From positions 82,596-146,595 of the forward strand of contig JBCCHT010000033.1 of the NCBI GenBank assembly GCA_039028615.1: a stretch of DNA of 64,000 nucleotides, in the 5' to 3' direction. The DNA is from Myxococcota bacterium. GTDB taxonomy: Bacteria; Myxococcota_A; Polyangia; Nannocystales; Nannocystaceae. Positions 1 through 64,000 of this stretch are shown piece by piece (positions within the stretch are counted from its first letter, which is position 1; the number at the start of each line of letters is the position of its first letter). Position numbers and translations under genes: made by a program. A model generated the notes under the pieces. It searched no databases. It had not been told where the DNA came from and saw only the letters and a list, made by a program, of their open reading frames with translations.

Positions 1-448
1 CGGCCTCGACGGGCTCCGGGGTGCGCGGCGGAGCGACGTTCGGCGGCGAGCGATGCTCGGCCGAACGAGCCGCGGGCGCCCGGCGAATGCCCACGCCCGA
101 GGTCTCCTCGCCATCGGCCGTCTTGTTGAGCATGGACGGCGCCGTCTCGGGCGACAGCGTCATGCCCTCGGCGTTCAGCCGAACGATGAGCGAGATGCCC
201 AAGATCAGCAGGGCGCACGCCGCCGCACCGACGAACGCCCACCGCAGGTTGGACCCCCACGATCGCGACGGGGGCACCGGGCGCGGCTCGGATCGCGTGC
301 CCCCCGGGAAGGGAATGACGCTCGCCTCGCGGTCCGTACCCATGCGCTCGAGCACGTCCTGAAAATCGGGCTCGGGCATCGCCGCCTCGGCCTCGGCCTC
401 GAGCGCGACTCCGTAGCGCCGCAGCGAGCGTCGCAGTCGTTCGCTCAT
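1..448 (-). CDS. Putative anti-sigma factor / single-pass membrane protein (3' end beyond window start)
   Basis: ATG at 448 overlaps the sigma-factor stop (ATGA). Reads MSERLRRSLRRYGVALEAEAEAAMPEPDFQDVLER...LRWAFVGAAACALLILGISLIV (TM helix). Open to the window edge; absent from the ORF track because it is truncated. Confidence 0.65.
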   Translation of the reverse strand, partial: MSERLRRSLRRYGVALEAEAEAAMPEPDFQDVLERMGTDREASVIPFPGGTRSEPRPVPPSRSWGSNLRWAFVGAAACALLILGISLIVRLNAEGMTLSPETAPSMLNKTADGEETSGVGIRRAPAARSAEHRSPPNVAPPRTPEPVEA

Positions 449-1017
449 GAGTTCACCTCCGAGCCGCCGAGCAAGCCCTGGAGGCGACGTCGCGCTCGAT
501 GGGCGCGCACACGAACATTGCCCGAGCTGATGCCCAAGCGCGCCCCCGCTTCCTCGGGGCTGAGCTGCTGGAGGTCGACCAAGACCAGGGCCTCGCGCTG
601 CGAGGGGGGCAGGCGAGCGAGCGCCTCTTCGAGCGCGTCGAACTGCTCGTCGCGACCCAGCTGCGCCTCGAGGTCGGGCCCGGGCTGCCGCTGCACCAGC
701 GCGCGCAGTCGGTCGACCAACCGCACCCCGCGATCCGATCGCCGCCAGTGCTCTCGACTCAGGTTCACCACGATGCCGTATAGCCACGTGGAGAAGGCCG
801 ATCGCTGCGGGTCGTAGTCGGCCAGTCCGCCGAGGGCCCGGGCGAAGGCCTCCTGGGCGAGGTCGTGCGCAACGTCGGCGTCTCGAACGAGCATGTAGGC
901 CTGGCGAAAGATGCGGTCGTGAAAACGACGGTACAGCTGCGCGGTCGCGCGGCGGTCCCCTCCCTGCGCTCGCTCGACCAAGCCGTCGAGCTCGGATATT
1001 TCGTCCGCCAAGTGCAC
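445..1017 (-). CDS. ECF RNA polymerase sigma-70 factor
   Basis: Region 2 AHDLAQEAFARAL...FSTWLYGIVVN; region 4 ALARLPPSQREALVLVDLQQLSPEEAGARLGISSGNVRVRAHRARRRL. Confidence 0.93.
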   Translation of the reverse strand: MHLADEISELDGLVERAQGGDRRATAQLYRRFHDRIFRQAYMLVRDADVAHDLAQEAFARALGGLADYDPQRSAFSTWLYGIVVNLSREHWRRSDRGVRLVDRLRALVQRQPGPDLEAQLGRDEQFDALEEALARLPPSQREALVLVDLQQLSPEEAGARLGISSGNVRVRAHRARRRLQGLLGGSEVNS

Positions 1018-1147
1018 GAGCGCCGGGGGTTCAGCCCATGATTGATCGTTGAACGGCTCGCGTTACACCGGAACGAAAAAAACGACGCATTCGAAGATTC
1101 TGGTCGTACGGCGTAACGCGAGCCCTCCGAGCGACAAGCACGGGGCG

Positions 1148-1927
1148 ATGAAACCGATGACACGCCTCGTTCGCTCCCTCGTGCTCCTTTCGCCGCTGCT
1201 GGTCCCAACCGTGGCCGGATGTGATGCCTCGGGCGATGACGACGCATTTCGCGCGGCCGCCGAGGCAGCCGAGCTGGCGCTGGACGAAGCGATCGACTCG
1301 GCCGAGCAAACGGACGCGGGCGGCCTCGCGGTGGACGCCCATCTCGTCGAAGACGGCGGCGTCCCTTACTACGAGGTCACGCTGGTCCGAACCGACGAGA
1401 CGCAACGACTGCGCGTTCAGGGCATCGAAGGCGATGTCGAGTGGCGAAGCCCCGCCCCCCGCGGCGGTGACTTCGACGACAGCGAGCGGGCCCTCGCCGA
1501 TCGAGGCAACCGACTGAGCGATGCGATCCGTGGGACCTGTGACCGCGACGGCGACATCCTCATCGGCGCTCGCATCAGCGACGGCCGTCTCGACCTCGAG
1601 CTGATCGACGAGGACGGCGAACGCTACGAAGTGGCGGGCCGCGAGCTGGCCGACCGCACCGTATCGCGGCCGAGCCGAGGCCGCGGTGACGCCGATCGCG
1701 GTGACACCGATCGAAGCGATGCCGACCGTGGAGACATCGATCGCGGCGCGGGCAGCCGTGGTGATGCCGACCGCGGCGACCGAGGAGGCGGTCGAGCTGC
1801 GATGCCACGCTGCCGCGAGCTGGCGGGTGACCGTGGCAACCGCGAAGATCTCGGCGACCGGGGCGAGGCCGATCGCGGTGACTCCGATCGTGATGATGCT
1901 GGCCGCGGAGACGCCGGTCGGGGCTGA
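1148..1927 (+). CDS. PepSY-like lipoprotein with C-terminal RGDxD pentapeptide repeats
   Basis: Lipobox VAGC; PepSY-like LALDEAIDSA...VDAHLVEDGGVPYYEVTLV; repetitive tail. Confidence 0.65.
   Translation: MKPMTRLVRSLVLLSPLLVPTVAGCDASGDDDAFRAAAEAAELALDEAIDSAEQTDAGGLAVDAHLVEDGGVPYYEVTLVRTDETQRLRVQGIEGDVEWRSPAPRGGDFDDSERALADRGNRLSDAIRGTCDRDGDILIGARISDGRLDLELIDEDGERYEVAGRELADRTVSRPSRGRGDADRGDTDRSDADRGDIDRGAGSRGDADRGDRGGGRAAMPRCRELAGDRGNREDLGDRGEADRGDSDRDDAGRGDAGRG
1682..1924 (+). repeat. Degenerate 15-nt tandem repeats (cgcggtgacgccgat-like) encoding RGDxD
   Basis: RGDAD RGDTD RSDAD RGDID RGAGS RGDAD ... RGEAD RGDSD RDDAG RGDAG. Confidence 0.85.
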
Positions 1928-1951
1928 ACTGGACCTTCTGCCCTTCCCGTT

Positions 1952-1989
1952 GGGGGCCAGGTCGCGCGTGCGGCTTGGCCCCCTTTTTT
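1952..1989 (+). terminator. Intrinsic terminator
   Basis: GGGGGCCAGGTCGC-gcgt-GCGGCTTGGCCCCC stem followed by T6, between convergent genes. Confidence 0.8.
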
Positions 1990-1993
1990 CGAC

Positions 1994-2893
1994 CTACGGG
2001 CGTTCGAACACGGTCTTCACGATGCGGGCGAAGGCGGGAGCCGACACCGAGCCGCCAAAGCCCCCCTTGCCCGCGCCGAGGACCGAGACGCCGATCCATG
2101 CCGTCGTCTCGCCATCGCTGACGCGCCCCACGAAGACCGCCACCCGAGAGCCCGGTTCCCCGCTGGTGCCCGTCTTGCCCAGGACGTCCAGGCCGGGAAC
2201 CACCGCCTGATCTCCGGTGCCGTCGGGGCCCACCGCCCCGCGCAGCATGTCGAGAACCGGCTCACCGTCGGGCGCCGCCCCCATCTTCGCGTACGCCCGC
2301 ACCAGGTCGTGCAGCGGCACCTCGCTGGAGAACCCGTCGAGCAACCCCACCGCCACACCCAGGCTCTCGTCGCCCGACTCCGGCAGGGGCACCATGGCCG
2401 CGACCCGGGCGTAGACCGCCTTCCACGGGGTGGCCTGGAGTACCCGAGCGAGCGCGATGTTCGAGGATCTCGCCACCGCCTGCGGCAGGGTGAGGACGCC
2501 GTTGTCGTGCGCATCGTAGATCTCGTGCCCGTCCACCACGACCGGCTGGGATGCATCGAGCGTGATCGACGGATCGAGTCCTTCGGCCAACGCGGCATAG
2601 ATCGTCAGCGACTTCATCGTCGACCCGGTCGGGGTCGCCTGGTCGATGTCGCCATGAGACGCCAACACCGTGTCGCCTGACGCATCGAACACCACGATCT
2701 GAACCGTGCCGTCCGGGTATTCGGCCTCGAGCGTGGCGGCCTCGGCCTGCACCGCGGATGCCCAATCGAGCGCCGCCGCATTCGAGGAGGCCACAGGCTC
2801 GCTCGCCCCGGAGGCGGGTGTCGCCGCGGGAGTCGACGGAGATGCCGCGCATGCGGCCAGCAGGAGAACGCAGGAACTCAGTCCAATTCGCAT
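1994..2893 (-). CDS. Transpeptidase-domain-only PBP / serine beta-lactamase-fold lipoprotein
   Basis: SxxK (STMK), SxN (SSN), KTG (GKTGT); lipobox LAAC. Start may be 2905. Confidence 0.8.
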   Translation of the reverse strand: MRIGLSSCVLLLAACAASPSTPAATPASGASEPVASSNAAALDWASAVQAEAATLEAEYPDGTVQIVVFDASGDTVLASHGDIDQATPTGSTMKSLTIYAALAEGLDPSITLDASQPVVVDGHEIYDAHDNGVLTLPQAVARSSNIALARVLQATPWKAVYARVAAMVPLPESGDESLGVAVGLLDGFSSEVPLHDLVRAYAKMGAAPDGEPVLDMLRGAVGPDGTGDQAVVPGLDVLGKTGTSGEPGSRVAVFVGRVSDGETTAWIGVSVLGAGKGGFGGSVSAPAFARIVKTVFERP

Positions 2894-2962
2894 GGTCGGC
2901 GGCATGACGCCCGGGTGCTTTGCTCCATTCCAGTTTGGGAGAAACTCTCGCACCCGGCCGGC

Positions 2963-3859
2963 TCACGAGGCGGGGATGGTGCTCTGGGAGGACGGCAGCT
3001 GCCGCTCGCGCAGCTCCATGATCTCGGTCATCAGCGCCCGCAAGCGCTCGGAGACCTCGGCCTCCAGTTCCTCTTCGGTGAGCCCGCGGCCGGTCTCTTC
3101 GCGGAACCGATGCAGCGCGTCGTCGCGTCGCTGGCGGAGCTGCAGCAGGTGCAGCTTGATCTCGCTGTCGAGTCGAGCGATGCGCAGCTCCGCGTCGCGC
3201 TCGGCTTCGTGGGTCGCGATGCGATGCGCCGTGGTGGACTCGGTGATCGTGCGAATGCCTCGCGCGTCCATGATGTGGTTGGGATCGAGCTGCTCGATCG
3301 GCGTCTGCCCCAGCGACTCGATCGCAACGTCGTCGAGGACGTAGCCCTGCAGGTCGGACCCGATCTGCTCGACCACCTGATCGCGAAACTCCTCCCGCTG
3401 CGAGGCGAGCTGCTCGAAGCTCACCTCCTTGGCCACCGACTCCAGTGCTTCGGTGAAACGCCCGCGAAAGATTTCATCGATGGTCGTAACCTCGGTGGCG
3501 CGAGCGCACCCCACCCGCGCCGCGACCTTCAGGATGTCCTCGACGCTCGTACCGACCCGCACCGAGAACACCGCCCGAAGGTCGGCCCGGATGTCATCAC
3601 GGCATGACAAACCGTGCCTTCCCTGGCACTCGATTTTCAGCGTCCGAACCGAGACATCCATCAGTTCGGCCCGATGCACGATCGGCAAGACCATGGCGTT
3701 GTTCGACGAAACCTCGATTCGATTGAGCCGATTGATGATCAGGACGTGACCCGACGGGACGGCGACGAACGAGTGCTTCGCCATGAGCCCGAGGACGATG
3801 GCCATCAGCACCCCCACCCCCGCGAGCACCGCCACCATGGTCATCGTGGGATCGGACAC
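2963..3859 (-). CDS. SPFH/band-7 (flotillin-like) membrane protein
   Basis: N-terminal TM; VLPIVHRAELMDVSVRTL..GLSCRDDIRADLRAVFSVRV; DLQGYVLDDVAIESLGQT. Confidence 0.85.
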   Translation of the reverse strand: MSDPTMTMVAVLAGVGVLMAIVLGLMAKHSFVAVPSGHVLIINRLNRIEVSSNNAMVLPIVHRAELMDVSVRTLKIECQGRHGLSCRDDIRADLRAVFSVRVGTSVEDILKVAARVGCARATEVTTIDEIFRGRFTEALESVAKEVSFEQLASQREEFRDQVVEQIGSDLQGYVLDDVAIESLGQTPIEQLDPNHIMDARGIRTITESTTAHRIATHEAERDAELRIARLDSEIKLHLLQLRQRRDDALHRFREETGRGLTEEELEAEVSERLRALMTEIMELRERQLPSSQSTIPAS

Positions 3860-3941
3860 ACGTCATCATATCTTGGCTGGACGACCAGTCCGCGGGTTTT
3901 TGCAGTCTCGAAGAGGGCCGGGCTAGCATCTCGAACCACTC

Positions 3942-5876
3942 ATGGCCCACCGCCAAACCGCGCTACGAAACACCGTCGCCGGCCTCATCGGCCTGGCGCT
4001 CGCGGTCTCTGCCTGCAAGGACGACCGCGAAAGCTCGCCCCAGCGAGACGAGACCGCGGCCCCAGCCGCCGAGCCAGAGCCAGAGCCTTCGAGCGCATCC
4101 GACTACGCCAACATCGAGCCGCCTCCGCCGACGAAGGTGGACTCGGTGCAGTGGCTCGAGCAGGGCTGGACCGACGAGCAACGCCGTCGCTTCTATTACC
4201 TGCACCAAGGCGCGGAGACCTTCCCGCTGCCCTACGAGTGGTTCATGGCGCTCGAGCAGCCGAGCCCGAACCCGGCCGAAGAATCCCCGCTGCTGTCCGA
4301 CCCTGCCTACCTCGAGCGCTTCGGCTTCATCCGCGGCGAGGCCGACCCCGAGCTCAACCCCGATGGCCTGCCGATCGGCTTCGCCCGCATCGAGCAGTTC
4401 GACAACCCCATCGGCAACCAGGCCTTCCCCAACCTCGCCACCGGCAAGCGCTACGACGCGATCGGCTTCACCTGCGGGGCGTGTCACACGGGTCAGCTCG
4501 AGTACCAGGGCAAGCGCGTCATCATCGACGGCGGCCAGGGGATGATCGACGTCTCGACGCTCTCCGATGCGGTCGTCGGCGCACTGGCGGGCCTGACCAG
4601 CCGTCCCCGGGGCATTCGCTTCGTGATGCGCGTGCTGCCCAAGGGATGGACCCTCGAGCAACAAGAGGCCCTGGTCGAGCAGCTCAAGTCGTTCCTGCTG
4701 CGCCTGAAGGCCTCGGGCGAGGACGCTCGGCGAGCGGCGTCGGCCCTCGGTGCCGAGACCGTTCCCGTCGAGGGCTTCATTCGCCTGGACGCCTTCGCGC
4801 GCATCGGCAACCAGCTGTTCTGGACGCAGCAGCGCAAGTCCAACGGCATCACCGGGCCGGAGCTCGACTTCAACTACGCGCTCACCAACGCGCCGGTCAA
4901 CTACCCGCCCGCATGGACGGCGCCGTGGTTCGACTGGGTGCAGTTCAACGGCTCGCTCAAGCAGCCGATGTTCCGCAACTACTTCGAGTCGCTCGGCGGC
5001 GGCGCTCGCATGAACCTCGGGCCCGACCCCGAAAAGCAGCTGAGCGCGAGCCCGGACGTGCGGAACATTCGCAAGCTCGAGCACGACCTGGCTGGCGAGG
5101 CCCCCTTTGCCGCCAAGGCGTTCACCGGACTGCGTCCACCAAAGTGGCCCGCGGACGTGCTCGGGCCCGTGGACACCGCCCTGGTCGAAAAGGGCGCCAC
5201 GCTCTACGCCCAGCACTGCCAGCACTGCCACCTGCCCCCGCTCGGCTCGGACGGGATCTGGGACGACGAACAGTGGGTCACCGACACCTACCAGGGCAAG
5301 GAGACCGGGATCCGCTACCTCAAGCTCGACTTGATCCCGCTCGACGTCATCGGCACCGACCCGGGCCAGGCCAAGAACATGGCCGAGCGCCAGATCCAGC
5401 TCCCCGAGTTCGCGGGCGGCACCAAGACCAGCTACCGCGAGGCCCTCATGGCCATGCAGGGCGCGATCACCAAGGCCTACGACGAAGCGGGCATCCCCGA
5501 GGACCAGCGCGCCGAATACGACGGCCACCGCGACAACGTCGTGCGCACCGAGCTGGCCTACCGACCTCGCCCCCTCGACGGCGTCTGGGCCACCGCTCCG
5601 TTCCTGCACAACGGCTCCGTGCCCAACCTCTACGCCCTGCTGTCGCCCGTATCCGAGCGGCCGGAGAAGTTCTACCTGGGCAGCCGACAGTTCGATCCCA
5701 AGCGGGTCGGCTACGAGCACGGCGAGGGCAAGGGCCTGACGCTGGTCGATACCAGCATCGGCGGTAACCTCAATACCGGGCACGAGTTCACCGAAGGCTC
5801 GGGTAAGGGAATCATCGGTCCCGCCCTGAGCGAAGATGACCGGTGGGCTCTGGTCGAATACCTCAAGACGCTCTGA
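3942..5876 (+). CDS. Di-heme cytochrome c lipoprotein (RoxA / di-heme peroxidase-like)
   Basis: Lipobox VSAC; CGACH and CQHCH heme motifs; YRPRPLDGVWATAPFLHNGSVPNL; GHEF..IIGPALSEDDRWALVEYLKTL. Confidence 0.85.
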   Translation: MAHRQTALRNTVAGLIGLALAVSACKDDRESSPQRDETAAPAAEPEPEPSSASDYANIEPPPPTKVDSVQWLEQGWTDEQRRRFYYLHQGAETFPLPYEWFMALEQPSPNPAEESPLLSDPAYLERFGFIRGEADPELNPDGLPIGFARIEQFDNPIGNQAFPNLATGKRYDAIGFTCGACHTGQLEYQGKRVIIDGGQGMIDVSTLSDAVVGALAGLTSRPRGIRFVMRVLPKGWTLEQQEALVEQLKSFLLRLKASGEDARRAASALGAETVPVEGFIRLDAFARIGNQLFWTQQRKSNGITGPELDFNYALTNAPVNYPPAWTAPWFDWVQFNGSLKQPMFRNYFESLGGGARMNLGPDPEKQLSASPDVRNIRKLEHDLAGEAPFAAKAFTGLRPPKWPADVLGPVDTALVEKGATLYAQHCQHCHLPPLGSDGIWDDEQWVTDTYQGKETGIRYLKLDLIPLDVIGTDPGQAKNMAERQIQLPEFAGGTKTSYREALMAMQGAITKAYDEAGIPEDQRAEYDGHRDNVVRTELAYRPRPLDGVWATAPFLHNGSVPNLYALLSPVSERPEKFYLGSRQFDPKRVGYEHGEGKGLTLVDTSIGGNLNTGHEFTEGSGKGIIGPALSEDDRWALVEYLKTL

Positions 5877-5915
5877 GCCCTTCCTACTTCCCGAGGGCTG
5901 AGATAGCGTGGGCCG

Positions 5916-8900
5916 ATGGCGAATGCCGCCCGCGTCGTCTTGCCTGGCCCCAGCGGCGAACGATTCGAGCTGAGCGCGAGTCGTGAGCTCGTCGAGACGC
6001 CAGGCTGGCCCGTCACCGATGGTCGCTACGCCGCGACCATCGTGCGATCCCACCTCCAAGGACCGGGGCCTCGGGTCCGGGCGGCCCTGCGGGCGCTCCG
6101 TGAGCTCTTCGAGCAATGGGCGCCCGCCGACACCTCGTTGTCGGACGAACAGGTCATCGAGCGCGCCGCGGCGGAGCTCGAGCAGAGCGACGGAGGCCGG
6201 CTGATGCTGCGCCAGGTGGAGGCACCTCGGGTCCTGGCGAGCAGCTTCGACGCCGGCACCGAGCCCATCCAGGACCTCGTCGATCTGGCCGAGCCGGCCC
6301 CCGCCGAGGAGACCACTACTTGGTTCGAGGTTCACTTCGAAGACGAGCTCGGCGAGGCGCTGTCCGACGTGGGGCTCAGCCTCGCCATCGACGGGGGCAT
6401 CGAGTCGGCCACCACCGACGGCAGCGGAACGGTGCGCCACGACGGAGCCCGCACGAGCTTCGCGTCGGCCAAGGTCGCCGATCTCTCCGCGCTGCGCGAC
6501 GTCCTGATCGAGCGCTGGTCCGAGGCCCGGGGCCAGCCGTGGAAGACCCACGAAGGCCACACCGAGCACACCATCGTTCCCTACCGCGAGCCGCTCCCCG
6601 AGATCGCGCTCAGCAGCGAGACCCCGCACACGGTGGTGCTGCAGCCTCGGGTCACCCGGGCGCGGCTGGTCGGCGGGCTCTTCGACACCAACAAGGCCTT
6701 CCTGCTCCCCGACGCGCTGCGCCACGTACGATCGATTCGTTCGCTCTACGACCAGCACCCGGACGCCGAGCTGCTGCTAGTCGGCCATACCGATACCAGC
6801 GGAGAGATTCCCTACAACGAGACGCTATCGCTCGAGCGGGCCGAGTCGATGAAGGCCTACCTCACCGACGACGTCGACGCCTGGCTCGACTGGTACGGCT
6901 CGGGCAAGCCCTCGTCCAAGCGCTGGGGCGAGATGGAAGACCGCATGATGCTCGAGGCGGTGCTCTTCCGTCGCGGGCAGAGCCCGAGCTCGCAGTCGCT
7001 GAAGGACTTCCAGCGCAGCGAAGGCCTGGTCGACGACGGCATCATCGGTCCGAATACCCGGCGGGCCCTCGTCACCGCGTACATGGGGATCGACGGCACG
7101 ACCCTGCCCGAGGGGATCACCCCGGTCACCCATGGCTGCGGCGAGGCCTTCCCCCTCGCCGGCGACGGAGTCGCGCTCGACGACGCCGCGGCCGATGGCC
7201 AGAGCGATGCCGCCGACCGTCGGGTGGAGCTGTTCTTCTTCGACGGGCCGCTGGACATCCTGCCGCCCCCGCCCGGCTCGACCTCGGCCGCGGGCAGCAC
7301 CGAGTATCCCGAGTGGCGGCTGCGCGCGCAGCAGACCCGCGACTTCGTGGTCCGCGAGACCAAGGCCATCGCGGTCAAGGTCACCGATGCCGATACCGAC
7401 GAGCCGCTGGCCGGCGCCCAGGTCACGCTGTCGGCCGCGGCGCCCGAGGGCGTCGACGCCAAGCCCGAAGGCGGCGGCTCGAAGGAGACCGACGACTTCG
7501 GCGTCGCCGTGTTCGACGACATGGACGACGGCAGCTACAGCGTGGGCGTCGAGCGGCCCAGCCACTCCGGCGAGGTGGTCGAGCACGAGATCGGGCCCGA
7601 CGATCCGCCCACCGTGATCCCCATCGCCCTGGCCGCGGGCTTGGGCGACCTGCTGGTGTCGGTCACCGACCAGCACACGGGCGCCGCCCTCAAAGACATC
7701 GACGTGCGCATCGACGGCCCCGAAGCGCACGGGAAGCTGACCGCGGCCGACGGCTCCGCCACCTTCAGCGACATCCCCACCGGGTCCTACGACGTCGAGG
7801 TCGCCGCCAACGGCTTCAGCGCCTTCACGGGCACGGCCACGGTCGTCGCGGACTCGTCCGTCTCCCTGCCCGTGACGCTGGTGTCCACCAAGCCCCGCGA
7901 GGGCAACCTCGCCATCGTCGTACAGGACAAGGGCGGCGCCCCCATCAAGGACGCCACCGTTCGCCTGCAAGGCATGACCTCCACCACGACCAACACCAAC
8001 GCCAAGGGCGAAGCGTTGATCGGGCCCGTGAACGAGGGCACCCATCAGCTGGAGACCCTCGCCGAGTGGTTCGAGCTGAAGACCGAGAACGTGTCGGTCT
8101 TGCCCGATCAGACCACCAACGTGACCGTGGTGCTCTCGCCGCTGAAGGTCGACCTCGAGGCCACGCTCTTTTACAACCGCACCTGGGACTACAACGCGCA
8201 CGCCACCCCCATCGCGGCGGTCAAAGAGACCCTGCCCGGGGTCAAGGTGGAGCTGCGGATCAAGCCCAAGGGGGGCAGCTCGCTGTCCGTGCACGCCACC
8301 GAGCACGCGAGCAAGGACGGCAAGGTCAAATTCAAGGCCGTGCCTCAGGCCGACGCCCTCGAGCTGCGGATCTTCCTCGAGCACGAGGGCGGCAAGATCG
8401 TCGCGTTCAAGGGAGACACCAACGCCGTCACCCAGGCCGATTTCGAGGTCAAGACCAACAAGTCGGCCTGGCATCAGCTGCCGCTGTCGGCCGCGCTCAT
8501 GGGCAAGATCGACGGCAAGATGTCCGCCGTGGATCTCGGCGACATCGAGATCACCAAGGCGCTCTTCGTCGACATGTGCGACTGCTACAAGTCGATCTGG
8601 TTCGGCCACGGGCAGATCAAGAAGCTCGCCAACAGCACCCTGCCCTTCTGCGAGGTCCGCTACCCCTCCACCACCACCAGCTTCCACCGCGGCGGCAAGC
8701 TCACCGTCCTCAAGGACGACCTCAAAGACCGCGACGTGCTGCTCCACGAGTACGCGCACTTCATCATCGGCAAGAAGGTCGGCTCGAAGGGCGCGGGCTA
8801 CAAGTACGACGATGGCAACGGCACCATCGGCAAGCACAACCGCACGAGCAAAGAGCACTACGAGTCCGCCTGGGCCGAAGGCATCGCCACCTTCCTGTCT

Positions 8901-9467
8901 TGTGCGATGTCCAACGACCCGCACTACCACGACGGCTACGACGCCAACCTCAGTTATCACCTCGACAGCGACAACACGCAAATCGGGGCCCACTCCGAGG
9001 GGAGCATCCAGGAGGCGCTGTGGGACACCTACAAGGTGCAGGGGGTGAGCTTCAAGAAGATGTGGGCCGCGCTGACCAACACCTCGAAGATGGTGGTCAA
9101 CTCGGCGCCGAAGTATCACGAAAACTGGGGCAGCCTGGGCGTCGCCGACCACGCCAAGCTCGTGGCCGCGTACCACAAGTTCAGCATGAAGTACGTCTAC
9201 GACTACCGCAGCGGCGGTGATCGTTTCGAGGCGGTGGCCGCCCCCAAGAAGTTCTCGGCCTCGAGCAAGGAGTTCGCCACCATCGACGAGCTGTACGACA
9301 ACTTCGGCAAGCTCGGCGGCGGCACCAAGGCGGACTACAAAGAAGAGTTCTACAACCGCAACGAGAAGTTCAACTCCGGGGCCATGGCGTCCGGCTCCTC
9401 GCGCACCAACCCGAAGATCACCGCGGGCAAGAAGTACATCGTGCCCGAGCGTCGGGAGATCAAGTGA
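5916..9467 (+). CDS. Multidomain protein: OmpA-like + peptidoglycan-binding + carboxypeptidase-regulatory-like repeats + C-terminal HExxH metallopeptidase
   Basis: LLLVGHTDTSGEIPYNETLSLERAESM...RRVELFFF (OmpA); FQRSEGLVDDGIIGPNTRRAL (PG-binding); three LxVxVxD..G..L/I..A.V modules; VLLHEYAHF...AWAEGIATF. Confidence 0.8.
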   Translation: MANAARVVLPGPSGERFELSASRELVETPGWPVTDGRYAATIVRSHLQGPGPRVRAALRALRELFEQWAPADTSLSDEQVIERAAAELEQSDGGRLMLRQVEAPRVLASSFDAGTEPIQDLVDLAEPAPAEETTTWFEVHFEDELGEALSDVGLSLAIDGGIESATTDGSGTVRHDGARTSFASAKVADLSALRDVLIERWSEARGQPWKTHEGHTEHTIVPYREPLPEIALSSETPHTVVLQPRVTRARLVGGLFDTNKAFLLPDALRHVRSIRSLYDQHPDAELLLVGHTDTSGEIPYNETLSLERAESMKAYLTDDVDAWLDWYGSGKPSSKRWGEMEDRMMLEAVLFRRGQSPSSQSLKDFQRSEGLVDDGIIGPNTRRALVTAYMGIDGTTLPEGITPVTHGCGEAFPLAGDGVALDDAAADGQSDAADRRVELFFFDGPLDILPPPPGSTSAAGSTEYPEWRLRAQQTRDFVVRETKAIAVKVTDADTDEPLAGAQVTLSAAAPEGVDAKPEGGGSKETDDFGVAVFDDMDDGSYSVGVERPSHSGEVVEHEIGPDDPPTVIPIALAAGLGDLLVSVTDQHTGAALKDIDVRIDGPEAHGKLTAADGSATFSDIPTGSYDVEVAANGFSAFTGTATVVADSSVSLPVTLVSTKPREGNLAIVVQDKGGAPIKDATVRLQGMTSTTTNTNAKGEALIGPVNEGTHQLETLAEWFELKTENVSVLPDQTTNVTVVLSPLKVDLEATLFYNRTWDYNAHATPIAAVKETLPGVKVELRIKPKGGSSLSVHATEHASKDGKVKFKAVPQADALELRIFLEHEGGKIVAFKGDTNAVTQADFEVKTNKSAWHQLPLSAALMGKIDGKMSAVDLGDIEITKALFVDMCDCYKSIWFGHGQIKKLANSTLPFCEVRYPSTTTSFHRGGKLTVLKDDLKDRDVLLHEYAHFIIGKKVGSKGAGYKYDDGNGTIGKHNRTSKEHYESAWAEGIATFLSCAMSNDPHYHDGYDANLSYHLDSDNTQIGAHSEGSIQEALWDTYKVQGVSFKKMWAALTNTSKMVVNSAPKYHENWGSLGVADHAKLVAAYHKFSMKYVYDYRSGGDRFEAVAAPKKFSASSKEFATIDELYDNFGKLGGGTKADYKEEFYNRNEKFNSGAMASGSSRTNPKITAGKKYIVPERREIK

Positions 9468-10102
9468 TGCGCCTCGGCCTGCTCGCGCTGGGGCTCGTGC
9501 TCGCGAGCTGCCGTTCTTCTGCCCCCTCCCTCGACGACCCCGATCCCACCGGTCGCGCGCAGCCCAAGCCCGCCGACGTCTCGGCCCCCGCCACCGCCGA
9601 GCCGGCCGCGCCCACGCCCGCGACCAAGGAACCCGCCATGCCCTTCTCCGACGACGTCCTCCCCTCGAAGCTCTCCGTCGAGCAGCTCGACAAAGTCGAG
9701 GTTCGGTACTCCTTCATGTCCCCCAAGACCGGTGCCGGCCGCCAAGAGCTGCACATCAAGGGCTCGGGCGAGGTGAAGCTGCTCCGCACCATGGCCTACG
9801 ACCAGCCCGAAGAGCTCCGCGAGGGCCAGGCCCCGGCCGACGCCGCGCGGCGAATGCTCGAGGTCATGGAGGACGAGGGCTTCTTCACCCTCGAGGACGA
9901 GTACGAGCAAGAGCCTCCCCACGGCGGCACCTTCATCGTTCAGGTCGTCTTCCCCGGCGGGCAGGCCAAGTCCGTGGCCGTCGACGTCGTGCCCGACCAC
10001 CGTCCGCCCGATGCCTTCGCCCGCGCGGTCGGGGCCATCAAGCTGGTTGCCGGCCTCGCCACCCCCGAGGCGCTGCACCACCGCTTCCTGCCGACGCTCT
10101 AG
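9464..10102 (+). CDS. Lipoprotein, DUF6438-like domain
   Basis: Lipobox LASC; ELHIKGSGEV...MEDEGFFTLEDEY...TFIVQV; start overlaps upstream stop. Confidence 0.6.
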   Translation: MMRLGLLALGLVLASCRSSAPSLDDPDPTGRAQPKPADVSAPATAEPAAPTPATKEPAMPFSDDVLPSKLSVEQLDKVEVRYSFMSPKTGAGRQELHIKGSGEVKLLRTMAYDQPEELREGQAPADAARRMLEVMEDEGFFTLEDEYEQEPPHGGTFIVQVVFPGGQAKSVAVDVVPDHRPPDAFARAVGAIKLVAGLATPEALHHRFLPTL

Positions 10103-10986
10103 CCCGCCAGTTCACGGGCGAGGAAGTCGAAGACCGCCCGCAGCCGGGCGTTGCGTCGCACCTCCCGGGTCGTAGCCAGCCAGATCGGGAAGTCCGGTCG
10201 GATCTCGTCGCCGAGCACGGGCTCCAGGTCGGGCTGCTCTCGCGCCGCGGCGAGCGGAGCCAGGCCGATGCCGAGCCCCGCGCACAACAGGCTCCACGTG
10301 GTGAGCCGGTTGTCGCAGCGCATGGCGAAGTCCGAGCGCTGCAGCGGCAGCTTCTGTTTGGCCAAGAACTCGTAGAACACGTCGTCGTCCGCGGCCCCGA
10401 TGAGCACGTGAGACTTCAGATCCGCCACCGTGGACGGCCGCCCCTTCGCACGGAGGTAGGAGGCCGCGGCGAAGAGTCCGATCTCGAACCGACCGACCTT
10501 GCGCGCGACCAGCTGCGCTTGCTTCGGACGAAAGTTCCGGATGGCGAGGTCCGCTTCGCCCACGGCCAGCTTCGCGGCCCGATCCGAGGCGATGAGCTCG
10601 ATCTCGATCTCGGGGTACACGTGCCGCAGCTTCACCAAGATGCGGGGCAACAACGCACTCGCCACCGCGACCCCGGCGGAGATCCGAACGACCCCCGCGA
10701 GGTCCTCGGGCTGCCCGGTCGCGGCATCGAGGAACTGGGTCTTGGCCGCGACGACCCGAGCCGCATACTCGAGCAACCGCGTGCCCGACTCCGACAGGTG
10801 CAGCCCGTCACGGTGACGCTCGAACAAGACCAGGCCGAGCTGTTCTTGGAGCGCGGAGATGTGGCGGCTCAGGGTGGCGATGCTGCGACCACCGTCAGCG
10901 GCGGCGGACAGCGACCCGGCCGACGCCACCGCGAAGAAGGACTCGACCAGTGCGAGGTTGAGCGGCTCGTCCTTCGTATTTTTCAT
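10099..10986 (-). CDS. LysR family transcriptional regulator
   Basis: FFAVASAGSLSAAA..SIATLSRHISALQEQLGLVLFER HTH; LysR substrate domain GEADLAIR. Confidence 0.93.
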   Translation of the reverse strand: MKNTKDEPLNLALVESFFAVASAGSLSAAADGGRSIATLSRHISALQEQLGLVLFERHRDGLHLSESGTRLLEYAARVVAAKTQFLDAATGQPEDLAGVVRISAGVAVASALLPRILVKLRHVYPEIEIELIASDRAAKLAVGEADLAIRNFRPKQAQLVARKVGRFEIGLFAAASYLRAKGRPSTVADLKSHVLIGAADDDVFYEFLAKQKLPLQRSDFAMRCDNRLTTWSLLCAGLGIGLAPLAAAREQPDLEPVLGDEIRPDFPIWLATTREVRRNARLRAVFDFLARELAG

Positions 10987-11040
10987 TTTTGAAAACACAT
11001 CTTGCTAATACGGATATATTTTATCACTTTCGGAACACCG
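10980..11040. promoter_or_regulatory. LysR divergent promoter region with inverted repeat TTTTCA-N4-TGAAAA
   Basis: Palindrome at 10980-10995 containing T-N11-A, over the LysR start; AT-rich patch between divergent genes. Confidence 0.55.
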
Positions 11041-11062
11041 ATGCAGGGCGTAACCCAAAGCC

Positions 11063-12118
11063 ATGGCATCGAAGCCGCTCGGTGAAAACGCAGACCAGGG
11101 ATACCGCCGCGTCGTCATCTCGAAGTACGGGGGCCCCGAGGTCCTGCAGCTGATTCACGAGCCCGCCCTGCCCGAGCCGGGGCCCGGCGAAGTCCGCATC
11201 CGGGTGCGGGCCACCTCGGTGGCCTTCACGGACACCCTCATCCGGCGTGGCCTCTATCCCGCCACGCGACGCCAGCCCATGCCGCTGACTCCCGGCTACG
11301 ACGTCGTGGGAGTCATCGACGCCCGGGGTGAGGGCGCCACGCGATTCGCGGTGGGAGAGATGGTCGCCGACCTCACCGCCACAGGCGGATACGCGGAGTT
11401 CATCTGCCTGCCCGAGGACCGCCTGACCCCCGTTCCCGAGGGCGTCGATCCAGCCGAGGCGGTGGCGATGATCTTGAGTGGGATCACCGCCTATCAGATG
11501 CTGCATCGCATCGCGCAAGTACAGCCGGGCCAGCGCGTGTTGATCCACGGCGCCGGAGGAGCGGTGGGATCGGCCCTGCTGCAGCTGGGCAAGTCGATGA
11601 ACCTGACCATGTTCGCGACCGCGTCAGCGTCCAAGCACGACCTGCTCACCGCCCAGGGCGCGGTGCCCATCGACTACACGCGCGAAAACGCCGAGGACGT
11701 CATCCGAGCCACGGGACAGGGGCTCGACGCGGCCTTCGACGCCACCACGGCCGGGAGCTTCCATCGTTCCTTCTCGCTCCTGCGACGCGGCGGCACCCTG
11801 GTCTGGTACGGCATGATGCTCGACCGCGTCCCCTTGTGGCGCAAGCTGCTGACGCCCTTGCTGCTCGGGTTGGTCATGGTACGCGGGCTCGTGTCCCCAT
11901 CGAAGATGCTGCGCTTCTACTCGATCGCAGCGCTCCGTAAAGCCCACCCCGACTGGTTCCGCGACGACCTCTCCGCGTTGCTGCAGCGGCTCGCCGAAGG
12001 GAAGGTGACCCCCGTCATCGAGCGCCGGATCGACTTGTCCGAGGTCCAGCAGGCACACCGCGACATCGAGGCCGCCCGGGTTCGCGGGAAGCTGGTGATC
12101 ACCATGAACGAGCCCTGA
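11063..12118 (+). CDS. Medium-chain dehydrogenase/reductase (quinone oxidoreductase-like)
   Basis: YGGPEVLQL..PEPGPGEVRIRV; TPGYDVVG; VLIHGAGGAVG; GKLVI. Confidence 0.92.
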   Translation: MASKPLGENADQGYRRVVISKYGGPEVLQLIHEPALPEPGPGEVRIRVRATSVAFTDTLIRRGLYPATRRQPMPLTPGYDVVGVIDARGEGATRFAVGEMVADLTATGGYAEFICLPEDRLTPVPEGVDPAEAVAMILSGITAYQMLHRIAQVQPGQRVLIHGAGGAVGSALLQLGKSMNLTMFATASASKHDLLTAQGAVPIDYTRENAEDVIRATGQGLDAAFDATTAGSFHRSFSLLRRGGTLVWYGMMLDRVPLWRKLLTPLLLGLVMVRGLVSPSKMLRFYSIAALRKAHPDWFRDDLSALLQRLAEGKVTPVIERRIDLSEVQQAHRDIEAARVRGKLVITMNEP

Positions 12119-12139
12119 ACCCAGGGCCCGAGTGCCGAG

Positions 12140-13549
12140 CTACAGGCCCCAGCTGAGGTACTTGACCTCCGTATACTCCTCCATCACCCAGCGCCCGCCT
12201 TCGCGGCCGATCCCCGACTGCTTGACGCCGCCGAAGGGTGCTCGTGCGGTGGAGACCGCGGCATCGTTGGCGCCGATGATGCCGTACTCGAGGCCCTCGG
12301 AGACCCGCCACACCCGGCTCGCGTCGCGCGTATAGAAGTACGCGGCGAGCCCATAGTCGGTGTCGTTGGCCAGCGCGATGGCCTCGGCCTCAGTCTCGAA
12401 CGCCCGCAAGCCGACGACGGGACCAAAGGTCTCCTCGCGGCTGATCAGCATCGACGCGTCGACGCCGTCGAGGATGGTGGGGCGGACGAAGCGTTCGGTG
12501 AGCTCGGGCGTGGGCCGCACCACATCGCCCCCGCAGCGCAGGGTGGCGCCGCGCTGCCGCGCGTCGGCGAGGTGGCGGCGAACCTTGGCGACCCCGGCGT
12601 CGTCGATCAGCGGACCGGCGGTGACCCCCTCGGTGAGCCCGTGCCCCAGGCGCATGGCCGACAGCGCGGCCTCCAAGCGGGCGGCAAAGGCCTCGTAGAC
12701 GCCCTTTTGCACGAAGAAGCGGTTGGGGCAGATGCAGGTCTGCCCCATGTTGCGGAACTTGCTGGCGATGGCCCCCGCCACGGCGGCATCGAGATCCGCG
12801 TCGTCGAACACGATGAAGGGGGCATGCCCGCCGAGCTCGAGCGAGACCCGGAGCACGCGCTGGGCTGCCTTGGCGGCGAGCAACTTGCCGACCTCGGTCG
12901 ACCCGGTGAACGAGAGCTTGCGAAGGGCCGGGTGCGCGAGCAGGCCATCGGCGATCGGCTCGGGCTCGCCCGTCACCACCCCGAACACCCCCGGGGGCAC
13001 GCCCGCGTCGGCGGCTCGCTCGGCCAGGGCCAACGCGGTGAGCGGGGTCTGCTCGGCCGGCTTGACCACCATGGTGCAGCCCACGGCCAGCGCCGGCCCG
13101 AGCTTGCGGGTGATCATCGCGGCGGGAAAGTTCCACGGGGTGATGGCCGCGGTCACGCCCACCGGCTGCCGCGTCACGACGATCCGCTTGTCGGCCGCGG
13201 CCGCGGGTACGACCTCGCCGTGCAGGCGCTTGGCGTCCTCGGCCGCCCACTCGATGAACGAAGCGGCATAGGCCACTTCCCCTTGCGCTTCGGCCAGCGG
13301 CTTGCCCTGCTCCCGCGTCATCAGGGTGGCGAGGGCGTCTCGGTCCGCGAGCATGCGGTCGGCCAAGCGCCGCAGGATCGTGGCGCGATCGTCCACGCTC
13401 CGGGCCCGCCAGGCAGGCAGAGCCTCGGCCGCGGCATCCACCGCAGCGTGGGCCTCCGCCCGGCCCTGCGCGGGTGCGCGCCCCACCTCCTCGTCGGTGG
13501 CGGGGTCGCGGACGATCAGCTCACCGTCGGCCAGCTCGAGCGTTTTCAT
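12140..13549 (-). CDS. gabD: NAD(P)-dependent succinate-semialdehyde dehydrogenase
   Basis: ITPWNFPAAMITRK, SFTGSTEVG, LELGGHAP, KFRNMGQTCICPNR, EETFGP, PFGGVKQSGIGREG. Confidence 0.9.
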   Translation of the reverse strand: MKTLELADGELIVRDPATDEEVGRAPAQGRAEAHAAVDAAAEALPAWRARSVDDRATILRRLADRMLADRDALATLMTREQGKPLAEAQGEVAYAASFIEWAAEDAKRLHGEVVPAAAADKRIVVTRQPVGVTAAITPWNFPAAMITRKLGPALAVGCTMVVKPAEQTPLTALALAERAADAGVPPGVFGVVTGEPEPIADGLLAHPALRKLSFTGSTEVGKLLAAKAAQRVLRVSLELGGHAPFIVFDDADLDAAVAGAIASKFRNMGQTCICPNRFFVQKGVYEAFAARLEAALSAMRLGHGLTEGVTAGPLIDDAGVAKVRRHLADARQRGATLRCGGDVVRPTPELTERFVRPTILDGVDASMLISREETFGPVVGLRAFETEAEAIALANDTDYGLAAYFYTRDASRVWRVSEGLEYGIIGANDAAVSTARAPFGGVKQSGIGREGGRWVMEEYTEVKYLSWGL

Positions 13550-13570
13550 GGGTCTCGAGCCGGTCGGGAC

Positions 13571-14599
13571 TCAGGACTCGGGGGTCGCCTCGGCGGCTTC
13601 GGGAGCCGGCGCGGGGTCGGCCGCAGGCTCGGCGCCCTCTTCCACGCACTCGCCCATGCCCACGTAGTCGGGATCGCAGGGGTCGTCGATGGCCTGCACC
13701 TCGGGCTCGCTCTGCGCGGGCGCGGGCGCGACGTCTTGCTTGCCGCCCTTGCTCCACTCGGACTCGATCTCGATCAAGATCGTCGTCTGGCCCACGATCT
13801 CGTTGTTGATCTTGCGCTCGAGCGAGATGGGGTAGCCGCCGCTGGCGGAGAAGTTCGCCGTGGTCTCGACGTTCTGGTTGGCGGCGATCTCTTGCTCGCC
13901 GACCTTGCGCTTGGACTTGATGTCCGACAGGAAGCTCAGCTTGGCCACGTCCTCGCCGGCCTCGTTGCGGGCCATGCCCTCGAGCGTGCCCTTGCTCGAG
14001 GAGGAGAGGACCTCGGTGCCCTCGTCGTCGTCATCGTCGCGAGAGGCGTCCCAGGACTCGCCGCTGTCGACGTTCTCGTCGGGCAGGCTCACCGCCAGAC
14101 CGGCCGTGAGCGCGGTGGTGATGAGACCGATGGCCGAGGCCACGGTCTGCGGCGCCCCCTCGGGCGGCTCGGGCGTGTTGCTCACCTTGCCCTGCGGGCT
14201 GAGGTTGAAGCGCATCTCCATCCCGTTGAGCGCGGTGGCGGCGTTGGGGTCCATGCCCGTGGCGCCGGCCGGGATGCCGTCGGGCGTCCGCACCGTCATC
14301 TCGATGTCCTTGATGGTGGCGCGCACCAGCTTGCCGCCGTCCTCCTCCTTCGCGGCCACGACCAGCTGCGTGTTGAACTTGAGGTTGGTCGCGATGTCCC
14401 CCATCGGCGTCTGGATGGTGGTCCGCATCTGGATGCTGCCGCCGTACTCCTGTCCGGGCGTGAGGTCGTAGCGCAGGCTCACTCCGGCCTCGGGCACCTC
14501 GACCTCGGTGAGTTTCCCGTTCTTGTTGCAGCCGGTCCCGAAGGGCAGCGCGAGGGCGACGGCCAAGGCGAGCGGAGAGGCCATTGTGCGGACGAGCAT
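13571..14599 (-). CDS. Lipoprotein of unknown function (DUF6263-like beta-rich)
   Basis: Lipobox GTGC; SLRYDLTPGQEY; SLPDENVDSGESW; strongly biased codon usage. Confidence 0.6.
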   Translation of the reverse strand: MLVRTMASPLALAVALALPFGTGCNKNGKLTEVEVPEAGVSLRYDLTPGQEYGGSIQMRTTIQTPMGDIATNLKFNTQLVVAAKEEDGGKLVRATIKDIEMTVRTPDGIPAGATGMDPNAATALNGMEMRFNLSPQGKVSNTPEPPEGAPQTVASAIGLITTALTAGLAVSLPDENVDSGESWDASRDDDDDEGTEVLSSSSKGTLEGMARNEAGEDVAKLSFLSDIKSKRKVGEQEIAANQNVETTANFSASGGYPISLERKINNEIVGQTTILIEIESEWSKGGKQDVAPAPAQSEPEVQAIDDPCDPDYVGMGECVEEGAEPAADPAPAPEAAEATPES

Positions 14600-14793
14600 G
14601 GGCGCGTTTTATGCCAGTGCGCCCGCGACCGTCCATGCGCGTTCGCATCTGTGACCCACAAATGTGACCCAACGAGGCTCGATCCAGGCCAGTCCCCGTC
14701 GACCGCGTCGATACGGGTCCACGATGAAGCGCTCCCCGGGCGTAGGTCGCGCTGGCCGAGCCCTCTCACCCCCTGCCCGGGGCGTTGTCCCGG

Positions 14794-16221
14794 TTACTTC
14801 GCCGCGCCGAACAGGTAGTCCACCGCGAGGTGGCTCATGGCCCGAACCCCGATCTGCAGCGCTCCTTCGTCGGCGAAGAACTTCGGGGAGTGATTGCTGG
14901 GCGCCTCGCCGACCGGGGTGGTGGGCGGCACGATGCCCAGGAAGAAGAAGACCCCGGGGATCTCCTGCTGGTAGTAGGCGAAGTCCTCCGCGCCCAGCAC
15001 CATCGAGCGCTCCCGCAGGTGCTCCGCCCCGGCCACGCGTCGCAGGGTGGGCAGCATGGCGTCGAGCAGCGCGGGGTCGTTGATCACCACCGGGTAGCCG
15101 CGCTCGATGGTCACCGTGGCCTCGGCCCCCGCCGCCGCGGCGAGGTGCGTGGCCGTCTGTTCGATCTGTCGGTGGATCTGATCGCGGACGTCGGCGTCGA
15201 AGGTTCGGATGGTCCCGACCAGCTCGACCTCGTCGGGGATGATGTTGCTGCGCACGCCTCCGTGGATGCTGCCCACCGAGACCACCGAGGCGGTCTTGGT
15301 CACGTCGAGCTGCCGCGACACGATGGTCTGCATGGCCAGTACGATCTGCGCGGACACAGTGATCGGGTCGACCCCCTTCCAGGGGTAGGCCCCGTGGGTC
15401 TGGCGGCCCTTCACCACGATCGTCATGCGATCCGAGCTCGCCATGGCCGGGCCCGACCGATAGAGCACGTCACCGACCGGCTCGGTGACCACGTGCAAAC
15501 CGAAGATCGCCTCGGGGGTGGGGTTGGACAGCGCACCTTCGGCCACCATCAGCTCGGCGCCGCCCTCCTCGCCCGGCGGGGCCCCCTCTTCGGCCGGCTG
15601 AAACAGCAACTTCACCGTCCCCGGCAGCTCTTCGCGCAGCTGCGGCAGCAGCTCGGCCACGCCCATCACGATGGCCATGTGCAGGTCGTGACCGCAGGCG
15701 TGCATGACCGGGGCCTGCTCACCCCGCCACGACGCGGTCTGAGTCGAGGCGAAGGGCACGTCGACCTGTTCTTTGACCGGCAGCGCGTCCATCTCGGCCC
15801 GCAGCGCGACCACGGGGCCCGGCTTGCCGCCCTCGAGCACCGCGACCAGTCCGGTATGGGCGACTTCTCGACGCACCGTCCAGCCGTGCTTTTCGAGGTG
15901 CGCGGCGATCACCGTGGCCGTCCGATGCTCTCGGTTACCCAGCTCGGGGTGCTGGTGTAGGTCGCGGCGATACTCGATCACCGCGGGCACGAGCCCGGCC
16001 GCGAGCTCGTCGATCTTCGCCGCGAGCGGACTCGCCCCCACGGACCCCGTGAGACTGACGGGTGAGCCCTGCGGCGCCTTCGCCCGCGAAGACTCGGCGC
16101 TCGGCGGCGCCTCCAGGGGAGGCGGGGCCGACTCGGCGGGCGGCGGAATCGCAGCGGGCGCGGTCGCCCGGCAGGACAGTGCACCCAGGGCGAAGAGCGG
16201 ACCGAGCAGGAGACCTCGCAT
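14794..16221 (-). CDS. M20 family amidohydrolase with lipoprotein signal
   Basis: RRDLHQHPELGNRE, ALRAEMDALP, MHACGHD, FQPAEEG, AEDF, NHSPKF; lipobox ALSC. Confidence 0.92.
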   Translation of the reverse strand: MRGLLLGPLFALGALSCRATAPAAIPPPAESAPPPLEAPPSAESSRAKAPQGSPVSLTGSVGASPLAAKIDELAAGLVPAVIEYRRDLHQHPELGNREHRTATVIAAHLEKHGWTVRREVAHTGLVAVLEGGKPGPVVALRAEMDALPVKEQVDVPFASTQTASWRGEQAPVMHACGHDLHMAIVMGVAELLPQLREELPGTVKLLFQPAEEGAPPGEEGGAELMVAEGALSNPTPEAIFGLHVVTEPVGDVLYRSGPAMASSDRMTIVVKGRQTHGAYPWKGVDPITVSAQIVLAMQTIVSRQLDVTKTASVVSVGSIHGGVRSNIIPDEVELVGTIRTFDADVRDQIHRQIEQTATHLAAAAGAEATVTIERGYPVVINDPALLDAMLPTLRRVAGAEHLRERSMVLGAEDFAYYQQEIPGVFFFLGIVPPTTPVGEAPSNHSPKFFADEGALQIGVRAMSHLAVDYLFGAAK

Positions 16222-16436
16222 CGCGGCCAAGCATACGCCCTCTGCCCCCGAGGCCGACAACGGGCCGCCCGCGCGCCACGGTGGTCGATTTTTTTCGATC
16301 ACCCGCAATCTTCCGCTGGACCTCGGGCACTCCCCCACCGATTCACCGCGCTCTCGCGACCCGAGGACCACGTTCGTGCCCCACCCTACGCACCACGACT
16401 CGCCACGCTGCCATCGATGTGTTGAGATCGACCGCA

Positions 16437-17045
16437 ATGGTCGAGGACACGGCGCTCATCGAGGCCTTCCGAGCGGGAGACCGGAACGCCGGAGCAAAAC
16501 TCTTCGATCGCTACTACGCCTCGGTCGCCCGCTTCTTTCGCAACAAGGTGGGGCCCCAAGAGGCCAACGACCTGATCCAGAACACGTTCTTGGCCTGCTT
16601 CGAAGGCCTCGACCGCATGCGCACCACCAACTTTCGCAGCTACGTGTTCGCCGTGGGCTGCAACCTGCTGCGCAAGCACTTCCGAACCAAGCGCCGCCAC
16701 CCGGTGGACTTCGGCACGGTGAGCGTGTTCGACATCGACCCCTCGCCCAGCTCCGTGATGGCCGAGAGCGAGCGCCAGCAGCACCTGCTCGAGGCCCTGC
16801 GCCGCATCCCCATCGATCACCAGGTCGTGCTCGAGCTGTTCTATTGGGAGTCGATGACGGCGGCGGAGATCTCCGAGGTCATCGAGGTCCCAGTGGGCAC
16901 GGTCAAGACCCGAATCCGGCGCGCCCGACAGCTGCTGCAGGAAAAGATGGTGGTGGTGGCGAACGATGGGCCGGCAGCGCAGTGCTCGGTGGAGGACCTC
17001 GATGATTGGGCGGGCGCATTGCGACAGCAGATGGAGTCGACGTGA
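16437..17045 (+). CDS. ECF sigma-70 factor (kinase-associated type)
   Basis: ANDLIQNTFLAC..FRSYVFAVGCNLLR; LRRIPIDHQVVLELFYWESMTAAEISEVIEVPVGTVKTRIRRAR. Confidence 0.92.
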   Translation: MVEDTALIEAFRAGDRNAGAKLFDRYYASVARFFRNKVGPQEANDLIQNTFLACFEGLDRMRTTNFRSYVFAVGCNLLRKHFRTKRRHPVDFGTVSVFDIDPSPSSVMAESERQQHLLEALRRIPIDHQVVLELFYWESMTAAEISEVIEVPVGTVKTRIRRARQLLQEKMVVVANDGPAAQCSVEDLDDWAGALRQQMEST

Positions 17046-17067
17046 GCCCGCCGGGGATCGGTTGACG

Positions 17068-19950
17068 ATGACTTCCTCCCCCACGCCACGAGACCTCGAG
17101 CTGCCCATCCCCGACGGGCCGGCGATCGACCCCGCCCGCGACCGCCTGCGCGCACAGCTGTTTGGGACGCCGTCGTCGCCGACCCGGGTCGGTCGCTTCG
17201 TGGTGCTGCGAGAGTTGGGGGCCGGCGGCATGGGGCGGGTCTACGCCGCCTACGACGAGAAGCTCGACCGCAAGGTCGCGGTGAAGGTGCTGCACCAAGA
17301 CGTCGCCTCGCGGCCGGGCAATCGGCAGCGCCTGCTTCGCGAGGCCCAGGCGCTGGCTCGGCTCTCGCACCCCAACGTGGTGGTGCTGTACGAGGTCGGT
17401 GAGATCGACGAGCAGATCTTCTTGGCCATGGAGCTGGTGACCGGCCAGACCCTTCGCCAGTGGCAAACGGCGACCGAGCGCACGTGGCGAGAGACGCTGG
17501 TGCTGTACCTCGACGCGGGCCGGGGGCTGGCCGCCGCCCATGCGGCGGGGCTGGTCCATCGCGACTTCAAGCCGGACAACGTGCTGGTGGGTGACGACGG
17601 TCGCGTGCGCGTGGCCGACTTCGGGCTCGCCTTCGCCGACAACACCGCCTCGACCCTCCCCATCGGGACGGAGGTGGGCGCGCTCGATGCAACGCCGCCG
17701 TGCGAAGCGATCAGCGAACGCATCACGCGAACCGGTGCGCGCCTGGGTACCCCCGCCTATATGGCGCTCGAGCAGCTGCGCGGGCAGGCCACCGACGCCC
17801 GCACCGACCAATACAGCTTCTGCGTTTCGCTGTTCGAGGCCCTGGTCGGCGAGCACCCCTACGGGGGCGCCTCCGCCACGCAGCTGCTGACCCGAATGCT
17901 CGCGGGACGACGTCGACCCGTGCCCCGCAATCGGGTGCCCCGGGGCATCCTCGCCGTGCTCGAGCGCGGGCTCTCGCTCGAGCCGGGCGACCGCCACCCC
18001 ACCATGGACAGCCTGCTCACCGCGCTCGGTCGGCGCCTGCATCGGCGCCGACGCGGGGGGGCGCTCGCGGTCGCGGGCGGGCTGTGTGGCGCGGGTCTGC
18101 TGGCGCGAGGCAGCACGCCGCCGCCGTGTGCCGCGGCGGGCTCGGAGATCGGCGAGACCTGGAACGAGTCCCACGCCGACGCCCTGCACGAAGCCTTCGT
18201 CGCCACCGGTCGCTCCTTCGCCGAGACGACCTGGCAGTCGACCACCCAGAGCCTCGATGCCTACGCCCGACGCTGGCGAGATGCTCAGGCGGACGCATGC
18301 GAGGCCACGCACGTCCGCCAAGAGCAATCGAGCGCGGCTCTCGATCTGCGCGGCGCCTGCCTCGACCAACGGCGGCGCGAGCTGGGTGCGCTGGTCGATG
18401 CCTTGGCCCAAGCCGATGCCACCGCGGTCGATTACGCCCACGAGGCCGTCGCCGACCTGCCCGGTCTGGACCGCTGTAGCGACCTCGACGCGCTCCGCAA
18501 CCGCATCGCGCCTCCCGAGGCCGAGGACGCGGCCGAAGTGGAGTCGATTCGCGAGGGCCTGGCCCATGCCCGCTCGGCGCTGGCGCTGGGCCAGCTCGAA
18601 GCCTCGGCGCAGCGGCTGGAGCCCCTGGTCGAGCGCGCCCGCGCCACCGCCTATGGCCCCCTACTCGCCGAGACGCTCTCCACCCAGGGTCAGGTCTGGG
18701 GCTGGCAAGGCCGGCTCGAAGCCGCCGAAGGTCGCTTGCTGGAGTCGCTCGATCTGGCCGAGGCCCATCACCACGACGAGCTCGCCGCCCACGCCTGGCA
18801 GCACCTGGGATGGCTGGCGCTCGACCGGCTTCGCGATCCGGTGCGAGGCCGGGGCTGGCTGCGTCGAGCCCGAGCCGCCATGCTGCGCGTCGGTCGGCCC
18901 CCGGGGCTCGAGGCCGATCTGCTCCAGCACGAAGGCCTGCTCTACCGCGTCGAACAACGCCTCGACGAAGCCGAGGCCGCCCAGCGCGAGGCCCTCGACC
19001 TCCGCCGCGAGCACCGAGGAGACACCCACGCCAAGGTCATCAGCTCGCGCGTGAGCCTGGCGAACCTGATGGCCACGCGAGGCGAGCTGCAGCCCGCTCG
19101 AGACGAGTACGTCGCGCTCATCGAGCAGCAGCAGCGCACGCTCGGCCCCGAGCACCCCGACGTCGGACGCCTGCGCTTCAACGTGGCGCGCGTCGAGCTC
19201 GACCTGGGGCTCCACGAGGCGGCGGCCAAGAACCTCGATGCCGCGGTGTCGATCTACGGCGAGGTCTACGGCCTCGACTCGTCGCGCTTGGTGGAGGTCT
19301 TGCTGCTGCGCTCGCTCGTCGAAGACCGACGGGGGCAGCTCGCGGCCGCGCTGCACTGGATCGGCCGCGCGCGGGCCATCGCGGAGCAGAGCACCGACCA
19401 ACAGCCCACGCTGGCCTCCATCCTCACCATGACCGGGACCCTCGAGTACCGACAGGGTCACTGGGATCGCGCGCTCGAGTCCTTCCAGCGCGCGCTCGGG
19501 CTGCTCGAAGAGCAGCCCGAGCCGAGCCCCTTCGAGCTGGCCGCCGCGCGCTCCAATGTGGGCGACGCCCTGCTCGAGCTGGACCGCAGCGCCGAGTCCC
19601 TGCCCTACCACCAGCGCGCCCTGGACTCGATGCGGCGGGCCCTCCCCCCCGATCACCCGCACCTGGCCTATCCGCTACGGGGCATCGGCCAGGCCCACGT
19701 GCTGCAAGGGCACCCGGCGCAGGCCACCGACCCCCTGCGCACGGCCCTTTCGATCTTCGAGGCCAACCCGGGCAACCCGACGGACATGGCCACCACGAAG
19801 TGGTGGCTGGCCCGCGCGCTGGCCTCCACCGATCCCACCTCCGCCCTCGACCTCGCTCGGCAGGCCCGGGCCACCCTCTCCCAGCAGCATCAAAACGCCT
19901 TGGCCACCACCATCGACACTTGGATCGCCGACACGGAAGCCTCTCCATGA
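17068..19950 (+). CDS. Membrane Ser/Thr protein kinase with C-terminal TPR repeats
   Basis: LGAGGMGRVY, VAVK, HRDFKPDN, DFGLA, GTPAYMALEQ; TM; TPR repeats (LGPEHPDV, LPPDHPHLAYPL). Confidence 0.95.
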   Translation: MTSSPTPRDLELPIPDGPAIDPARDRLRAQLFGTPSSPTRVGRFVVLRELGAGGMGRVYAAYDEKLDRKVAVKVLHQDVASRPGNRQRLLREAQALARLSHPNVVVLYEVGEIDEQIFLAMELVTGQTLRQWQTATERTWRETLVLYLDAGRGLAAAHAAGLVHRDFKPDNVLVGDDGRVRVADFGLAFADNTASTLPIGTEVGALDATPPCEAISERITRTGARLGTPAYMALEQLRGQATDARTDQYSFCVSLFEALVGEHPYGGASATQLLTRMLAGRRRPVPRNRVPRGILAVLERGLSLEPGDRHPTMDSLLTALGRRLHRRRRGGALAVAGGLCGAGLLARGSTPPPCAAAGSEIGETWNESHADALHEAFVATGRSFAETTWQSTTQSLDAYARRWRDAQADACEATHVRQEQSSAALDLRGACLDQRRRELGALVDALAQADATAVDYAHEAVADLPGLDRCSDLDALRNRIAPPEAEDAAEVESIREGLAHARSALALGQLEASAQRLEPLVERARATAYGPLLAETLSTQGQVWGWQGRLEAAEGRLLESLDLAEAHHHDELAAHAWQHLGWLALDRLRDPVRGRGWLRRARAAMLRVGRPPGLEADLLQHEGLLYRVEQRLDEAEAAQREALDLRREHRGDTHAKVISSRVSLANLMATRGELQPARDEYVALIEQQQRTLGPEHPDVGRLRFNVARVELDLGLHEAAAKNLDAAVSIYGEVYGLDSSRLVEVLLLRSLVEDRRGQLAAALHWIGRARAIAEQSTDQQPTLASILTMTGTLEYRQGHWDRALESFQRALGLLEEQPEPSPFELAAARSNVGDALLELDRSAESLPYHQRALDSMRRALPPDHPHLAYPLRGIGQAHVLQGHPAQATDPLRTALSIFEANPGNPTDMATTKWWLARALASTDPTSALDLARQARATLSQQHQNALATTIDTWIADTEASP

Positions 19951-20516
19951 CCCACCGCCTTCGCTCCTTCGCCTCCGCCCTGTTCTCGCTCGCCGCCCTC
20001 GGCTGCGGGCCGACCCCGAGCGCCACGCAGTGCCCCGAACCGGCGGCGGCCGCCGAGGCTGCTCCGGCCCCTCACCAGATCCCCAGCCGCGACAACGCGC
20101 TGCAGATCAGCGACGAGTCGATGGTCATGCTCACCCCTCGCGTCAGCGTGAACGCGGGGGAGCATGTGCTCAGCCTCTATCATGGCGGTGGAGACCTCGC
20201 GCAGTCGCTCGAGAACCAGCTGAGCACCATCGAGGAGTTCGCGGTGCAGGTCGCCGACTTCGAGCACGAAGGCCAACGCTTTCGCACCACGGTGATGACG
20301 GTGAAGTCCGACGGCACCGTCGAAGCGTGGGCCCGCAACGAGGAGGACACGGGCTGCGTCTCGCCGATGCTCGCCGCCCCGGCCGAGGGCTCGAGCGAAG
20401 TGCGAGAGATCTCATTCGTGGTGCTGGCCGTCGATCTCGACTCACATCTGGTGATCGCCGACCCCTACCCGTTGGTCTACGTCCCGCCGATGGCCCCGCC
20501 CACGCGCCGCGGATGA
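19947..20516 (+). CDS. Hypothetical lipoprotein
   Basis: MTHRLRSFASALFSLAALGC lipobox; ATGA overlap with kinase stop. Confidence 0.65.
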   Translation: MTHRLRSFASALFSLAALGCGPTPSATQCPEPAAAAEAAPAPHQIPSRDNALQISDESMVMLTPRVSVNAGEHVLSLYHGGGDLAQSLENQLSTIEEFAVQVADFEHEGQRFRTTVMTVKSDGTVEAWARNEEDTGCVSPMLAAPAEGSSEVREISFVVLAVDLDSHLVIADPYPLVYVPPMAPPTRRG

Positions 20517-20522
20517 GCGGGC

Positions 20523-20559
20523 AAAACAAAAGCGGCACCGCCGGAAACGAGCGTGCCGC
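20523..20559 (-). terminator. Intrinsic terminator downstream of erpA
   Basis: GCGGCAC...GTGCCGC stem preceded on + by AAAACAAAA (U-tract on - strand). Confidence 0.55.
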
Positions 20560-20621
20560 CTGAAATGCCGACCGGCTCGACCCACGATGCCGGGCCGAGT
20601 CGCCGATGTGCGGAGCCGCAG

Positions 20622-21032
20622 CTAGACGGAGAACGACGAGCCGCAGCCGCAGCTGCCGGTCGTGTTCGGGTTGTTGAACTTGAAGCCCGCGCCCTGGAGC
20701 CCCTCGACGTAGTCGACGGAGGTGCCCATCAGGTACATGAAGCTCATCTGGTCGCTGAGCAGCTTCACGCCGCAGCTTTCGAACACGTAGTCGCCATCGG
20801 CGTACTCGTCGAAGTACAGGTCGTACTGGAAGCCGGAGCAGCCGCCGCCCATGACCTTGACGCGCAAGGCGTAGTGCGGCTCGATGGTCTCGGCGTCGCG
20901 GATCTCTCGAACCTTCTCGGCTGCGCCTTCGGTGAGCGACAGAGCACCCGCCATGGCGGGGTCGGTGATCGCCTCCGGGGTTGCCTTCGGTTGGGTCTCG
21001 GGCGAAGTTTGGGTCGCGGTCTCGGTGGACAT
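20622..21032 (-). CDS. erpA: A-type Fe-S carrier (ErpA/IscA/HesB family)
   Basis: LRVKVMGGGCSGFQY; DYVEGLQGAGFKFNNPNTTGSCGCGSSF. Confidence 0.92.
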   Translation of the reverse strand: MSTETATQTSPETQPKATPEAITDPAMAGALSLTEGAAEKVREIRDAETIEPHYALRVKVMGGGCSGFQYDLYFDEYADGDYVFESCGVKLLSDQMSFMYLMGTSVDYVEGLQGAGFKFNNPNTTGSCGCGSSFSV

Positions 21033-21229
21033 GAGCGTGCCGTCTCCGGGCGCCGCGCTTTGCGCGCCCAAAAGCTAACGTTAGGTAAGATGCGTCCCGG
21101 CTGGCCTCGGGTCAAGCCATTGACTCGTTTTCGGGCTCACAGCAATGGCACGAGGTATCGGCGCTCATCGCATCCTCCACCCATCCGCGGTTTGACACGC
21201 GCGGTAGCGGGCGCCTACCGTGGGCGCAA

Positions 21230-22774
21230 ATGGCGGCTAGCGTCCTGAAATCGTGGAGTTTTGGCACAGCGTTGGGCCTCGCCATCGCGTTCGCAGGGGT
21301 CGGCTGTGACGGCCGCTCGGAGGCGATGAACCGTCAGGTCGAAGGCCTCAAGAAGCCCAAGGAAAAAGTCGAGCTGCCGGAGGAGCTGCCGCCGCACCCG
21401 CTTCGCGACAAGTTGATGCCGGTCTTGTCGAAGATCTACCCGCTCAACAAGCCGCCTGCGGTGGTCGACGCGGAGATCGCCCCGGCGGGTAAGTACAAGT
21501 ACGAGCTGACCCCGGGTGTCATGTCCGTCGTGCGCGTGTCGGCCGGCTCGTCGCAAGGCGAGAAGATCAAGGCCATCGTGCAGGGCACGGCCGAGGCCGA
21601 CGCGTGGGCCTACCGCAAGAATGCGCGCCGCGAGTACGCCGACCTCATCAACCGGGTGAAGAACAGCTTCGGCAAGCCGCAGCGCGACGCCATCCTCAAG
21701 GCCTACGCCGAGCTTCGCCTGCTGCAGTACTTCAACGGCCCCGACGCCGAGGCCGAGGTCGCCTCGCTGCCCGCCGACGTCAAGGGTCCCGTCGAGGAGA
21801 TGCGCAAGTACTACGTGGCCAACAAGGAGGCCGTGTGGGGCGAGTGGATGGCGGTCAAGATGTACGCCCGCCGCGGCGTCGCGGGTGAGGAGCCCTTCCT
21901 CAGCGTGCTGCGCGAGATCAAAAAGGAGCTCGGCCAAGAGGAGCCGCCGCCGCGCACCTGGGAGGACTCGATGAAGACGCCCCAGCTGCTCGCGTGGGCG
22001 GGGCAGATCCGCAAGGACGAGAAGCTCATGGAGATGGTCACCCATCTCCCCGACCTCCGCGATCGCGAGGCCTACCTCAGCGACACCCACTCGATCTGGG
22101 CCATCGAGGGCTCGTCCGACATCCCCAAGAAGGCCAAGAAGCTCCGCCCCGACAAGGACATGGGCTTCGGGGTGTTCCGCGAGGATCTGGGCGGCGGCTA
22201 CAACGACCTGACCTTCGTGTTCTCGAAGAAGCTGTCGGGCACCGACCTGCGCAAGGCCTTCGTCCGCTCGCTGCTGTACGGGCACATGCTGGTCGACTTC
22301 CAGCTGCTGGCCACCTCGGGCTCCGACTTCGCCAAGCGCACCGCCGACAACGTCATCGACGCGACCACGGCGATCGTGCCCGACGAGTACGACCCGCTCT
22401 ACGCCCGCTGCGGCTCGGGTGCGGCCATCGACACCTTCATCAACCACTACGGCGACGACTTCGAGATCCTCCAGGGTCTGTCCTCGCAGTCCAACCCGGA
22501 GAAGATCCTCGACGCCGCGCACCAGTGCGTGATCGAGGGCGCCCGCGGTGACATCCACATCCCGGCCAAGGACGACGACAAGGACGTCGAGGGTCCCGCC
22601 CCCGGCAGCCGGCTCGCGCTGTACCAGATGCTCGCGCGCTTCGAGAACATGGAAGCCGACCTCGCGGCCATGGGCCAGGACAAGCGCACCGCCGAGGACG
22701 ACGTCATCGACGAGGGCGAGGCGATCCTCCAGCGCATCAAGGCCAAGGAGAACGCGGGCAAGGGCATCAAGTAG
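21230..22774 (+). CDS. Hypothetical lipoprotein
   Basis: Lipobox GVGC; 514 aa with strong GC3 codon bias; no family recognised. Confidence 0.75.
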   Translation: MAASVLKSWSFGTALGLAIAFAGVGCDGRSEAMNRQVEGLKKPKEKVELPEELPPHPLRDKLMPVLSKIYPLNKPPAVVDAEIAPAGKYKYELTPGVMSVVRVSAGSSQGEKIKAIVQGTAEADAWAYRKNARREYADLINRVKNSFGKPQRDAILKAYAELRLLQYFNGPDAEAEVASLPADVKGPVEEMRKYYVANKEAVWGEWMAVKMYARRGVAGEEPFLSVLREIKKELGQEEPPPRTWEDSMKTPQLLAWAGQIRKDEKLMEMVTHLPDLRDREAYLSDTHSIWAIEGSSDIPKKAKKLRPDKDMGFGVFREDLGGGYNDLTFVFSKKLSGTDLRKAFVRSLLYGHMLVDFQLLATSGSDFAKRTADNVIDATTAIVPDEYDPLYARCGSGAAIDTFINHYGDDFEILQGLSSQSNPEKILDAAHQCVIEGARGDIHIPAKDDDKDVEGPAPGSRLALYQMLARFENMEADLAAMGQDKRTAEDDVIDEGEAILQRIKAKENAGKGIK

Positions 22775-22952
22775 CGCCGCATCGACGGCGACGGTCCCCG
22801 CGTGCATGCGGGGTCGAGCGAAGGGGGCACGATCGACGATCGGCCCCCTTCGTCGTTGGTTGGCCTCAAATGACCCTATCGATGTCTCGCAATGTCAATG
22901 ACCGACGACGAGCGCACGTCGTAGATTGGACTTCGACTTCGGGAGTCTGCTG

Positions 22953-25181
22953 ATGAAGATCCGTATCGCCGTATTCGCCTCCGTACTCGCCCCGCTGGCC
23001 TGCTCACGCACCCCCCCGGAGAAGAACAACGACGAACGCGTCACCCCGAAGCAAGGCAAGGCCACCCCCATGGCCGAGACCGCCGAGCAACCGCTGCCTG
23101 CGCCCGACAAAGCCGCACTGCTGAAGTATCTCGAGCACGCGGACTACACCGAGTGGAACACCTTCCCCGTGGAGGACCCTCCCCCGATCCGCCTCGGCCT
23201 GCCCGTGCACGGGCGATGGGTCACGACCTACGCCAACCCTACCGCCTACCGAGCGCTGATCAAGGCGACGCAGCCGGACGAGCTCGACGAGCGCGTGAAG
23301 ATGCCGCGCGGCTCCATCATCGTCAAAGAGAACCGCTTCAAGGCCCCCGACGGCCCGCCCGGCGTGCTGACGGTGATGTACAAGCCGATGGACCCCGAGT
23401 ACTGCCAGTCGGGCGATCGGTTCAATGGTCGGGACTGCTTCGGCGGCGACTGGATGTACGTGTTCCACGAGTTGCCCGGCACCCCGCTCGACAAGGGTCA
23501 CCCCGATCTCGACGACGACGTGAACCCGCGGCCCTTCTGCATGGACTGCCACGCCGCGGGGGCGGCCGACGACTATGTGCGGAGCTTGCAGCGGCGGCGC
23601 CGAGCGCTGCAGCCCAGCCTCCGCGAGGCGCTGGCCGGCACCCGCCCCGCTCCGCCGGTCGACGATCCCTTCTGCGAGGCCATCACCCTGAAGCCCGACC
23701 TGCCCGCCGACGTGGCCATCGACCCGCGCACCATCTTCGCCGAGGAGAAGGACACCGGCATCGCCAAGACCAAGGCGCAGCGGCTCTTCGATTGCGTCTC
23801 GTGGAAGACCTTCGTCGCGCTCAACTGGCCCCGCGATCCCGACGCCCGGGGCGAGCCGGATCCCAAGGCCGCGGCGATCTGGAGCGCGGCCGACGAAGGC
23901 CCCGAGGGCGCGCGGACCCGCGTCTGGGAGACCTACAAGGAGGTCTACGAGGTATTCCAGAGCGGCTCCGACCGAGCGGGCTGGAACCCCTCGGCCCCGG
24001 CGCAGCCCTGGGATCGCAGCCAGCCCGATCCGGTGGGGGTGGGCTGCGACCAGGTGGGCGGGGACAAGCTCATCAGCATGATCACCAAGAACCGGGTCGC
24101 CGAGGTCGAGAACGAGATCGGCCAGGCCTTCGCCGGCCAGTTCGGCACCTTGGTCGATCGCAACGGCCGGCTCGTCCGCTACGACGTCCGCTTCAACCGA
24201 TCGGAGTTCGAGTTCATCATCGACAACCAATACGCGACGACCAAGACCCTCACCCCCTCCGGGCCGATGTCCGTCCTGCCCACCGCGATGGCCTTGCCCG
24301 ACAACCGCTCCGAGAAGTACGGCGAGTGGGGCGGCGCGATCGAGGTCAAGGGCGCGTGGCGAGAGCTGGTGCCGCAGGCGGAGTGCAACAAACCCGAGTG
24401 CGAGTTCCCGGACGACCCCGAGGACTACTTTCACCAGCAGGTGTGGATCTTCGAGCCCGCGTCCGAGGGCAAGCCCGCCAAGTGTCGACAGACCACGATG
24501 GGCCTGGTGGGCCTGCACGTCGCTCACAAGACCCACTGGGCACCGCAGTGGATCTGGTCGACCTTCGAGCACGTCGACAACGTGCCCGGCAACGAAGGCG
24601 GGCCGCTCGACCCCTCCTCCTGGAAGGAGAACAAGGCGTTCTACAGCGCTCAGTGCCCCGACGAGGTCGCCGGGCTGAAGCCCGACTGCGCGCACCGACC
24701 CTTCCTGGGTGCTGCTCCGTGCTGCGCCAACGCGCCCTACGATCGCTTGCAGTACCCCGACCAGACCCGCAACCAGGTCACCCGGCTGTCCCCCATCGGC
24801 AGCGGCGCGCAACAGCTCAACGCAGCCTTCGCCGAGAAACTCGCGGGCACGCCCTTCGCCAACTACGTGCTCGTCGACACCCAGTGGCCGAAATTCGGGC
24901 GAACCGCCGACGGCACCCAGATGTATACGAAGCCCTGCAACTCCGATCCGCTCGTCGAGCCGCAGTCAGGCGAGTGCTTCGACATCGTGCCGCAAACGCT
25001 CCGCAACACCTCGATGGAATCCTATATGGCGACCTACGTCGGTGAGGCCATTGGTGGAGGCACGGGCGACATCCACCAGATCAGCAACCGCGGCTGCATG
25101 AACTGCCACGGCGAGGCCGGAGCCGACTTCAGCTACCTGTGGCTCGACGGCTCCAACCAGCGGGTGCCCAGCGTGGAGTGA
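22953..25181 (+). CDS. Cytochrome P460-domain / c-type cytochrome fusion lipoprotein
   Basis: Lipobox PLAC; HGRWVTTYAN..MPRGSIIVKEN..GDWMY..CMDCH (P460-like); second domain FDCVSWKTFVALNWP..IEVKGAWR..WIWSTFEHVDN..CMNCH. Confidence 0.75.
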   Translation: MKIRIAVFASVLAPLACSRTPPEKNNDERVTPKQGKATPMAETAEQPLPAPDKAALLKYLEHADYTEWNTFPVEDPPPIRLGLPVHGRWVTTYANPTAYRALIKATQPDELDERVKMPRGSIIVKENRFKAPDGPPGVLTVMYKPMDPEYCQSGDRFNGRDCFGGDWMYVFHELPGTPLDKGHPDLDDDVNPRPFCMDCHAAGAADDYVRSLQRRRRALQPSLREALAGTRPAPPVDDPFCEAITLKPDLPADVAIDPRTIFAEEKDTGIAKTKAQRLFDCVSWKTFVALNWPRDPDARGEPDPKAAAIWSAADEGPEGARTRVWETYKEVYEVFQSGSDRAGWNPSAPAQPWDRSQPDPVGVGCDQVGGDKLISMITKNRVAEVENEIGQAFAGQFGTLVDRNGRLVRYDVRFNRSEFEFIIDNQYATTKTLTPSGPMSVLPTAMALPDNRSEKYGEWGGAIEVKGAWRELVPQAECNKPECEFPDDPEDYFHQQVWIFEPASEGKPAKCRQTTMGLVGLHVAHKTHWAPQWIWSTFEHVDNVPGNEGGPLDPSSWKENKAFYSAQCPDEVAGLKPDCAHRPFLGAAPCCANAPYDRLQYPDQTRNQVTRLSPIGSGAQQLNAAFAEKLAGTPFANYVLVDTQWPKFGRTADGTQMYTKPCNSDPLVEPQSGECFDIVPQTLRNTSMESYMATYVGEAIGGGTGDIHQISNRGCMNCHGEAGADFSYLWLDGSNQRVPSVE

Positions 25182-25191
25182 GGGCCACGCT

Positions 25192-27102
25192 TCAGCGGCC
25201 GTTGTAGCGCAGGCGTCCCCAGCCCAGGGCCCAGCCCACCGTGCCGTCGTCGCTCATGACCACCTCGTCGAGCTCGCGCCGCGTCTGTGCGCTGGCCGCC
25301 TCGTCGATGCGCCACTGCCCCTGCTCGAGGGTCAGCACCGTGCCCTCGTCGCCGACCATGAGGCCTCGCTGCCCCTCGGCGTCGATCCAGATGTCTTGCC
25401 AGGTCTCGTCGCTGAGCGCACTGGCGGCTTCGTCCTTTGTCCACACGCCGTCGCTCATGTTCACCACGAAGCCCTCGTAGCCCGCGACCCAACCGGATTG
25501 CCCGTCGTCGGCGATGTGCAACGCGTAAAAACCGGTATCGAAGTACTCGGGTCGGGGGCGCCACTGCTCCCCGTCGAGCTCGAGGATGCGACCGTTGCCG
25601 GTCACCGCGTAGCCGTGCTCCTCGGTCGCGTCGAACCGGACCTCCTGGACGGAATATCGATCGAAGTCTTCGTGTGGCACTGGGACCCACTGTCCGTCCA
25701 CGAATCGCGAGGGGCCGTCCGACGTGAACAACCAGCCCGTGCTTCCGTCGGCGCTCATCCACAGGCTCTGGGCGCTCGGTGGCCACTCCTCGTCCGGGCG
25801 CGGCAGGGCCTCCCAACGGCCGTCTCGTAGCTGCGCTCCCGCCCCCATCGTGCCGAAGGCCCAGCCCTGCGAGCCGTCGTCGGAGACCCAGCCGCAGTTC
25901 AGGTAGTTGCTGTCATCGGCGAACTTTGGCTGGTGCTCGTCGAGACGCCAGCGGCCGTCTCGAAGCGCCAGCACCCCGCCCGTGGAGAAGGCCCAGCCCT
26001 TCGTTCCATCGGGACTGAGCCAGGCATCGAGCACGTGATCGGCATTGGCCGCGCCCCAGTCGTCGCGACGCCCGAACGCGCCGTCCTTGCGCTCGAAGAT
26101 CTCGCCGTTGCCCACGAGCAGCACATCCTCGCCGTCGGGGCTCACCCACGGCATGAACAACAGCTGGCTCGAAAGAGCGCTGGCGACTTCGTCCACCGCC
26201 CATGTCTGGCCATCGAAGCGAAGCACCTGGCCACGATTGCCCGTGGCCCAGCCGGCCTGGCCGTCGTCGCGCAGCTGCAGCGCACCCATGGACTCACCGA
26301 TGCGGCCCCGGTGCTCGGGGTCGATCGCCCAGTGCCCGTCGCGAAGCCGCAAGACCTCGATGAAGCCGTCCTCATCGCGATGGATGGTCATCGCCCAGCC
26401 CGTCGAGCCGTCCGCGCTCACGTCCATGGCCGCGATATGCCCAGTGGTCTGCCCCTTGGACGCCTCGTCGACCACCCATTGCCCCTTCTCCAGGCGCAGC
26501 AGCGTGCCGTTCAGGCCCGCCGCCCAGCCCTGCGTGCCGTCGTCCGAGACCCACAGCGACCACATCTCCGCCGGAACGCCGCCGTGGTAGCGCCAGGTGC
26601 CCGCCTCGAGGCGAAGGACGACGCCGAAGATCATCTTGCCTCCGACCGCCCAGCCCTGCGTGCCGTCGGCCGAGACCCAGAGGGCCGAGATGGGCACGTG
26701 CTCCACCAGGTCGTAGCCGGCGACCGGCGCGGGCGTCCACTGGCCATCGACCAGGTGCATGACCTGATCGCTCGCCCCCAAGGCCCAGCCCTCGGCTCCG
26801 TCGTCTCGCACCCACAGCACGGACACCCCCTTCGAGGCCTCCGCGTTCGCTTCGGCGCCGACGCGCCACGTCCCGCCCTCGTAGCGCAGGATGTTGCGGC
26901 CGCTCGTCGCCCAGCCCGTTCGCTGCTCCGCGTCGAACCATGCCTGGCCAATGCCGCCGTCGATGAGGTTGGGTCGATGCCATCCGGTGGGGATCTCGGC
27001 CTCCGCCGTCCCGGGTGCGTCGGGCCCAGAGCTGACCGTCTTGGGGCCACAGCTCAGCAACGACACCGCAAAGCTCAGCGCGACGAGGCGGACGATCGAC
27101 AT
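25192..27102 (-). CDS. Trp-rich beta-propeller lipoprotein (14 blades)
   Basis: Lipobox LLSC; 14 repeats of LWVSxDGxxGWAxG. Confidence 0.75.
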   Translation of the reverse strand: MSIVRLVALSFAVSLLSCGPKTVSSGPDAPGTAEAEIPTGWHRPNLIDGGIGQAWFDAEQRTGWATSGRNILRYEGGTWRVGAEANAEASKGVSVLWVRDDGAEGWALGASDQVMHLVDGQWTPAPVAGYDLVEHVPISALWVSADGTQGWAVGGKMIFGVVLRLEAGTWRYHGGVPAEMWSLWVSDDGTQGWAAGLNGTLLRLEKGQWVVDEASKGQTTGHIAAMDVSADGSTGWAMTIHRDEDGFIEVLRLRDGHWAIDPEHRGRIGESMGALQLRDDGQAGWATGNRGQVLRFDGQTWAVDEVASALSSQLLFMPWVSPDGEDVLLVGNGEIFERKDGAFGRRDDWGAANADHVLDAWLSPDGTKGWAFSTGGVLALRDGRWRLDEHQPKFADDSNYLNCGWVSDDGSQGWAFGTMGAGAQLRDGRWEALPRPDEEWPPSAQSLWMSADGSTGWLFTSDGPSRFVDGQWVPVPHEDFDRYSVQEVRFDATEEHGYAVTGNGRILELDGEQWRPRPEYFDTGFYALHIADDGQSGWVAGYEGFVVNMSDGVWTKDEAASALSDETWQDIWIDAEGQRGLMVGDEGTVLTLEQGQWRIDEAASAQTRRELDEVVMSDDGTVGWALGWGRLRYNGR

Positions 27103-27145
27103 GGGCCGACCATAGCCCAAGGGCTCGGCTGGGACGATGTACCGC

Positions 27146-27685
27146 TCACTCCGGGCAGATGCGCTGCACCGCTTCCTGGGCGGCCTCGCACGCGGGGACC
27201 AAGGTCCCGAGCGCCTTCGGGTTGGACGCCACGGTCCGATACGCCTCGATCGACTCCCGCAACGTCCGCTCGGCCAACGCTCGGGCCTCCGGGTCCATCT
27301 TCGCGATGCACCCCTCGTAGAGCTTCACGTAGGCATCACACGCGGGCACACCGATGACGGGTTCCTCCTCCTCCCGCTCGACCGGCCGTTCCCGGGCCTC
27401 GGGCTCGCTCGGGCCCGGCCGCTGGGCGAGCGCCCGCCGCAGCTCGGCGACTTGCCGCGCGAGGTCGTCGTGGTCGGCTTCGAGTCGGGTCAGGCGCTCG
27501 TCCCGGGTCTTGCCGCGACCCACCAGCTCGTCGATCCGCTCCCGAGCCTCCCGCAGCTTCGCGTTCGCGTCATCGTCCTGCGCGCCGACCCGCGCCCGGA
27601 GGGCCTCGACCTGGCTCCGCGCCTCCGAGTCCTGGCACGCCGGGACGACCACGAGCATCACCACGCCGAGGAACACCGAGCGCAT
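27146..27685 (-). CDS. Hypothetical lipoprotein (coiled coil + Cys-containing C-terminus)
   Basis: Lipobox VPAC; IGVPACDAYVKLYEGCIAK...C. Confidence 0.7.
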   Translation of the reverse strand: MRSVFLGVVMLVVVPACQDSEARSQVEALRARVGAQDDDANAKLREARERIDELVGRGKTRDERLTRLEADHDDLARQVAELRRALAQRPGPSEPEARERPVEREEEEPVIGVPACDAYVKLYEGCIAKMDPEARALAERTLRESIEAYRTVASNPKALGTLVPACEAAQEAVQRICPE

Positions 27686-27727
27686 GGCTCACCATACGAC
27701 CCGACGCCGCGCCGACGCCATCGGGGC

Positions 27728-30700
27728 TCACTCGGAGGACAGCTCGGCCTCGAGGGCCTTCAAGCGACGAGCGGCCTCCTCGTGGAGGTGGCCGAAGCCG
27801 TGGGCCTCGAGCGCGAGCCGAAGCAACCGCATCGCCTGTCGCTTGCGACGAAGGGTCTCCATGGCGATCGCGGCCGCGAGCAAGCGGTAGTTCTCGGTCT
27901 CGTCGCTCCAGCTCCGTACCCCGCGGGCCCGGGTACGCCGTAGCAAGCGCAACGCGTCGGTCGGGGCGCAGCGCGCCACGAACTCCACGCTGTCGTAGTC
28001 CACGTAGCCGTACAGACGATGGGTCCGCCCCAGCGACTCGACCAGGGGGCGGACGAAGAACGAGCGCACCCGCGGGGTGGCCCCCGCTTCGATGAGCAAG
28101 CGGCTCGCCTGGAGGCACGTGGGCGCAGGGAGCCGCTCGGGATGGCGAAGCAGCGGCAGCAGGGACACGACCAGCTCGGGTCGCTCGGTGAGCTCGGGCA
28201 AGGCCAGCAGCTTCGGTCCGAGTCCCTCGTCGACGTGGGTGCGCCCGAAGGTCTCCATGAGCAGAGCAGACAAGCGGTTGGGTCGTACGGACGCCAGCGC
28301 GGCCCGAAACGCGGACTCGTCTTCCAGCTCGGCGTAGCGCCCGGTGATGTCGACGGGGCCGTCGTCGTACCAGTCTTCGGCCACGAGCTTCGGGATGGAC
28401 CCGTGGGACACCAGCGGAGCCCCCATCGCCTCCGCGAGCCGGCGGACGAAGGCGTCGGAGTGCTCATCGAAATCCGAGTCGGCATCGTGGGCGTAGGGGT
28501 AAAAGGGCAGCAGCGCTCCTTGCTGCGTCAGGCAGACCAGCCGCCGACCTTGGACCCGACCCCGCTCGTCCCGGGCGTAGATCACCCGCTTGTTGATGTC
28601 GGCCGCGTTGGCGAAGACGGAGAAGAAGTTGCACTCGCCCGGGCTGAGGCAGGTGCCGAAGTGGCGCCCCATGTGAAAGACCTCGAGCGGGTCGTCCTCG
28701 AGGCTCAGGCGCAGCGATGCCTTCCGGCCGCCCACCACCACCTCGCCGATCCCGTCGAGCCACGGGCCGGGGTCGATGGGCGATTGCCGCAGCGTCTCGA
28801 TGAACCCCGCGTTGGCGGGGTGATCGCGAAGGTCCCAGGGTTCATCGCTCGCCCGACGCACGAGGAGCATCTCGAACAGCCGCCGGGTCTGCTTGGACTC
28901 CGAAGCCAGCGGCCCGAGCAGCCCGATGAGGCGGTCTTCGAGCAGCCACGGGGTCGCGGAATCGAGGCCGTAGTGCTCGGCCAACGCCGGGCGGAGGCGA
29001 GCCACCGCAGCCTCCTCCAGGCCTGCGACCAGGGCCAAGCCGCTTCGCCGCTTCAGCTTGCCGCGCAGGGTGTCTCGCTTGACCTCCGAAAGCGCCGTGG
29101 CCGGCCCCTCGCGGCTCGCCAATCGCTGCTTCAGGGTCGCGCGACGCTTGCGGAGGGCGGCGGCTCGCTCGGCCGAAGCCTCGGACACCATCCGCTCCAC
29201 GGCTCGTAGCTCGGCTTCGATGGACGCATCGCCCCGATGCACCGAGCGCAGCACCTTGGCCGCGATGGCCCGGGCCCGCGGCGTGAACCGGGTCAGGCGC
29301 TCGAGCTCGCCGCGCAGTTCTTCGGGGTATTCGGCGATCCAGTCGCTCTCCTCGGGCTCGCGCGTGATCGAGCCCGACGGCAGCGGCGCCCCCAAAAACT
29401 CGAGGGCCGCGAGCTTGCGGCCGCAGGACACCAGCGCACCGATGTCCTCCTCGAGCGTCAGCGCCCGCAGCAGCGTACGCTCCTCGTCGGTCACGCGGTC
29501 GAGGACCTGGCGAAGCGCCTTGGCGATCAGCTCCGCGGAGTCCTCCCGGCGATTGAAGAAGTCGAAGACCCGGGCGAACACGTCCACATCGGGCTCGGCC
29601 ACCATCCACGCGGCACGCAGCTCATCGGCGTTGCACCACTGCTCGTGCCGATCGACCGTCGACAGCCCCACGAGCAAGCGGGCCGCGAGCTCGCCGTCGT
29701 GAAAGGCCCCCACCACCGCACACAAGGTCTCGGCGCTCTCGGTCAGGTCGATCTCGGGCGCATGCCGTCGTAGCCAGGCCAAGCCGGTGAAAAAACGCGG
29801 GATGTCGCGGGCCTCGAAGTCCTCCTCGAGCAGGTCCTCCAACAAGCCGTAGAACCCGGAGCCCTTGGTCGCCGCCCGAATCGTGTCCTCGCGCCAGGGT
29901 GCGAAGGCATCGTCGTCCGCGGAGGCCGTGGCCAGGTCGGCCGCCAGCGCGCGCAGCAAGACGGGGGCTCGGCTCGCCTCCCACCCGGGATCGTCGTGGC
30001 GAAGGCGCTCGAAGTGGATCAGCAACCCCGCGCGCGCGGCCACCCCGGGCGACTCCCCGACGTGGCGAAGCGCCTTCGAGGCCGCCGCGTGGTAGCCGGA
30101 GGGCTCGTCTGCGCTGGCGCCCTGGAGTGCAGCGGTCAGGCCCTCGAGGTCGAGCTCGTCGGGTGCTCGCTCGACGATGGCCTGGCGCTCTCTTCGGAGA
30201 CGCTCGATGCGGTCGCTCTTGCCCTTCGACGGTTCCTCGTGCGCCTGGATGTGGTGAGCCTTGTGGGTCACTCGCGTCAGCGCGGGCCACCAGGCGTCCC
30301 ACTCCCCGATCAGCGCCGACAGATCGCAATGCTCGAGCAGCCGAAGAAAACGCTTGGCGCGCGCGGTGTCGACCTGCAGCAGCCAATCGACCCAATCCTC
30401 GATCTGCGGGACCAGGCGCAGCTTCGCCGGCTCCGGCAGCGTTCCTCCTCGCTGAAAGATCGCGGCGCTCTGCTCGACGAAGGGCCGGCCGCCCTTGATC
30501 GCGGTGCGGTAGGTCGCCGGGTCGGCCAGCAAGCGCATCAACGGCTCGACCGCCTTGGGTCGCGCCGCCATCGCGAGATGAGCACAGCGAATGCTCAGCC
30601 GGACTGCCTCGTCGTGACTGCGCTGCTCGTGCACCACCGTCAGCGCGTCGGCTCGCCGTAGGACCCAGGCCAGGTACTTCGGCGCCAACGAGGCCCGGGT

Positions 30701-31141
30701 GGCCAGGACCCACGAGAGCGCATCCACCACGGGCTGCAACACAGGATGCTCGCGCCTCATCGCTCGCGCCCGATTGACGGCCGTGCGCGAGTACAGGTCC
30801 GCCGACCACAGCTCGTCGGGCAGCGCTTCCCCGCGGTGCACCCAGGGCTTGAGCGTGCCCAAGACCCCGCTCACCGCCGCATGCCATGCCGCGACATCCC
30901 CCACCAACTTGGGCATCGCCCGCGGGAACTCGCCGCGCAGCTTGTTCGCCGTGAAGGTGGCCCGACGCAGATGGTTGCGATCGAGCGTCAGCACTTCCGG
31001 GCCACGCTCCCCCTCTTCGGGCACCACCACCCAATCGTCGCCACGGGGATAGCCCTTCAGCCACCACAGCTTGGCCTTCATCAACATGCGGGCCCGAGCG
31101 AGTCCCGAGGCCCGGGTGTTGGCGGGGGAGTGCGGACGCAT
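27728..31141 (-). CDS. Large hypothetical protein
   Basis: About 1137 aa with coding-like codon bias; conserved-looking block LEDDPLEVFHMGRHFGTCLSPGECNFFSVFANAADINKRVIYARD. Start uncertain (31141 or 31087). Confidence 0.75.
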   Translation of the reverse strand: MRPHSPANTRASGLARARMLMKAKLWWLKGYPRGDDWVVVPEEGERGPEVLTLDRNHLRRATFTANKLRGEFPRAMPKLVGDVAAWHAAVSGVLGTLKPWVHRGEALPDELWSADLYSRTAVNRARAMRREHPVLQPVVDALSWVLATRASLAPKYLAWVLRRADALTVVHEQRSHDEAVRLSIRCAHLAMAARPKAVEPLMRLLADPATYRTAIKGGRPFVEQSAAIFQRGGTLPEPAKLRLVPQIEDWVDWLLQVDTARAKRFLRLLEHCDLSALIGEWDAWWPALTRVTHKAHHIQAHEEPSKGKSDRIERLRRERQAIVERAPDELDLEGLTAALQGASADEPSGYHAAASKALRHVGESPGVAARAGLLIHFERLRHDDPGWEASRAPVLLRALAADLATASADDDAFAPWREDTIRAATKGSGFYGLLEDLLEEDFEARDIPRFFTGLAWLRRHAPEIDLTESAETLCAVVGAFHDGELAARLLVGLSTVDRHEQWCNADELRAAWMVAEPDVDVFARVFDFFNRREDSAELIAKALRQVLDRVTDEERTLLRALTLEEDIGALVSCGRKLAALEFLGAPLPSGSITREPEESDWIAEYPEELRGELERLTRFTPRARAIAAKVLRSVHRGDASIEAELRAVERMVSEASAERAAALRKRRATLKQRLASREGPATALSEVKRDTLRGKLKRRSGLALVAGLEEAAVARLRPALAEHYGLDSATPWLLEDRLIGLLGPLASESKQTRRLFEMLLVRRASDEPWDLRDHPANAGFIETLRQSPIDPGPWLDGIGEVVVGGRKASLRLSLEDDPLEVFHMGRHFGTCLSPGECNFFSVFANAADINKRVIYARDERGRVQGRRLVCLTQQGALLPFYPYAHDADSDFDEHSDAFVRRLAEAMGAPLVSHGSIPKLVAEDWYDDGPVDITGRYAELEDESAFRAALASVRPNRLSALLMETFGRTHVDEGLGPKLLALPELTERPELVVSLLPLLRHPERLPAPTCLQASRLLIEAGATPRVRSFFVRPLVESLGRTHRLYGYVDYDSVEFVARCAPTDALRLLRRTRARGVRSWSDETENYRLLAAAIAMETLRRKRQAMRLLRLALEAHGFGHLHEEAARRLKALEAELSSE

Positions 31142-31589
31142 GATGAACGCGACTACGATGAGAGTACGTCGGCTCGATGTGAACACGCGAATCGGGCTCG
31201 TCTCCTCGACCAAACCCGATTCGCGGCGTTCCATCGAGTCATGCTCCAGGTCGTGCCGGTCCGCGCACGGGGCCTTCGGTGCGGGCGGCTCCAGCTCGGC
31301 GGAACGACCGAGGAGCCGGCTCGGTCCTCGACGGCCGGCGTCATGCTCTTCGTTCCCGCTGCGCAAGGCGACCAATGCCGGGTGTGCCACGCTGCCCTTC
31401 CGTGCCAAAACTCGACGGTACGAGAGCAACTGAAATAGCCACGGGTCGGGAACGGGCCGTCGAAAGATTTCGACGAGGGTGACGTACCCACCGGGGCCCA
31501 ATTTGCTCACTCACTCATCGTGAGTTGCACACTCTTCGTGGAGGTGCCGATCGAAGTGTCACTACACTTCGCGCTGCTACGTTGAGTTC

Positions 31590-31976
31590 ATGGTCATGGG
31601 AGCGCAGCCGACGATTCGGCTTCGAGAAACACAGATCGACGCGCTGAGCGAGGTGCCGCGATTGGCCATCCTCGAGCGAGTCTGGCGCCTCGTCGAAGAC
31701 GACTGGTTGGCCGAGAACGAAGGCGCCAGTCGACAGCTCGGCTACGAGCGAGTGATGGCGGGCATCGAGCGCGCCCGCGGCTATGGCATCGAGACCCCGT
31801 ATGGATGGGGTCGATTCGCCCAGCTGATGGTGATGCTGGGCGACGAGTTCGACCTCGATCTGCCCTGGGCCAAAGAGATCCTGGCGATCCCTCGGCTCCA
31901 CGAAGAACACCGCCTCGATCTGGTGGAAGAGCGCGGACTCCAAGACACCGAAGACCTCGAGGGCTCCCAGGAGTAG
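31590..31976 (+). CDS. Small acidic helical protein, putative effector chaperone/adaptor
   Basis: IERARGYGIET..RFAQLMVMLGDEFDLDLPWAKEIL resembles small proteins found beside secretion-effector genes; 4 nt upstream of the toxin gene. Confidence 0.55.
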   Translation: MVMGAQPTIRLRETQIDALSEVPRLAILERVWRLVEDDWLAENEGASRQLGYERVMAGIERARGYGIETPYGWGRFAQLMVMLGDEFDLDLPWAKEILAIPRLHEEHRLDLVEERGLQDTEDLEGSQE

Positions 31977-31980
31977 CGCC

Positions 31981-34284
31981 ATGGATCCCTTTCCCTACCA
32001 GAGCAAGGTCGAGACCAAGCCCAAGCCCGGCAACAAACCCAACGGCAAGGGCGACGAGAATAGGCAACGCAACAAGAGAAAACGCAACAGGAAAAAAAAC
32101 AAGAACCAGAACAACCTGTCCAAGTCGAAATCTTCGATCACGACGACCAAGTGCAAGAACAAGCAGCGGCTCACCGTCCACGTGAGCCCCTCGCCGCACG
32201 CGCTCACGTTCGAGGACGACGACAGCGTCGTCGCCGAGATCAAGGCCATCACGACCCCCAAGAAGGTCAAGAGCATCAAGTGGTCGTTCGTGACCAACCC
32301 CATCGGCGCCAAGTTCATCAAGTCCAAGGGCAACACGGCGAGGATCGAGTCGGAGGAATCCGGCACGGTCAAGGTGCGGGTCGAAGCCAAGACGGAGGAC
32401 CAGACGGCTGTCGCCACGTCCGACGTGCATTTCGTGGACGTCTACCTCCCCGAGGTCGTCGCGAAGGTGCTGCCGCCCCAGGAAAAAGAGGCCACCCGCA
32501 GCATCCAGTTCGAGGCCGAGGGCACGCCGAACGATGGAACCTACGCGTGGGAAGACCTCGCCGAGACCAGCGGTGACGTCGCGATCTCCGGGCAGCAGAA
32601 CAAGAAGAAGCTGAAGCTCCAGGCCAAGACCCCGGGGACGGCCCAGGTCGAGGTCGCCTTCACCCCGAGCGTCGCCGACGAGCTGACGGCCAACATCACG
32701 AGCACCGCCGCGTTCTTCCGCATCGAGCCGGCCGTCCAGGCCGTGAAAGGAGCGGGTGCGAGGAGCTCCGGAAAGCTCGTGACGATGGAGGTCAAGGGCA
32801 CCCCCGACGCGGGCACCCGCAAGTGGAGCCTGAGCAACAACACGATCGGGGCCACCATCGAAGGCGGCACCAACGGCACCAAGCTCAAGATCCGGAGCAA
32901 GAAGAGCGGCGTGGTCAAGGTCAAGTTCCAGTACACGCCCCCCGAAGCGAAACAGCCCCTGACGAGCCACGGGGCGGCCGTGTTCGTTGCCTGCCCCATC
33001 ACCAAGTTCAAAGCCGGGGCGGCGACCGCCTACACCGACATCCCCACGTCGAGGCGCAAACCGATCGAGCTTCTCATCGATCACTCGCCCACGGGGACCA
33101 AGAAGGACCCGGCCGCCTTCAAGACGGGGCGGTTGCTCGTGGAGGCGGACCCCAAGCCCACGAGCATCCAGTCGACGGGCCTCGACGACGAACTCGGCAC
33201 CTACGAGTGGAGCAAGCCCGCCAACAACAAGTTCATCCGCATCTCCGCGACGCAGCCCAACCAGCACGGCCGCGACCAGTCCAAGGTGGCGATCGATGCC
33301 CTCCCCAAGACGGGGACCGTGGGACCCACCAACGACTACGCCGTCGAGAAGGTCCAGATCAAGCGCAAGCTCCACAACGTCCCGGTCACCGACACCATCG
33401 ACGTCCACGTGCACAAAAAGGGCTGCTCCCAGGTGAAGTGGCGTCGAGCACGGCTCAACAACGTGACGAGCGAGGACCGGCTGAAGGTCTGCAAGCACGC
33501 CGCGAACCCGCAGTGGGACAACTGGGCGCTGAACATGACCGAGCCCCCGGGAGGAATTCCCGCGGTGGCCTCCAACGGGCACCAACACGGGGGCCCTTGC
33601 GGCCAGTGTTCGTCGGATGCCCGGACGATCTGGCACTACGTCGAGTCCCACAACGACGTCATCACCCACGCCAAGGACCTCGCCAACACGATCGCGACGT
33701 TCACGAGCCGAGAAGACTCGAACAGCGTGAGCTTCCAGAATGCACACGGGACCACGCTCCACGGCAACACGCTGTTCACCAACGAGATGTGGGCCACGTT
33801 TCGCCCGCAGTACTACGACAACGGGAGCAGCACCTACCGCTACCGCACCCGGGGTCGAATGCTCGGGGTCCTGCGGGGAAAGCCCTTGAACTCGAACGCC
33901 TGGCAGTGGATCTACGGGCTGTCCGGCGAGGGCAACCACGGCGGCACGTGGGCAGCCGAGGTCGATGTCCAGTCACAAGGGGGCGACACCAGCCGCGCCA
34001 TCTCCGGCTACCTGGTCAACGCTCGGTACGGGCAGACCAGCGGGGTGTTCAACACGAACGCGATGACCTCGAGCTGGACTCGATTCGGCCGCTGCGCGGC
34101 AACCCGAGTCCTCCGTGCGGCCATCGCTGCCAACCTGTGCGACATCCAGCTCGCAGAAGTCTGGGTCTACCCCGGCGGCAACGATCTGTACGGCAACTAC
34201 GACCACGGGTACGAGATCGGCTCGTGTGAACAATGCCGTCGGTACCTGGGCCTCATGTTGTGTGAAACCGGGGTCCGCACCTAG
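31981..34284 (+). CDS. Putative polymorphic toxin: basic N-terminus, Ig-like beta repeats, C-terminal Cys-rich (deaminase-like) tip
   Basis: AGGAG RBS; repeated GTP..GT..W beta modules; C-terminus FGRCAATRVL..LAEVW..HGYEIGSCEQCRRYL; followed by SUKH gene. Confidence 0.7.
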   Translation: MDPFPYQSKVETKPKPGNKPNGKGDENRQRNKRKRNRKKNKNQNNLSKSKSSITTTKCKNKQRLTVHVSPSPHALTFEDDDSVVAEIKAITTPKKVKSIKWSFVTNPIGAKFIKSKGNTARIESEESGTVKVRVEAKTEDQTAVATSDVHFVDVYLPEVVAKVLPPQEKEATRSIQFEAEGTPNDGTYAWEDLAETSGDVAISGQQNKKKLKLQAKTPGTAQVEVAFTPSVADELTANITSTAAFFRIEPAVQAVKGAGARSSGKLVTMEVKGTPDAGTRKWSLSNNTIGATIEGGTNGTKLKIRSKKSGVVKVKFQYTPPEAKQPLTSHGAAVFVACPITKFKAGAATAYTDIPTSRRKPIELLIDHSPTGTKKDPAAFKTGRLLVEADPKPTSIQSTGLDDELGTYEWSKPANNKFIRISATQPNQHGRDQSKVAIDALPKTGTVGPTNDYAVEKVQIKRKLHNVPVTDTIDVHVHKKGCSQVKWRRARLNNVTSEDRLKVCKHAANPQWDNWALNMTEPPGGIPAVASNGHQHGGPCGQCSSDARTIWHYVESHNDVITHAKDLANTIATFTSREDSNSVSFQNAHGTTLHGNTLFTNEMWATFRPQYYDNGSSTYRYRTRGRMLGVLRGKPLNSNAWQWIYGLSGEGNHGGTWAAEVDVQSQGGDTSRAISGYLVNARYGQTSGVFNTNAMTSSWTRFGRCAATRVLRAAIAANLCDIQLAEVWVYPGGNDLYGNYDHGYEIGSCEQCRRYLGLMLCETGVRT

Positions 34285-34304
34285 TCCGGGACAGGCAGCT
34301 CCTC

Positions 34305-35027
34305 ATGAGTAGAATCAGCGACAGCATCGACTTCTGCACGCGGGCCAATCCCGCCTATGCCCAGAGCCTCCGCGGCAGCAGTGCGGCCGACATCGCAAAG
34401 GTGGAAGCCGCCATGGGTCGGCCATTGTCGGCCGAGCACCGCGAGTTCCTCGAGACGATGGGCGAGGGAAGCGGCAGTGACTTCGGCAACTTCACCGTCT
34501 CGCCTTCCGTGCTCCTGCAGCTGCGCTCCGCGACCTACGCTCGCCTGCCGCCCGGCGTCGAGCTGCTGGCCGCGCCCACGGACGACGACCTGATGGACGT
34601 ATTCCTGGTCCACCGCCAAGACGCCGCCCCTCGCGTGCTTCGGCATCGCCCGCTCGAGTATGTGGACAGCGCCGACTTCGATGTCGCCAACACCGAGGCG
34701 ATGGCGGGCGGCCTCGACGAAATGCTGTGCGCGGCCGAGCTGAGCAAGGTCGCCGTCCAGCAACCGCATCTGGTCACGCTCGACGACCACCATCGACGCC
34801 CCGACTTGCTCGACGAGTTTCGCGCCTTGATGCTGTCGTTCGGCGTCACCCCCTACTTCTGGGCCAACGACTGGTCGTTCGCGGGCACCGCCAAAGGTAC
34901 GATCGTGGTGGGCAATCAACCGCCGGGCTGTGGATTGTCGATCGGCGTGGCCGGGCCCGACCGGTGGGCGGTGGCCGCTCTCGCCGGGACCGCCCAGTGG
35001 CAGCTGGAGCTGTCACGCCCGCGTTGA
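34305..35027 (+). CDS. SMI1/KNR4 (SUKH) family immunity protein
   Basis: GSSAADIAKVEAAMGRPLSAEHREFLETMG signature. Confidence 0.8.
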   Translation: MSRISDSIDFCTRANPAYAQSLRGSSAADIAKVEAAMGRPLSAEHREFLETMGEGSGSDFGNFTVSPSVLLQLRSATYARLPPGVELLAAPTDDDLMDVFLVHRQDAAPRVLRHRPLEYVDSADFDVANTEAMAGGLDEMLCAAELSKVAVQQPHLVTLDDHHRRPDLLDEFRALMLSFGVTPYFWANDWSFAGTAKGTIVVGNQPPGCGLSIGVAGPDRWAVAALAGTAQWQLELSRPR

Positions 35028-35048
35028 TCCGGGCTGGTACGATGCCGC

Positions 35049-37229
35049 GTGCTTCAGTCGCGGCGCCTCGCAATCATCGCCGGCCTCCTGCCCGTGCTCG
35101 CCATCGGATGCCGACGCAATGATCCTCGCGGAGCGGGCCCGACTCCCGAAGCGGCGGTGACGGCCCCCGTGCGCGTCCCGGCCCCCGACACCGTGCCCGG
35201 CTTCGCGTTCCCGCTCGAGCCAGCCTCGCCTACCGCGCTGCAGGCCGTGCCCGCGTTCCCCGAGCTGCGCTTCGATCGACCGCTGTTTCTCACCCACGCG
35301 CCGGGAGACCCCGAGCACGTCTACGTCGTCGAGCAAGGCGGGACCGTGCGCCGCTTCGAAAACCGCCCCGACGTCACGGAGACCGAGCTTTTTCTCGACA
35401 TCTCCGATCGCGTGCGCCAGCGCCACAACGAAGAGGGCCTGCTGGGCTTCGCCTTCGACCCCGACTACGCGAACAACCAACGGGTTTATGTCTACTACAG
35501 CGCCTCGCGGCCGCGGCGGACCCAGCTGTCGAGCTTCGTGGCCACGAGCGCGAGCTCGGTCGACGCCACCGACGAGCGCGAGCTGTTTCGCGTCGAGCAA
35601 CCCTACGGCAACCACAACGGAGGCATGATCGCGTTCGGCCCGGACGGGTACCTGTACGCGGGCATCGGAGACGGCGGGGCGGCCGACGATCCCCATGGCC
35701 ACGGCCAGAACCTCGAGACCTGGCTCGGCACCATCCTTCGCATCCGCGTCGGCCCGGACATCCCGACCTACGAGGTCCCCGCCGACAACCCCTTCGTGGA
35801 CACGCCCGGCGCCCGTCCGGAGATCTGGGCCCATGGCCTGCGCAACCCGTGGCGGTTTTCGTTCGATCGCCAGACCGGCCGACTGTGGTGCGGCGACGTG
35901 GGGCAGGACGCGATCGAAGAGATCGACATCATCGAGGGCGGGGGCAACTACGGCTGGAACCTCCGCGAGGGCACGCATGTGTTCCGTCGCGGCGAGGCCT
36001 CGACGCCCCTGCGCGAGCCGATCGCCGAATACGGCCACGACCAGGGCCAGAGCGTGACCGGGGGCAATGTGTACCGCGGCACGCGGCTGTCCGATCTGCG
36101 CGGCACGTACTTCTACGGCGACTTCGTGACCGGCTACGTGTGGGCGCTGGACGCCGACGGAGACGAGGTGAAGTCCCACGCCCGCGTCGCCACCGTGCCG
36201 GGCCTTTCGTCGTTCGGCGAGGACGCGGGCGGTGAGCTGTACGCGATGAGCTTCGACGGGCGGATCTATCGCTTCGAGCCCAACGACACCGAGGCCGAGG
36301 GGCGCCAGTTCCCCACTCGGCTGTCGCAGACCGGTCTGTTTGCCGACACGGCCGCGCTCACGCCCAGCCCCGCGCTGCTGCCCTATGCGGTCACCGTGCC
36401 GCTGTGGTCGGACGAGGCGAGCAAGCAACGCTGGGTCTTCGTGCCCCCCGGCGAAAAAGTCGAGTACGACGAGCGCGGGCCCTGGTCGTTCCCCGTGGGC
36501 AGCCTGGCCGTCAAGCACTTCGAGTGGCCGGGCCCGGGCGACCGTCCGCTGCGACTCGAGACCCGCGTCATGATCCACGAGCGTCGCGGCTGGGCCGGCT
36601 ACACCTACCGCTGGAACAAAGCGCAGACCGATGCCGAACTCGTCACCACCTCGACCGCGGCCCTGCACCCGGTGCCCGTGGGCAAGGGCGTCGAGCTACG
36701 GCCTTGGTACTACCCGGCCGGGGCCGACTGCCTGCGCTGCCACACGCCGGGCTACGGGCAAGCGCTCGGCCTGCGCACGCGACAGCTGGCGGGCACCGAG
36801 CAAGGACGAGGCCTCATCGCGACGCTGGTCGAGCGAGGGCAGCTCGAGCCCGCCCCCACCCTCGACGGGCTGCCCGCTCACCCTCGCACCGACGACGCCG
36901 ACATCGAGCTCGACGCTCGGGCGCGGGCCTATCTCGACGTCAACTGTGCTCCCTGCCATCACCCCGGCGGCCCGGCCCCGGGTGGGGTCGACTTGCGGAT
37001 CGACACGGCCCTGGCCGACGCCGCGGTGCTCGGGACCGCGCCCGAAGATCAGCTCGGGGTGGACGGCGAGCTGCGCCTGGCTCCAGGCGACCGCTCGCAC
37101 AGCGCGATGTGGCTGCGGATGGGGCTGCGCGCGCAGCGAGGCGCCATGCCCCCGCTGGCCAGCCTACGGGTGGACGAGGCCGGCCGTGCGCTCGTCGGCG
37201 ACTGGATCGATGCGCTCGGTGCCCCGTGA
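35049..37229 (+). CDS. PQQ-dependent sugar dehydrogenase (GSDH) fused to SO2930-like di-heme cytochrome c
   Basis: EEGLLGFAFDPDY, NHNGGMIAFGPDGYLY, GLRNPWRFSFD; PLWSDEASKQRW, LETRVMI, CLRCH, CAPCH, MPPLA. Confidence 0.9.
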   Translation: MLQSRRLAIIAGLLPVLAIGCRRNDPRGAGPTPEAAVTAPVRVPAPDTVPGFAFPLEPASPTALQAVPAFPELRFDRPLFLTHAPGDPEHVYVVEQGGTVRRFENRPDVTETELFLDISDRVRQRHNEEGLLGFAFDPDYANNQRVYVYYSASRPRRTQLSSFVATSASSVDATDERELFRVEQPYGNHNGGMIAFGPDGYLYAGIGDGGAADDPHGHGQNLETWLGTILRIRVGPDIPTYEVPADNPFVDTPGARPEIWAHGLRNPWRFSFDRQTGRLWCGDVGQDAIEEIDIIEGGGNYGWNLREGTHVFRRGEASTPLREPIAEYGHDQGQSVTGGNVYRGTRLSDLRGTYFYGDFVTGYVWALDADGDEVKSHARVATVPGLSSFGEDAGGELYAMSFDGRIYRFEPNDTEAEGRQFPTRLSQTGLFADTAALTPSPALLPYAVTVPLWSDEASKQRWVFVPPGEKVEYDERGPWSFPVGSLAVKHFEWPGPGDRPLRLETRVMIHERRGWAGYTYRWNKAQTDAELVTTSTAALHPVPVGKGVELRPWYYPAGADCLRCHTPGYGQALGLRTRQLAGTEQGRGLIATLVERGQLEPAPTLDGLPAHPRTDDADIELDARARAYLDVNCAPCHHPGGPAPGGVDLRIDTALADAAVLGTAPEDQLGVDGELRLAPGDRSHSAMWLRMGLRAQRGAMPPLASLRVDEAGRALVGDWIDALGAP

Positions 37230-37302
37230 GCGCACGCTCGGCACCCCGGGCAGTCCGTCGTGCAACCGGACGGGCGCCGGTCCGTCTTCGTCTCGGGAAC
37301 CC

Positions 37303-37956
37303 ATGAGCGCGACGCGAATCGGCATCTTGGTGAGCCTGTGTCTGGCGGCCTGCAACGTGGGCACGTCCGACGGCGCGACCAGCCTCAGCGGAGGCTTCAG
37401 CGCGGGCGAAGACAACGGCGACGGCTCGGCCACGACCGCCGGCAACGATGACTCCGACGAGCCCACCCAGGGCCCGACCGCACAAACCGGGGGCGGCACC
37501 GACGAGCCCACGCCGACGAGCGCGGCCGACGATACCGACGGCGCGGATGCGACCGCCACCGCCACCGCCACCGACGGCAACGACGACGAGGGCATGACCA
37601 CCGACTCGGGCACCGACCCCGGCTCGACCGGCGACGACCCCCCCGGCAGCCCGCTCGACCCCGGCCTCGACACCCCGGACGAAGGCGAGGCCTGCATGAC
37701 CCCCGGCAGCCTGGGCGAGTGCCCCGCGCTGCAGGTCTGCCGCTTTCACACCACCGAGCAAGGTCGATGCGAGAGCTGTGATACCTGCGGCAACCTGGGC
37801 GCGCCCTGTGTCGAAGGCACGGACTGCGACATCCTCTTCGCCTGCTACCAGGGCCAGTGCACCAACATCTGCGAGCTGGGCACGTTCTTCTGCGGGCCGA
37901 TCGAAGACTGCCTGAACGTCGGCCATCCGACGCATGGGGTCTGCGCGCCCTTCTGA
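37303..37956 (+). CDS. Lipoprotein with Thr/Asp/Gly linker and Cys-rich C-terminal domain
   Basis: Lipobox LAAC; low-complexity linker; many Cys in the last ~90 aa. Confidence 0.8.
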   Translation: MSATRIGILVSLCLAACNVGTSDGATSLSGGFSAGEDNGDGSATTAGNDDSDEPTQGPTAQTGGGTDEPTPTSAADDTDGADATATATATDGNDDEGMTTDSGTDPGSTGDDPPGSPLDPGLDTPDEGEACMTPGSLGECPALQVCRFHTTEQGRCESCDTCGNLGAPCVEGTDCDILFACYQGQCTNICELGTFFCGPIEDCLNVGHPTHGVCAPF

Positions 37957-38113
37957 GCCGCCGGCCTCGGTCTTTCCCCCGCATCGGCTTCGGGCTCCCG
38001 CCAGGACGTCGCCCGGTGGAACTTCCCCCCACGGCAAGCGCGCTCTTGCAGCTTCGACGAGATCGCGCGGGAATGGCCCGGGGCACCCCGGAGTTTGGGG
38101 ACAACCGCGCGCC

Positions 38114-38317
38114 ATGAAGTTCCTCCTGCTGCTCGTCCTCGTCGTGTTCTGCTGGCCGCTGGCCGTGCTGGCGCTGGTGCTCTACCCGGTCGTCTGGGTG
38201 CTCATGCTGCCGTTCCGGCTGCTCGGCGTCGTCGTCGACGGGGTGCTGGAAACGGTGTGGGCGATAGTCACGCTCCCCGCCCGGCTGCTCGGCTACAAGC
38301 CCCGCCGTCGACGCTGA
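38114..38317 (+). CDS. Small hydrophobic membrane protein
   Basis: MKFLLLLVLVVFCWPLAVLALVLYPVVWVLMLPFRLLG...LPARLLG. Confidence 0.75.
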   Translation: MKFLLLLVLVVFCWPLAVLALVLYPVVWVLMLPFRLLGVVVDGVLETVWAIVTLPARLLGYKPRRRR

Positions 38318-38362
38318 GCGAGGGGCGATTCGGGGTATGCTCCAGCCCCCGTGACGCCCCCC

Positions 38363-40405
38363 ATGAACGCCCCGGAGATCGAGTCACGCCTGCACGACTA
38401 CAGCCGTGACGAGCTGGTCGAGCTGGTCACCCGCGCCAACGCCGAATACTGGGACACCCACAATCCCAGCCTGCCCGACACGCTCTACGACCGTCTCGTC
38501 GAGCGGCTGCGCGACCTCGATCCCGACGCGCCGATCTTGCAGAGCATGGGCCCCTCGGCCCCTAGCGGCCCCACCATCGACGCGGACGAGGTCGTGCGCC
38601 TCGACCCCACCGAACGCTTCGGCACCGCGGTCCGGCACACCCGCCCCATGCTCTCGCTGGACAAGGCCTACTCGGCCGAAGAGGTCTCCAGCTGGGCCGA
38701 GAAGTTCGAGGGCGACATGATCGTGATGCCCAAGCTCGACGGCATCGCGTGCAGCATCCGCTACGACGCCGAGGGCCGGCTCGAGCTGGCCGCCACCCGC
38801 GGCTCGGGCACCGAGGGCGAGGACATCACCGCCAACGTGCTGCAGATCGAGTGCGTGCCGTCGAAGCTCCCGGCCGGCGTCGGCCCGCTCGAGGTCCGCG
38901 GCGAGATCTACATGAAGCTGTCGGTCTTCGAGCGCTTCAAGGGCGAGTTCTCCAACCCCCGCAACCTCACCGCGGGCGCCGTGCGCAACAAGGACCAAGC
39001 CAAGGCCAAGCGCTTCGGACTGAGCTTCGGCGCCTACGACCTGCTCGAGCCGGGCCTCGCCAGCGAGCGCGACAAGATGGACCGCATGAAGGCCTTGAGC
39101 CTCCCCGCGGTCGACCACCACTTCGTCGACCGCGAGGGCATCGCGGAGATCTTCGAACGCTTCTCTCGCGAGCGCCCCGACCTCGACTACGAGATCGACG
39201 GCATCGTCTACCGCACCGACCGGGTCGACGAGCAAGAGCGCATGGGCTCCACCGCCCATCACCCGCGCTTCGCCATCGCCTTCAAGTTCCAGGGCGACAC
39301 GGGCGAGACCACGCTGCACGACGTCGAGTGGGGCGTGTCGCGAACGGGCACCATTACCCCCATGGCCATGCTGGAGCCGATCGAGCTTTCCGGGGCCATG
39401 ATCTCCCGCGCGGGGCTGCACAACCTCACCCGCTTTCGCGCCCTGGGCCTGACCCGCGGCGCCCGGGCCGAGGTCACCCGCCGCGGCGGCGTCATTCCCC
39501 ACGTCGAGCGCGTGGTGAAGGCCGGCCCCGGCAAAGAAGCCTTCGAGATCCCCACCCACTGCCCCGCCTGCGACAGCGAGGTGGTCGTGAGGCAGAAGCG
39601 CGATGGCGAGTTCTTGCAGTGCGCCAAGCCGGAGAAGTGCACCGTGGCCCGCCTGCGCGAGCTGGAGCACTTCGCCAAGGTCGTCGACATCCAGGGCTTC
39701 GGCCCCAAGATCATCACCGCGGTGGTCGACGCGGGCCTGCTCCAGACCTCGGCCGACTTCTATCGGCTGAAGCTCGGCGACCTCGTGCAGCTCGAGCGCC
39801 TGGCCGAAAAGAGCGCGCAGAACCTGCTCGACCAGGTCGAGGCCCATCGCGAGCTGCCCCTGCCCACCTTCCTCGAGTCGCTGGGCATCGATCACCTGGG
39901 GCCTCAAAATGCACAGCTGGTCGCGGGCGCCTTCGGCAGCCTCGCCGCCGTCCGCACGCTGACCCAAGAGCAGCTGATGGAGGTCAAGGGCATCAAGGAA
40001 GCCATCGCCGACGCGATCGTCGATGGCCTCGCCGCCCGGGCCGCGACCATCGAAGACCTGCTCACCTTGGTCACCGTGCCCGACCAGGAGATCGTCGCGC
40101 CGCCCGCCGAGGACGACCCCAAGGGCCCGCTCGCCGGTCGTAGCTTCGTGTTCACCGGGACCCTCGAGGGCTTCGATCGCAAGTCGGCCCAGGCCCGCGT
40201 CAAGGCGCTCGGCGGCGAGACCCCCTCCGGGGTCAGCAAGAGCCTCAGCGTGCTCGTGGTGGGCGCGGGTAAGGGCAAGCCCTCGAGCAAGCAGAAGAAG
40301 GCCGAGAAGTTCATCTCCGACGGCGCCAGCCTGGAGATCATCAGCGAGCAAGAGTTCGTGACCATGATGGAGCAGGCCGAGGCCGCTCCCGCGGAGGACG
40401 AATGA
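38363..40405 (+). CDS. ligA: NAD-dependent DNA ligase
   Basis: HTRPMLSLD, KLDG, TRGSG..GEDIT, EVRGE, NPRN, EIDGIV, C4 Zn finger, HhH, BRCT (FVFTGTL). Confidence 0.97.
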   Translation: MNAPEIESRLHDYSRDELVELVTRANAEYWDTHNPSLPDTLYDRLVERLRDLDPDAPILQSMGPSAPSGPTIDADEVVRLDPTERFGTAVRHTRPMLSLDKAYSAEEVSSWAEKFEGDMIVMPKLDGIACSIRYDAEGRLELAATRGSGTEGEDITANVLQIECVPSKLPAGVGPLEVRGEIYMKLSVFERFKGEFSNPRNLTAGAVRNKDQAKAKRFGLSFGAYDLLEPGLASERDKMDRMKALSLPAVDHHFVDREGIAEIFERFSRERPDLDYEIDGIVYRTDRVDEQERMGSTAHHPRFAIAFKFQGDTGETTLHDVEWGVSRTGTITPMAMLEPIELSGAMISRAGLHNLTRFRALGLTRGARAEVTRRGGVIPHVERVVKAGPGKEAFEIPTHCPACDSEVVVRQKRDGEFLQCAKPEKCTVARLRELEHFAKVVDIQGFGPKIITAVVDAGLLQTSADFYRLKLGDLVQLERLAEKSAQNLLDQVEAHRELPLPTFLESLGIDHLGPQNAQLVAGAFGSLAAVRTLTQEQLMEVKGIKEAIADAIVDGLAARAATIEDLLTLVTVPDQEIVAPPAEDDPKGPLAGRSFVFTGTLEGFDRKSAQARVKALGGETPSGVSKSLSVLVVGAGKGKPSSKQKKAEKFISDGASLEIISEQEFVTMMEQAEAAPAEDE

Positions 40406-41103
40406 GCGACGACAGCACTCCCAGCAAGCTCGACCGCGTGGTCGAGGCCCGCATGAAGCTCCGCGCCCGCTTCGAGGCCAAGATGGCGGCGACCGCCAGC
40501 GTGGCCGACGAGCGACCCATGGGCGAGGGCGAGCCCAACCGCCACGGCATGCCCAAGCTGCCGCCAGGGCAGTACCTCACGGAAAAGTGGCCCGTGCTCG
40601 ATCTGGGCAGCAAGCCGCAGATCCCCACCGAGCAGTGGACGCTCGAGGTCGACGGTGAGGTGCAAGAGCCGCTGAAGCTTCACTGGGCCGAGCTCAACGC
40701 CCTGCCGCAGGTCACCGAGGCCAGCGACTTCCACTGCGTCACCACCTGGTCGCGCATGGACATGACCTGGACCGGCGTGCGGCTGGCCGAGGTGCTCGCC
40801 CGGGCCCAGCCCACCGACGCCGCCCGCTTCGTGTTCTTCCACGGCTACGACGGCTACACCACCAACCTCCCGCTCGAAGAGGCGCTCAAGAGCGACGTAC
40901 TTTTGGGGCACACCGTCGACGGCGGCCCGCTCCCGCCCGAGCACGGCGGCCCGGTGCGGGTGATCACCCCGCAGCTGTACGCGTGGAAGGGCACCAAGTG
41001 GGTCAAGCGCATCGAGGTGCTCACCGAAGACCGGCTGGGTTTCTGGGAGCAGCGCGGCTACTCGAACACCGCACTGCCCTGGCGCAACGATCGCTACAGC
41101 TGA
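40402..41103 (+). CDS. Sulfite-oxidase-like molybdopterin oxidoreductase
   Basis: LPPGQYLTEKWPVL, DFHCVTTWS, EHGGPVR, YAWKGTKW, GFWEQRGY. Confidence 0.92.
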   Translation: MSDDSTPSKLDRVVEARMKLRARFEAKMAATASVADERPMGEGEPNRHGMPKLPPGQYLTEKWPVLDLGSKPQIPTEQWTLEVDGEVQEPLKLHWAELNALPQVTEASDFHCVTTWSRMDMTWTGVRLAEVLARAQPTDAARFVFFHGYDGYTTNLPLEEALKSDVLLGHTVDGGPLPPEHGGPVRVITPQLYAWKGTKWVKRIEVLTEDRLGFWEQRGYSNTALPWRNDRYS

Positions 41104-41115
41104 AAGCGCCGAGCC

Positions 41116-41562
41116 ATGCCCCGCCGCCCGCACGACTGTCGCCCCAACCACGGGCCCGGCCACGTCTCGAGCCAGGGCGGCAATATCGAGATCGCCGCGG
41201 GGGCCAAGGTCGAGGTCGCCCGCGGCGGACGACTCGACGTCGCCCGGGGCGGTCGCATCGAGCTCGACAAGGCGGCCAAGCTCTCGGTCGACGACGGCGG
41301 GTTGGTGGAGGTCGAACCCGGGGCGAGCATCGTCATGGGCCAGGCCTCGTCGATCTCCGTGTCCCGCAATGCGCGACTCATCGTGCGCGAAGACGGCCAC
41401 ATCGAGCTGCGCAAGGGCGGGAAGATCGTGATCTCCTCCCGAGGTGAGCTGGTGGTGGCCAGCGGCAGCACGGTGGTGGTGGCCATGAGCGGAACGCTCG
41501 ACGTCGCCAGCGAAGCGGCGGTGCAGCTGCAGGGCGACGAGCCCGAGCCCGACTCGCGTTGA
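41116..41562 (+). CDS. Octapeptide-repeat beta-solenoid protein
   Basis: 15 consecutive 8-residue units, pattern x-small-x-hydrophobic-x-hydrophobic-x-x. Confidence 0.7.
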   Translation: MPRRPHDCRPNHGPGHVSSQGGNIEIAAGAKVEVARGGRLDVARGGRIELDKAAKLSVDDGGLVEVEPGASIVMGQASSISVSRNARLIVREDGHIELRKGGKIVISSRGELVVASGSTVVVAMSGTLDVASEAAVQLQGDEPEPDSR

Positions 41563-41596
41563 CGAGCCGAGCCCCGGCCTGGTACGCCCATCGACG

Positions 41597-42703
41597 ATGT
41601 CTCGCGTCGGGTTGGTCACGGTCGGATTGAGCGTAGTTCTGTCGCTGGCGTGCGATCGCGGCGGAGGCGACAAAGCCGAGGCGAGCAAGGACGAAGCGGC
41701 CAAGAAGGACGACTTCATCAAGAAGGCCGACGACGCCAAGGCCGAGGCGAAGACCGACGCCAAGGACGACTCGGGCGTGACCCCGGTGGTGCTCGAGAAG
41801 AGCCAGACCCTGCAGCACCGCCCCGAGCCGACCGACGCCAAGGTCGAGCAGAAAACCGGCGACGCCAAGGCCCCCGTCGAGCCCGCGCCTCCCGTTCCGC
41901 CCGCGCCCCAGAGCAAGCCCGACCCGAAGGTCGTCACCCTGTCCGCGCCGCCCTTCGGCTACACGCTCGTGCGCGAGGCCCCGGTGTCGTCGACCGGTCC
42001 GCAGCCCAAGCTGAAGCGCACCTCGGCCAAGCGCAACGCGGTCACCGACGTGGATGCATGGTTCGCGTCCGTCGGACTGTCCCTGCCCGTCATCTCCAGC
42101 GCGAGACCCGGTGGCCCCCCCTCCCCGAGCCTACCCGAGACGATCCCCGACGAGTTCCTGGGCGAAGCGTTCGTCACCGCGCTGAGCGATCCCGGTGGTC
42201 ATACGATCTCGTTCTACGGCCGCGGCAAGCACCTCGCCGTGGTCCGAGACTCCAAAGGTGACAGCCTCGGCGCCTTCGACTTCACCGCCTTCGAACACAG
42301 CCCCAAGGACGTCCCGGCCGATCGAGGCTTCACCAGTCAAGAGCCCGTGTGGGCCCAGGTCTCCGATGGCGTGCTCTACGTCTGCACCGGGCACCGCACC
42401 TACGCCAAGAGCTCGGGCGGGCTCACGGCCTTCGTCACCGCCCTCGAGCTTCCCACGGGCGAGCTGCTGTGGCAGAGCGACCCGCTGGTGTGCAACTCCC
42501 GGAACTTCCTGCTCGACGATGGCTGGCTCATCACGGGCTATGGCTTCACCGCCGAACCCGACTTCATCTACGTGCTCGACATGAAGACGGGCAAGACGGT
42601 GAGCAAGCAGAAACTCGAGAGCGGCCCGGACGTCTTCCTGCGCAAGGACGACACGCTGTACGTGCGGACCTACAACCGCGACTACGAGTTCACGGTGAGA
42701 TGA
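41597..42703 (+). CDS. Lipoprotein with partial PQQ-like beta-propeller
   Basis: Lipobox SLAC; ALELPTGELLWQS; YGFTAEPDFIYVLDMKTGK. Confidence 0.75.
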   Translation: MSRVGLVTVGLSVVLSLACDRGGGDKAEASKDEAAKKDDFIKKADDAKAEAKTDAKDDSGVTPVVLEKSQTLQHRPEPTDAKVEQKTGDAKAPVEPAPPVPPAPQSKPDPKVVTLSAPPFGYTLVREAPVSSTGPQPKLKRTSAKRNAVTDVDAWFASVGLSLPVISSARPGGPPSPSLPETIPDEFLGEAFVTALSDPGGHTISFYGRGKHLAVVRDSKGDSLGAFDFTAFEHSPKDVPADRGFTSQEPVWAQVSDGVLYVCTGHRTYAKSSGGLTAFVTALELPTGELLWQSDPLVCNSRNFLLDDGWLITGYGFTAEPDFIYVLDMKTGKTVSKQKLESGPDVFLRKDDTLYVRTYNRDYEFTVR

Positions 42704-42706
42704 GCT

Positions 42707-43111
42707 CTAGCCGAGGAACAGGGTCAGGAACGGCACGAAGGCGATCAGCGCGAAGATGCTGATCGCGCCGAGCATCAGCGAGCCCTTGACCCGGAAGACG
42801 ATGGCCAGCCAGCGCAGGCTTCGTTCGATGAACTGAAAGTCCTGACCCGCGGCGGCGCGACGAATGCCCGAGATGTGGCGACCGGCCTGCAACACGACGA
42901 AGGCGAAGGCCGCCAAGCCGAGGTAGTAGATGAGCGCGGGCCACTCGAACCTCTCGAGCAGCGCGGTGGCCTGAAGCGCCGCGGCGACGATACCCACGAT
43001 GCCAGCCCGCACCATCCACGTGCTGGCCTCGGCGATGGCGTCGCGCTCCTCGTCGTCGAGGGTGAGGCGGGTGTGGTCTTCGACTTCTCGATAGGGGGTT
43101 TGGGTCTGCAT
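42707..43111 (-). CDS. Membrane protein (DUF5362-like)
   Basis: Three TM helices; AIAEASTWMVRAGIVG. Confidence 0.6.
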   Translation of the reverse strand: MQTQTPYREVEDHTRLTLDDEERDAIAEASTWMVRAGIVGIVAAALQATALLERFEWPALIYYLGLAAFAFVVLQAGRHISGIRRAAAGQDFQFIERSLRWLAIVFRVKGSLMLGAISIFALIAFVPFLTLFLG

Positions 43112-43117
43112 GGCGGC

Positions 43118-43519
43118 TCAGCTCCCCCAGCGCACGAACACGGGAACGAGGACGAAGACCGCGGCGACGCAGTCGTACATGAACACTCGGGCCAGCCGCG
43201 TGAAGCCGAGCATGAGGCGCTCGTGGGCTTCGTCGGGGTCGTCATCGGCCGCGGCCTTGAAGTGCTCCGCGCTGGCCTGAATCAACAAACCCTGGCGGAA
43301 GAAGATCACGACCCCGGCCAGCTGCGCGACGGCGACGATCTGCAAGACACCGAATGTTTCAGAGAGCAGACCGAGCAGGCCGAGGCCCAAAAACAGCGAG
43401 GCGAGACCGCCGATCGCGGCCTGGATGTAGCCGACGATCAGCATCCATTTGGCGATCGTCCGAGCCGAGGCCGCGAGGCCGGCCGACAACGGTATTCGCG
43501 TCGAGCGAGCAGCATCCAT
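43118..43519 (-). CDS. Membrane protein (DUF5362-like), distant paralog of neighbour
   Basis: Three TM helices; ARTIAKWMLIVGYIQ...ASAEHFKAA...GFTRLARVF. Confidence 0.6.
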   Translation of the reverse strand: MDAARSTRIPLSAGLAASARTIAKWMLIVGYIQAAIGGLASLFLGLGLLGLLSETFGVLQIVAVAQLAGVVIFFRQGLLIQASAEHFKAAADDDPDEAHERLMLGFTRLARVFMYDCVAAVFVLVPVFVRWGS

Positions 43520-43554
43520 CGCTTCGACTCTAGCACCCGAGATCGCCACGGCAC

Positions 43555-44133
43555 CTACGCTCGCCCGACGGCTCGATAGCCGATCGCCGGATCACACGAC
43601 ACGAGCGTGTCCTCGAACGCGACCAACGCCTGTCGAAGCTCGTTGCGCCAGCGCGCGGTGGCCATGACCGTGGGCTCGGCCGTCAACATGGCGCGCACCG
43701 GATCGATCGCCCCACGATGCAGCTCGAGATACGCGTGCGCCATGGGCGAGACCTCGTCGACGTCGTGGGTCCAGTCCCACACCAGTCGCTGCCCTTCGTC
43801 GCCATCGTGGGCGAGGCACTGCCGCACCGTTCGCGCGGAGTCGATGAGCTGGGCGACCTCGCGGCGAAGCTGCGGATCGAGATGCTCGAGCTTCGGCTCC
43901 GGCCACACGGGACGGTTTTCAGCGACGGGGCTCACCGACATCCATCGCCACGCCCACGGTGCACTCATGCCCATGAGCACCACCCATAGGAGCGGCAAGA
44001 TGAACGGCCCCACGTAGAAACCGGACGACGAGTACAGAGGCAGGGTGGCAAAAGCCATGACGAGCAGCCCGGTAGCGGCGGCCCACAGGGCCATCAGCAT
44101 CACCGAGCGCCCGCAAATGCGGAGCGGTCCCAT
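43555..44133 (-). CDS. Hypothetical membrane protein
   Basis: Two N-terminal TM helices followed by a soluble domain; the upstream extension in the ORF track looks non-coding. Confidence 0.55.
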   Translation of the reverse strand: MGPLRICGRSVMLMALWAAATGLLVMAFATLPLYSSSGFYVGPFILPLLWVVLMGMSAPWAWRWMSVSPVAENRPVWPEPKLEHLDPQLRREVAQLIDSARTVRQCLAHDGDEGQRLVWDWTHDVDEVSPMAHAYLELHRGAIDPVRAMLTAEPTVMATARWRNELRQALVAFEDTLVSCDPAIGYRAVGRA

Positions 44134-44411
44134 CTGCTTGTTTGGGACACTCGGGGGCGGCACTGGGTTTTCAGTCGCCGAGCCATTGCCGATCCCGCGC
44201 GCTTCGCGTGGTTGTGGTCGGACACGAGGGAGTGCGATCAGCCACGGTGCGGGTCCCTTGCCGCACGGGCCGAACGTCGACCATCGGCCTCGCCGCGGCG
44301 ATCTGAGCCGGCCCCGCCTTCGGCGCCCATCCATCCCATCGCGGGGTCTCCTCATCTGCCGCTTGCTGGCGTCCCGAGGCGGGACCTCGTACGATTCGGG
44401 ACGAGGGCTCC

Positions 44412-45329
44412 GTGCCCGCACCCGGCATGCCCCTGCCTCTTCCCAAGCCCGACCGCCGGCCCCGCCGCCGGGTCGAACCGCGTCCCACGGTGCTGCGCGA
44501 GCCGCCGCAGCGCACGTATTCGTTCGATCCCAACGCTGCGCGAGCAGCGTGGCGCCAGGTTGCCCGCACCCGGGGCGCCCAGGGCATGCGTCTGGACGGT
44601 CGCGACGGCGGCAATCGCCTCGCCCCCATCGCGCTGGGCCTCGTGCTCGCGGTGGGTCTCGGCCTTTGGTGGAGCAGCGACGACGACCCCGCGCCCGCCG
44701 CAAAGGACAACGCGGTCGTGGCCACCGACGCCGGGAACTCGCAGTCCGATCCCCGCGCCTTTGGAGGGTCGGGCGACGAGCGCGGAGCCGAAGGCCTCGC
44801 CGCCACGCCCGAAAACGGCATCGTGCCGCCGACCTTCGCCGACTACGACGACGGCAGCGAGCCCAACCCGCTGCCCCCGTCCCTGCCCGTCTCCACCATC
44901 GCGCTCCCGCCGGGCACCTCGGCCGACAATGCGCTCGCGCTCCGCAAGCTGCCCCACAGCGTGCACGACCGGACCCCGGTCGGCGGCATCGGGGCCGAGG
45001 GCCTGCACGTCGATCGCATCACCATGGGCACCTCCTACGAGCGCCGGGCGTGCTCGGGCCCCGTGGGCAAGTTCTCGATCGAGACCGACGGCTTCGCCAA
45101 CGTCTGCTTCCGCGCCGTGCATCGCCGCGTGGCGCAGCGGGTCGTCGTGCGCTGGGAGCAGGACGGCAAGCTCCGCCGCCGCACCTTCGTCAACATCGCC
45201 GACGGCCACGCCCACCGCACCAGGGCCGCGCTGGCCCTGCGACGCAAGTACGAGGGCAACTGGACGGTCCGCATCATGTCCCCCGACGGGGTCGAGCTGG
45301 CCTCCCAGTCGTTCACGGTCAACCCCTGA
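44412..45329 (+). CDS. DUF2914-like domain membrane-anchored protein
   Basis: TM helix; C-terminal Ig-like VVVRWEQDGK..HRTRA..GNWTVRIMSPDGVELASQSFTV. Confidence 0.65.
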   Translation: MPAPGMPLPLPKPDRRPRRRVEPRPTVLREPPQRTYSFDPNAARAAWRQVARTRGAQGMRLDGRDGGNRLAPIALGLVLAVGLGLWWSSDDDPAPAAKDNAVVATDAGNSQSDPRAFGGSGDERGAEGLAATPENGIVPPTFADYDDGSEPNPLPPSLPVSTIALPPGTSADNALALRKLPHSVHDRTPVGGIGAEGLHVDRITMGTSYERRACSGPVGKFSIETDGFANVCFRAVHRRVAQRVVVRWEQDGKLRRRTFVNIADGHAHRTRAALALRRKYEGNWTVRIMSPDGVELASQSFTVNP

Positions 45330-45330
45330 C

Positions 45331-45756
45331 ATGGCCATCGAGCCCGTCACCGTCGAGATCCCCGTCGCCTGGGGAGACATGGACTCCTTCTCCCATGTCA
45401 ACAACACCGTGTACCTGCGGTGGTTCGAGTCGGCGCGCATCGCCTTCTTCGCCAAGGTCGGCGTGCCGCACACGGATGTCGCGGCTGCGCAGGCGCCCAT
45501 CCTCGCCAAGACCAGCTGCACCTTCGAGATTCCGCTGACCTATCCCGACACGGTGCGGGCCAGCGCATCCATCGGCCGGATCGGCGGCAAGAGCTTCACC
45601 ATGCTCTACCGGGTCCACAGCGTCGGTCTCGACAAACGAGCGGCGCACGGCGATGGCGTGATCGTCTGGTACGACTACGCCTCGGCTCGCTCGGCGACCA
45701 TCCCCGACGACCTGCGGCAGCGACTCGAGGCCTACCTCGAGCCGGCCGAGGGCTAG
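45331..45756 (+). CDS. Acyl-CoA thioesterase (4HBT hot-dog)
   Basis: VAWGDMDSFSHVNNTVYLRWFESARI. Confidence 0.92.
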   Translation: MAIEPVTVEIPVAWGDMDSFSHVNNTVYLRWFESARIAFFAKVGVPHTDVAAAQAPILAKTSCTFEIPLTYPDTVRASASIGRIGGKSFTMLYRVHSVGLDKRAAHGDGVIVWYDYASARSATIPDDLRQRLEAYLEPAEG

Positions 45757-45764
45757 GCGACCGT

Positions 45765-46985
45765 CTACATCGGTCGGGCGCCGCCCAGCACGAACATCGT
45801 CATGACCCCGATGATGATGTGCGACAGCGTCACGCCCACCAGCGTGCGATGGCGCGAGTAGAGCCAGCCCCATGCGAGCCCGGGGATGAACACCGCCAGC
45901 GAGTCGCTCGCGGTCGTGTACAGGTGCATCGTGGCGAAGATGAGCGACGCGAGCACGATCGCGGCCGGCCGCGCGTGGCGAATGGTCAGGATGCGCTGGA
46001 ACGACGACTGCAAGACCCCGCGGGCCACGAACTCCTGCAGCGGGCACCCGATGACATAGACCGCCATTCGGACCCCCCACGCGAGCCACAGCGAGCCGAA
46101 CATGGGGTCGTGCTCGCGGTCGTACGCGAACCAATCGAACAACGGCGTGTTGGCGTAGGTCGGATCGAAGGCCAGCATGCCCGCCTTGATCCCCACCAGT
46201 AGCGCGACGAAGAGCAACGAGAAGACGAGCGACTCGACCACCGCCCGACGCCAGCCCTTCAGGGTGACGCCCACCTCGGACAGCGGGACCTTGGAGACCC
46301 ACAGCTGCACCGCCAGCACCACCGAGAGCGGCACGAGGATCAGCGAGGTGATGACGAAGTCCGCGGGCACCAGGCCTCGCAGCTGCCGCAGCCCGTCGAC
46401 CATCAAGGCGAACACGCACAGGATGCCGATGATGTAGATGATGGTCGTGCTGGCCTTGTTGCGCAGCCGCAGGTCGTTGCGCTCGCGGCCCAGGGCGTGC
46501 GCGGTCATCTGGCCGAGCGTGCGCATCTTGTCGACCACGCCTTTGGCCAGCTCGAGCTTCACGCGCAGGAACGCCGGGTCCTCCTCGGCGAGCACGTCGA
46601 AGTCCTCGATGTGGATCTTCAGCAGCGTCGTGACGGCATCGGTCCGCACCGAGGCCGCCCGCGGGGCAGGGTCGAGCATGGACAGCTCGCCGATGGTCTC
46701 GCCCGGCGTGGACGTGGCGACCTCGAAGTCGAGGCCGGTCTCGGGATCGCGGCGGTGGATGACGACGCGCCCCTCGAGCAGAAAGTAGATCTCCTCGCCG
46801 CGCTCCCCCTCGGCCATGAGCTGCTCGCCCGCGGCCAGCACCATGACCTGCGCCCGCGCCATCAGGCGCTGAAACTGACGAGGCTCGAGCGCGGCAAACT
46901 CGGGCAAGCCCCGCACCTGTCGCTCCACCGACGGCGCGATGTTCGTGGCCGGGCTCGTTTTCGACATCTCACGCGCAGCTCTCAT
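45765..46985 (-). CDS. cNMP-binding domain fused to CPBP (CAAX/Abi) intramembrane protease
   Basis: EGERGEEIYFLLEG..GETIGELSMLDPAPRAASV; PLQEFVARG, FATMH, SH motifs. Confidence 0.85.
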   Translation of the reverse strand: MRAAREMSKTSPATNIAPSVERQVRGLPEFAALEPRQFQRLMARAQVMVLAAGEQLMAEGERGEEIYFLLEGRVVIHRRDPETGLDFEVATSTPGETIGELSMLDPAPRAASVRTDAVTTLLKIHIEDFDVLAEEDPAFLRVKLELAKGVVDKMRTLGQMTAHALGRERNDLRLRNKASTTIIYIIGILCVFALMVDGLRQLRGLVPADFVITSLILVPLSVVLAVQLWVSKVPLSEVGVTLKGWRRAVVESLVFSLLFVALLVGIKAGMLAFDPTYANTPLFDWFAYDREHDPMFGSLWLAWGVRMAVYVIGCPLQEFVARGVLQSSFQRILTIRHARPAAIVLASLIFATMHLYTTASDSLAVFIPGLAWGWLYSRHRTLVGVTLSHIIIGVMTMFVLGGARPM

Positions 46986-47047
46986 CGGCGCCTCCCCGAC
47001 GGGGGGAGTACCCACCGCTCGGGAAACTCTTCACGCGAAGTTGAAGA

Positions 47048-48607
47048 TCAGCCCCGAACGCCCGCCAGCTCGAGCACGTCCAGCTGGGGCAGCTGCTGGA
47101 GCGTGGCCACGCCCTCCGCCGTGACCACCGTATGCGCCAGGTTCAGGCGCTCCAGCGCCACCAGCTTCACCAGCGTCTCGAGGGCGGTATCGGTGATCAG
47201 CGTGCGGTCGAGCCGGAGCGTGCGCAGGTTCTGCAGCTCGGCCAAGTGTGCCACGCCTTCGTCCACGACATCGGTCGATTGCAGCGCGAGGACCTCGAGC
47301 GCGGCGAGCTTGCCCAGGTGCTGCAGCCCGCGATTGGTGACCCGCGTGTGGTCGAGCCGGAGCACCCGCAGCGACTGTAGCTCGGCCAGCGCCGAGAGGC
47401 CTTCATCGGAGATCGCGGTCCGCCCCAGGTCGAGCACCTCGAGCTCGGTCAGCGCCGACAGCTCGGGAGCCACGCGATCGTCGAGCGGGGGATGGGACAG
47501 GCGCAGGGTCCGAAGCCCGGTCAGCGCCCCGAGCCCGGGCATGCGCGAGTCGTCGAGGGGTCCGCTCAGCTCCAGGTGCCGCAGCTTGGACAGCATGGCG
47601 AGGTGCTCGAAGCCCTCCTCCCCGATGTCGCGGTCGAGCAGCACCAGGGTCTCCAGCAGCACCAGCTCTTCGAGCGCCTCGAGTCCTGCCCCCGAGATCT
47701 GGGTCTCGCGCAGCTCCAGCCAGCGGATGCCCTCCGAGTGCCGCAGCGCTCGCAGGCCCGTGTCGCCGAGGCGACGGCAGGTGCACGAGAACTTCACGAC
47801 CGGCAGCTCGCGGAAGTACTGCGGCGTGCGGTCGTTGAAGGTGCTGCCCTCGAAGGTGACCTCGCGCAGCCGGCTGAGGCCACGGATCTGGTTGAGCGAG
47901 AAGTTGCCGACCCGGGTATTGCGCAGCTCGAGCACCTCGAGGGCCTCGGCCCGCGCCATCGTCAGCATGGCCTTGTGCGCCGCCCAGTCCCCCTCGAGCA
48001 CCACGTGCTTCAGCCGTTTCGGCCACAGGTCGAGCATCAGCGCCACGTCGCTGTCGCGCTGGAGATCGCGGAGCACCAGCGTCCGCAGGGGCAGGGCCTG
48101 CAGCGGGCCCATCGGATCGGGGCCCGCCTCCACCCGGGTCAGCGTCAGGGAGCGCAGCCCGCCCAGGCGCGAGAGGTTTCCGATGGTCACACCGTCGAGC
48201 ACCAGATCGGCCAGCTCCAGCGTCTCCAGCCGATCGTCGAACGCACCCAGGCCCGCATGCACCGCCCCTTGGCATCCCGAGATCCGCAGCCGCTCGAGCT
48301 CGGGAGTCATCGCCGCCAGCTTCACCAGGTCGAGGCGGCTGCACGCGGTCTGCGGATCGATCTCGTCCAAGTGCCCCACTTGGTCGGTCGACGACATCGC
48401 CAGGTCGATCGACTTCACCTGCGTGAGGTCCACTTGCTCGAGCTGGTCGGCGTGGTGCACGACCACCTGCGTCGGATCGTCGAAGACCATCCGCGGCAAC
48501 GGCTCGGGCGTCGCCTCGACCGCCGATGAAGCCGGCGGTGGCGGCGGCTCGTCTCGACAGGCCGACCCCATCAACAACAGGGCGACCACCCAAGCGCGGC
48601 GGAGCAT
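47048..48607 (-). CDS. Leucine-rich repeat lipoprotein
   Basis: Lipobox GSAC; many 24-aa LRRs (LxxLxLxxTxxxDxGLxxL). Confidence 0.9.
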   Translation of the reverse strand: MLRRAWVVALLLMGSACRDEPPPPPASSAVEATPEPLPRMVFDDPTQVVVHHADQLEQVDLTQVKSIDLAMSSTDQVGHLDEIDPQTACSRLDLVKLAAMTPELERLRISGCQGAVHAGLGAFDDRLETLELADLVLDGVTIGNLSRLGGLRSLTLTRVEAGPDPMGPLQALPLRTLVLRDLQRDSDVALMLDLWPKRLKHVVLEGDWAAHKAMLTMARAEALEVLELRNTRVGNFSLNQIRGLSRLREVTFEGSTFNDRTPQYFRELPVVKFSCTCRRLGDTGLRALRHSEGIRWLELRETQISGAGLEALEELVLLETLVLLDRDIGEEGFEHLAMLSKLRHLELSGPLDDSRMPGLGALTGLRTLRLSHPPLDDRVAPELSALTELEVLDLGRTAISDEGLSALAELQSLRVLRLDHTRVTNRGLQHLGKLAALEVLALQSTDVVDEGVAHLAELQNLRTLRLDRTLITDTALETLVKLVALERLNLAHTVVTAEGVATLQQLPQLDVLELAGVRG

Positions 48608-48902
48608 GGCCAACGCTTCTTACGACAACCCGCGGTCGTCGGCTCGCGATTGACTCGAAGTCGATCCGCCCGAACTCCTCGACGAAAGCGCGACGCTCGC
48701 GGCCCTCATCGGGACCCATCTGGGCCCCCGTTTCCGACCCCCCGAGCGGCCGATCCGGTGATCTTTCCGTAGGCGAATTTTGCGCACTTCCCCGATTTCG
48801 AGACCACGAATCGAATCAGAACGTCGTTTTGAGGTCGAAACGTGGGATTCCGAGGGGATCCAGCGAGGCGCGAGCAGCGGCGACGCTGAAGCCGCAGCGT
48901 GA

Positions 48903-48932
48903 TTGACGCGTCTGGTGCGGTTTTAGTACAAC
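48903..48932 (+). promoter_or_regulatory. Candidate sigma70 promoter
   Basis: TTGACG-N18-TACAAC, 66 nt upstream of ATG 48999. Confidence 0.45.
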
Positions 48933-48998
48933 AGAGAGTGCGTGGTCGCCGAACGTCGGAGCAGCACCACAACCCCCGAGTGACAAGGGTCTTCCAAG

Positions 48999-49337
48999 AT
49001 GGTGATAAGCAAGATTGAGCGCGTCCTGCGTCACGACGGCATCGTGGCGGTACTCGACCAAACTGCGGAGCAGGCGCAGACGGGTGCTGATCCGTCGTGG
49101 GTCGGCGACGACAAATGGAAGCCGATCGTCCTCGAGGCGGTCAAGCTGCGGCAGATCGCCAACGAGCCCTCCGTGCGGGTTCTCGTGGGTGAGCATGCGG
49201 TGCTGGTTTCGGGCGACGAGCGACACGTCGTGGGCGTGGTCTTCATCAAGGGTCACCCCGTGGTGAAGTCGGTCGTTCGCATGGTGCGGCAGCTGCTTCG
49301 TCAGCCCAGCCCCACCCAGCAGACGCCCGGCCTCTAG
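48999..49337 (+). CDS. Small hypothetical protein (possible roadblock/profilin-like fold)
   Basis: 112 aa, helix-strands-helix pattern; has its own candidate promoter. Confidence 0.6.
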   Translation: MVISKIERVLRHDGIVAVLDQTAEQAQTGADPSWVGDDKWKPIVLEAVKLRQIANEPSVRVLVGEHAVLVSGDERHVVGVVFIKGHPVVKSVVRMVRQLLRQPSPTQQTPGL

Positions 49338-49566
49338 TCGCCGCGCCGCATACCGGGGCTCGGAGCGACGAGCCCACGCCACGTGCGCCGCCGGCTGCAC
49401 TCCGCGATTCGGTCGAACAAGATCGAAGGAGTCAGTCGGCGTTCAGCATTTCGAACGACCACCGCCACCGCGGCTGCACCATCGTGCGCTCGTTCGTTCA
49501 CACCAACGGCGGTCATGGCGAACGTAGCGTTCGGGCTGGGTTTTGGGCGAGCATGACGCCGTAGTG

Positions 49567-50451
49567 ATGATGCGCCGTCTTTCCTTGCTCGCCGCCGCCA
49601 CGCTCTTCGTTGCCGCCTTCTCGTGCAACACCGACGATGAGCCCGCGCCTCCGCCCCCTCCACCCGAATGCGGCAATGGTCTGCTCGAGACCGGGGAAAG
49701 CTGCGAAGGCCTGCCGCCTCCGATGGGCTGCGACCTGGTGACGTGCACCGTCGACCCCGAGTGGTTCTGTTTGCCCGAGCCTCCGGGTGCCGACGGCGAG
49801 ACCGGTGGTTCGTCGTCCGACGATCCCCCGGAGTGGATGAGCACCTGCGAGTTGCTCGATACCTGCGGCGACGGAGTCATCGACCCCGAAGAAGAATGTG
49901 ACGACGGCGATGACATGGTCGCCGACGGCTGCTCGGGCTGCCGCGTCGATCCGCTGTGGACCTGCGTGGGCGAGCCGAGCGAGTGCTTCAAGTGCGGCGA
50001 CGGTTTCCTCGACCCGGGCGAGGAGTGCGACGACGGCGAAGACCTCGGCATGAACAGTGCGGGCTGCGAGAACTGCGTGGTCGTGCCTGGCTGGGATTGC
50101 TTCGAGATGCCTCCGCCTTCGCTGTGCGGGCCGGTCTGCGGCGACGGCATGTTCTTCGACACCTCGGTGCCGGGCGTGACCATCGGCTTCGCCGAGGAGT
50201 GCGACGACGGCAACACCACCCCGGGTGACGGCTGCGACGCGCAGTGCCACATCGAAGACGACTGCGAGTGCACGGGCTCGGCCCCGAGCACCTCCACCTG
50301 CGTCTGTGGCGTGGGCGACTCGACCGACACGGGCGACTCGGGCGACTCGGGCACGAGTGGGGACAGCGGCACGGGCGGCAGCAGCAGCGGCACCGACGGC
50401 GGCAGCAGCAGCTCGGACGGCGGAGCCATGGACGAGGCTGGCGGCGGCTGA
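49567..50451 (+). CDS. Myxococcus cysteine-rich repeat (DUF4215) lipoprotein
   Basis: Repeats CGDG...EECDDG....DGC..C; lipobox AFSC. Confidence 0.9.
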   Translation: MMRRLSLLAAATLFVAAFSCNTDDEPAPPPPPPECGNGLLETGESCEGLPPPMGCDLVTCTVDPEWFCLPEPPGADGETGGSSSDDPPEWMSTCELLDTCGDGVIDPEEECDDGDDMVADGCSGCRVDPLWTCVGEPSECFKCGDGFLDPGEECDDGEDLGMNSAGCENCVVVPGWDCFEMPPPSLCGPVCGDGMFFDTSVPGVTIGFAEECDDGNTTPGDGCDAQCHIEDDCECTGSAPSTSTCVCGVGDSTDTGDSGDSGTSGDSGTGGSSSGTDGGSSSSDGGAMDEAGGG

Positions 50452-50537
50452 TCGCCCTTCGCTCTTGCGACCCATGGAGCCCGAGGCGGCGCGAGTCGAC
50501 GTAACACGCTCGCGCCGCCGCACGTTGTCCTGCACGC

Positions 50538-50945
50538 GTGGACACCACCGAGCCCACGACGCTCGCGAAGCTGACGGGCGTCTACCATGCCGACGGAAGC
50601 CTGCTCGGCGAGCTTCGCTATGTGTTCGGCAAGCTCCGCGGCACCGCCCACTGTGCCCTGTGCGACATCACCCACGGCAGCGTGCGCAAGAAGAGGAGCT
50701 TCCGTGATCTCGAGCAGGCGCTCGCCGTGCCGCTCGAGCTGGTGCACCTCGACGAGCGTAGTCCCGAGATCGCGGCGTTCACCGAAGGCCGAACCCCCGC
50801 CGTCGTCGGGCATACCGACGCGGGGCTGGTGATGCTGCTCGGCGCCGACCAGCTCGAGCTCGACGGCGAGGTCCCGCGCTTCCACGAAGCCCTCGACCAG
50901 GCGGTGCAGACGGCCGGGCTCCGCTGGCCCGAGCCCCGCGCATAG
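50538..50945 (+). CDS. Conserved hypothetical CxxC protein (thioredoxin-like?)
   Basis: GVYHADGSLLGELRY..HCALCDITH..LVHLDER. Confidence 0.7.
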   Translation: MDTTEPTTLAKLTGVYHADGSLLGELRYVFGKLRGTAHCALCDITHGSVRKKRSFRDLEQALAVPLELVHLDERSPEIAAFTEGRTPAVVGHTDAGLVMLLGADQLELDGEVPRFHEALDQAVQTAGLRWPEPRA

Positions 50946-50981
50946 GTGGTTGCCGCGAGCCAGCTCGGGTACCGTCGCCGC

Positions 50982-51587
50982 ATGTCGTGGATCCGCATGC
51001 TCGACGAGAAAGAAGCCGAGGAGGCCGGGGGCCGAATCGCTCGGCTCTACCGTGGCAATATCGACCCCGAGCACGGCGTGGTCGACAACGTACTCAAGGT
51101 GCACAGCCTACGGCCGCTGACCCTCGACGGGCACCTCAAGCTCTATCGCTCGGTGCTGCACGATCCGGGCACGCTCGATGCGGCCGACCGCGAGACCATC
51201 TCGATCTTGGTGTCGGCCACCAATCATTGCCGCTACTGAGTGCGTCATCATCGGGTCGGTCTGACCCGAGCCCTTCGCCAACAAAACTGGAGCGACGCCG
51301 ACATCGAGTCCTTCATGGACGAGGTGCAGGCCCACGCGGCAGACAATGGCCCGCTGCCGAGCCGGGCCGACGAGCGTATGCGGGCGATGTTCGCCTACTC
51401 GCTCAAGCTCACCCACGAGCCCTCGAAGATGGTCCGCGAGGATCTCGACCCGCTACGCGCGGCCGGGCTCGACGACCAAGCCATCCTCGAGCTCAACCAG
51501 GTGGTGGCCTACTTCGCCTACGTCAACCGGGTGATCGACGGACTGGGTGTACAGCTCGAATCCTTCCATACCGACGATACGGGCTGA
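50982..51587 (+). CDS. AhpD/carboxymuconolactone decarboxylase-like peroxidase, selenoprotein (Sec at TGA 51237-51239)
   Basis: Two track ORFs join in frame across one TGA: RETISILVSATNHCRY-U-VRHH...KLTHEPSKM..DLDPLRAAGLDDQAILELNQVVAYFAYVNRVIDGLG; SECIS hairpin follows. Confidence 0.88.
51237..51269 (+). promoter_or_regulatory. Bacterial SECIS element
   Basis: TGA + 11 nt + TCGGGTC-ggtct-GACCCGA perfect 7-bp stem; G-initiated loop 18 nt from UGA. Confidence 0.8.
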
Positions 51588-51659
51588 GGCCTCGGCGAGG
51601 CCGCTGGCCCGGCCCAAAATTCGAGGTTCGCGGCGATCGATGGGTATGCTGGCGCCCGC

Positions 51660-52820
51660 GTGCGCACGTTGCGTTTCCATGGTGTCCTCGCGGCGTGGAT
51701 CGGCCTGCTCCACGGCGGCTGTGATTCCCCGCCACCTCGGGTGGACTCGGCCCCGGCTCGGGATGCCGCGGAGGTCGAGGCTCCGACTGCGGCCGAGCCC
51801 GAAGCCGAACCTGCAGCCGAAGCCAAAGCCCCCGAGCAACCGCCCGCCGAGGCGCCCCCTCCCGCGACCGAGGCAGCGAAGGCACCCGAGCCCGCCGCGT
51901 CCTCACTCGCCACGCAGCTGAGCTCGGTCCGCTCCGACCCCGCGCCCAAACATCTCGTCCGCGACACGCACTACTGGATCTCCAACGAGCAGTCGCACTT
52001 TTTGTGGCACGAGTCCGTGTCGGGGGTCGGCGGCGCATTCGTGGGGGTAGCCACCGACCAGAACTACCTGCTGGCCGCGTGGGCGGGCAGCGAGCTGCTG
52101 GTGCTGATGGACTTCGATGCCGGGGTCGTCGACCTGCACCACGCCTACGGCGTGTTCTTCCGGGCCTCCGAGACCCCGACCGAGTTCGTGCGCTGGTGGT
52201 CCGAGGCGGCGCAAGACGAGGCCATCGCTCGCCTCGAGTCCTCGCTCGACGACCAAGCCCCCGCGAGCATCGAGGCCTATCGAAGCGCCCGCGCCCTGGT
52301 CAGCGAGCGGCTCGCCCGGGTCGACACGGCCTACCGCGAGCGCGACATCCCGACCTTTCTTTCCGACGCCGCGCAGTACCAGCACATCCGCGACCTGTGG
52401 CAGCAGAACCGAGTCTTGGCGATCCGCGGTGACCTGACCGCCGACGCCACCATGGTCGACTTGGGCAAGGCGCTGCACGAAGAATCGGTCGAGGTCGGCG
52501 TGCTCTACCTGTCCAACGCCGAGCAGTACTTCAAGTACACGCCTGGTTTTCGCCGCAACATCATCGGCCTGCCCATGTCCGATCGCGGGGTGGTGCTGCG
52601 CACCCACGGCTGGAAGCAGTTCGGCTACGTCGCCGACGAGGAGTACCACTACAACGTGCAGCCGGCGTCGCTGTTCTCGCAGTGGATGGAGCACGGCCAC
52701 GCGTGGGGCGTGCCCAAGATGCTCGAGCATCGCAACAAGACCGGCATCCGCGGCTCGTCCATCCTCGACGAAGCTCCGCCCAAGGTGCCCGGGCGCGGCC
52801 GACCCAACGTCGCCCCGTGA
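51660..52820 (+). CDS. Hypothetical lipoprotein (possible methyltransferase-like fold)
   Basis: Lipobox HGGC; ISNEQS..GGAFVGVATDQNY..LVLMDFD..RGDLT..LYLSNAEQY. Confidence 0.65.
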   Translation: MRTLRFHGVLAAWIGLLHGGCDSPPPRVDSAPARDAAEVEAPTAAEPEAEPAAEAKAPEQPPAEAPPPATEAAKAPEPAASSLATQLSSVRSDPAPKHLVRDTHYWISNEQSHFLWHESVSGVGGAFVGVATDQNYLLAAWAGSELLVLMDFDAGVVDLHHAYGVFFRASETPTEFVRWWSEAAQDEAIARLESSLDDQAPASIEAYRSARALVSERLARVDTAYRERDIPTFLSDAAQYQHIRDLWQQNRVLAIRGDLTADATMVDLGKALHEESVEVGVLYLSNAEQYFKYTPGFRRNIIGLPMSDRGVVLRTHGWKQFGYVADEEYHYNVQPASLFSQWMEHGHAWGVPKMLEHRNKTGIRGSSILDEAPPKVPGRGRPNVAP

Positions 52821-53007
52821 GTCGCGAGCACCGCTCGGCCGGTCGCGATCGTTCCCCTGCTCGCGCCCGCCCCGCGAAACCTCGCCTCGACGCCCGGGAC
52901 CGCGACCCGGCGAGCTTCGAGCCCGCGTCCGCGCCTGCCTATTGCCGGGCCAGTCATGCAGGAATCGGCGCGCGCAGGAGTTCTGCTAGGCTCCTTCGCC
53001 AGCCGCC

Positions 53008-54423
53008 ATGAGCACCCTCGCCGACGAGCTCAAACAGGCCCTGGGCCGCGACCATGTCATCACCGAAGGCGAGGACCTGGCCTTCTACGGCAGCGATCGT
53101 TGCCGCGGGCAGTGGTCCGTGGCGCCGAGCCTCATCGCGCTGCCGCGCACCGTGCAAGAGGTTCAGGCCGTGGTCCGTGCCTGTGCCGCGCGCGATGTGG
53201 CCATCGTGCCCTCGGGAGGACGCACCGGGCTGGCCGGGGCCGCCACCGCCACCCAGGGCGAGGTGGTGCTCTCGCTGCATCGGATGAACGAGATCCTCGA
53301 GGTCGACCCCGCCGCGCGGCTGCTGCGGTGCGAAGCGGGAGCCACCGTCGAGGCCGTGCACCTCGCCGCGGCCGAGCACGACCTCATCTACCCCGTCGAC
53401 TTCGCGGCCAAGGGCTCCGCCCACATCGGGGGCTCCATCGCCACCAACGCGGGCGGGGTGAAGGTGCTGCGCTACGGCCTGACCCGTAGCTGGGTGCAGG
53501 GCCTGCGGGTCGTGGTCGCCTCGGGCGAGTGTCTCGACCTGGGCGGCGCGCTCATGAAGGACAACACCGGGTACGACCTGCGCCAGCTCTTCATCGGGGC
53601 CGAGGGCACCCTGGGCATCGTGGTCGAGACGACCCTGCGCCTGTGTGCTCCGCCCGCGGATCGCGTGGTCGCCCTGTGTGCCGTGCCCGACGAGGCCAAG
53701 GTGCTCGAGCTGTTCGCCCGAGTGCAGGGCCAGGGCCTCGTGCTCCAGGCCTTCGAGTGCTTCGACGCGGGTGGCCTGCGGCGCGTGCTCGAGCATCGCG
53801 GCATGACCGGACGCGGGCCCTTCGACCCCCCCAGCTCCCAACATGCGCTCATCGAGGTCGAGGTGCCGCAGGCGGGCGAGGCCGCGCTGGAGGCCGCCAC
53901 CGACGCGCTGGCCGAGTGCCTCGCGGACGCCCAGGACGCTGACATCATCGCCGATGCGGTGCTGGCCGCCACCGAGCAGCAAGCCCGCGACCTGTGGGCG
54001 CTGCGCGAGGACACCAGCGAGTCCCTGCATCGTCATCACCCGCACAAGTCCGACATCGCCGTGCCCGTGGCCGCCCTGCCTCGCTTCCTCGCCGCATGGC
54101 GCGAGCGCGTGGCCGCGGAGCTGCCCGGGGTCGAGGCCGTCGTGTTCGGACACATCGGCGACGGCAACCTGCACCTCAACCTGCTCAAGCCCGAGGACGA
54201 AGAGCCCGAGCGCTTCCAGGCCCGCTGCAAGGCCTTCGACGAGCGCAGCTACGCGCTGGTCCACGAGTTCGACGGCAGCATCTCGGCCGAGCACGGCATC
54301 GGGCTGCTCAAGCGCGAGCACCTGCACCTGTCGCGCAGCGAGTCCGAGCTGGCGATGATGCGGTCGATCAAGCAGGCGCTGGACCCCAAGGGCCTGTTCA
54401 ACCCCGGCAAGGTCCTGCCCTAG
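53008..54423 (+). CDS. FAD-linked oxidase (D-2-hydroxyacid dehydrogenase family)
   Basis: PSGGRTGLAG, ATNAGG, KDNTGYDL, GAEGTLG, GHIGDGNLH, SAEHGIG, LDPKGLFNPGK. Confidence 0.93.
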   Translation: MSTLADELKQALGRDHVITEGEDLAFYGSDRCRGQWSVAPSLIALPRTVQEVQAVVRACAARDVAIVPSGGRTGLAGAATATQGEVVLSLHRMNEILEVDPAARLLRCEAGATVEAVHLAAAEHDLIYPVDFAAKGSAHIGGSIATNAGGVKVLRYGLTRSWVQGLRVVVASGECLDLGGALMKDNTGYDLRQLFIGAEGTLGIVVETTLRLCAPPADRVVALCAVPDEAKVLELFARVQGQGLVLQAFECFDAGGLRRVLEHRGMTGRGPFDPPSSQHALIEVEVPQAGEAALEAATDALAECLADAQDADIIADAVLAATEQQARDLWALREDTSESLHRHHPHKSDIAVPVAALPRFLAAWRERVAAELPGVEAVVFGHIGDGNLHLNLLKPEDEEPERFQARCKAFDERSYALVHEFDGSISAEHGIGLLKREHLHLSRSESELAMMRSIKQALDPKGLFNPGKVLP

Positions 54424-54442
54424 CCTCCCGGAGACACGCGGC

Positions 54443-56125
54443 TCAGGCCGAGGCCTTGGCCGGTGCCGCAACCTCGATCACGCAGCGGATGCCGTCGCGA
54501 AGCTCGGTGTTCGCGTTCACGTAGTCGTTGAGTCCCTCGAACATGTCGAGGCTCCGCGGCGCCTCCTCGACGTCACCCGCCGTCACCGAGAGCCGATAGG
54601 GATTGACCGCGCGCTCCGAGCCCGTGGCGCGGCGATACAGCCACCCCGACACCAGCTCGAGCACCTTGCGATTTTCTCGCAGCACCCTGCGCAGCGTGGC
54701 CTCGTCGTAGTCGCGGGTCAGGTGCGCCTGCCACTCGGACAGATAGTCGAGCCGCTGGTAGTTGAGCATGGTGGGCTCGCCCCAGCTTCCCGCGTCGAGC
54801 TTGTGCCACTGCCGGAAGAACTTCTGCGCGATGTGATTGAGGCGATAGACCTGCACCACGTCGATGGTGACGCTCTTCATGAACGCCGCGTCGTGCAGCT
54901 TGTCTTGGAAGTAGAGCAGCGCGGTCGAGCCCCAGTAGCCCGAGTAGTCCCACGCGACCTTGAGCGACATGACCTGCGGGTTGCCGAAGATCCCGTACTG
55001 CCCCTCGTAGAGCACCAAGAAGCTGCGGTAAAGCGCGAGGTACTGGCGGTCGTAGGCCTTGGCCAGCGCGTCGATGTCTCGGCGTTGGCGGTCGGCCTCG
55101 ATCATCTCGGTGATGAAGCCGTTGCTCATCGCGATGAAGTCGGAGCCGGGCGAGTAGAAGGGATCGACGAAGACCCCCGCCTCGCCCGTGAGCGCCCAGC
55201 GGTCGCCCGAGAACACCTGCTTGGCCCCGTAGGAGAAGCGCTTTTGGGTGCGGAAGTCTTGCACCGCCGCGAAGTGCGGCTCCATCAATGCGTACAGCTG
55301 CGGCTCGTAGTGCCGCATCCACCCCTTGGCCCGCTCGAAGGTGTTGATCTCGTCGAAGGCGTGGTGCTCGGGGTCGGCCACGATGCCGATGCTGATCGAT
55401 CCGCTCGCCAGCGGGATCAGCCAGACCCAGTAGCCCTCGCCCATGAAGTGATTGGTGCTCAGCCGCCGCATGCCGAAGGGCACCCGCCGCTGCCACTGAC
55501 GGTCGTCGCCCAGGGCATCGACCGCCAGCGGCTCGTCGATGCGCCACCAGCTGGCGTTGACCCGATGCTCGTTGTCCTCTTCGAGCTTCAGCATGCGCTT
55601 GAGCAGGCCTCGCCGGCCGCTCGCATCCACCACCCAGTCGCTCGACAGCTCGTGCGACTGCCCATCGATCTCGTAGTGAACCCGGTGTCGACGCCGTGAG
55701 ACGAGATCGACCTCGGTGACCTTCGCGCCCTGCACCACTTCGATGCCGTAGTGGAAACACTGATCGATCAAGATGTTCTCTTGTCGACCGCGATCGAACT
55801 GCGTGCTGAGCACCGAGTGATAGTGCGTCTGCCCGAGTTCGGGTCGCGACTCGATGCGCGTGTTGTCGCCCTTCGCGAAGAAGTACCGCAGTCCGAGCTT
55901 GGGGATCTTGGCGGGAATGAGCGCGTGGGAGAGGCCCAGAACTTCGTTGAAGTAGTGCGCACCGACCTCGACGCTCGATTCACCGACCTTGTGCGCGGAT
56001 TCGGGGACGGGAAAACTCTGACGCTCGATCACGGTGATCGACAGCTCGGGCATGCGCTGCTTGAGCTGGATCGCGAGGGTCGCTCCGGCCAAGCCTCCCC
56101 CGATGATGATGACGTCTCGTTTCAT
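54443..56125 (-). CDS. Flavin-dependent halogenase (tryptophan-halogenase superfamily, carrier-protein-substrate type)
   Basis: GGGLAG, HKVGESSVEVGAHYF, WVWLIP (WxWxIP), GEAGVFVDPFYSPGSD. Confidence 0.82.
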   Translation of the reverse strand: MKRDVIIIGGGLAGATLAIQLKQRMPELSITVIERQSFPVPESAHKVGESSVEVGAHYFNEVLGLSHALIPAKIPKLGLRYFFAKGDNTRIESRPELGQTHYHSVLSTQFDRGRQENILIDQCFHYGIEVVQGAKVTEVDLVSRRRHRVHYEIDGQSHELSSDWVVDASGRRGLLKRMLKLEEDNEHRVNASWWRIDEPLAVDALGDDRQWQRRVPFGMRRLSTNHFMGEGYWVWLIPLASGSISIGIVADPEHHAFDEINTFERAKGWMRHYEPQLYALMEPHFAAVQDFRTQKRFSYGAKQVFSGDRWALTGEAGVFVDPFYSPGSDFIAMSNGFITEMIEADRQRRDIDALAKAYDRQYLALYRSFLVLYEGQYGIFGNPQVMSLKVAWDYSGYWGSTALLYFQDKLHDAAFMKSVTIDVVQVYRLNHIAQKFFRQWHKLDAGSWGEPTMLNYQRLDYLSEWQAHLTRDYDEATLRRVLRENRKVLELVSGWLYRRATGSERAVNPYRLSVTAGDVEEAPRSLDMFEGLNDYVNANTELRDGIRCVIEVAAPAKASA

Positions 56126-56233
56126 TTCGTTTCAGCTCGCCTCGCGTGCGTACCGATCCCGATGCGCGCGCATGCTGAGCGCGGATAGGTGTCTTGACGC
56201 CGAAGAGATCGATGCGCCAGTCTTCTTCCGCTG

Positions 56234-57247
56234 GTGATAGCCACGACCCAACGCACGGGCAAGAAGCTGATCCTGGCGACCAAGCCTTTCGAAGCGGAGC
56301 ACCCCGCGCGGTCCTGGTTCGAGCTGCTCATCACCTTCGTGGTGTACGGCGGATGCATCACCGTGGTCTTGCTCGCGCCGTGGCTGGCCCTTCGGATCGC
56401 GGCGGCGCTGTTCGGCGGGCTGGTGCAGTTCCGAATGTTCTCGCTGTACCACGACCACAACCACGGGTCGTTGCTCGCCACCTCGCGCGTGGGCACGTGG
56501 ATCATGTCGGCGGTGGGCGTGTTCATCCTGACCCCGCGCGCGGTGTGGAAAGAGACCCACAACTTCCACCACTGGAACAACGGCAAGCTGGAGTGGACGA
56601 CCATCGGCTCGTACCCGGTGATGACCACCCAAAAGCTCGCCGACACCGAGCCGGCCAAGGTCCGCGCCTATCGTCGCACTCGGCACTGGCTGTCGCTGCT
56701 GGGCGGCTACTTCACGGTAGGCATTGGTGGGATGTGCTTGTCGGCCTTCCGCCGCAACCCCAAGCGCCACTGGGTCGGCCCCGCGGCGCTCGTGCTGCAC
56801 ATCGCGGTCTTCGTGGTGCTGCTCGCATCGCTCGGCCTGGTCACGGCCCTGCTGGTGTGGATCCTGCCGATCTTCACCAACCACGCCCTGGCGAGCTATC
56901 TGTTCTATTCGCAGCACAACTTCCCGGACAGCCGATTCTACCCGCGGGGCACGTGGAACTACACCGATGCCGCGCTGCGGGGCTCCAGCTTCATGGTGAT
57001 GGGCCCGCTGATGCGCTGGCTGACGGCCAATATCGGCTTTCACCACATCCATCACCTCAATTCCAAGATTCCCGGCTACCGCCTGCCCGAGGCCATGGCG
57101 GGGCTCGAAGAGCTCCAGACCCCGCACATCACTTCGTTTCACCCCCGCGATGTGCTGGCCTGCTTGCGGCTCGACAGCTGGGACACCGAGGCCGAGCGGA
57201 TGCGCCCCGCGAAACCGCCCGTCGCTCCGGCCGACACCAACTCATAA
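56234..57247 (+). CDS. Membrane fatty acid desaturase
   Basis: His boxes HDHNH, HNFHH, HHIHH; YLFYSQHNF; KIPGYRL. Confidence 0.9.
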   Translation: MIATTQRTGKKLILATKPFEAEHPARSWFELLITFVVYGGCITVVLLAPWLALRIAAALFGGLVQFRMFSLYHDHNHGSLLATSRVGTWIMSAVGVFILTPRAVWKETHNFHHWNNGKLEWTTIGSYPVMTTQKLADTEPAKVRAYRRTRHWLSLLGGYFTVGIGGMCLSAFRRNPKRHWVGPAALVLHIAVFVVLLASLGLVTALLVWILPIFTNHALASYLFYSQHNFPDSRFYPRGTWNYTDAALRGSSFMVMGPLMRWLTANIGFHHIHHLNSKIPGYRLPEAMAGLEELQTPHITSFHPRDVLACLRLDSWDTEAERMRPAKPPVAPADTNS

Positions 57248-57295
57248 TTCGGGACACAGGGTGGTGCCCCGCGCGGCTTGGCGGTACGTTGACGC

Positions 57296-58612
57296 GTGGC
57301 CGGCCAGACCCTCGAACGCCCGCGTGTGGCGATCGTCGGTGGTGGCATTGCGGGCATGACCACCGCGCTGGGCCTGCAGAGCACCTGCGACGTGGTGCTC
57401 TTCGAAGGCCGCGAGCAGCTCGGCGGCCACATCTTGCCGCACCCGGTCACCGATCCGCAGGGTCGGCCCGCCGCGGTCGACACCGGCTTCGTGGTGTTCG
57501 TGCCCGAGACCTACCGCCAGTTCACCGCGCTGGCGGCATGGCTTCAGGTCGACCACGCCGAGGCGGTCACCAAGTTCCGCATCACCGACGAGCTGCGCTC
57601 GCTGTCCTTCCCCGCCGCCGACCTGCTGCGCTTGTGTGGCAAGCGCCTGCCCAAGGAGTGCCGCCGCGACCTGCTGCGCCTGTATCAGGCCCTGCTCCGC
57701 ATCCGTCGCGAAGGTCTCGACTGGATCGACAACGTCCCGCTGCAGGCGTGGGTCGAGGCGCAGGGCTACCAGACGGAGACGGTCGAGCTGGGCGTCGTGC
57801 CCTGGGTCGCCAGCTTCTGGGGCCTGCAGCCGCAGACCGTCCTCGAGGTCGCCGCTCCCGTCGCGCTGCGTGAGATCACCCGGAACGCGGGGCCCAACCC
57901 CATGCATCGGGTCGTGCCCTCGACCGCGAGCTACCTCGACGCGATGGTCGCCCGCCTCGATCGCACCGAACGTCGTCATGAGCTGGTCACCCGCGTCACG
58001 CTGAACGAAGGGCCGCGGGTCCACACCGCCCGCGCCGACGAGGCCTTCGATCGGGTGGTGGTCGCCGTCGACGCCATCGATGCCCGGCGCCTGCTCGTCG
58101 ACGCCTCCGCCGACACCCACGCGCTGCTCGACGTCTTTCGCTACGAGCCCACCGTCGCCGTGGTGCACCGAGATCCGCGCTACCTGCCCGAAGACAAGGC
58201 GCAGTGGTGCACCTTCCATCACCGCCGCCGACGCGACCACGACCGGATTCGCTCGGTCACCACCTGGGTCCTCGACCTGCTGCACGAGTGGCACGCCGAC
58301 CCCGAGGCCATCGGTGAGCCCACCCTGCTCACCACCGGGGACCGCGACCTCGTCGACAAAAACCTGCTCGACCCCGCCAAGACGCTCGCCGTCTACCGGC
58401 ATCGACACCTCGTCTCGACCCCCGCCGTGCTCGATGCCGTGGCCCGGCTGCCGCAGGCCGACGAGGGACGACCCTTCACCCTGGCCGGCTCCTACCTTCG
58501 AATGGGCGGCCTCCACGAGGACGCGCTCGTCTCGGGCGTGCGCGCAGCCGACAAGGTCCGAGCCGAGCTCGGCCTGCCGCCCTTCACCTGGCCCTGGGCC
58601 CCCGCGGAGTGA
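57296..58612 (+). CDS. FAD-dependent oxidoreductase (COG2907 / amine oxidase-like)
   Basis: RVAIVGGGIAG, LFEGREQLGGH, VDTGFVVF..TY, LAGSY..GLHEDALVSG. Confidence 0.85.
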   Translation: MAGQTLERPRVAIVGGGIAGMTTALGLQSTCDVVLFEGREQLGGHILPHPVTDPQGRPAAVDTGFVVFVPETYRQFTALAAWLQVDHAEAVTKFRITDELRSLSFPAADLLRLCGKRLPKECRRDLLRLYQALLRIRREGLDWIDNVPLQAWVEAQGYQTETVELGVVPWVASFWGLQPQTVLEVAAPVALREITRNAGPNPMHRVVPSTASYLDAMVARLDRTERRHELVTRVTLNEGPRVHTARADEAFDRVVVAVDAIDARRLLVDASADTHALLDVFRYEPTVAVVHRDPRYLPEDKAQWCTFHHRRRRDHDRIRSVTTWVLDLLHEWHADPEAIGEPTLLTTGDRDLVDKNLLDPAKTLAVYRHRHLVSTPAVLDAVARLPQADEGRPFTLAGSYLRMGGLHEDALVSGVRAADKVRAELGLPPFTWPWAPAE

Positions 58613-59070
58613 GCATGTCCAAGCTCGTCTACATGTCCACCCTGAACCAGGATCACCGCGATGCGCTCGAGCAGATCCTGTTCTTCAACGCCAACCAAAG
58701 CCGCTCATCGGCCGCAGTGGAGCTGGTGGCCAAGCTCTACGGCGTTCCGCGGATCCAGCTCGTCGGCGACCGCCTGAGCGTCGATCTGGCCTCCACCACG
58801 CAGAGCCAGACGCTGTTCGCCGTCATGCGCAAAGGGGCGGTCGATCACCCCGCGGGCGTGGCCGTTTTCACGCGCGAGGACGACGCATTCGTAGTGCTCT
58901 TCGTGGCCGTCCACGAGAAGTTCTCCAGCCGCGGCAAACAAGCCAAAGCGCGCGTGCTGATGCACATGACCAATGAAGTCAAGGCGATCGCCCGGAGGGT
59001 CAAGGGCGTGTCTTGCCTGCGGGTCTATCTCGGCCGCCCCGAGCCCATCCGGCTGCGCGTCGACAAGTGA
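58609..59070 (+). CDS. Hypothetical protein, possible GNAT-like fold
   Basis: QTLFAV..GVAVFTRE..VVLFVAVHEKFS..ARRVKGV..LRVY; GTGA overlap with upstream gene. Confidence 0.6.
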   Translation: MSMSKLVYMSTLNQDHRDALEQILFFNANQSRSSAAVELVAKLYGVPRIQLVGDRLSVDLASTTQSQTLFAVMRKGAVDHPAGVAVFTREDDAFVVLFVAVHEKFSSRGKQAKARVLMHMTNEVKAIARRVKGVSCLRVYLGRPEPIRLRVDK

Positions 59071-59207
59071 GTTCACCGAGGTCGTGGGCTCGGGGTCCTG
59101 GCCCGCGGACGGCCGTTCTCAGGGGCGGATCTGCCACGATGGACCGGGGCGTACACGAGCCTTCCGGGGTGCTTGTCTCGGGCCCGGCAGCGGTGTAATC
59201 ACCAATC

Positions 59208-59435
59208 ATGACCAAGGACGAGTTCATCAAAGAGCTTGCAGAGGTGCTCATGGTAGAGGCGAGCGAGCTGTCGCCCACGACCGAACTCGGCCAGTTCGAG
59301 GCCTGGGATTCCACCGCCGTGCTCAACCTCATCGTGCTGCTCGACGAGCAAGGGGTGCAGGTCGACGAGGAGAAAATCCCCGACTGCAAGACGGTTCAAG
59401 ACGTCATGGACCTCGCTGGCAAAGCGATCGACTGA
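59208..59435 (+). CDS. Acyl carrier protein
   Basis: Acidic 75 aa; WDSTAV phosphopantetheine Ser; TVQDV. Confidence 0.9.
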   Translation: MTKDEFIKELAEVLMVEASELSPTTELGQFEAWDSTAVLNLIVLLDEQGVQVDEEKIPDCKTVQDVMDLAGKAID

Positions 59436-59459
59436 GCAACCCACCGACCGGGGCATTCG

Positions 59460-60515
59460 ATGAAACTCGTTGGAATATCTGCCTGCCTGCCGAAGAACAT
59501 CGCGTACCCCAGCGCTGCCTATAAGCGCTTCAAGCAGTTCGACGTCGACCGCATCGTCGGCAACACGGGCGTCAAGCAAAAGCGGGAAGCCGAGCCCGGC
59601 GTCACCGCGACCGACATGTGCATCAAGGCCGCCGACCAGCTCATCGAGGGGCTCGGTTGGGAGCGCGACTCGATCGACGCCGTGGTCCTGTGCACCACGA
59701 TGCCCGACTACATCACGCCGGCCAGCTCGCACCGCGCCCAGAAGGAGCTCGGGCTCAAGAGCAACTGCTTGGTCTTCGACATCACGCTCGCGTGCTCGGG
59801 CTTCACCCACGGCATGCTGATCTTCCACAGCCTCATCGAGTCGGGGCTGATCAAGCGGGGGATCTTGCTGTGCGGCGAGATGACGACCGACAAGTTCCGG
59901 CCCCGCATCGCCGACACCGAGTACCGCCACGACCTCGCCAACGCCCTGCTCTTCGGTGACGCGGGCACGGCCATCGCGTTGTCCAACGAGGGCCCGCAGC
60001 AGGTCCACGCCAAGACCTTCGGCGCCGACGGCAACGGGCTCGAGGCCATCATCGTCCCCGGCGGCGCAGCGCGTGCCTTCTGGACGCCCGAGCTGTTCGA
60101 CCGCACCCCGGACGAAGAAGGCGACGAGCGACGCCCCATCGACCTCATCCTCCGCGGGCCGCAGGTGCTCACCTTCACCATGAAGCGGGTGCCGCCCATG
60201 GTGCAGGCCCTGCTCGACGAAGCCGAGTGGACCCGGGACGACATCGATGCCTACGTCCCGCACCAGGCGAACAAGTTCATGATCGACTTCCTCGCGCGGC
60301 GCATGAAGCTGCCCAAGGACAAGATCCTCATGTCCATCGAGGAGTACGGCAACACCTCCAGCGCCTCGATCCCGCTGACCATGCTCAGCCGCGGCGGCGA
60401 CCTGCTCAGCAAGCCCACCAAGTGGGCGCTCATGGGCTTCGGCGTGGGTCTTTCGTGGTCCGGTCTGCTGATGGAGACCGACGAGATCAAGACGATGCCC
60501 ATCATCGAGATCTGA
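59460..60515 (+). CDS. Ketoacyl-ACP synthase III (FabH-like)
   Basis: FDITLACSG (Cys), LFGDAG, PHQAN (His), YGNTSSASIP (Asn), GFGVGLSW. Confidence 0.92.
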   Translation: MKLVGISACLPKNIAYPSAAYKRFKQFDVDRIVGNTGVKQKREAEPGVTATDMCIKAADQLIEGLGWERDSIDAVVLCTTMPDYITPASSHRAQKELGLKSNCLVFDITLACSGFTHGMLIFHSLIESGLIKRGILLCGEMTTDKFRPRIADTEYRHDLANALLFGDAGTAIALSNEGPQQVHAKTFGADGNGLEAIIVPGGAARAFWTPELFDRTPDEEGDERRPIDLILRGPQVLTFTMKRVPPMVQALLDEAEWTRDDIDAYVPHQANKFMIDFLARRMKLPKDKILMSIEEYGNTSSASIPLTMLSRGGDLLSKPTKWALMGFGVGLSWSGLLMETDEIKTMPIIEI

Positions 60516-60533
60516 GCGCGGACCCGCGCGAAC

Positions 60534-60575
60534 GCAAAAAGGCGGCGCACCTCCGAGGAGGTCGCCGCCTTTTGC
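60534..60575. terminator. Bidirectional intrinsic terminator
   Basis: GCAAAAAGGCGGCG-c-ACCTCC-ga-GGAGGT-CGCCGCCTTTTGC, A/T tracts on both sides, between convergent KASIII and fabZ. Confidence 0.85.
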
Positions 60576-60601
60576 ATGGGCTCACGGGCGCTCGGTCGCG
60601 C

Positions 60602-61051
60602 TCAGGTCTTCATCTTTTCCTTGGGCACGAAGCCCGCGGTGATGATGGCCGTGCAGATGATGTCCTCGCCCTTGCGGATGGTGCCCTCGAAGCGGCCGAT
60701 CCGACCCATGCGAAGCGTCTTCACGTGGATGTCGAGCCTGTCGCCGGGCACGGCGGGCGCGATGAAGCGCGCCTTGTCGATGGTCATGAAGAAGCAGTGG
60801 TGCTTGTCCTCGTCGTAGTAGCCACACAGGGCCCCGAGCACGACCGCCGCTTGGGCCATCGACTCGATCTGAATGACCCCGGGCACCACCGGGTTGTCGG
60901 GGAAGTGCCCCTGCAGCAGCGGGTCGCTCCCCGAGATGCACCGATACGCATCGATCGTGCCGGCCTCGGTGTCACACGCAGCGACGCCGTCGATCAGCAG
61001 GAAGGGATACCGATGCGGGAGGATTTCCTTGACCTTGACGATGTCGAGCAT
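60602..61051 (-). CDS. fabZ: 3-hydroxyacyl-ACP dehydratase
   Basis: ILPHRYPFLLID, GHFP..VVPGVIQIESMAQ, ARF..PAVPGDRL. Confidence 0.92.
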   Translation of the reverse strand: MLDIVKVKEILPHRYPFLLIDGVAACDTEAGTIDAYRCISGSDPLLQGHFPDNPVVPGVIQIESMAQAAVVLGALCGYYDEDKHHCFFMTIDKARFIAPAVPGDRLDIHVKTLRMGRIGRFEGTIRKGEDIICTAIITAGFVPKEKMKT

Positions 61052-61160
61052 GGCGAATCGGGCCGCAGAGGGTATCAGTCTCCCCGCGGACGGGCGAGTG
61101 CGGTAGGCTCGGTTCTCGGGGCAGCAGCTGCGCGCCCCAGACGCAAAGGCCACCTCGAAC

Positions 61161-61796
61161 GTGAACCGCGCGACCGATCTCATCAAGTACATCCGCACTC
61201 GAATGTGGCTGCAAACGCAGTGGCCAGACCCCGAGTTGGTCTACGAGCACGGAGGCATGTTCGCGATCGCGGCGCTGCTGCATCAGACCTCGAGCCCCAC
61301 CGTCACCAAGGAAGTCCTCGCCCGTTTCGGCGCCGACATCCACCCCGATTGCTGGCCGATCGGTCCGAATCTCACGCTGCACGAGTACGGGGAGGACTTC
61401 TCCAACCTCACCGTGGGGCCCTTCGTGCACATCGGCAAGGAGGTCTTCTTCGACCTCACCGAGCGGGTCATCATCGAGGAGAGCGTGGGGATTGGGATGC
61501 GTACGGTGGTGCTGACGCACCTGATCTTGGGGGACTATCCGAACAAGCCGTTGTCGCGGCTTTATCCGAAGAAGCGGAAGCCTACGATCTTTCGGCGGGG
61601 GTGCTCGATTGGGGCGGGGTGTGTGATTGCTTCGGGGGTGGAGATTGGGGAGGACTCCAGTGTGAATGCTGGGGTGTTGGTGGATCGGGATGTGCCGCCG
61701 CGTACGGTGGTGCACAGTAGTCGGCAGCGGAAGCCGGTGCGGTTGCCGGATCGGTTCTTTAGTACGCCGTTGCCCGATAAGGCGGCGAAGAAGTAG
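61161..61796 (+). CDS. Hexapeptide (LbH) acyltransferase
   Basis: LTVGPFVHIG, VIIEESVGIG..VLTH, IGAGCVIASGVEIGEDSSVNAGVLVDRDVP. Confidence 0.85.
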   Translation: MNRATDLIKYIRTRMWLQTQWPDPELVYEHGGMFAIAALLHQTSSPTVTKEVLARFGADIHPDCWPIGPNLTLHEYGEDFSNLTVGPFVHIGKEVFFDLTERVIIEESVGIGMRTVVLTHLILGDYPNKPLSRLYPKKRKPTIFRRGCSIGAGCVIASGVEIGEDSSVNAGVLVDRDVPPRTVVHSSRQRKPVRLPDRFFSTPLPDKAAKK

Positions 61797-62119
61797 GGCT
61801 TGGGCGGAGCGGGGTGCTTCGCGGAGGGTGGTGAGAAGTTCGAGCGGGGGGCTTGCCTGCTTAACGGCTGGAGCCCTTCCCGCTCGTACTCGCGGCGATG
61901 TGGCGGCGGGGTGCTTGTAGAGGCACCTCGGCGCCGCTGCGTGCGAGCGGGCCCCTTCCATCCTGCGCGGCTTCGCTTCAGCCCTCCCCGCACGTCTTCT
62001 CCCGTTCGGGCGAACGAGAGTAGGCACTGCTGAGGCGACGGGTGGCTTGCTTCGCGAAGGCCGGCGGCTCCGGTGCGGGCGGTGGTGGGAGCTGCTTTGT
62101 TGCCTAGGTGCGCGGTGGG

Positions 62120-62935
62120 TCAGCCGTCTTTTTTGGGGGGGCCGACTTTGGGGTCGAAGACTCTCGCCTTTTCGCTCTCGTTGAGCTCGTCGTTGAGGAT
62201 GATCTCGACTTTGGCGAGCTTCCAGTCGCCGTTTACGGCGGAGACGCGGACTCGGTATTGGCGGTTGTGGATGAGGAGGCGGGCGCGGGCGTTCCACCAG
62301 TTCCACACGGTGACGTTGTCGTCGGGCTTTTCGATCTTGGGCTCGCCGGGGAGCTCGAGGCCGGCGATGGCCAGGGCTTTGCGGGGATCGAAATCGCCTT
62401 CGCCGGGGATGCCCTCGAAGGCGATGCCGCTGACTTTGCCGTCTTCGTAGATGACGTGGATGACTTTGAAGTTGTTGGTCTTGTCCGAGTAGCGCTGGAA
62501 GGCGAACTTGCAGGCGAACCAGGTGCGCTCGGGGATGTAGCGGACGCAGTGGTCACGCATGCCGCCCTTGGACTCTGGCAGGGGTGGGCCGAGGAAGGAC
62601 TCGGCTTTGGGGGGGTCCTGACCGAGGATGTCGACCAAGGGGAGCGGAGCGGAGGCGAGCACCTTGCCCAGCGGTTGTCCGTCTTTGTGCTTGGTCGGGA
62701 TCGCGGGCTTTTTCTTGGGCTTGGCGGGCGCCTTGGCGTCGGCCGTCTTGCCCTCGGCGGTCTTGCCTTCGGCTGCCTTGGCCGGGGCGGCTTTGCCTGC
62801 CTCGGCCGGAGCTTTGCCCGGCTTGGCGGCGCCCGTCTTGGGCGGGACTTGGCCGTAGGGGTCGGCCGAGCACGCCAGGAGCAGGGACGTGAAGAAAAAC
62901 AACGAAGGGGTCGAGCCACGAAGCCGCCGCGACAT
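62120..62935 (-). CDS. Hypothetical lipoprotein
   Basis: Lipobox LLAC, Ala/Lys/Pro linker, globular C-terminal domain. Confidence 0.75.
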   Translation of the reverse strand: MSRRLRGSTPSLFFFTSLLLACSADPYGQVPPKTGAAKPGKAPAEAGKAAPAKAAEGKTAEGKTADAKAPAKPKKKPAIPTKHKDGQPLGKVLASAPLPLVDILGQDPPKAESFLGPPLPESKGGMRDHCVRYIPERTWFACKFAFQRYSDKTNNFKVIHVIYEDGKVSGIAFEGIPGEGDFDPRKALAIAGLELPGEPKIEKPDDNVTVWNWWNARARLLIHNRQYRVRVSAVNGDWKLAKVEIILNDELNESEKARVFDPKVGPPKKDG

Positions 62936-62972
62936 GGCGCGCAGGGTACCGCATGCTATGGTCCGAGGCCGC

Positions 62973-63054
62973 GCGAGCCTGGCGGAACTGGTAGACGCGC
63001 TGGATTTAGGTTCCAGTGCCGCAAGGTGTGGGGGTTCGAGTCCCCCGGCTCGCA
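62973..63054 (+). tRNA. tRNA-Leu (anticodon TAG)
   Basis: Acceptor GCGAGCC/GGCTCGC+A; D-loop TGGTAGA; anticodon arm CTGGA-TT TAG GT-TCCAG; long variable arm; GGTTCGAGTCC; CCA not encoded. Confidence 0.97.
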
Positions 63055-63061
63055 CTCAGTG

Positions 63062-63093
63062 AAGGCCCCGTGGGACTGCCTGCGGGGCCTTTG
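63062..63093 (+). terminator. Hairpin/terminator after tRNA
   Basis: AAGGCCCCG...CGGGGCCTT stem followed by TGT. Confidence 0.6.
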
Positions 63094-63149
63094 TCGTGCG
63101 ACCGGTCGATTCGTGTGCTGTTGGTGTGCTGTGCGTCGGGGCCGCGAGG

Positions 63150-63259
63150 TTCGAGAGCATCCACGGCGGACCGAGGCGCCGAAGGAGCCAGGTGAGCGTA
63201 GCGCAGGGTCATGTCGATGGTGGCGTGCCCTAGAAATCCCGAACGACCTCGAGCGGGAG
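63150..63259 (-). pseudogene. Tyrosine integrase C-terminal remnant
   Basis: LPLEVVRD / (1-nt frameshift) / FLGHATIDMTLRYAHLAP..AVDALE, i.e. the H..Y catalytic box; rest of gene absent; points toward the tRNA 3' end. Confidence 0.75.
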
Positions 63260-63314
63260 GTGTCACGTCTCTACACCTCTTGGCAGTGGTCTTGTCACCC
63301 CTGCCCGCATAGCC

Positions 63315-63863
63315 TTGAAACCACGCTCGCCCCTGTCGAGAACCCTGAGGGACTCCTCCTCGATCGCTCCCAAGCCAGGCTCCCGAGACCTCGTGTTCCA
63401 CTTCACTGCCAACCTCAAGCCCTATACCTTCTCCGAGCGCCCCACCTCTGAGCGCTTCGATGCCTATCTGCTCTCGGCGGACTACGCGTCAGCCCACCGC
63501 GAGCTCGCGGCCCAGGTACGCGGGGAGGGGCGGACGCTGGTGGCCGACAACGGCAACGTCGACCTCATGCGTGAGTTCATGACGAGGTTCCGCCAGGAAG
63601 CCAGGCCCTTGACCGAGGCCCGGCGTGCCCATGAGGAAACCTTGGGCCACTACGCGCGCCCAGGGGAACTCCCTCGAGCACTGCGCGCGGCGTTCTCGGA
63701 TCTAGCGATGAAAGTCGCAGCCGCCAGCCAGGTCACGGTCACCGAAGCGCATGCTCGACATGCCCTCGAGCGTCAAGCAGCCATGGTCCCCGACTTCCTC
63801 ATCGGGATGGAAGATCTGACCCTGGCCACGCTCACGAGTCTGAGCATCGAACCAGAATACTAG
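63315..63863 (+). pseudogene. IS-truncated ORF, possible TGT/DpdA-like TIM-barrel N-terminus
   Basis: AYLLSA..TLVADNGN..ERQAAMVPDFLIGMED; its stop TAG coincides with the first bases of the IS terminal repeat. Confidence 0.45.
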
Positions 63864-64000
63864 ACCTGCCCCGATTTGGTGGACACCCAAGGAAAGAGGA
63901 AAATGGGTTCACCAGTGGCACGGAAGAGAAGAAAGCGGCGAAAATTCACTGACGAGTATCGGGCAGAGGTCGTCCGGCTCGTCGAGACCTCCGACAAGAG
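63861..64000 (+). mobile_element. IS3-family insertion sequence, left end (runs off window)
   Basis: Terminal TAGACCTGCCCCGATTTGGTGGACACC (IS2/IS3-like IR); AGAGGA RBS; OrfA from 63903 MGSPVARKRRKRRKFTDEYRAEVVRLV (HTH_Tnp_1-like). Confidence 0.85.

Follow-up and report, generated by a model that had tools for sequence, protein, structure and literature searches.

The 767-aa open reading frame (ORF) at positions 31981 to 34284 of the window, the 64,000-nucleotide stretch of Myxococcota contig JBCCHT010000033.1 that was analysed here, terminates in a predicted deaminase tip related to that of the tRNA editor TrcP, and together with its two neighbours is best read as an interbacterial C-to-U deaminase toxin with a cognate immunity protein (probability of roughly 0.68). 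The three genes occur on the + strand in the order 128-aa gene, 767-aa toxin and 240-aa gene, with the first ending four bases before the toxin start and the last beginning 20 bases after the toxin stop. Together they would form an effector cassette for bacterial competition, encoding a small adaptor-like protein, a toxin on a stalk and an immunity protein of the SUKH type. The following features could be distinguished:

31590-31976, + strand: small gene (128 aa) heading the cassette, a putative adaptor or chaperone
31981-34284, + strand: candidate toxin (767 aa) with a Lys/Asn-rich N-terminus, a beta-rich Ig-like stalk and a TrcP-type deaminase tip
32671-33417, + strand: conserved stalk segment preceding the toxin tip and containing an internal repeat, from the homologue alignment
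33412-33651, + strand: N-terminal Cys/His cluster of the tip (C482, C504, H536, C540, C543, H552)
33652-34281, + strand: predicted TrcP-type zinc cytidine-deaminase core, from the AF2 model, hhalign comparison with TrcP, joint alignment and structural search
34093-34236, + strand: predicted catalytic set C705, E726, C749 and C752, equivalents of TrcP C282, E303, C324 and C328
34305-35027, + strand: candidate immunity protein (240 aa) with an N-terminal SUKH (SMI1/KNR4) fold and a C-terminal alpha/beta domain

TrcP (VCA0104) is a long RluA protein, the N-terminal domain of which deaminates C32 of tRNA-Tyr (Kimura et al. 2022, PMC9553926), and as a whole it is described as a tRNA-Tyr C32-to-pseudouridine editor (PMC9553926). 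The deaminase is a Zn-dependent tRNA C-to-U enzyme that binds zinc and requires C282, C324, C328 and E303, with the glutamate, according to the authors, located elsewhere than in blasticidin-S deaminase (PMC9553926). Both tRNA binding and editing depend on a long helical domain that interrupts the deaminase, and mutations in this arm abolish C-to-U activity (PMC9553926). An earlier note on this DNA had likened the tip to an uncharacterised N-terminal domain of long RluA proteins, and had presented a migrated catalytic glutamate as a new idea. The first description was rejected, since this domain is the zinc cytidine deaminase of TrcP, the function of which is published, and the displaced glutamate of TrcP has likewise been reported (PMC9553926).

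The peptide from which the motif was originally drawn forms the C-terminus of the 767-aa ORF, and its conservation among homologues argues against a chance occurrence of the motif. With the last 199 aa as query, phmmer found 28 proteins among 1.84 billion representatives (cut-off E<=0.001), the query counted, with C705, A706, A714 and E726 invariant in 28/28 tips. C749, C752 and C761 are invariant in 27/27 rows of an alignment to which L002 was added; P0014 and P0021 were left out of it, as their frames seem to continue into the immunity gene. The respective codons of C705, E726, C749, C752 and C761 start at 34093, 34156, 34225, 34234 and 34261, and the protein ends six residues after C761. 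Alanine does occupy the usual Glu position, as had been observed, in the form of C705-A-A, and the corresponding C228, A229 and A230 of the tip alignment are invariant in 14/14 rows. The canonical [H/C]xE is absent from helix 2, with none of the tips shown carrying E at +2. A CxxC pair (C749/C752) is found at the start of helix 3 (model residues 273-283), and the basic residues following it are kept (CRRxLGRMLC). 'HG', which had been included in the family motif, was rejected as diagnostic, as it could be recognised by eye in 3/28 rows and is replaced by HR in the Vibrio TrcP orthologue. The span 33850-34284 given previously does run to the end of the ORF, but the conserved unit starts near 33412 (residue 478), and a span from 33850 thus omits helix 1 and the N-terminal Cys/His cluster. 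This cluster is a probable second, structural zinc site; its alignment columns C27, C63, C66 and H75 are at least 90 % conserved (14 rows), and its G-x-CxxC...H part is common to some TrcP-like proteins and lacking in the Vibrio protein.

Comparison of the tip profile with that of the TrcP N-terminal domain using hhalign gave a probability of 99.3 (E 2.7e-20, 66 columns), upholding the kinship with the N-terminal domain of long RluA proteins proposed earlier; on this profile evidence the tip is homologous to the TrcP deaminase domain. In pairwise comparison the tip shares 28 % identity with the Vibrio orthologue over 74 residues (E 2e-4). This Vibrio sp. HDW18 protein, annotated as RluA, carries 11/11 residues named in the TrcP paper under the same numbers (R168, R171, K172, R175, K201, K208, C282, E303, C324, C328 and R507), and the residue mapping is therefore anchored. 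An alignment of 18 TrcP-type N-terminal domains (L032 was left out of the TrcP profile alignment) shows no variation at C282, E303, C324 and C328, and the equivalents of these residues are present in the tip as C705, E726, C749 and C752, respectively. The homologous cores thus share a Cys, a non-canonical Glu at +21 and then a Cys pair, with the spacing of 21 between the first Cys and the Glu found in 28/28 tips and 17/18 TrcP-type rows; the remaining row is a pattern mis-hit, for which the printed alignment shows the same register. The MxGVL, SG and CAAPxLL motifs are also common to both. Searches with the tip profile against 300 other genomes of the phylum found TrcP-like genes in 27 of them (E<=0.01), often in two segments approximately 600 bases apart. 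On reading of these ORFs, fourteen (one frameshifted) are fused to a pseudouridine synthase and thirteen stand alone, and PseudoU_synth_2 was detected in 8/8 long TrcP-like proteins scanned. The TrcP profile matched only the tip in the genome under study (E 3.6e-5), and no TrcP gene itself was found there with this profile.

The tip differs from TrcP in several respects. Between MxGVL and the first Cys, 66-83 residues occur in the 28 tips, versus 121-213 in 17 TrcP-type rows; the long helical arm is thus absent, and the short insert of the tip is modelled as a beta hairpin and loops, in contrast to the long helical tRNA-binding domain of TrcP. While TrcP carries a C-terminal RluA synthase, the tip does not, with no PseudoU_synth_2 match on the toxin or the three neighbouring same-strand genes scanned, and no RluA gene in the cassette. 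Furthermore, the tips have CxxC where TrcP has CxxxC, their N-terminal Cys/His cluster is longer, and the tip, unlike TrcP, is carried by an Ig-like stalk and followed by a SUKH gene. Tips and TrcP are split by a single branch with SH-aLRT support of 96 (all columns) and 94 (162 shared columns), in quick, unrooted trees from which P0031 and short fragments were left out and the former of which took in the helical-arm columns. By these sequence trees the tips are a sister clade to TrcP; being unrooted, the trees do not give the order of origin, toxin or editor first. A housekeeping split TrcP was considered and rejected on the basis of the missing arm, the absence of an RluA neighbour and the separate clade.

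An AF2 model of residues 478-767 (27 sequences; pLDDT 86.3, pTM 0.88) displays the order alpha-beta-beta-alpha-beta-alpha. Its elements are helix 1, strand 1 (MLGVL), strand 2 (YGLSG), the short insert, helix 2 starting just after C705, strand 3 with E726, and helix 3 with C749/C752. The suggestion that the glutamate had moved to AExW is corroborated by the model, in which E726 lies on strand 3 and is equivalent to TrcP E303. No strands follow helix 3, and truncation at this point has been described for several other toxin deaminase clades (PMC3239186). In a wide structural search the top three rows were deaminases, as were 21/50 rows by title. The best row was the blasticidin-S deaminase 3oj6 (Z 5.3, rmsd 4.3, 105 aligned), which the TrcP study too reported as a structural neighbour (PMC9553926), and was followed by 9c63 (Z 4.8) and 3b8f (Z 4.7), with DddA 8e5d at Z 3.6; all these values are below the noise level of the tool (approximately 8) and count as consistent only. 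Foldseek comparison of the tip model against the PDB and viral models gave no match at E<=0.001. The earlier proposal of a deaminase fold is thus favoured by the element order and the structural rows, while the best Z value is low and Foldseek gave no match, and support for a deaminase-like fold comes mainly from the homology to TrcP.

Searches of the PDB with the tip sequence gave chance matches or none, and Pfam, NCBIfam and PADLOC hold no family for the tip. The Atlas leads, YwqJ (0.83, 11 % of members) and MsddA-like (0.79, 13 %), are both below the reliable range of the Atlas. The known deaminase toxin clades compared were BURPS668_1122, YwqJ, SCP1.201/DddA, DYW-like/SsdA, MafB19 and XOO_2897 (PMC3239186, PMC9990079). 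Those compared from Table 1 of PMC3239186 have [HCD]xE in helix 2, whereas the tip has CAA and a strand-3 Glu, and no Pfam match links the tip to any of the clades. Similarly, the blasticidin-S and CDD/CDA deaminases share with the tip the three-Cys zinc site, predicted in the latter, but are described as having C[H]AE in helix 2 as well as strands 4-5 (PMC3239186), neither of which occurs in the tip model. The protein is built like a polymorphic toxin, yet falls outside the [HC]xE toxin clades checked.

The C-to-U chemistry may be transferred to the tip by its homology with TrcP. C705, C749 and C752 would hold zinc, E726 on strand 3 would take over the proton shuttle from the usual [HC]xE glutamate, and cytidine would be hydrolysed to uridine. 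Once in a rival cell, the tip would leave uridine at less selected sites, because the helical arm by which TrcP is confined to tRNA-Tyr and the pseudouridine synthase are both missing. If the tip is active, RNA loops, for example tRNA anticodon loops, are the first-choice substrate given the anticodon-loop editing of TrcP, the closest characterised relative, with a likelihood put somewhat short of even; DNA is then a rather unlikely target and free nucleotides are an improbable one. The arm-less core may also need another substrate or be weak, as arm mutants of TrcP lose C-to-U activity.

A toxin with the same chemistry directed at DNA, whether single- or double-stranded, would be mutagenic in the manner of SsdA or DddA on a different scaffold, and is considered unlikely. 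DddA and SsdA are named as deaminases in a review of nucleic-acid-targeting toxins, where the two characterised deaminase effectors act on DNA (PMC9990079), and a DNA target would be compatible with the missing tRNA-binding arm, the presence of 9c63 and DddA among the structural rows and the charge of the two proteins, with a pI of 8.7 (mildly basic) for the tip and of 4.9 (acidic) for the immunity protein. However, the nearest characterised relative edits tRNA, the differences in Z between deaminase rows are within noise, and DddA, DYW and YwqJ Pfam matches are found in 0/14 tips at E<=1.

Another chemistry in the Zn/Glu pocket of the toxin, for example deamination of adenosine or some other hydrolysis, would be in line with the separate clade formed by the tips, the limited identity to the Vibrio orthologue and the inclusion of JAB and other catalytic domains in the deaminase-like fold (PMC3239186). 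This is made improbable by the conservation of the four catalytic residues of TrcP and of the distances between them, together with the MxGVL, SG and CAAPxLL motifs. A toxin that depletes or corrupts the nucleotide pool through deamination of free cytidine, CMP or CTP, in the manner of the CDA/blasticidin-S deaminase group, would account for nucleoside deaminases (3oj6, 3b8f and 3dmo) being the top structural rows and for the lack of a large nucleic-acid-binding arm; given that TrcP equally resembles blasticidin-S deaminase yet acts on tRNA (PMC9553926), and that the basic residues after CxxC are kept, it is assigned little credence. The probabilities assigned to the alternatives overlap with that of the main reading, from which two of them differ in substrate only.

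The interpretation of the tip as an interbacterial deaminase toxin is strengthened by its downstream neighbour. The 240-aa protein has a weak Pfam SMI1_KNR4 match (E 0.0054), which is under the cut-off, and 4/9 members of its family match at E<=1. Its AF2 model (pLDDT 91.1) aligns over residues 1-157 with the SUKH structures YobK 2prv (Z 9.7, rmsd 4.2, 141 aligned), 2icg (Z 9.6), 3d5p (Z 9.3), Knr4 (Z 9.1), 2pag (Z 8.3) and Syd (Z 7.4), and 3d5p is also the top Foldseek row (E 1.4e-3). The highest structural row, spermine synthase (Z 10.4), concerns only the C-terminal alpha/beta domain (residues 152-240), an addition which, like the position under the Pfam cut-off, sets the protein apart from YobK, 2icg, 3d5p, Knr4 and Syd. 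An immunity homologue is encoded directly downstream of the tip in 14/14 loci (11 distinct, two of them near-identical), nine of the homologues at these loci having built the search profile; the loci fetched comprise six genome and five metagenome loci, three of the latter repeating earlier ones. At locus L059, a divergent second-clade tip on a different repeat stalk is still followed by an immunity homologue (E 5.6e-46).

The predicted complex of tip and partner scored 0.91, with 0.07 for the best of three controls; this mark is reached by 116/157 solved and 2/215 mismatched pairs, counts which hold only roughly here. At least 89 % of contacts are common to the complex runs, and the partner pLDDT is at least 92. 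The predicted interface is joined by the C-terminal domain of the immunity protein and, on the tip, includes model residues 227-228, 251 and 272, which are at or beside C705, E726 and C749. The 240-aa protein is thus predicted to bind the tip over its active-site face, and would shield the producer by covering it. The toxin context put forward in the earlier note is borne out by the SUKH partner after the tip at every locus examined, the SUKH fold and the predicted complex. The combination of a deaminase tip, Ig repeats and a SUKH immunity protein is well documented (Table 1 of PMC3239186), and like the deaminase polymorphic toxins, the cassette joins a tip of predicted deaminase fold to a repeat stalk and has a SUKH-type immunity gene next to it (PMC3239186).

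An enzymatic tip on a long repeat stalk, a trait of polymorphic toxins, is predicted for the 767-aa ORF, which matched no family in Pfam or NCBIfam scans. The internal repeat of the stalk has a second, weaker match further upstream in the same ORF (E 1.1e-8), and Ig or PKD matches occur on the toxin homologues P0007 (E 7e-7) and P0033 (E 2.8e-5). Stalk length varies among homologues, with repeat stalks of approximately 700-1300 aa, and in P0026 and P0028 the deaminase domain is N-terminal instead. No paralogue of the toxin was found in the 12.3-Mb genome.

A homologue of the small gene, detected with a profile built from nine rows, lies upstream in 11/14 loci; the three misses are short contigs where the toxin frame runs off the 5' end. 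It was not found in the L059 region. Twenty ORFs in this genome match the small-gene family, and among the neighbourhoods of these that were listed, most continue into large unrelated ORFs, while some do not. The small gene has no Pfam family, and its L008 homologue falls in unnamed Atlas clusters (0.96). A resemblance to DUF4123-type adaptors was not supported, as there is no Pfam match and the DUF4123 ORF of the genome is not among the 20 matches. We infer an adaptor role for the small gene. PAAR, RHS and VgrG families were not detected on the toxin in Pfam and NCBIfam scans, and no VgrG match occurs on the contig of the window. The genome encodes TssC, four VgrG proteins over the cut-off, one DUF4123 and two Pvc16 proteins, all on other contigs. 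Delivery is probably via a type VI secretion system (T6SS) or an extracellular contractile system, with no cassette gene naming the route.

The gene is present in two of 40 relatives (three of 41 in another count), and the spread of the family is patchy across several phyla, with named loci from Acidobacteriota, Verrucomicrobiota and myxobacteria. The stalk profile matched 4/73 genomes of the family and 0/400 other genomes of the phylum. As all four stalk-bearing genomes carry the same TrcP-type tip, exchange of tips on a conserved stalk is not seen, while the converse occurs at L059, where the tip and the immunity gene are combined with another stalk. Among 300 further genomes of the order of genome G481, G481 alone matched at E<=1e-6; relatives occur in the cultured myxobacteria Minicystis rosea and Sorangium, and since such cultured members exist though the scans found G481 alone, the genome scans under-count. 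The toxin family is rare and mostly known from metagenome assemblies. A pattern search of viral contigs gave 22 matches, with no relative among them, a homologue search confined to proteins of 2290-5000 aa returned none and is uninformative, and a separate homologue search returned four proteins, with no TrcP among them. That the protein is an intracellular enzyme or regulator rather than a weapon, with the SUKH partner as regulatory subunit, would fit the lack of a secretion marker on the toxin in Pfam/NCBIfam scans, the lack of tip swapping on the stalk and a genome in which no TrcP gene was found, making a housekeeping replacement conceivable, but is very doubtful in view of the patchy spread over several phyla, the variable repeat stalks, the SUKH gene that accompanies the tip as its own downstream partner and the absence of an RluA gene from the cassette.

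Deaminase toxins with SUKH immunity and the chemistry of the TrcP deaminase are each already known separately. A TrcP-type toxin, with an arm-less tip and an immunity gene, was not found in the open literature, supplements and subscription journals aside. The TrcP deaminase has been presented as a deaminase family of its own, with the editing of tRNA-Tyr as its single task (PMC9553926), and the words toxin, effector and immunity are absent from the main text of that paper. A review of tRNA editing mentions TrcP without reference to a toxin in the passages covered (PMC11802342), and TrcP is not mentioned in those of a review of engineered deaminases (PMC10661471). By analogy, the tip would work like the TrcP deaminase, yet it is no TrcP.

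If the reading as a deaminase toxin with its own inhibitor is true, the TrcP core would also exist without its targeting arm, as a toxin, and the link between toxins and editing enzymes would extend to a non-canonical deaminase branch. The tip may thus serve as a direct test of the action of the TrcP core without the helical arm. The core would further represent a compact non-HxE deaminase scaffold that motif-based mining would overlook, and a candidate editing enzyme of approximately 290 aa, with a natural off-switch that would permit cloning. It is proposed, tentatively and as a fairly unlikely outcome, that the toxin family uses a free-standing TrcP-type core to kill rival bacteria through C-to-U changes in tRNA or another RNA. 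RNA editing would then be a possible mode of bacterial killing, and one that is absent from the DNA-acting deaminase effectors covered in the review of nucleic-acid-targeting toxins (PMC9990079).

Relatives of the toxin tip were found among proteins of the TrcP type; in TrcP itself, a cytidine deaminase domain bears a helical tRNA-binding arm and is fused to a pseudouridine synthase. In 13/27 matching genomes the TrcP-type deaminase stands in an ORF of its own, unfused to a synthase, and in most of these the helical arm is shortened:

L011, L014-L019, L021, L023, L024, L027, L029 and L031: stand-alone TrcP-type ORFs

The TrcP-type gene of locus L013/L039 is divided over two frames, with the break located inside the helical arm, reflecting either a frameshift or an assembly error. 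A G-x-CxxC...H motif ahead of helix 1, together with the Cys of the terminal MLC, is present in some TrcP-like proteins (L012, L017, L020 and L025), as in the tips, while both are absent from the Vibrio and Bacteroidota type of TrcP-like protein (compared using L040). These residues, common to the tips and some TrcP-like proteins, possibly represent an ancestral second zinc site.

Several tip homologues deviate in architecture. P0031 incorporates a long helical insertion between the CAAP and AEIW motifs, whereas the arm of TrcP is found at a different position. In P0026 and P0028, Ig-like repeats are located C-terminal to the deaminase domain, reversing the usual order. In a single genome, G481, the family is represented by two toxins that diverge from each other, each paired with an immunity protein (L057; L058/L059), one pair from each tip clade. 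The immunity profile also gave a weak second match in the genome under study, to an ORF starting at position 237341 (+) of contig C2 (E = 2.3e-4), with no tip nearby.

The toxin N-terminus (31981-32160) comprises ~60 residues rich in Lys, Asn and Arg, possibly a loading signal, and similarly basic N-termini occur in the tip homologues P0003, P0007 and P0033. Divergent from the toxin cassette lies:

27728-31510, (-) strand: ORF of 1260 aa, no family above cut-off in Pfam or NCBIfam

A profile search of the genome with the small upstream gene (31590-31976) identified twenty ORFs of this unnamed family, with products of 120-130 aa that are sometimes doubled. In the neighbourhoods listed, its members are often found at the head of cassettes that encode a large variable protein downstream. 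The family could serve as a marker for locating further undescribed effectors in this genome.
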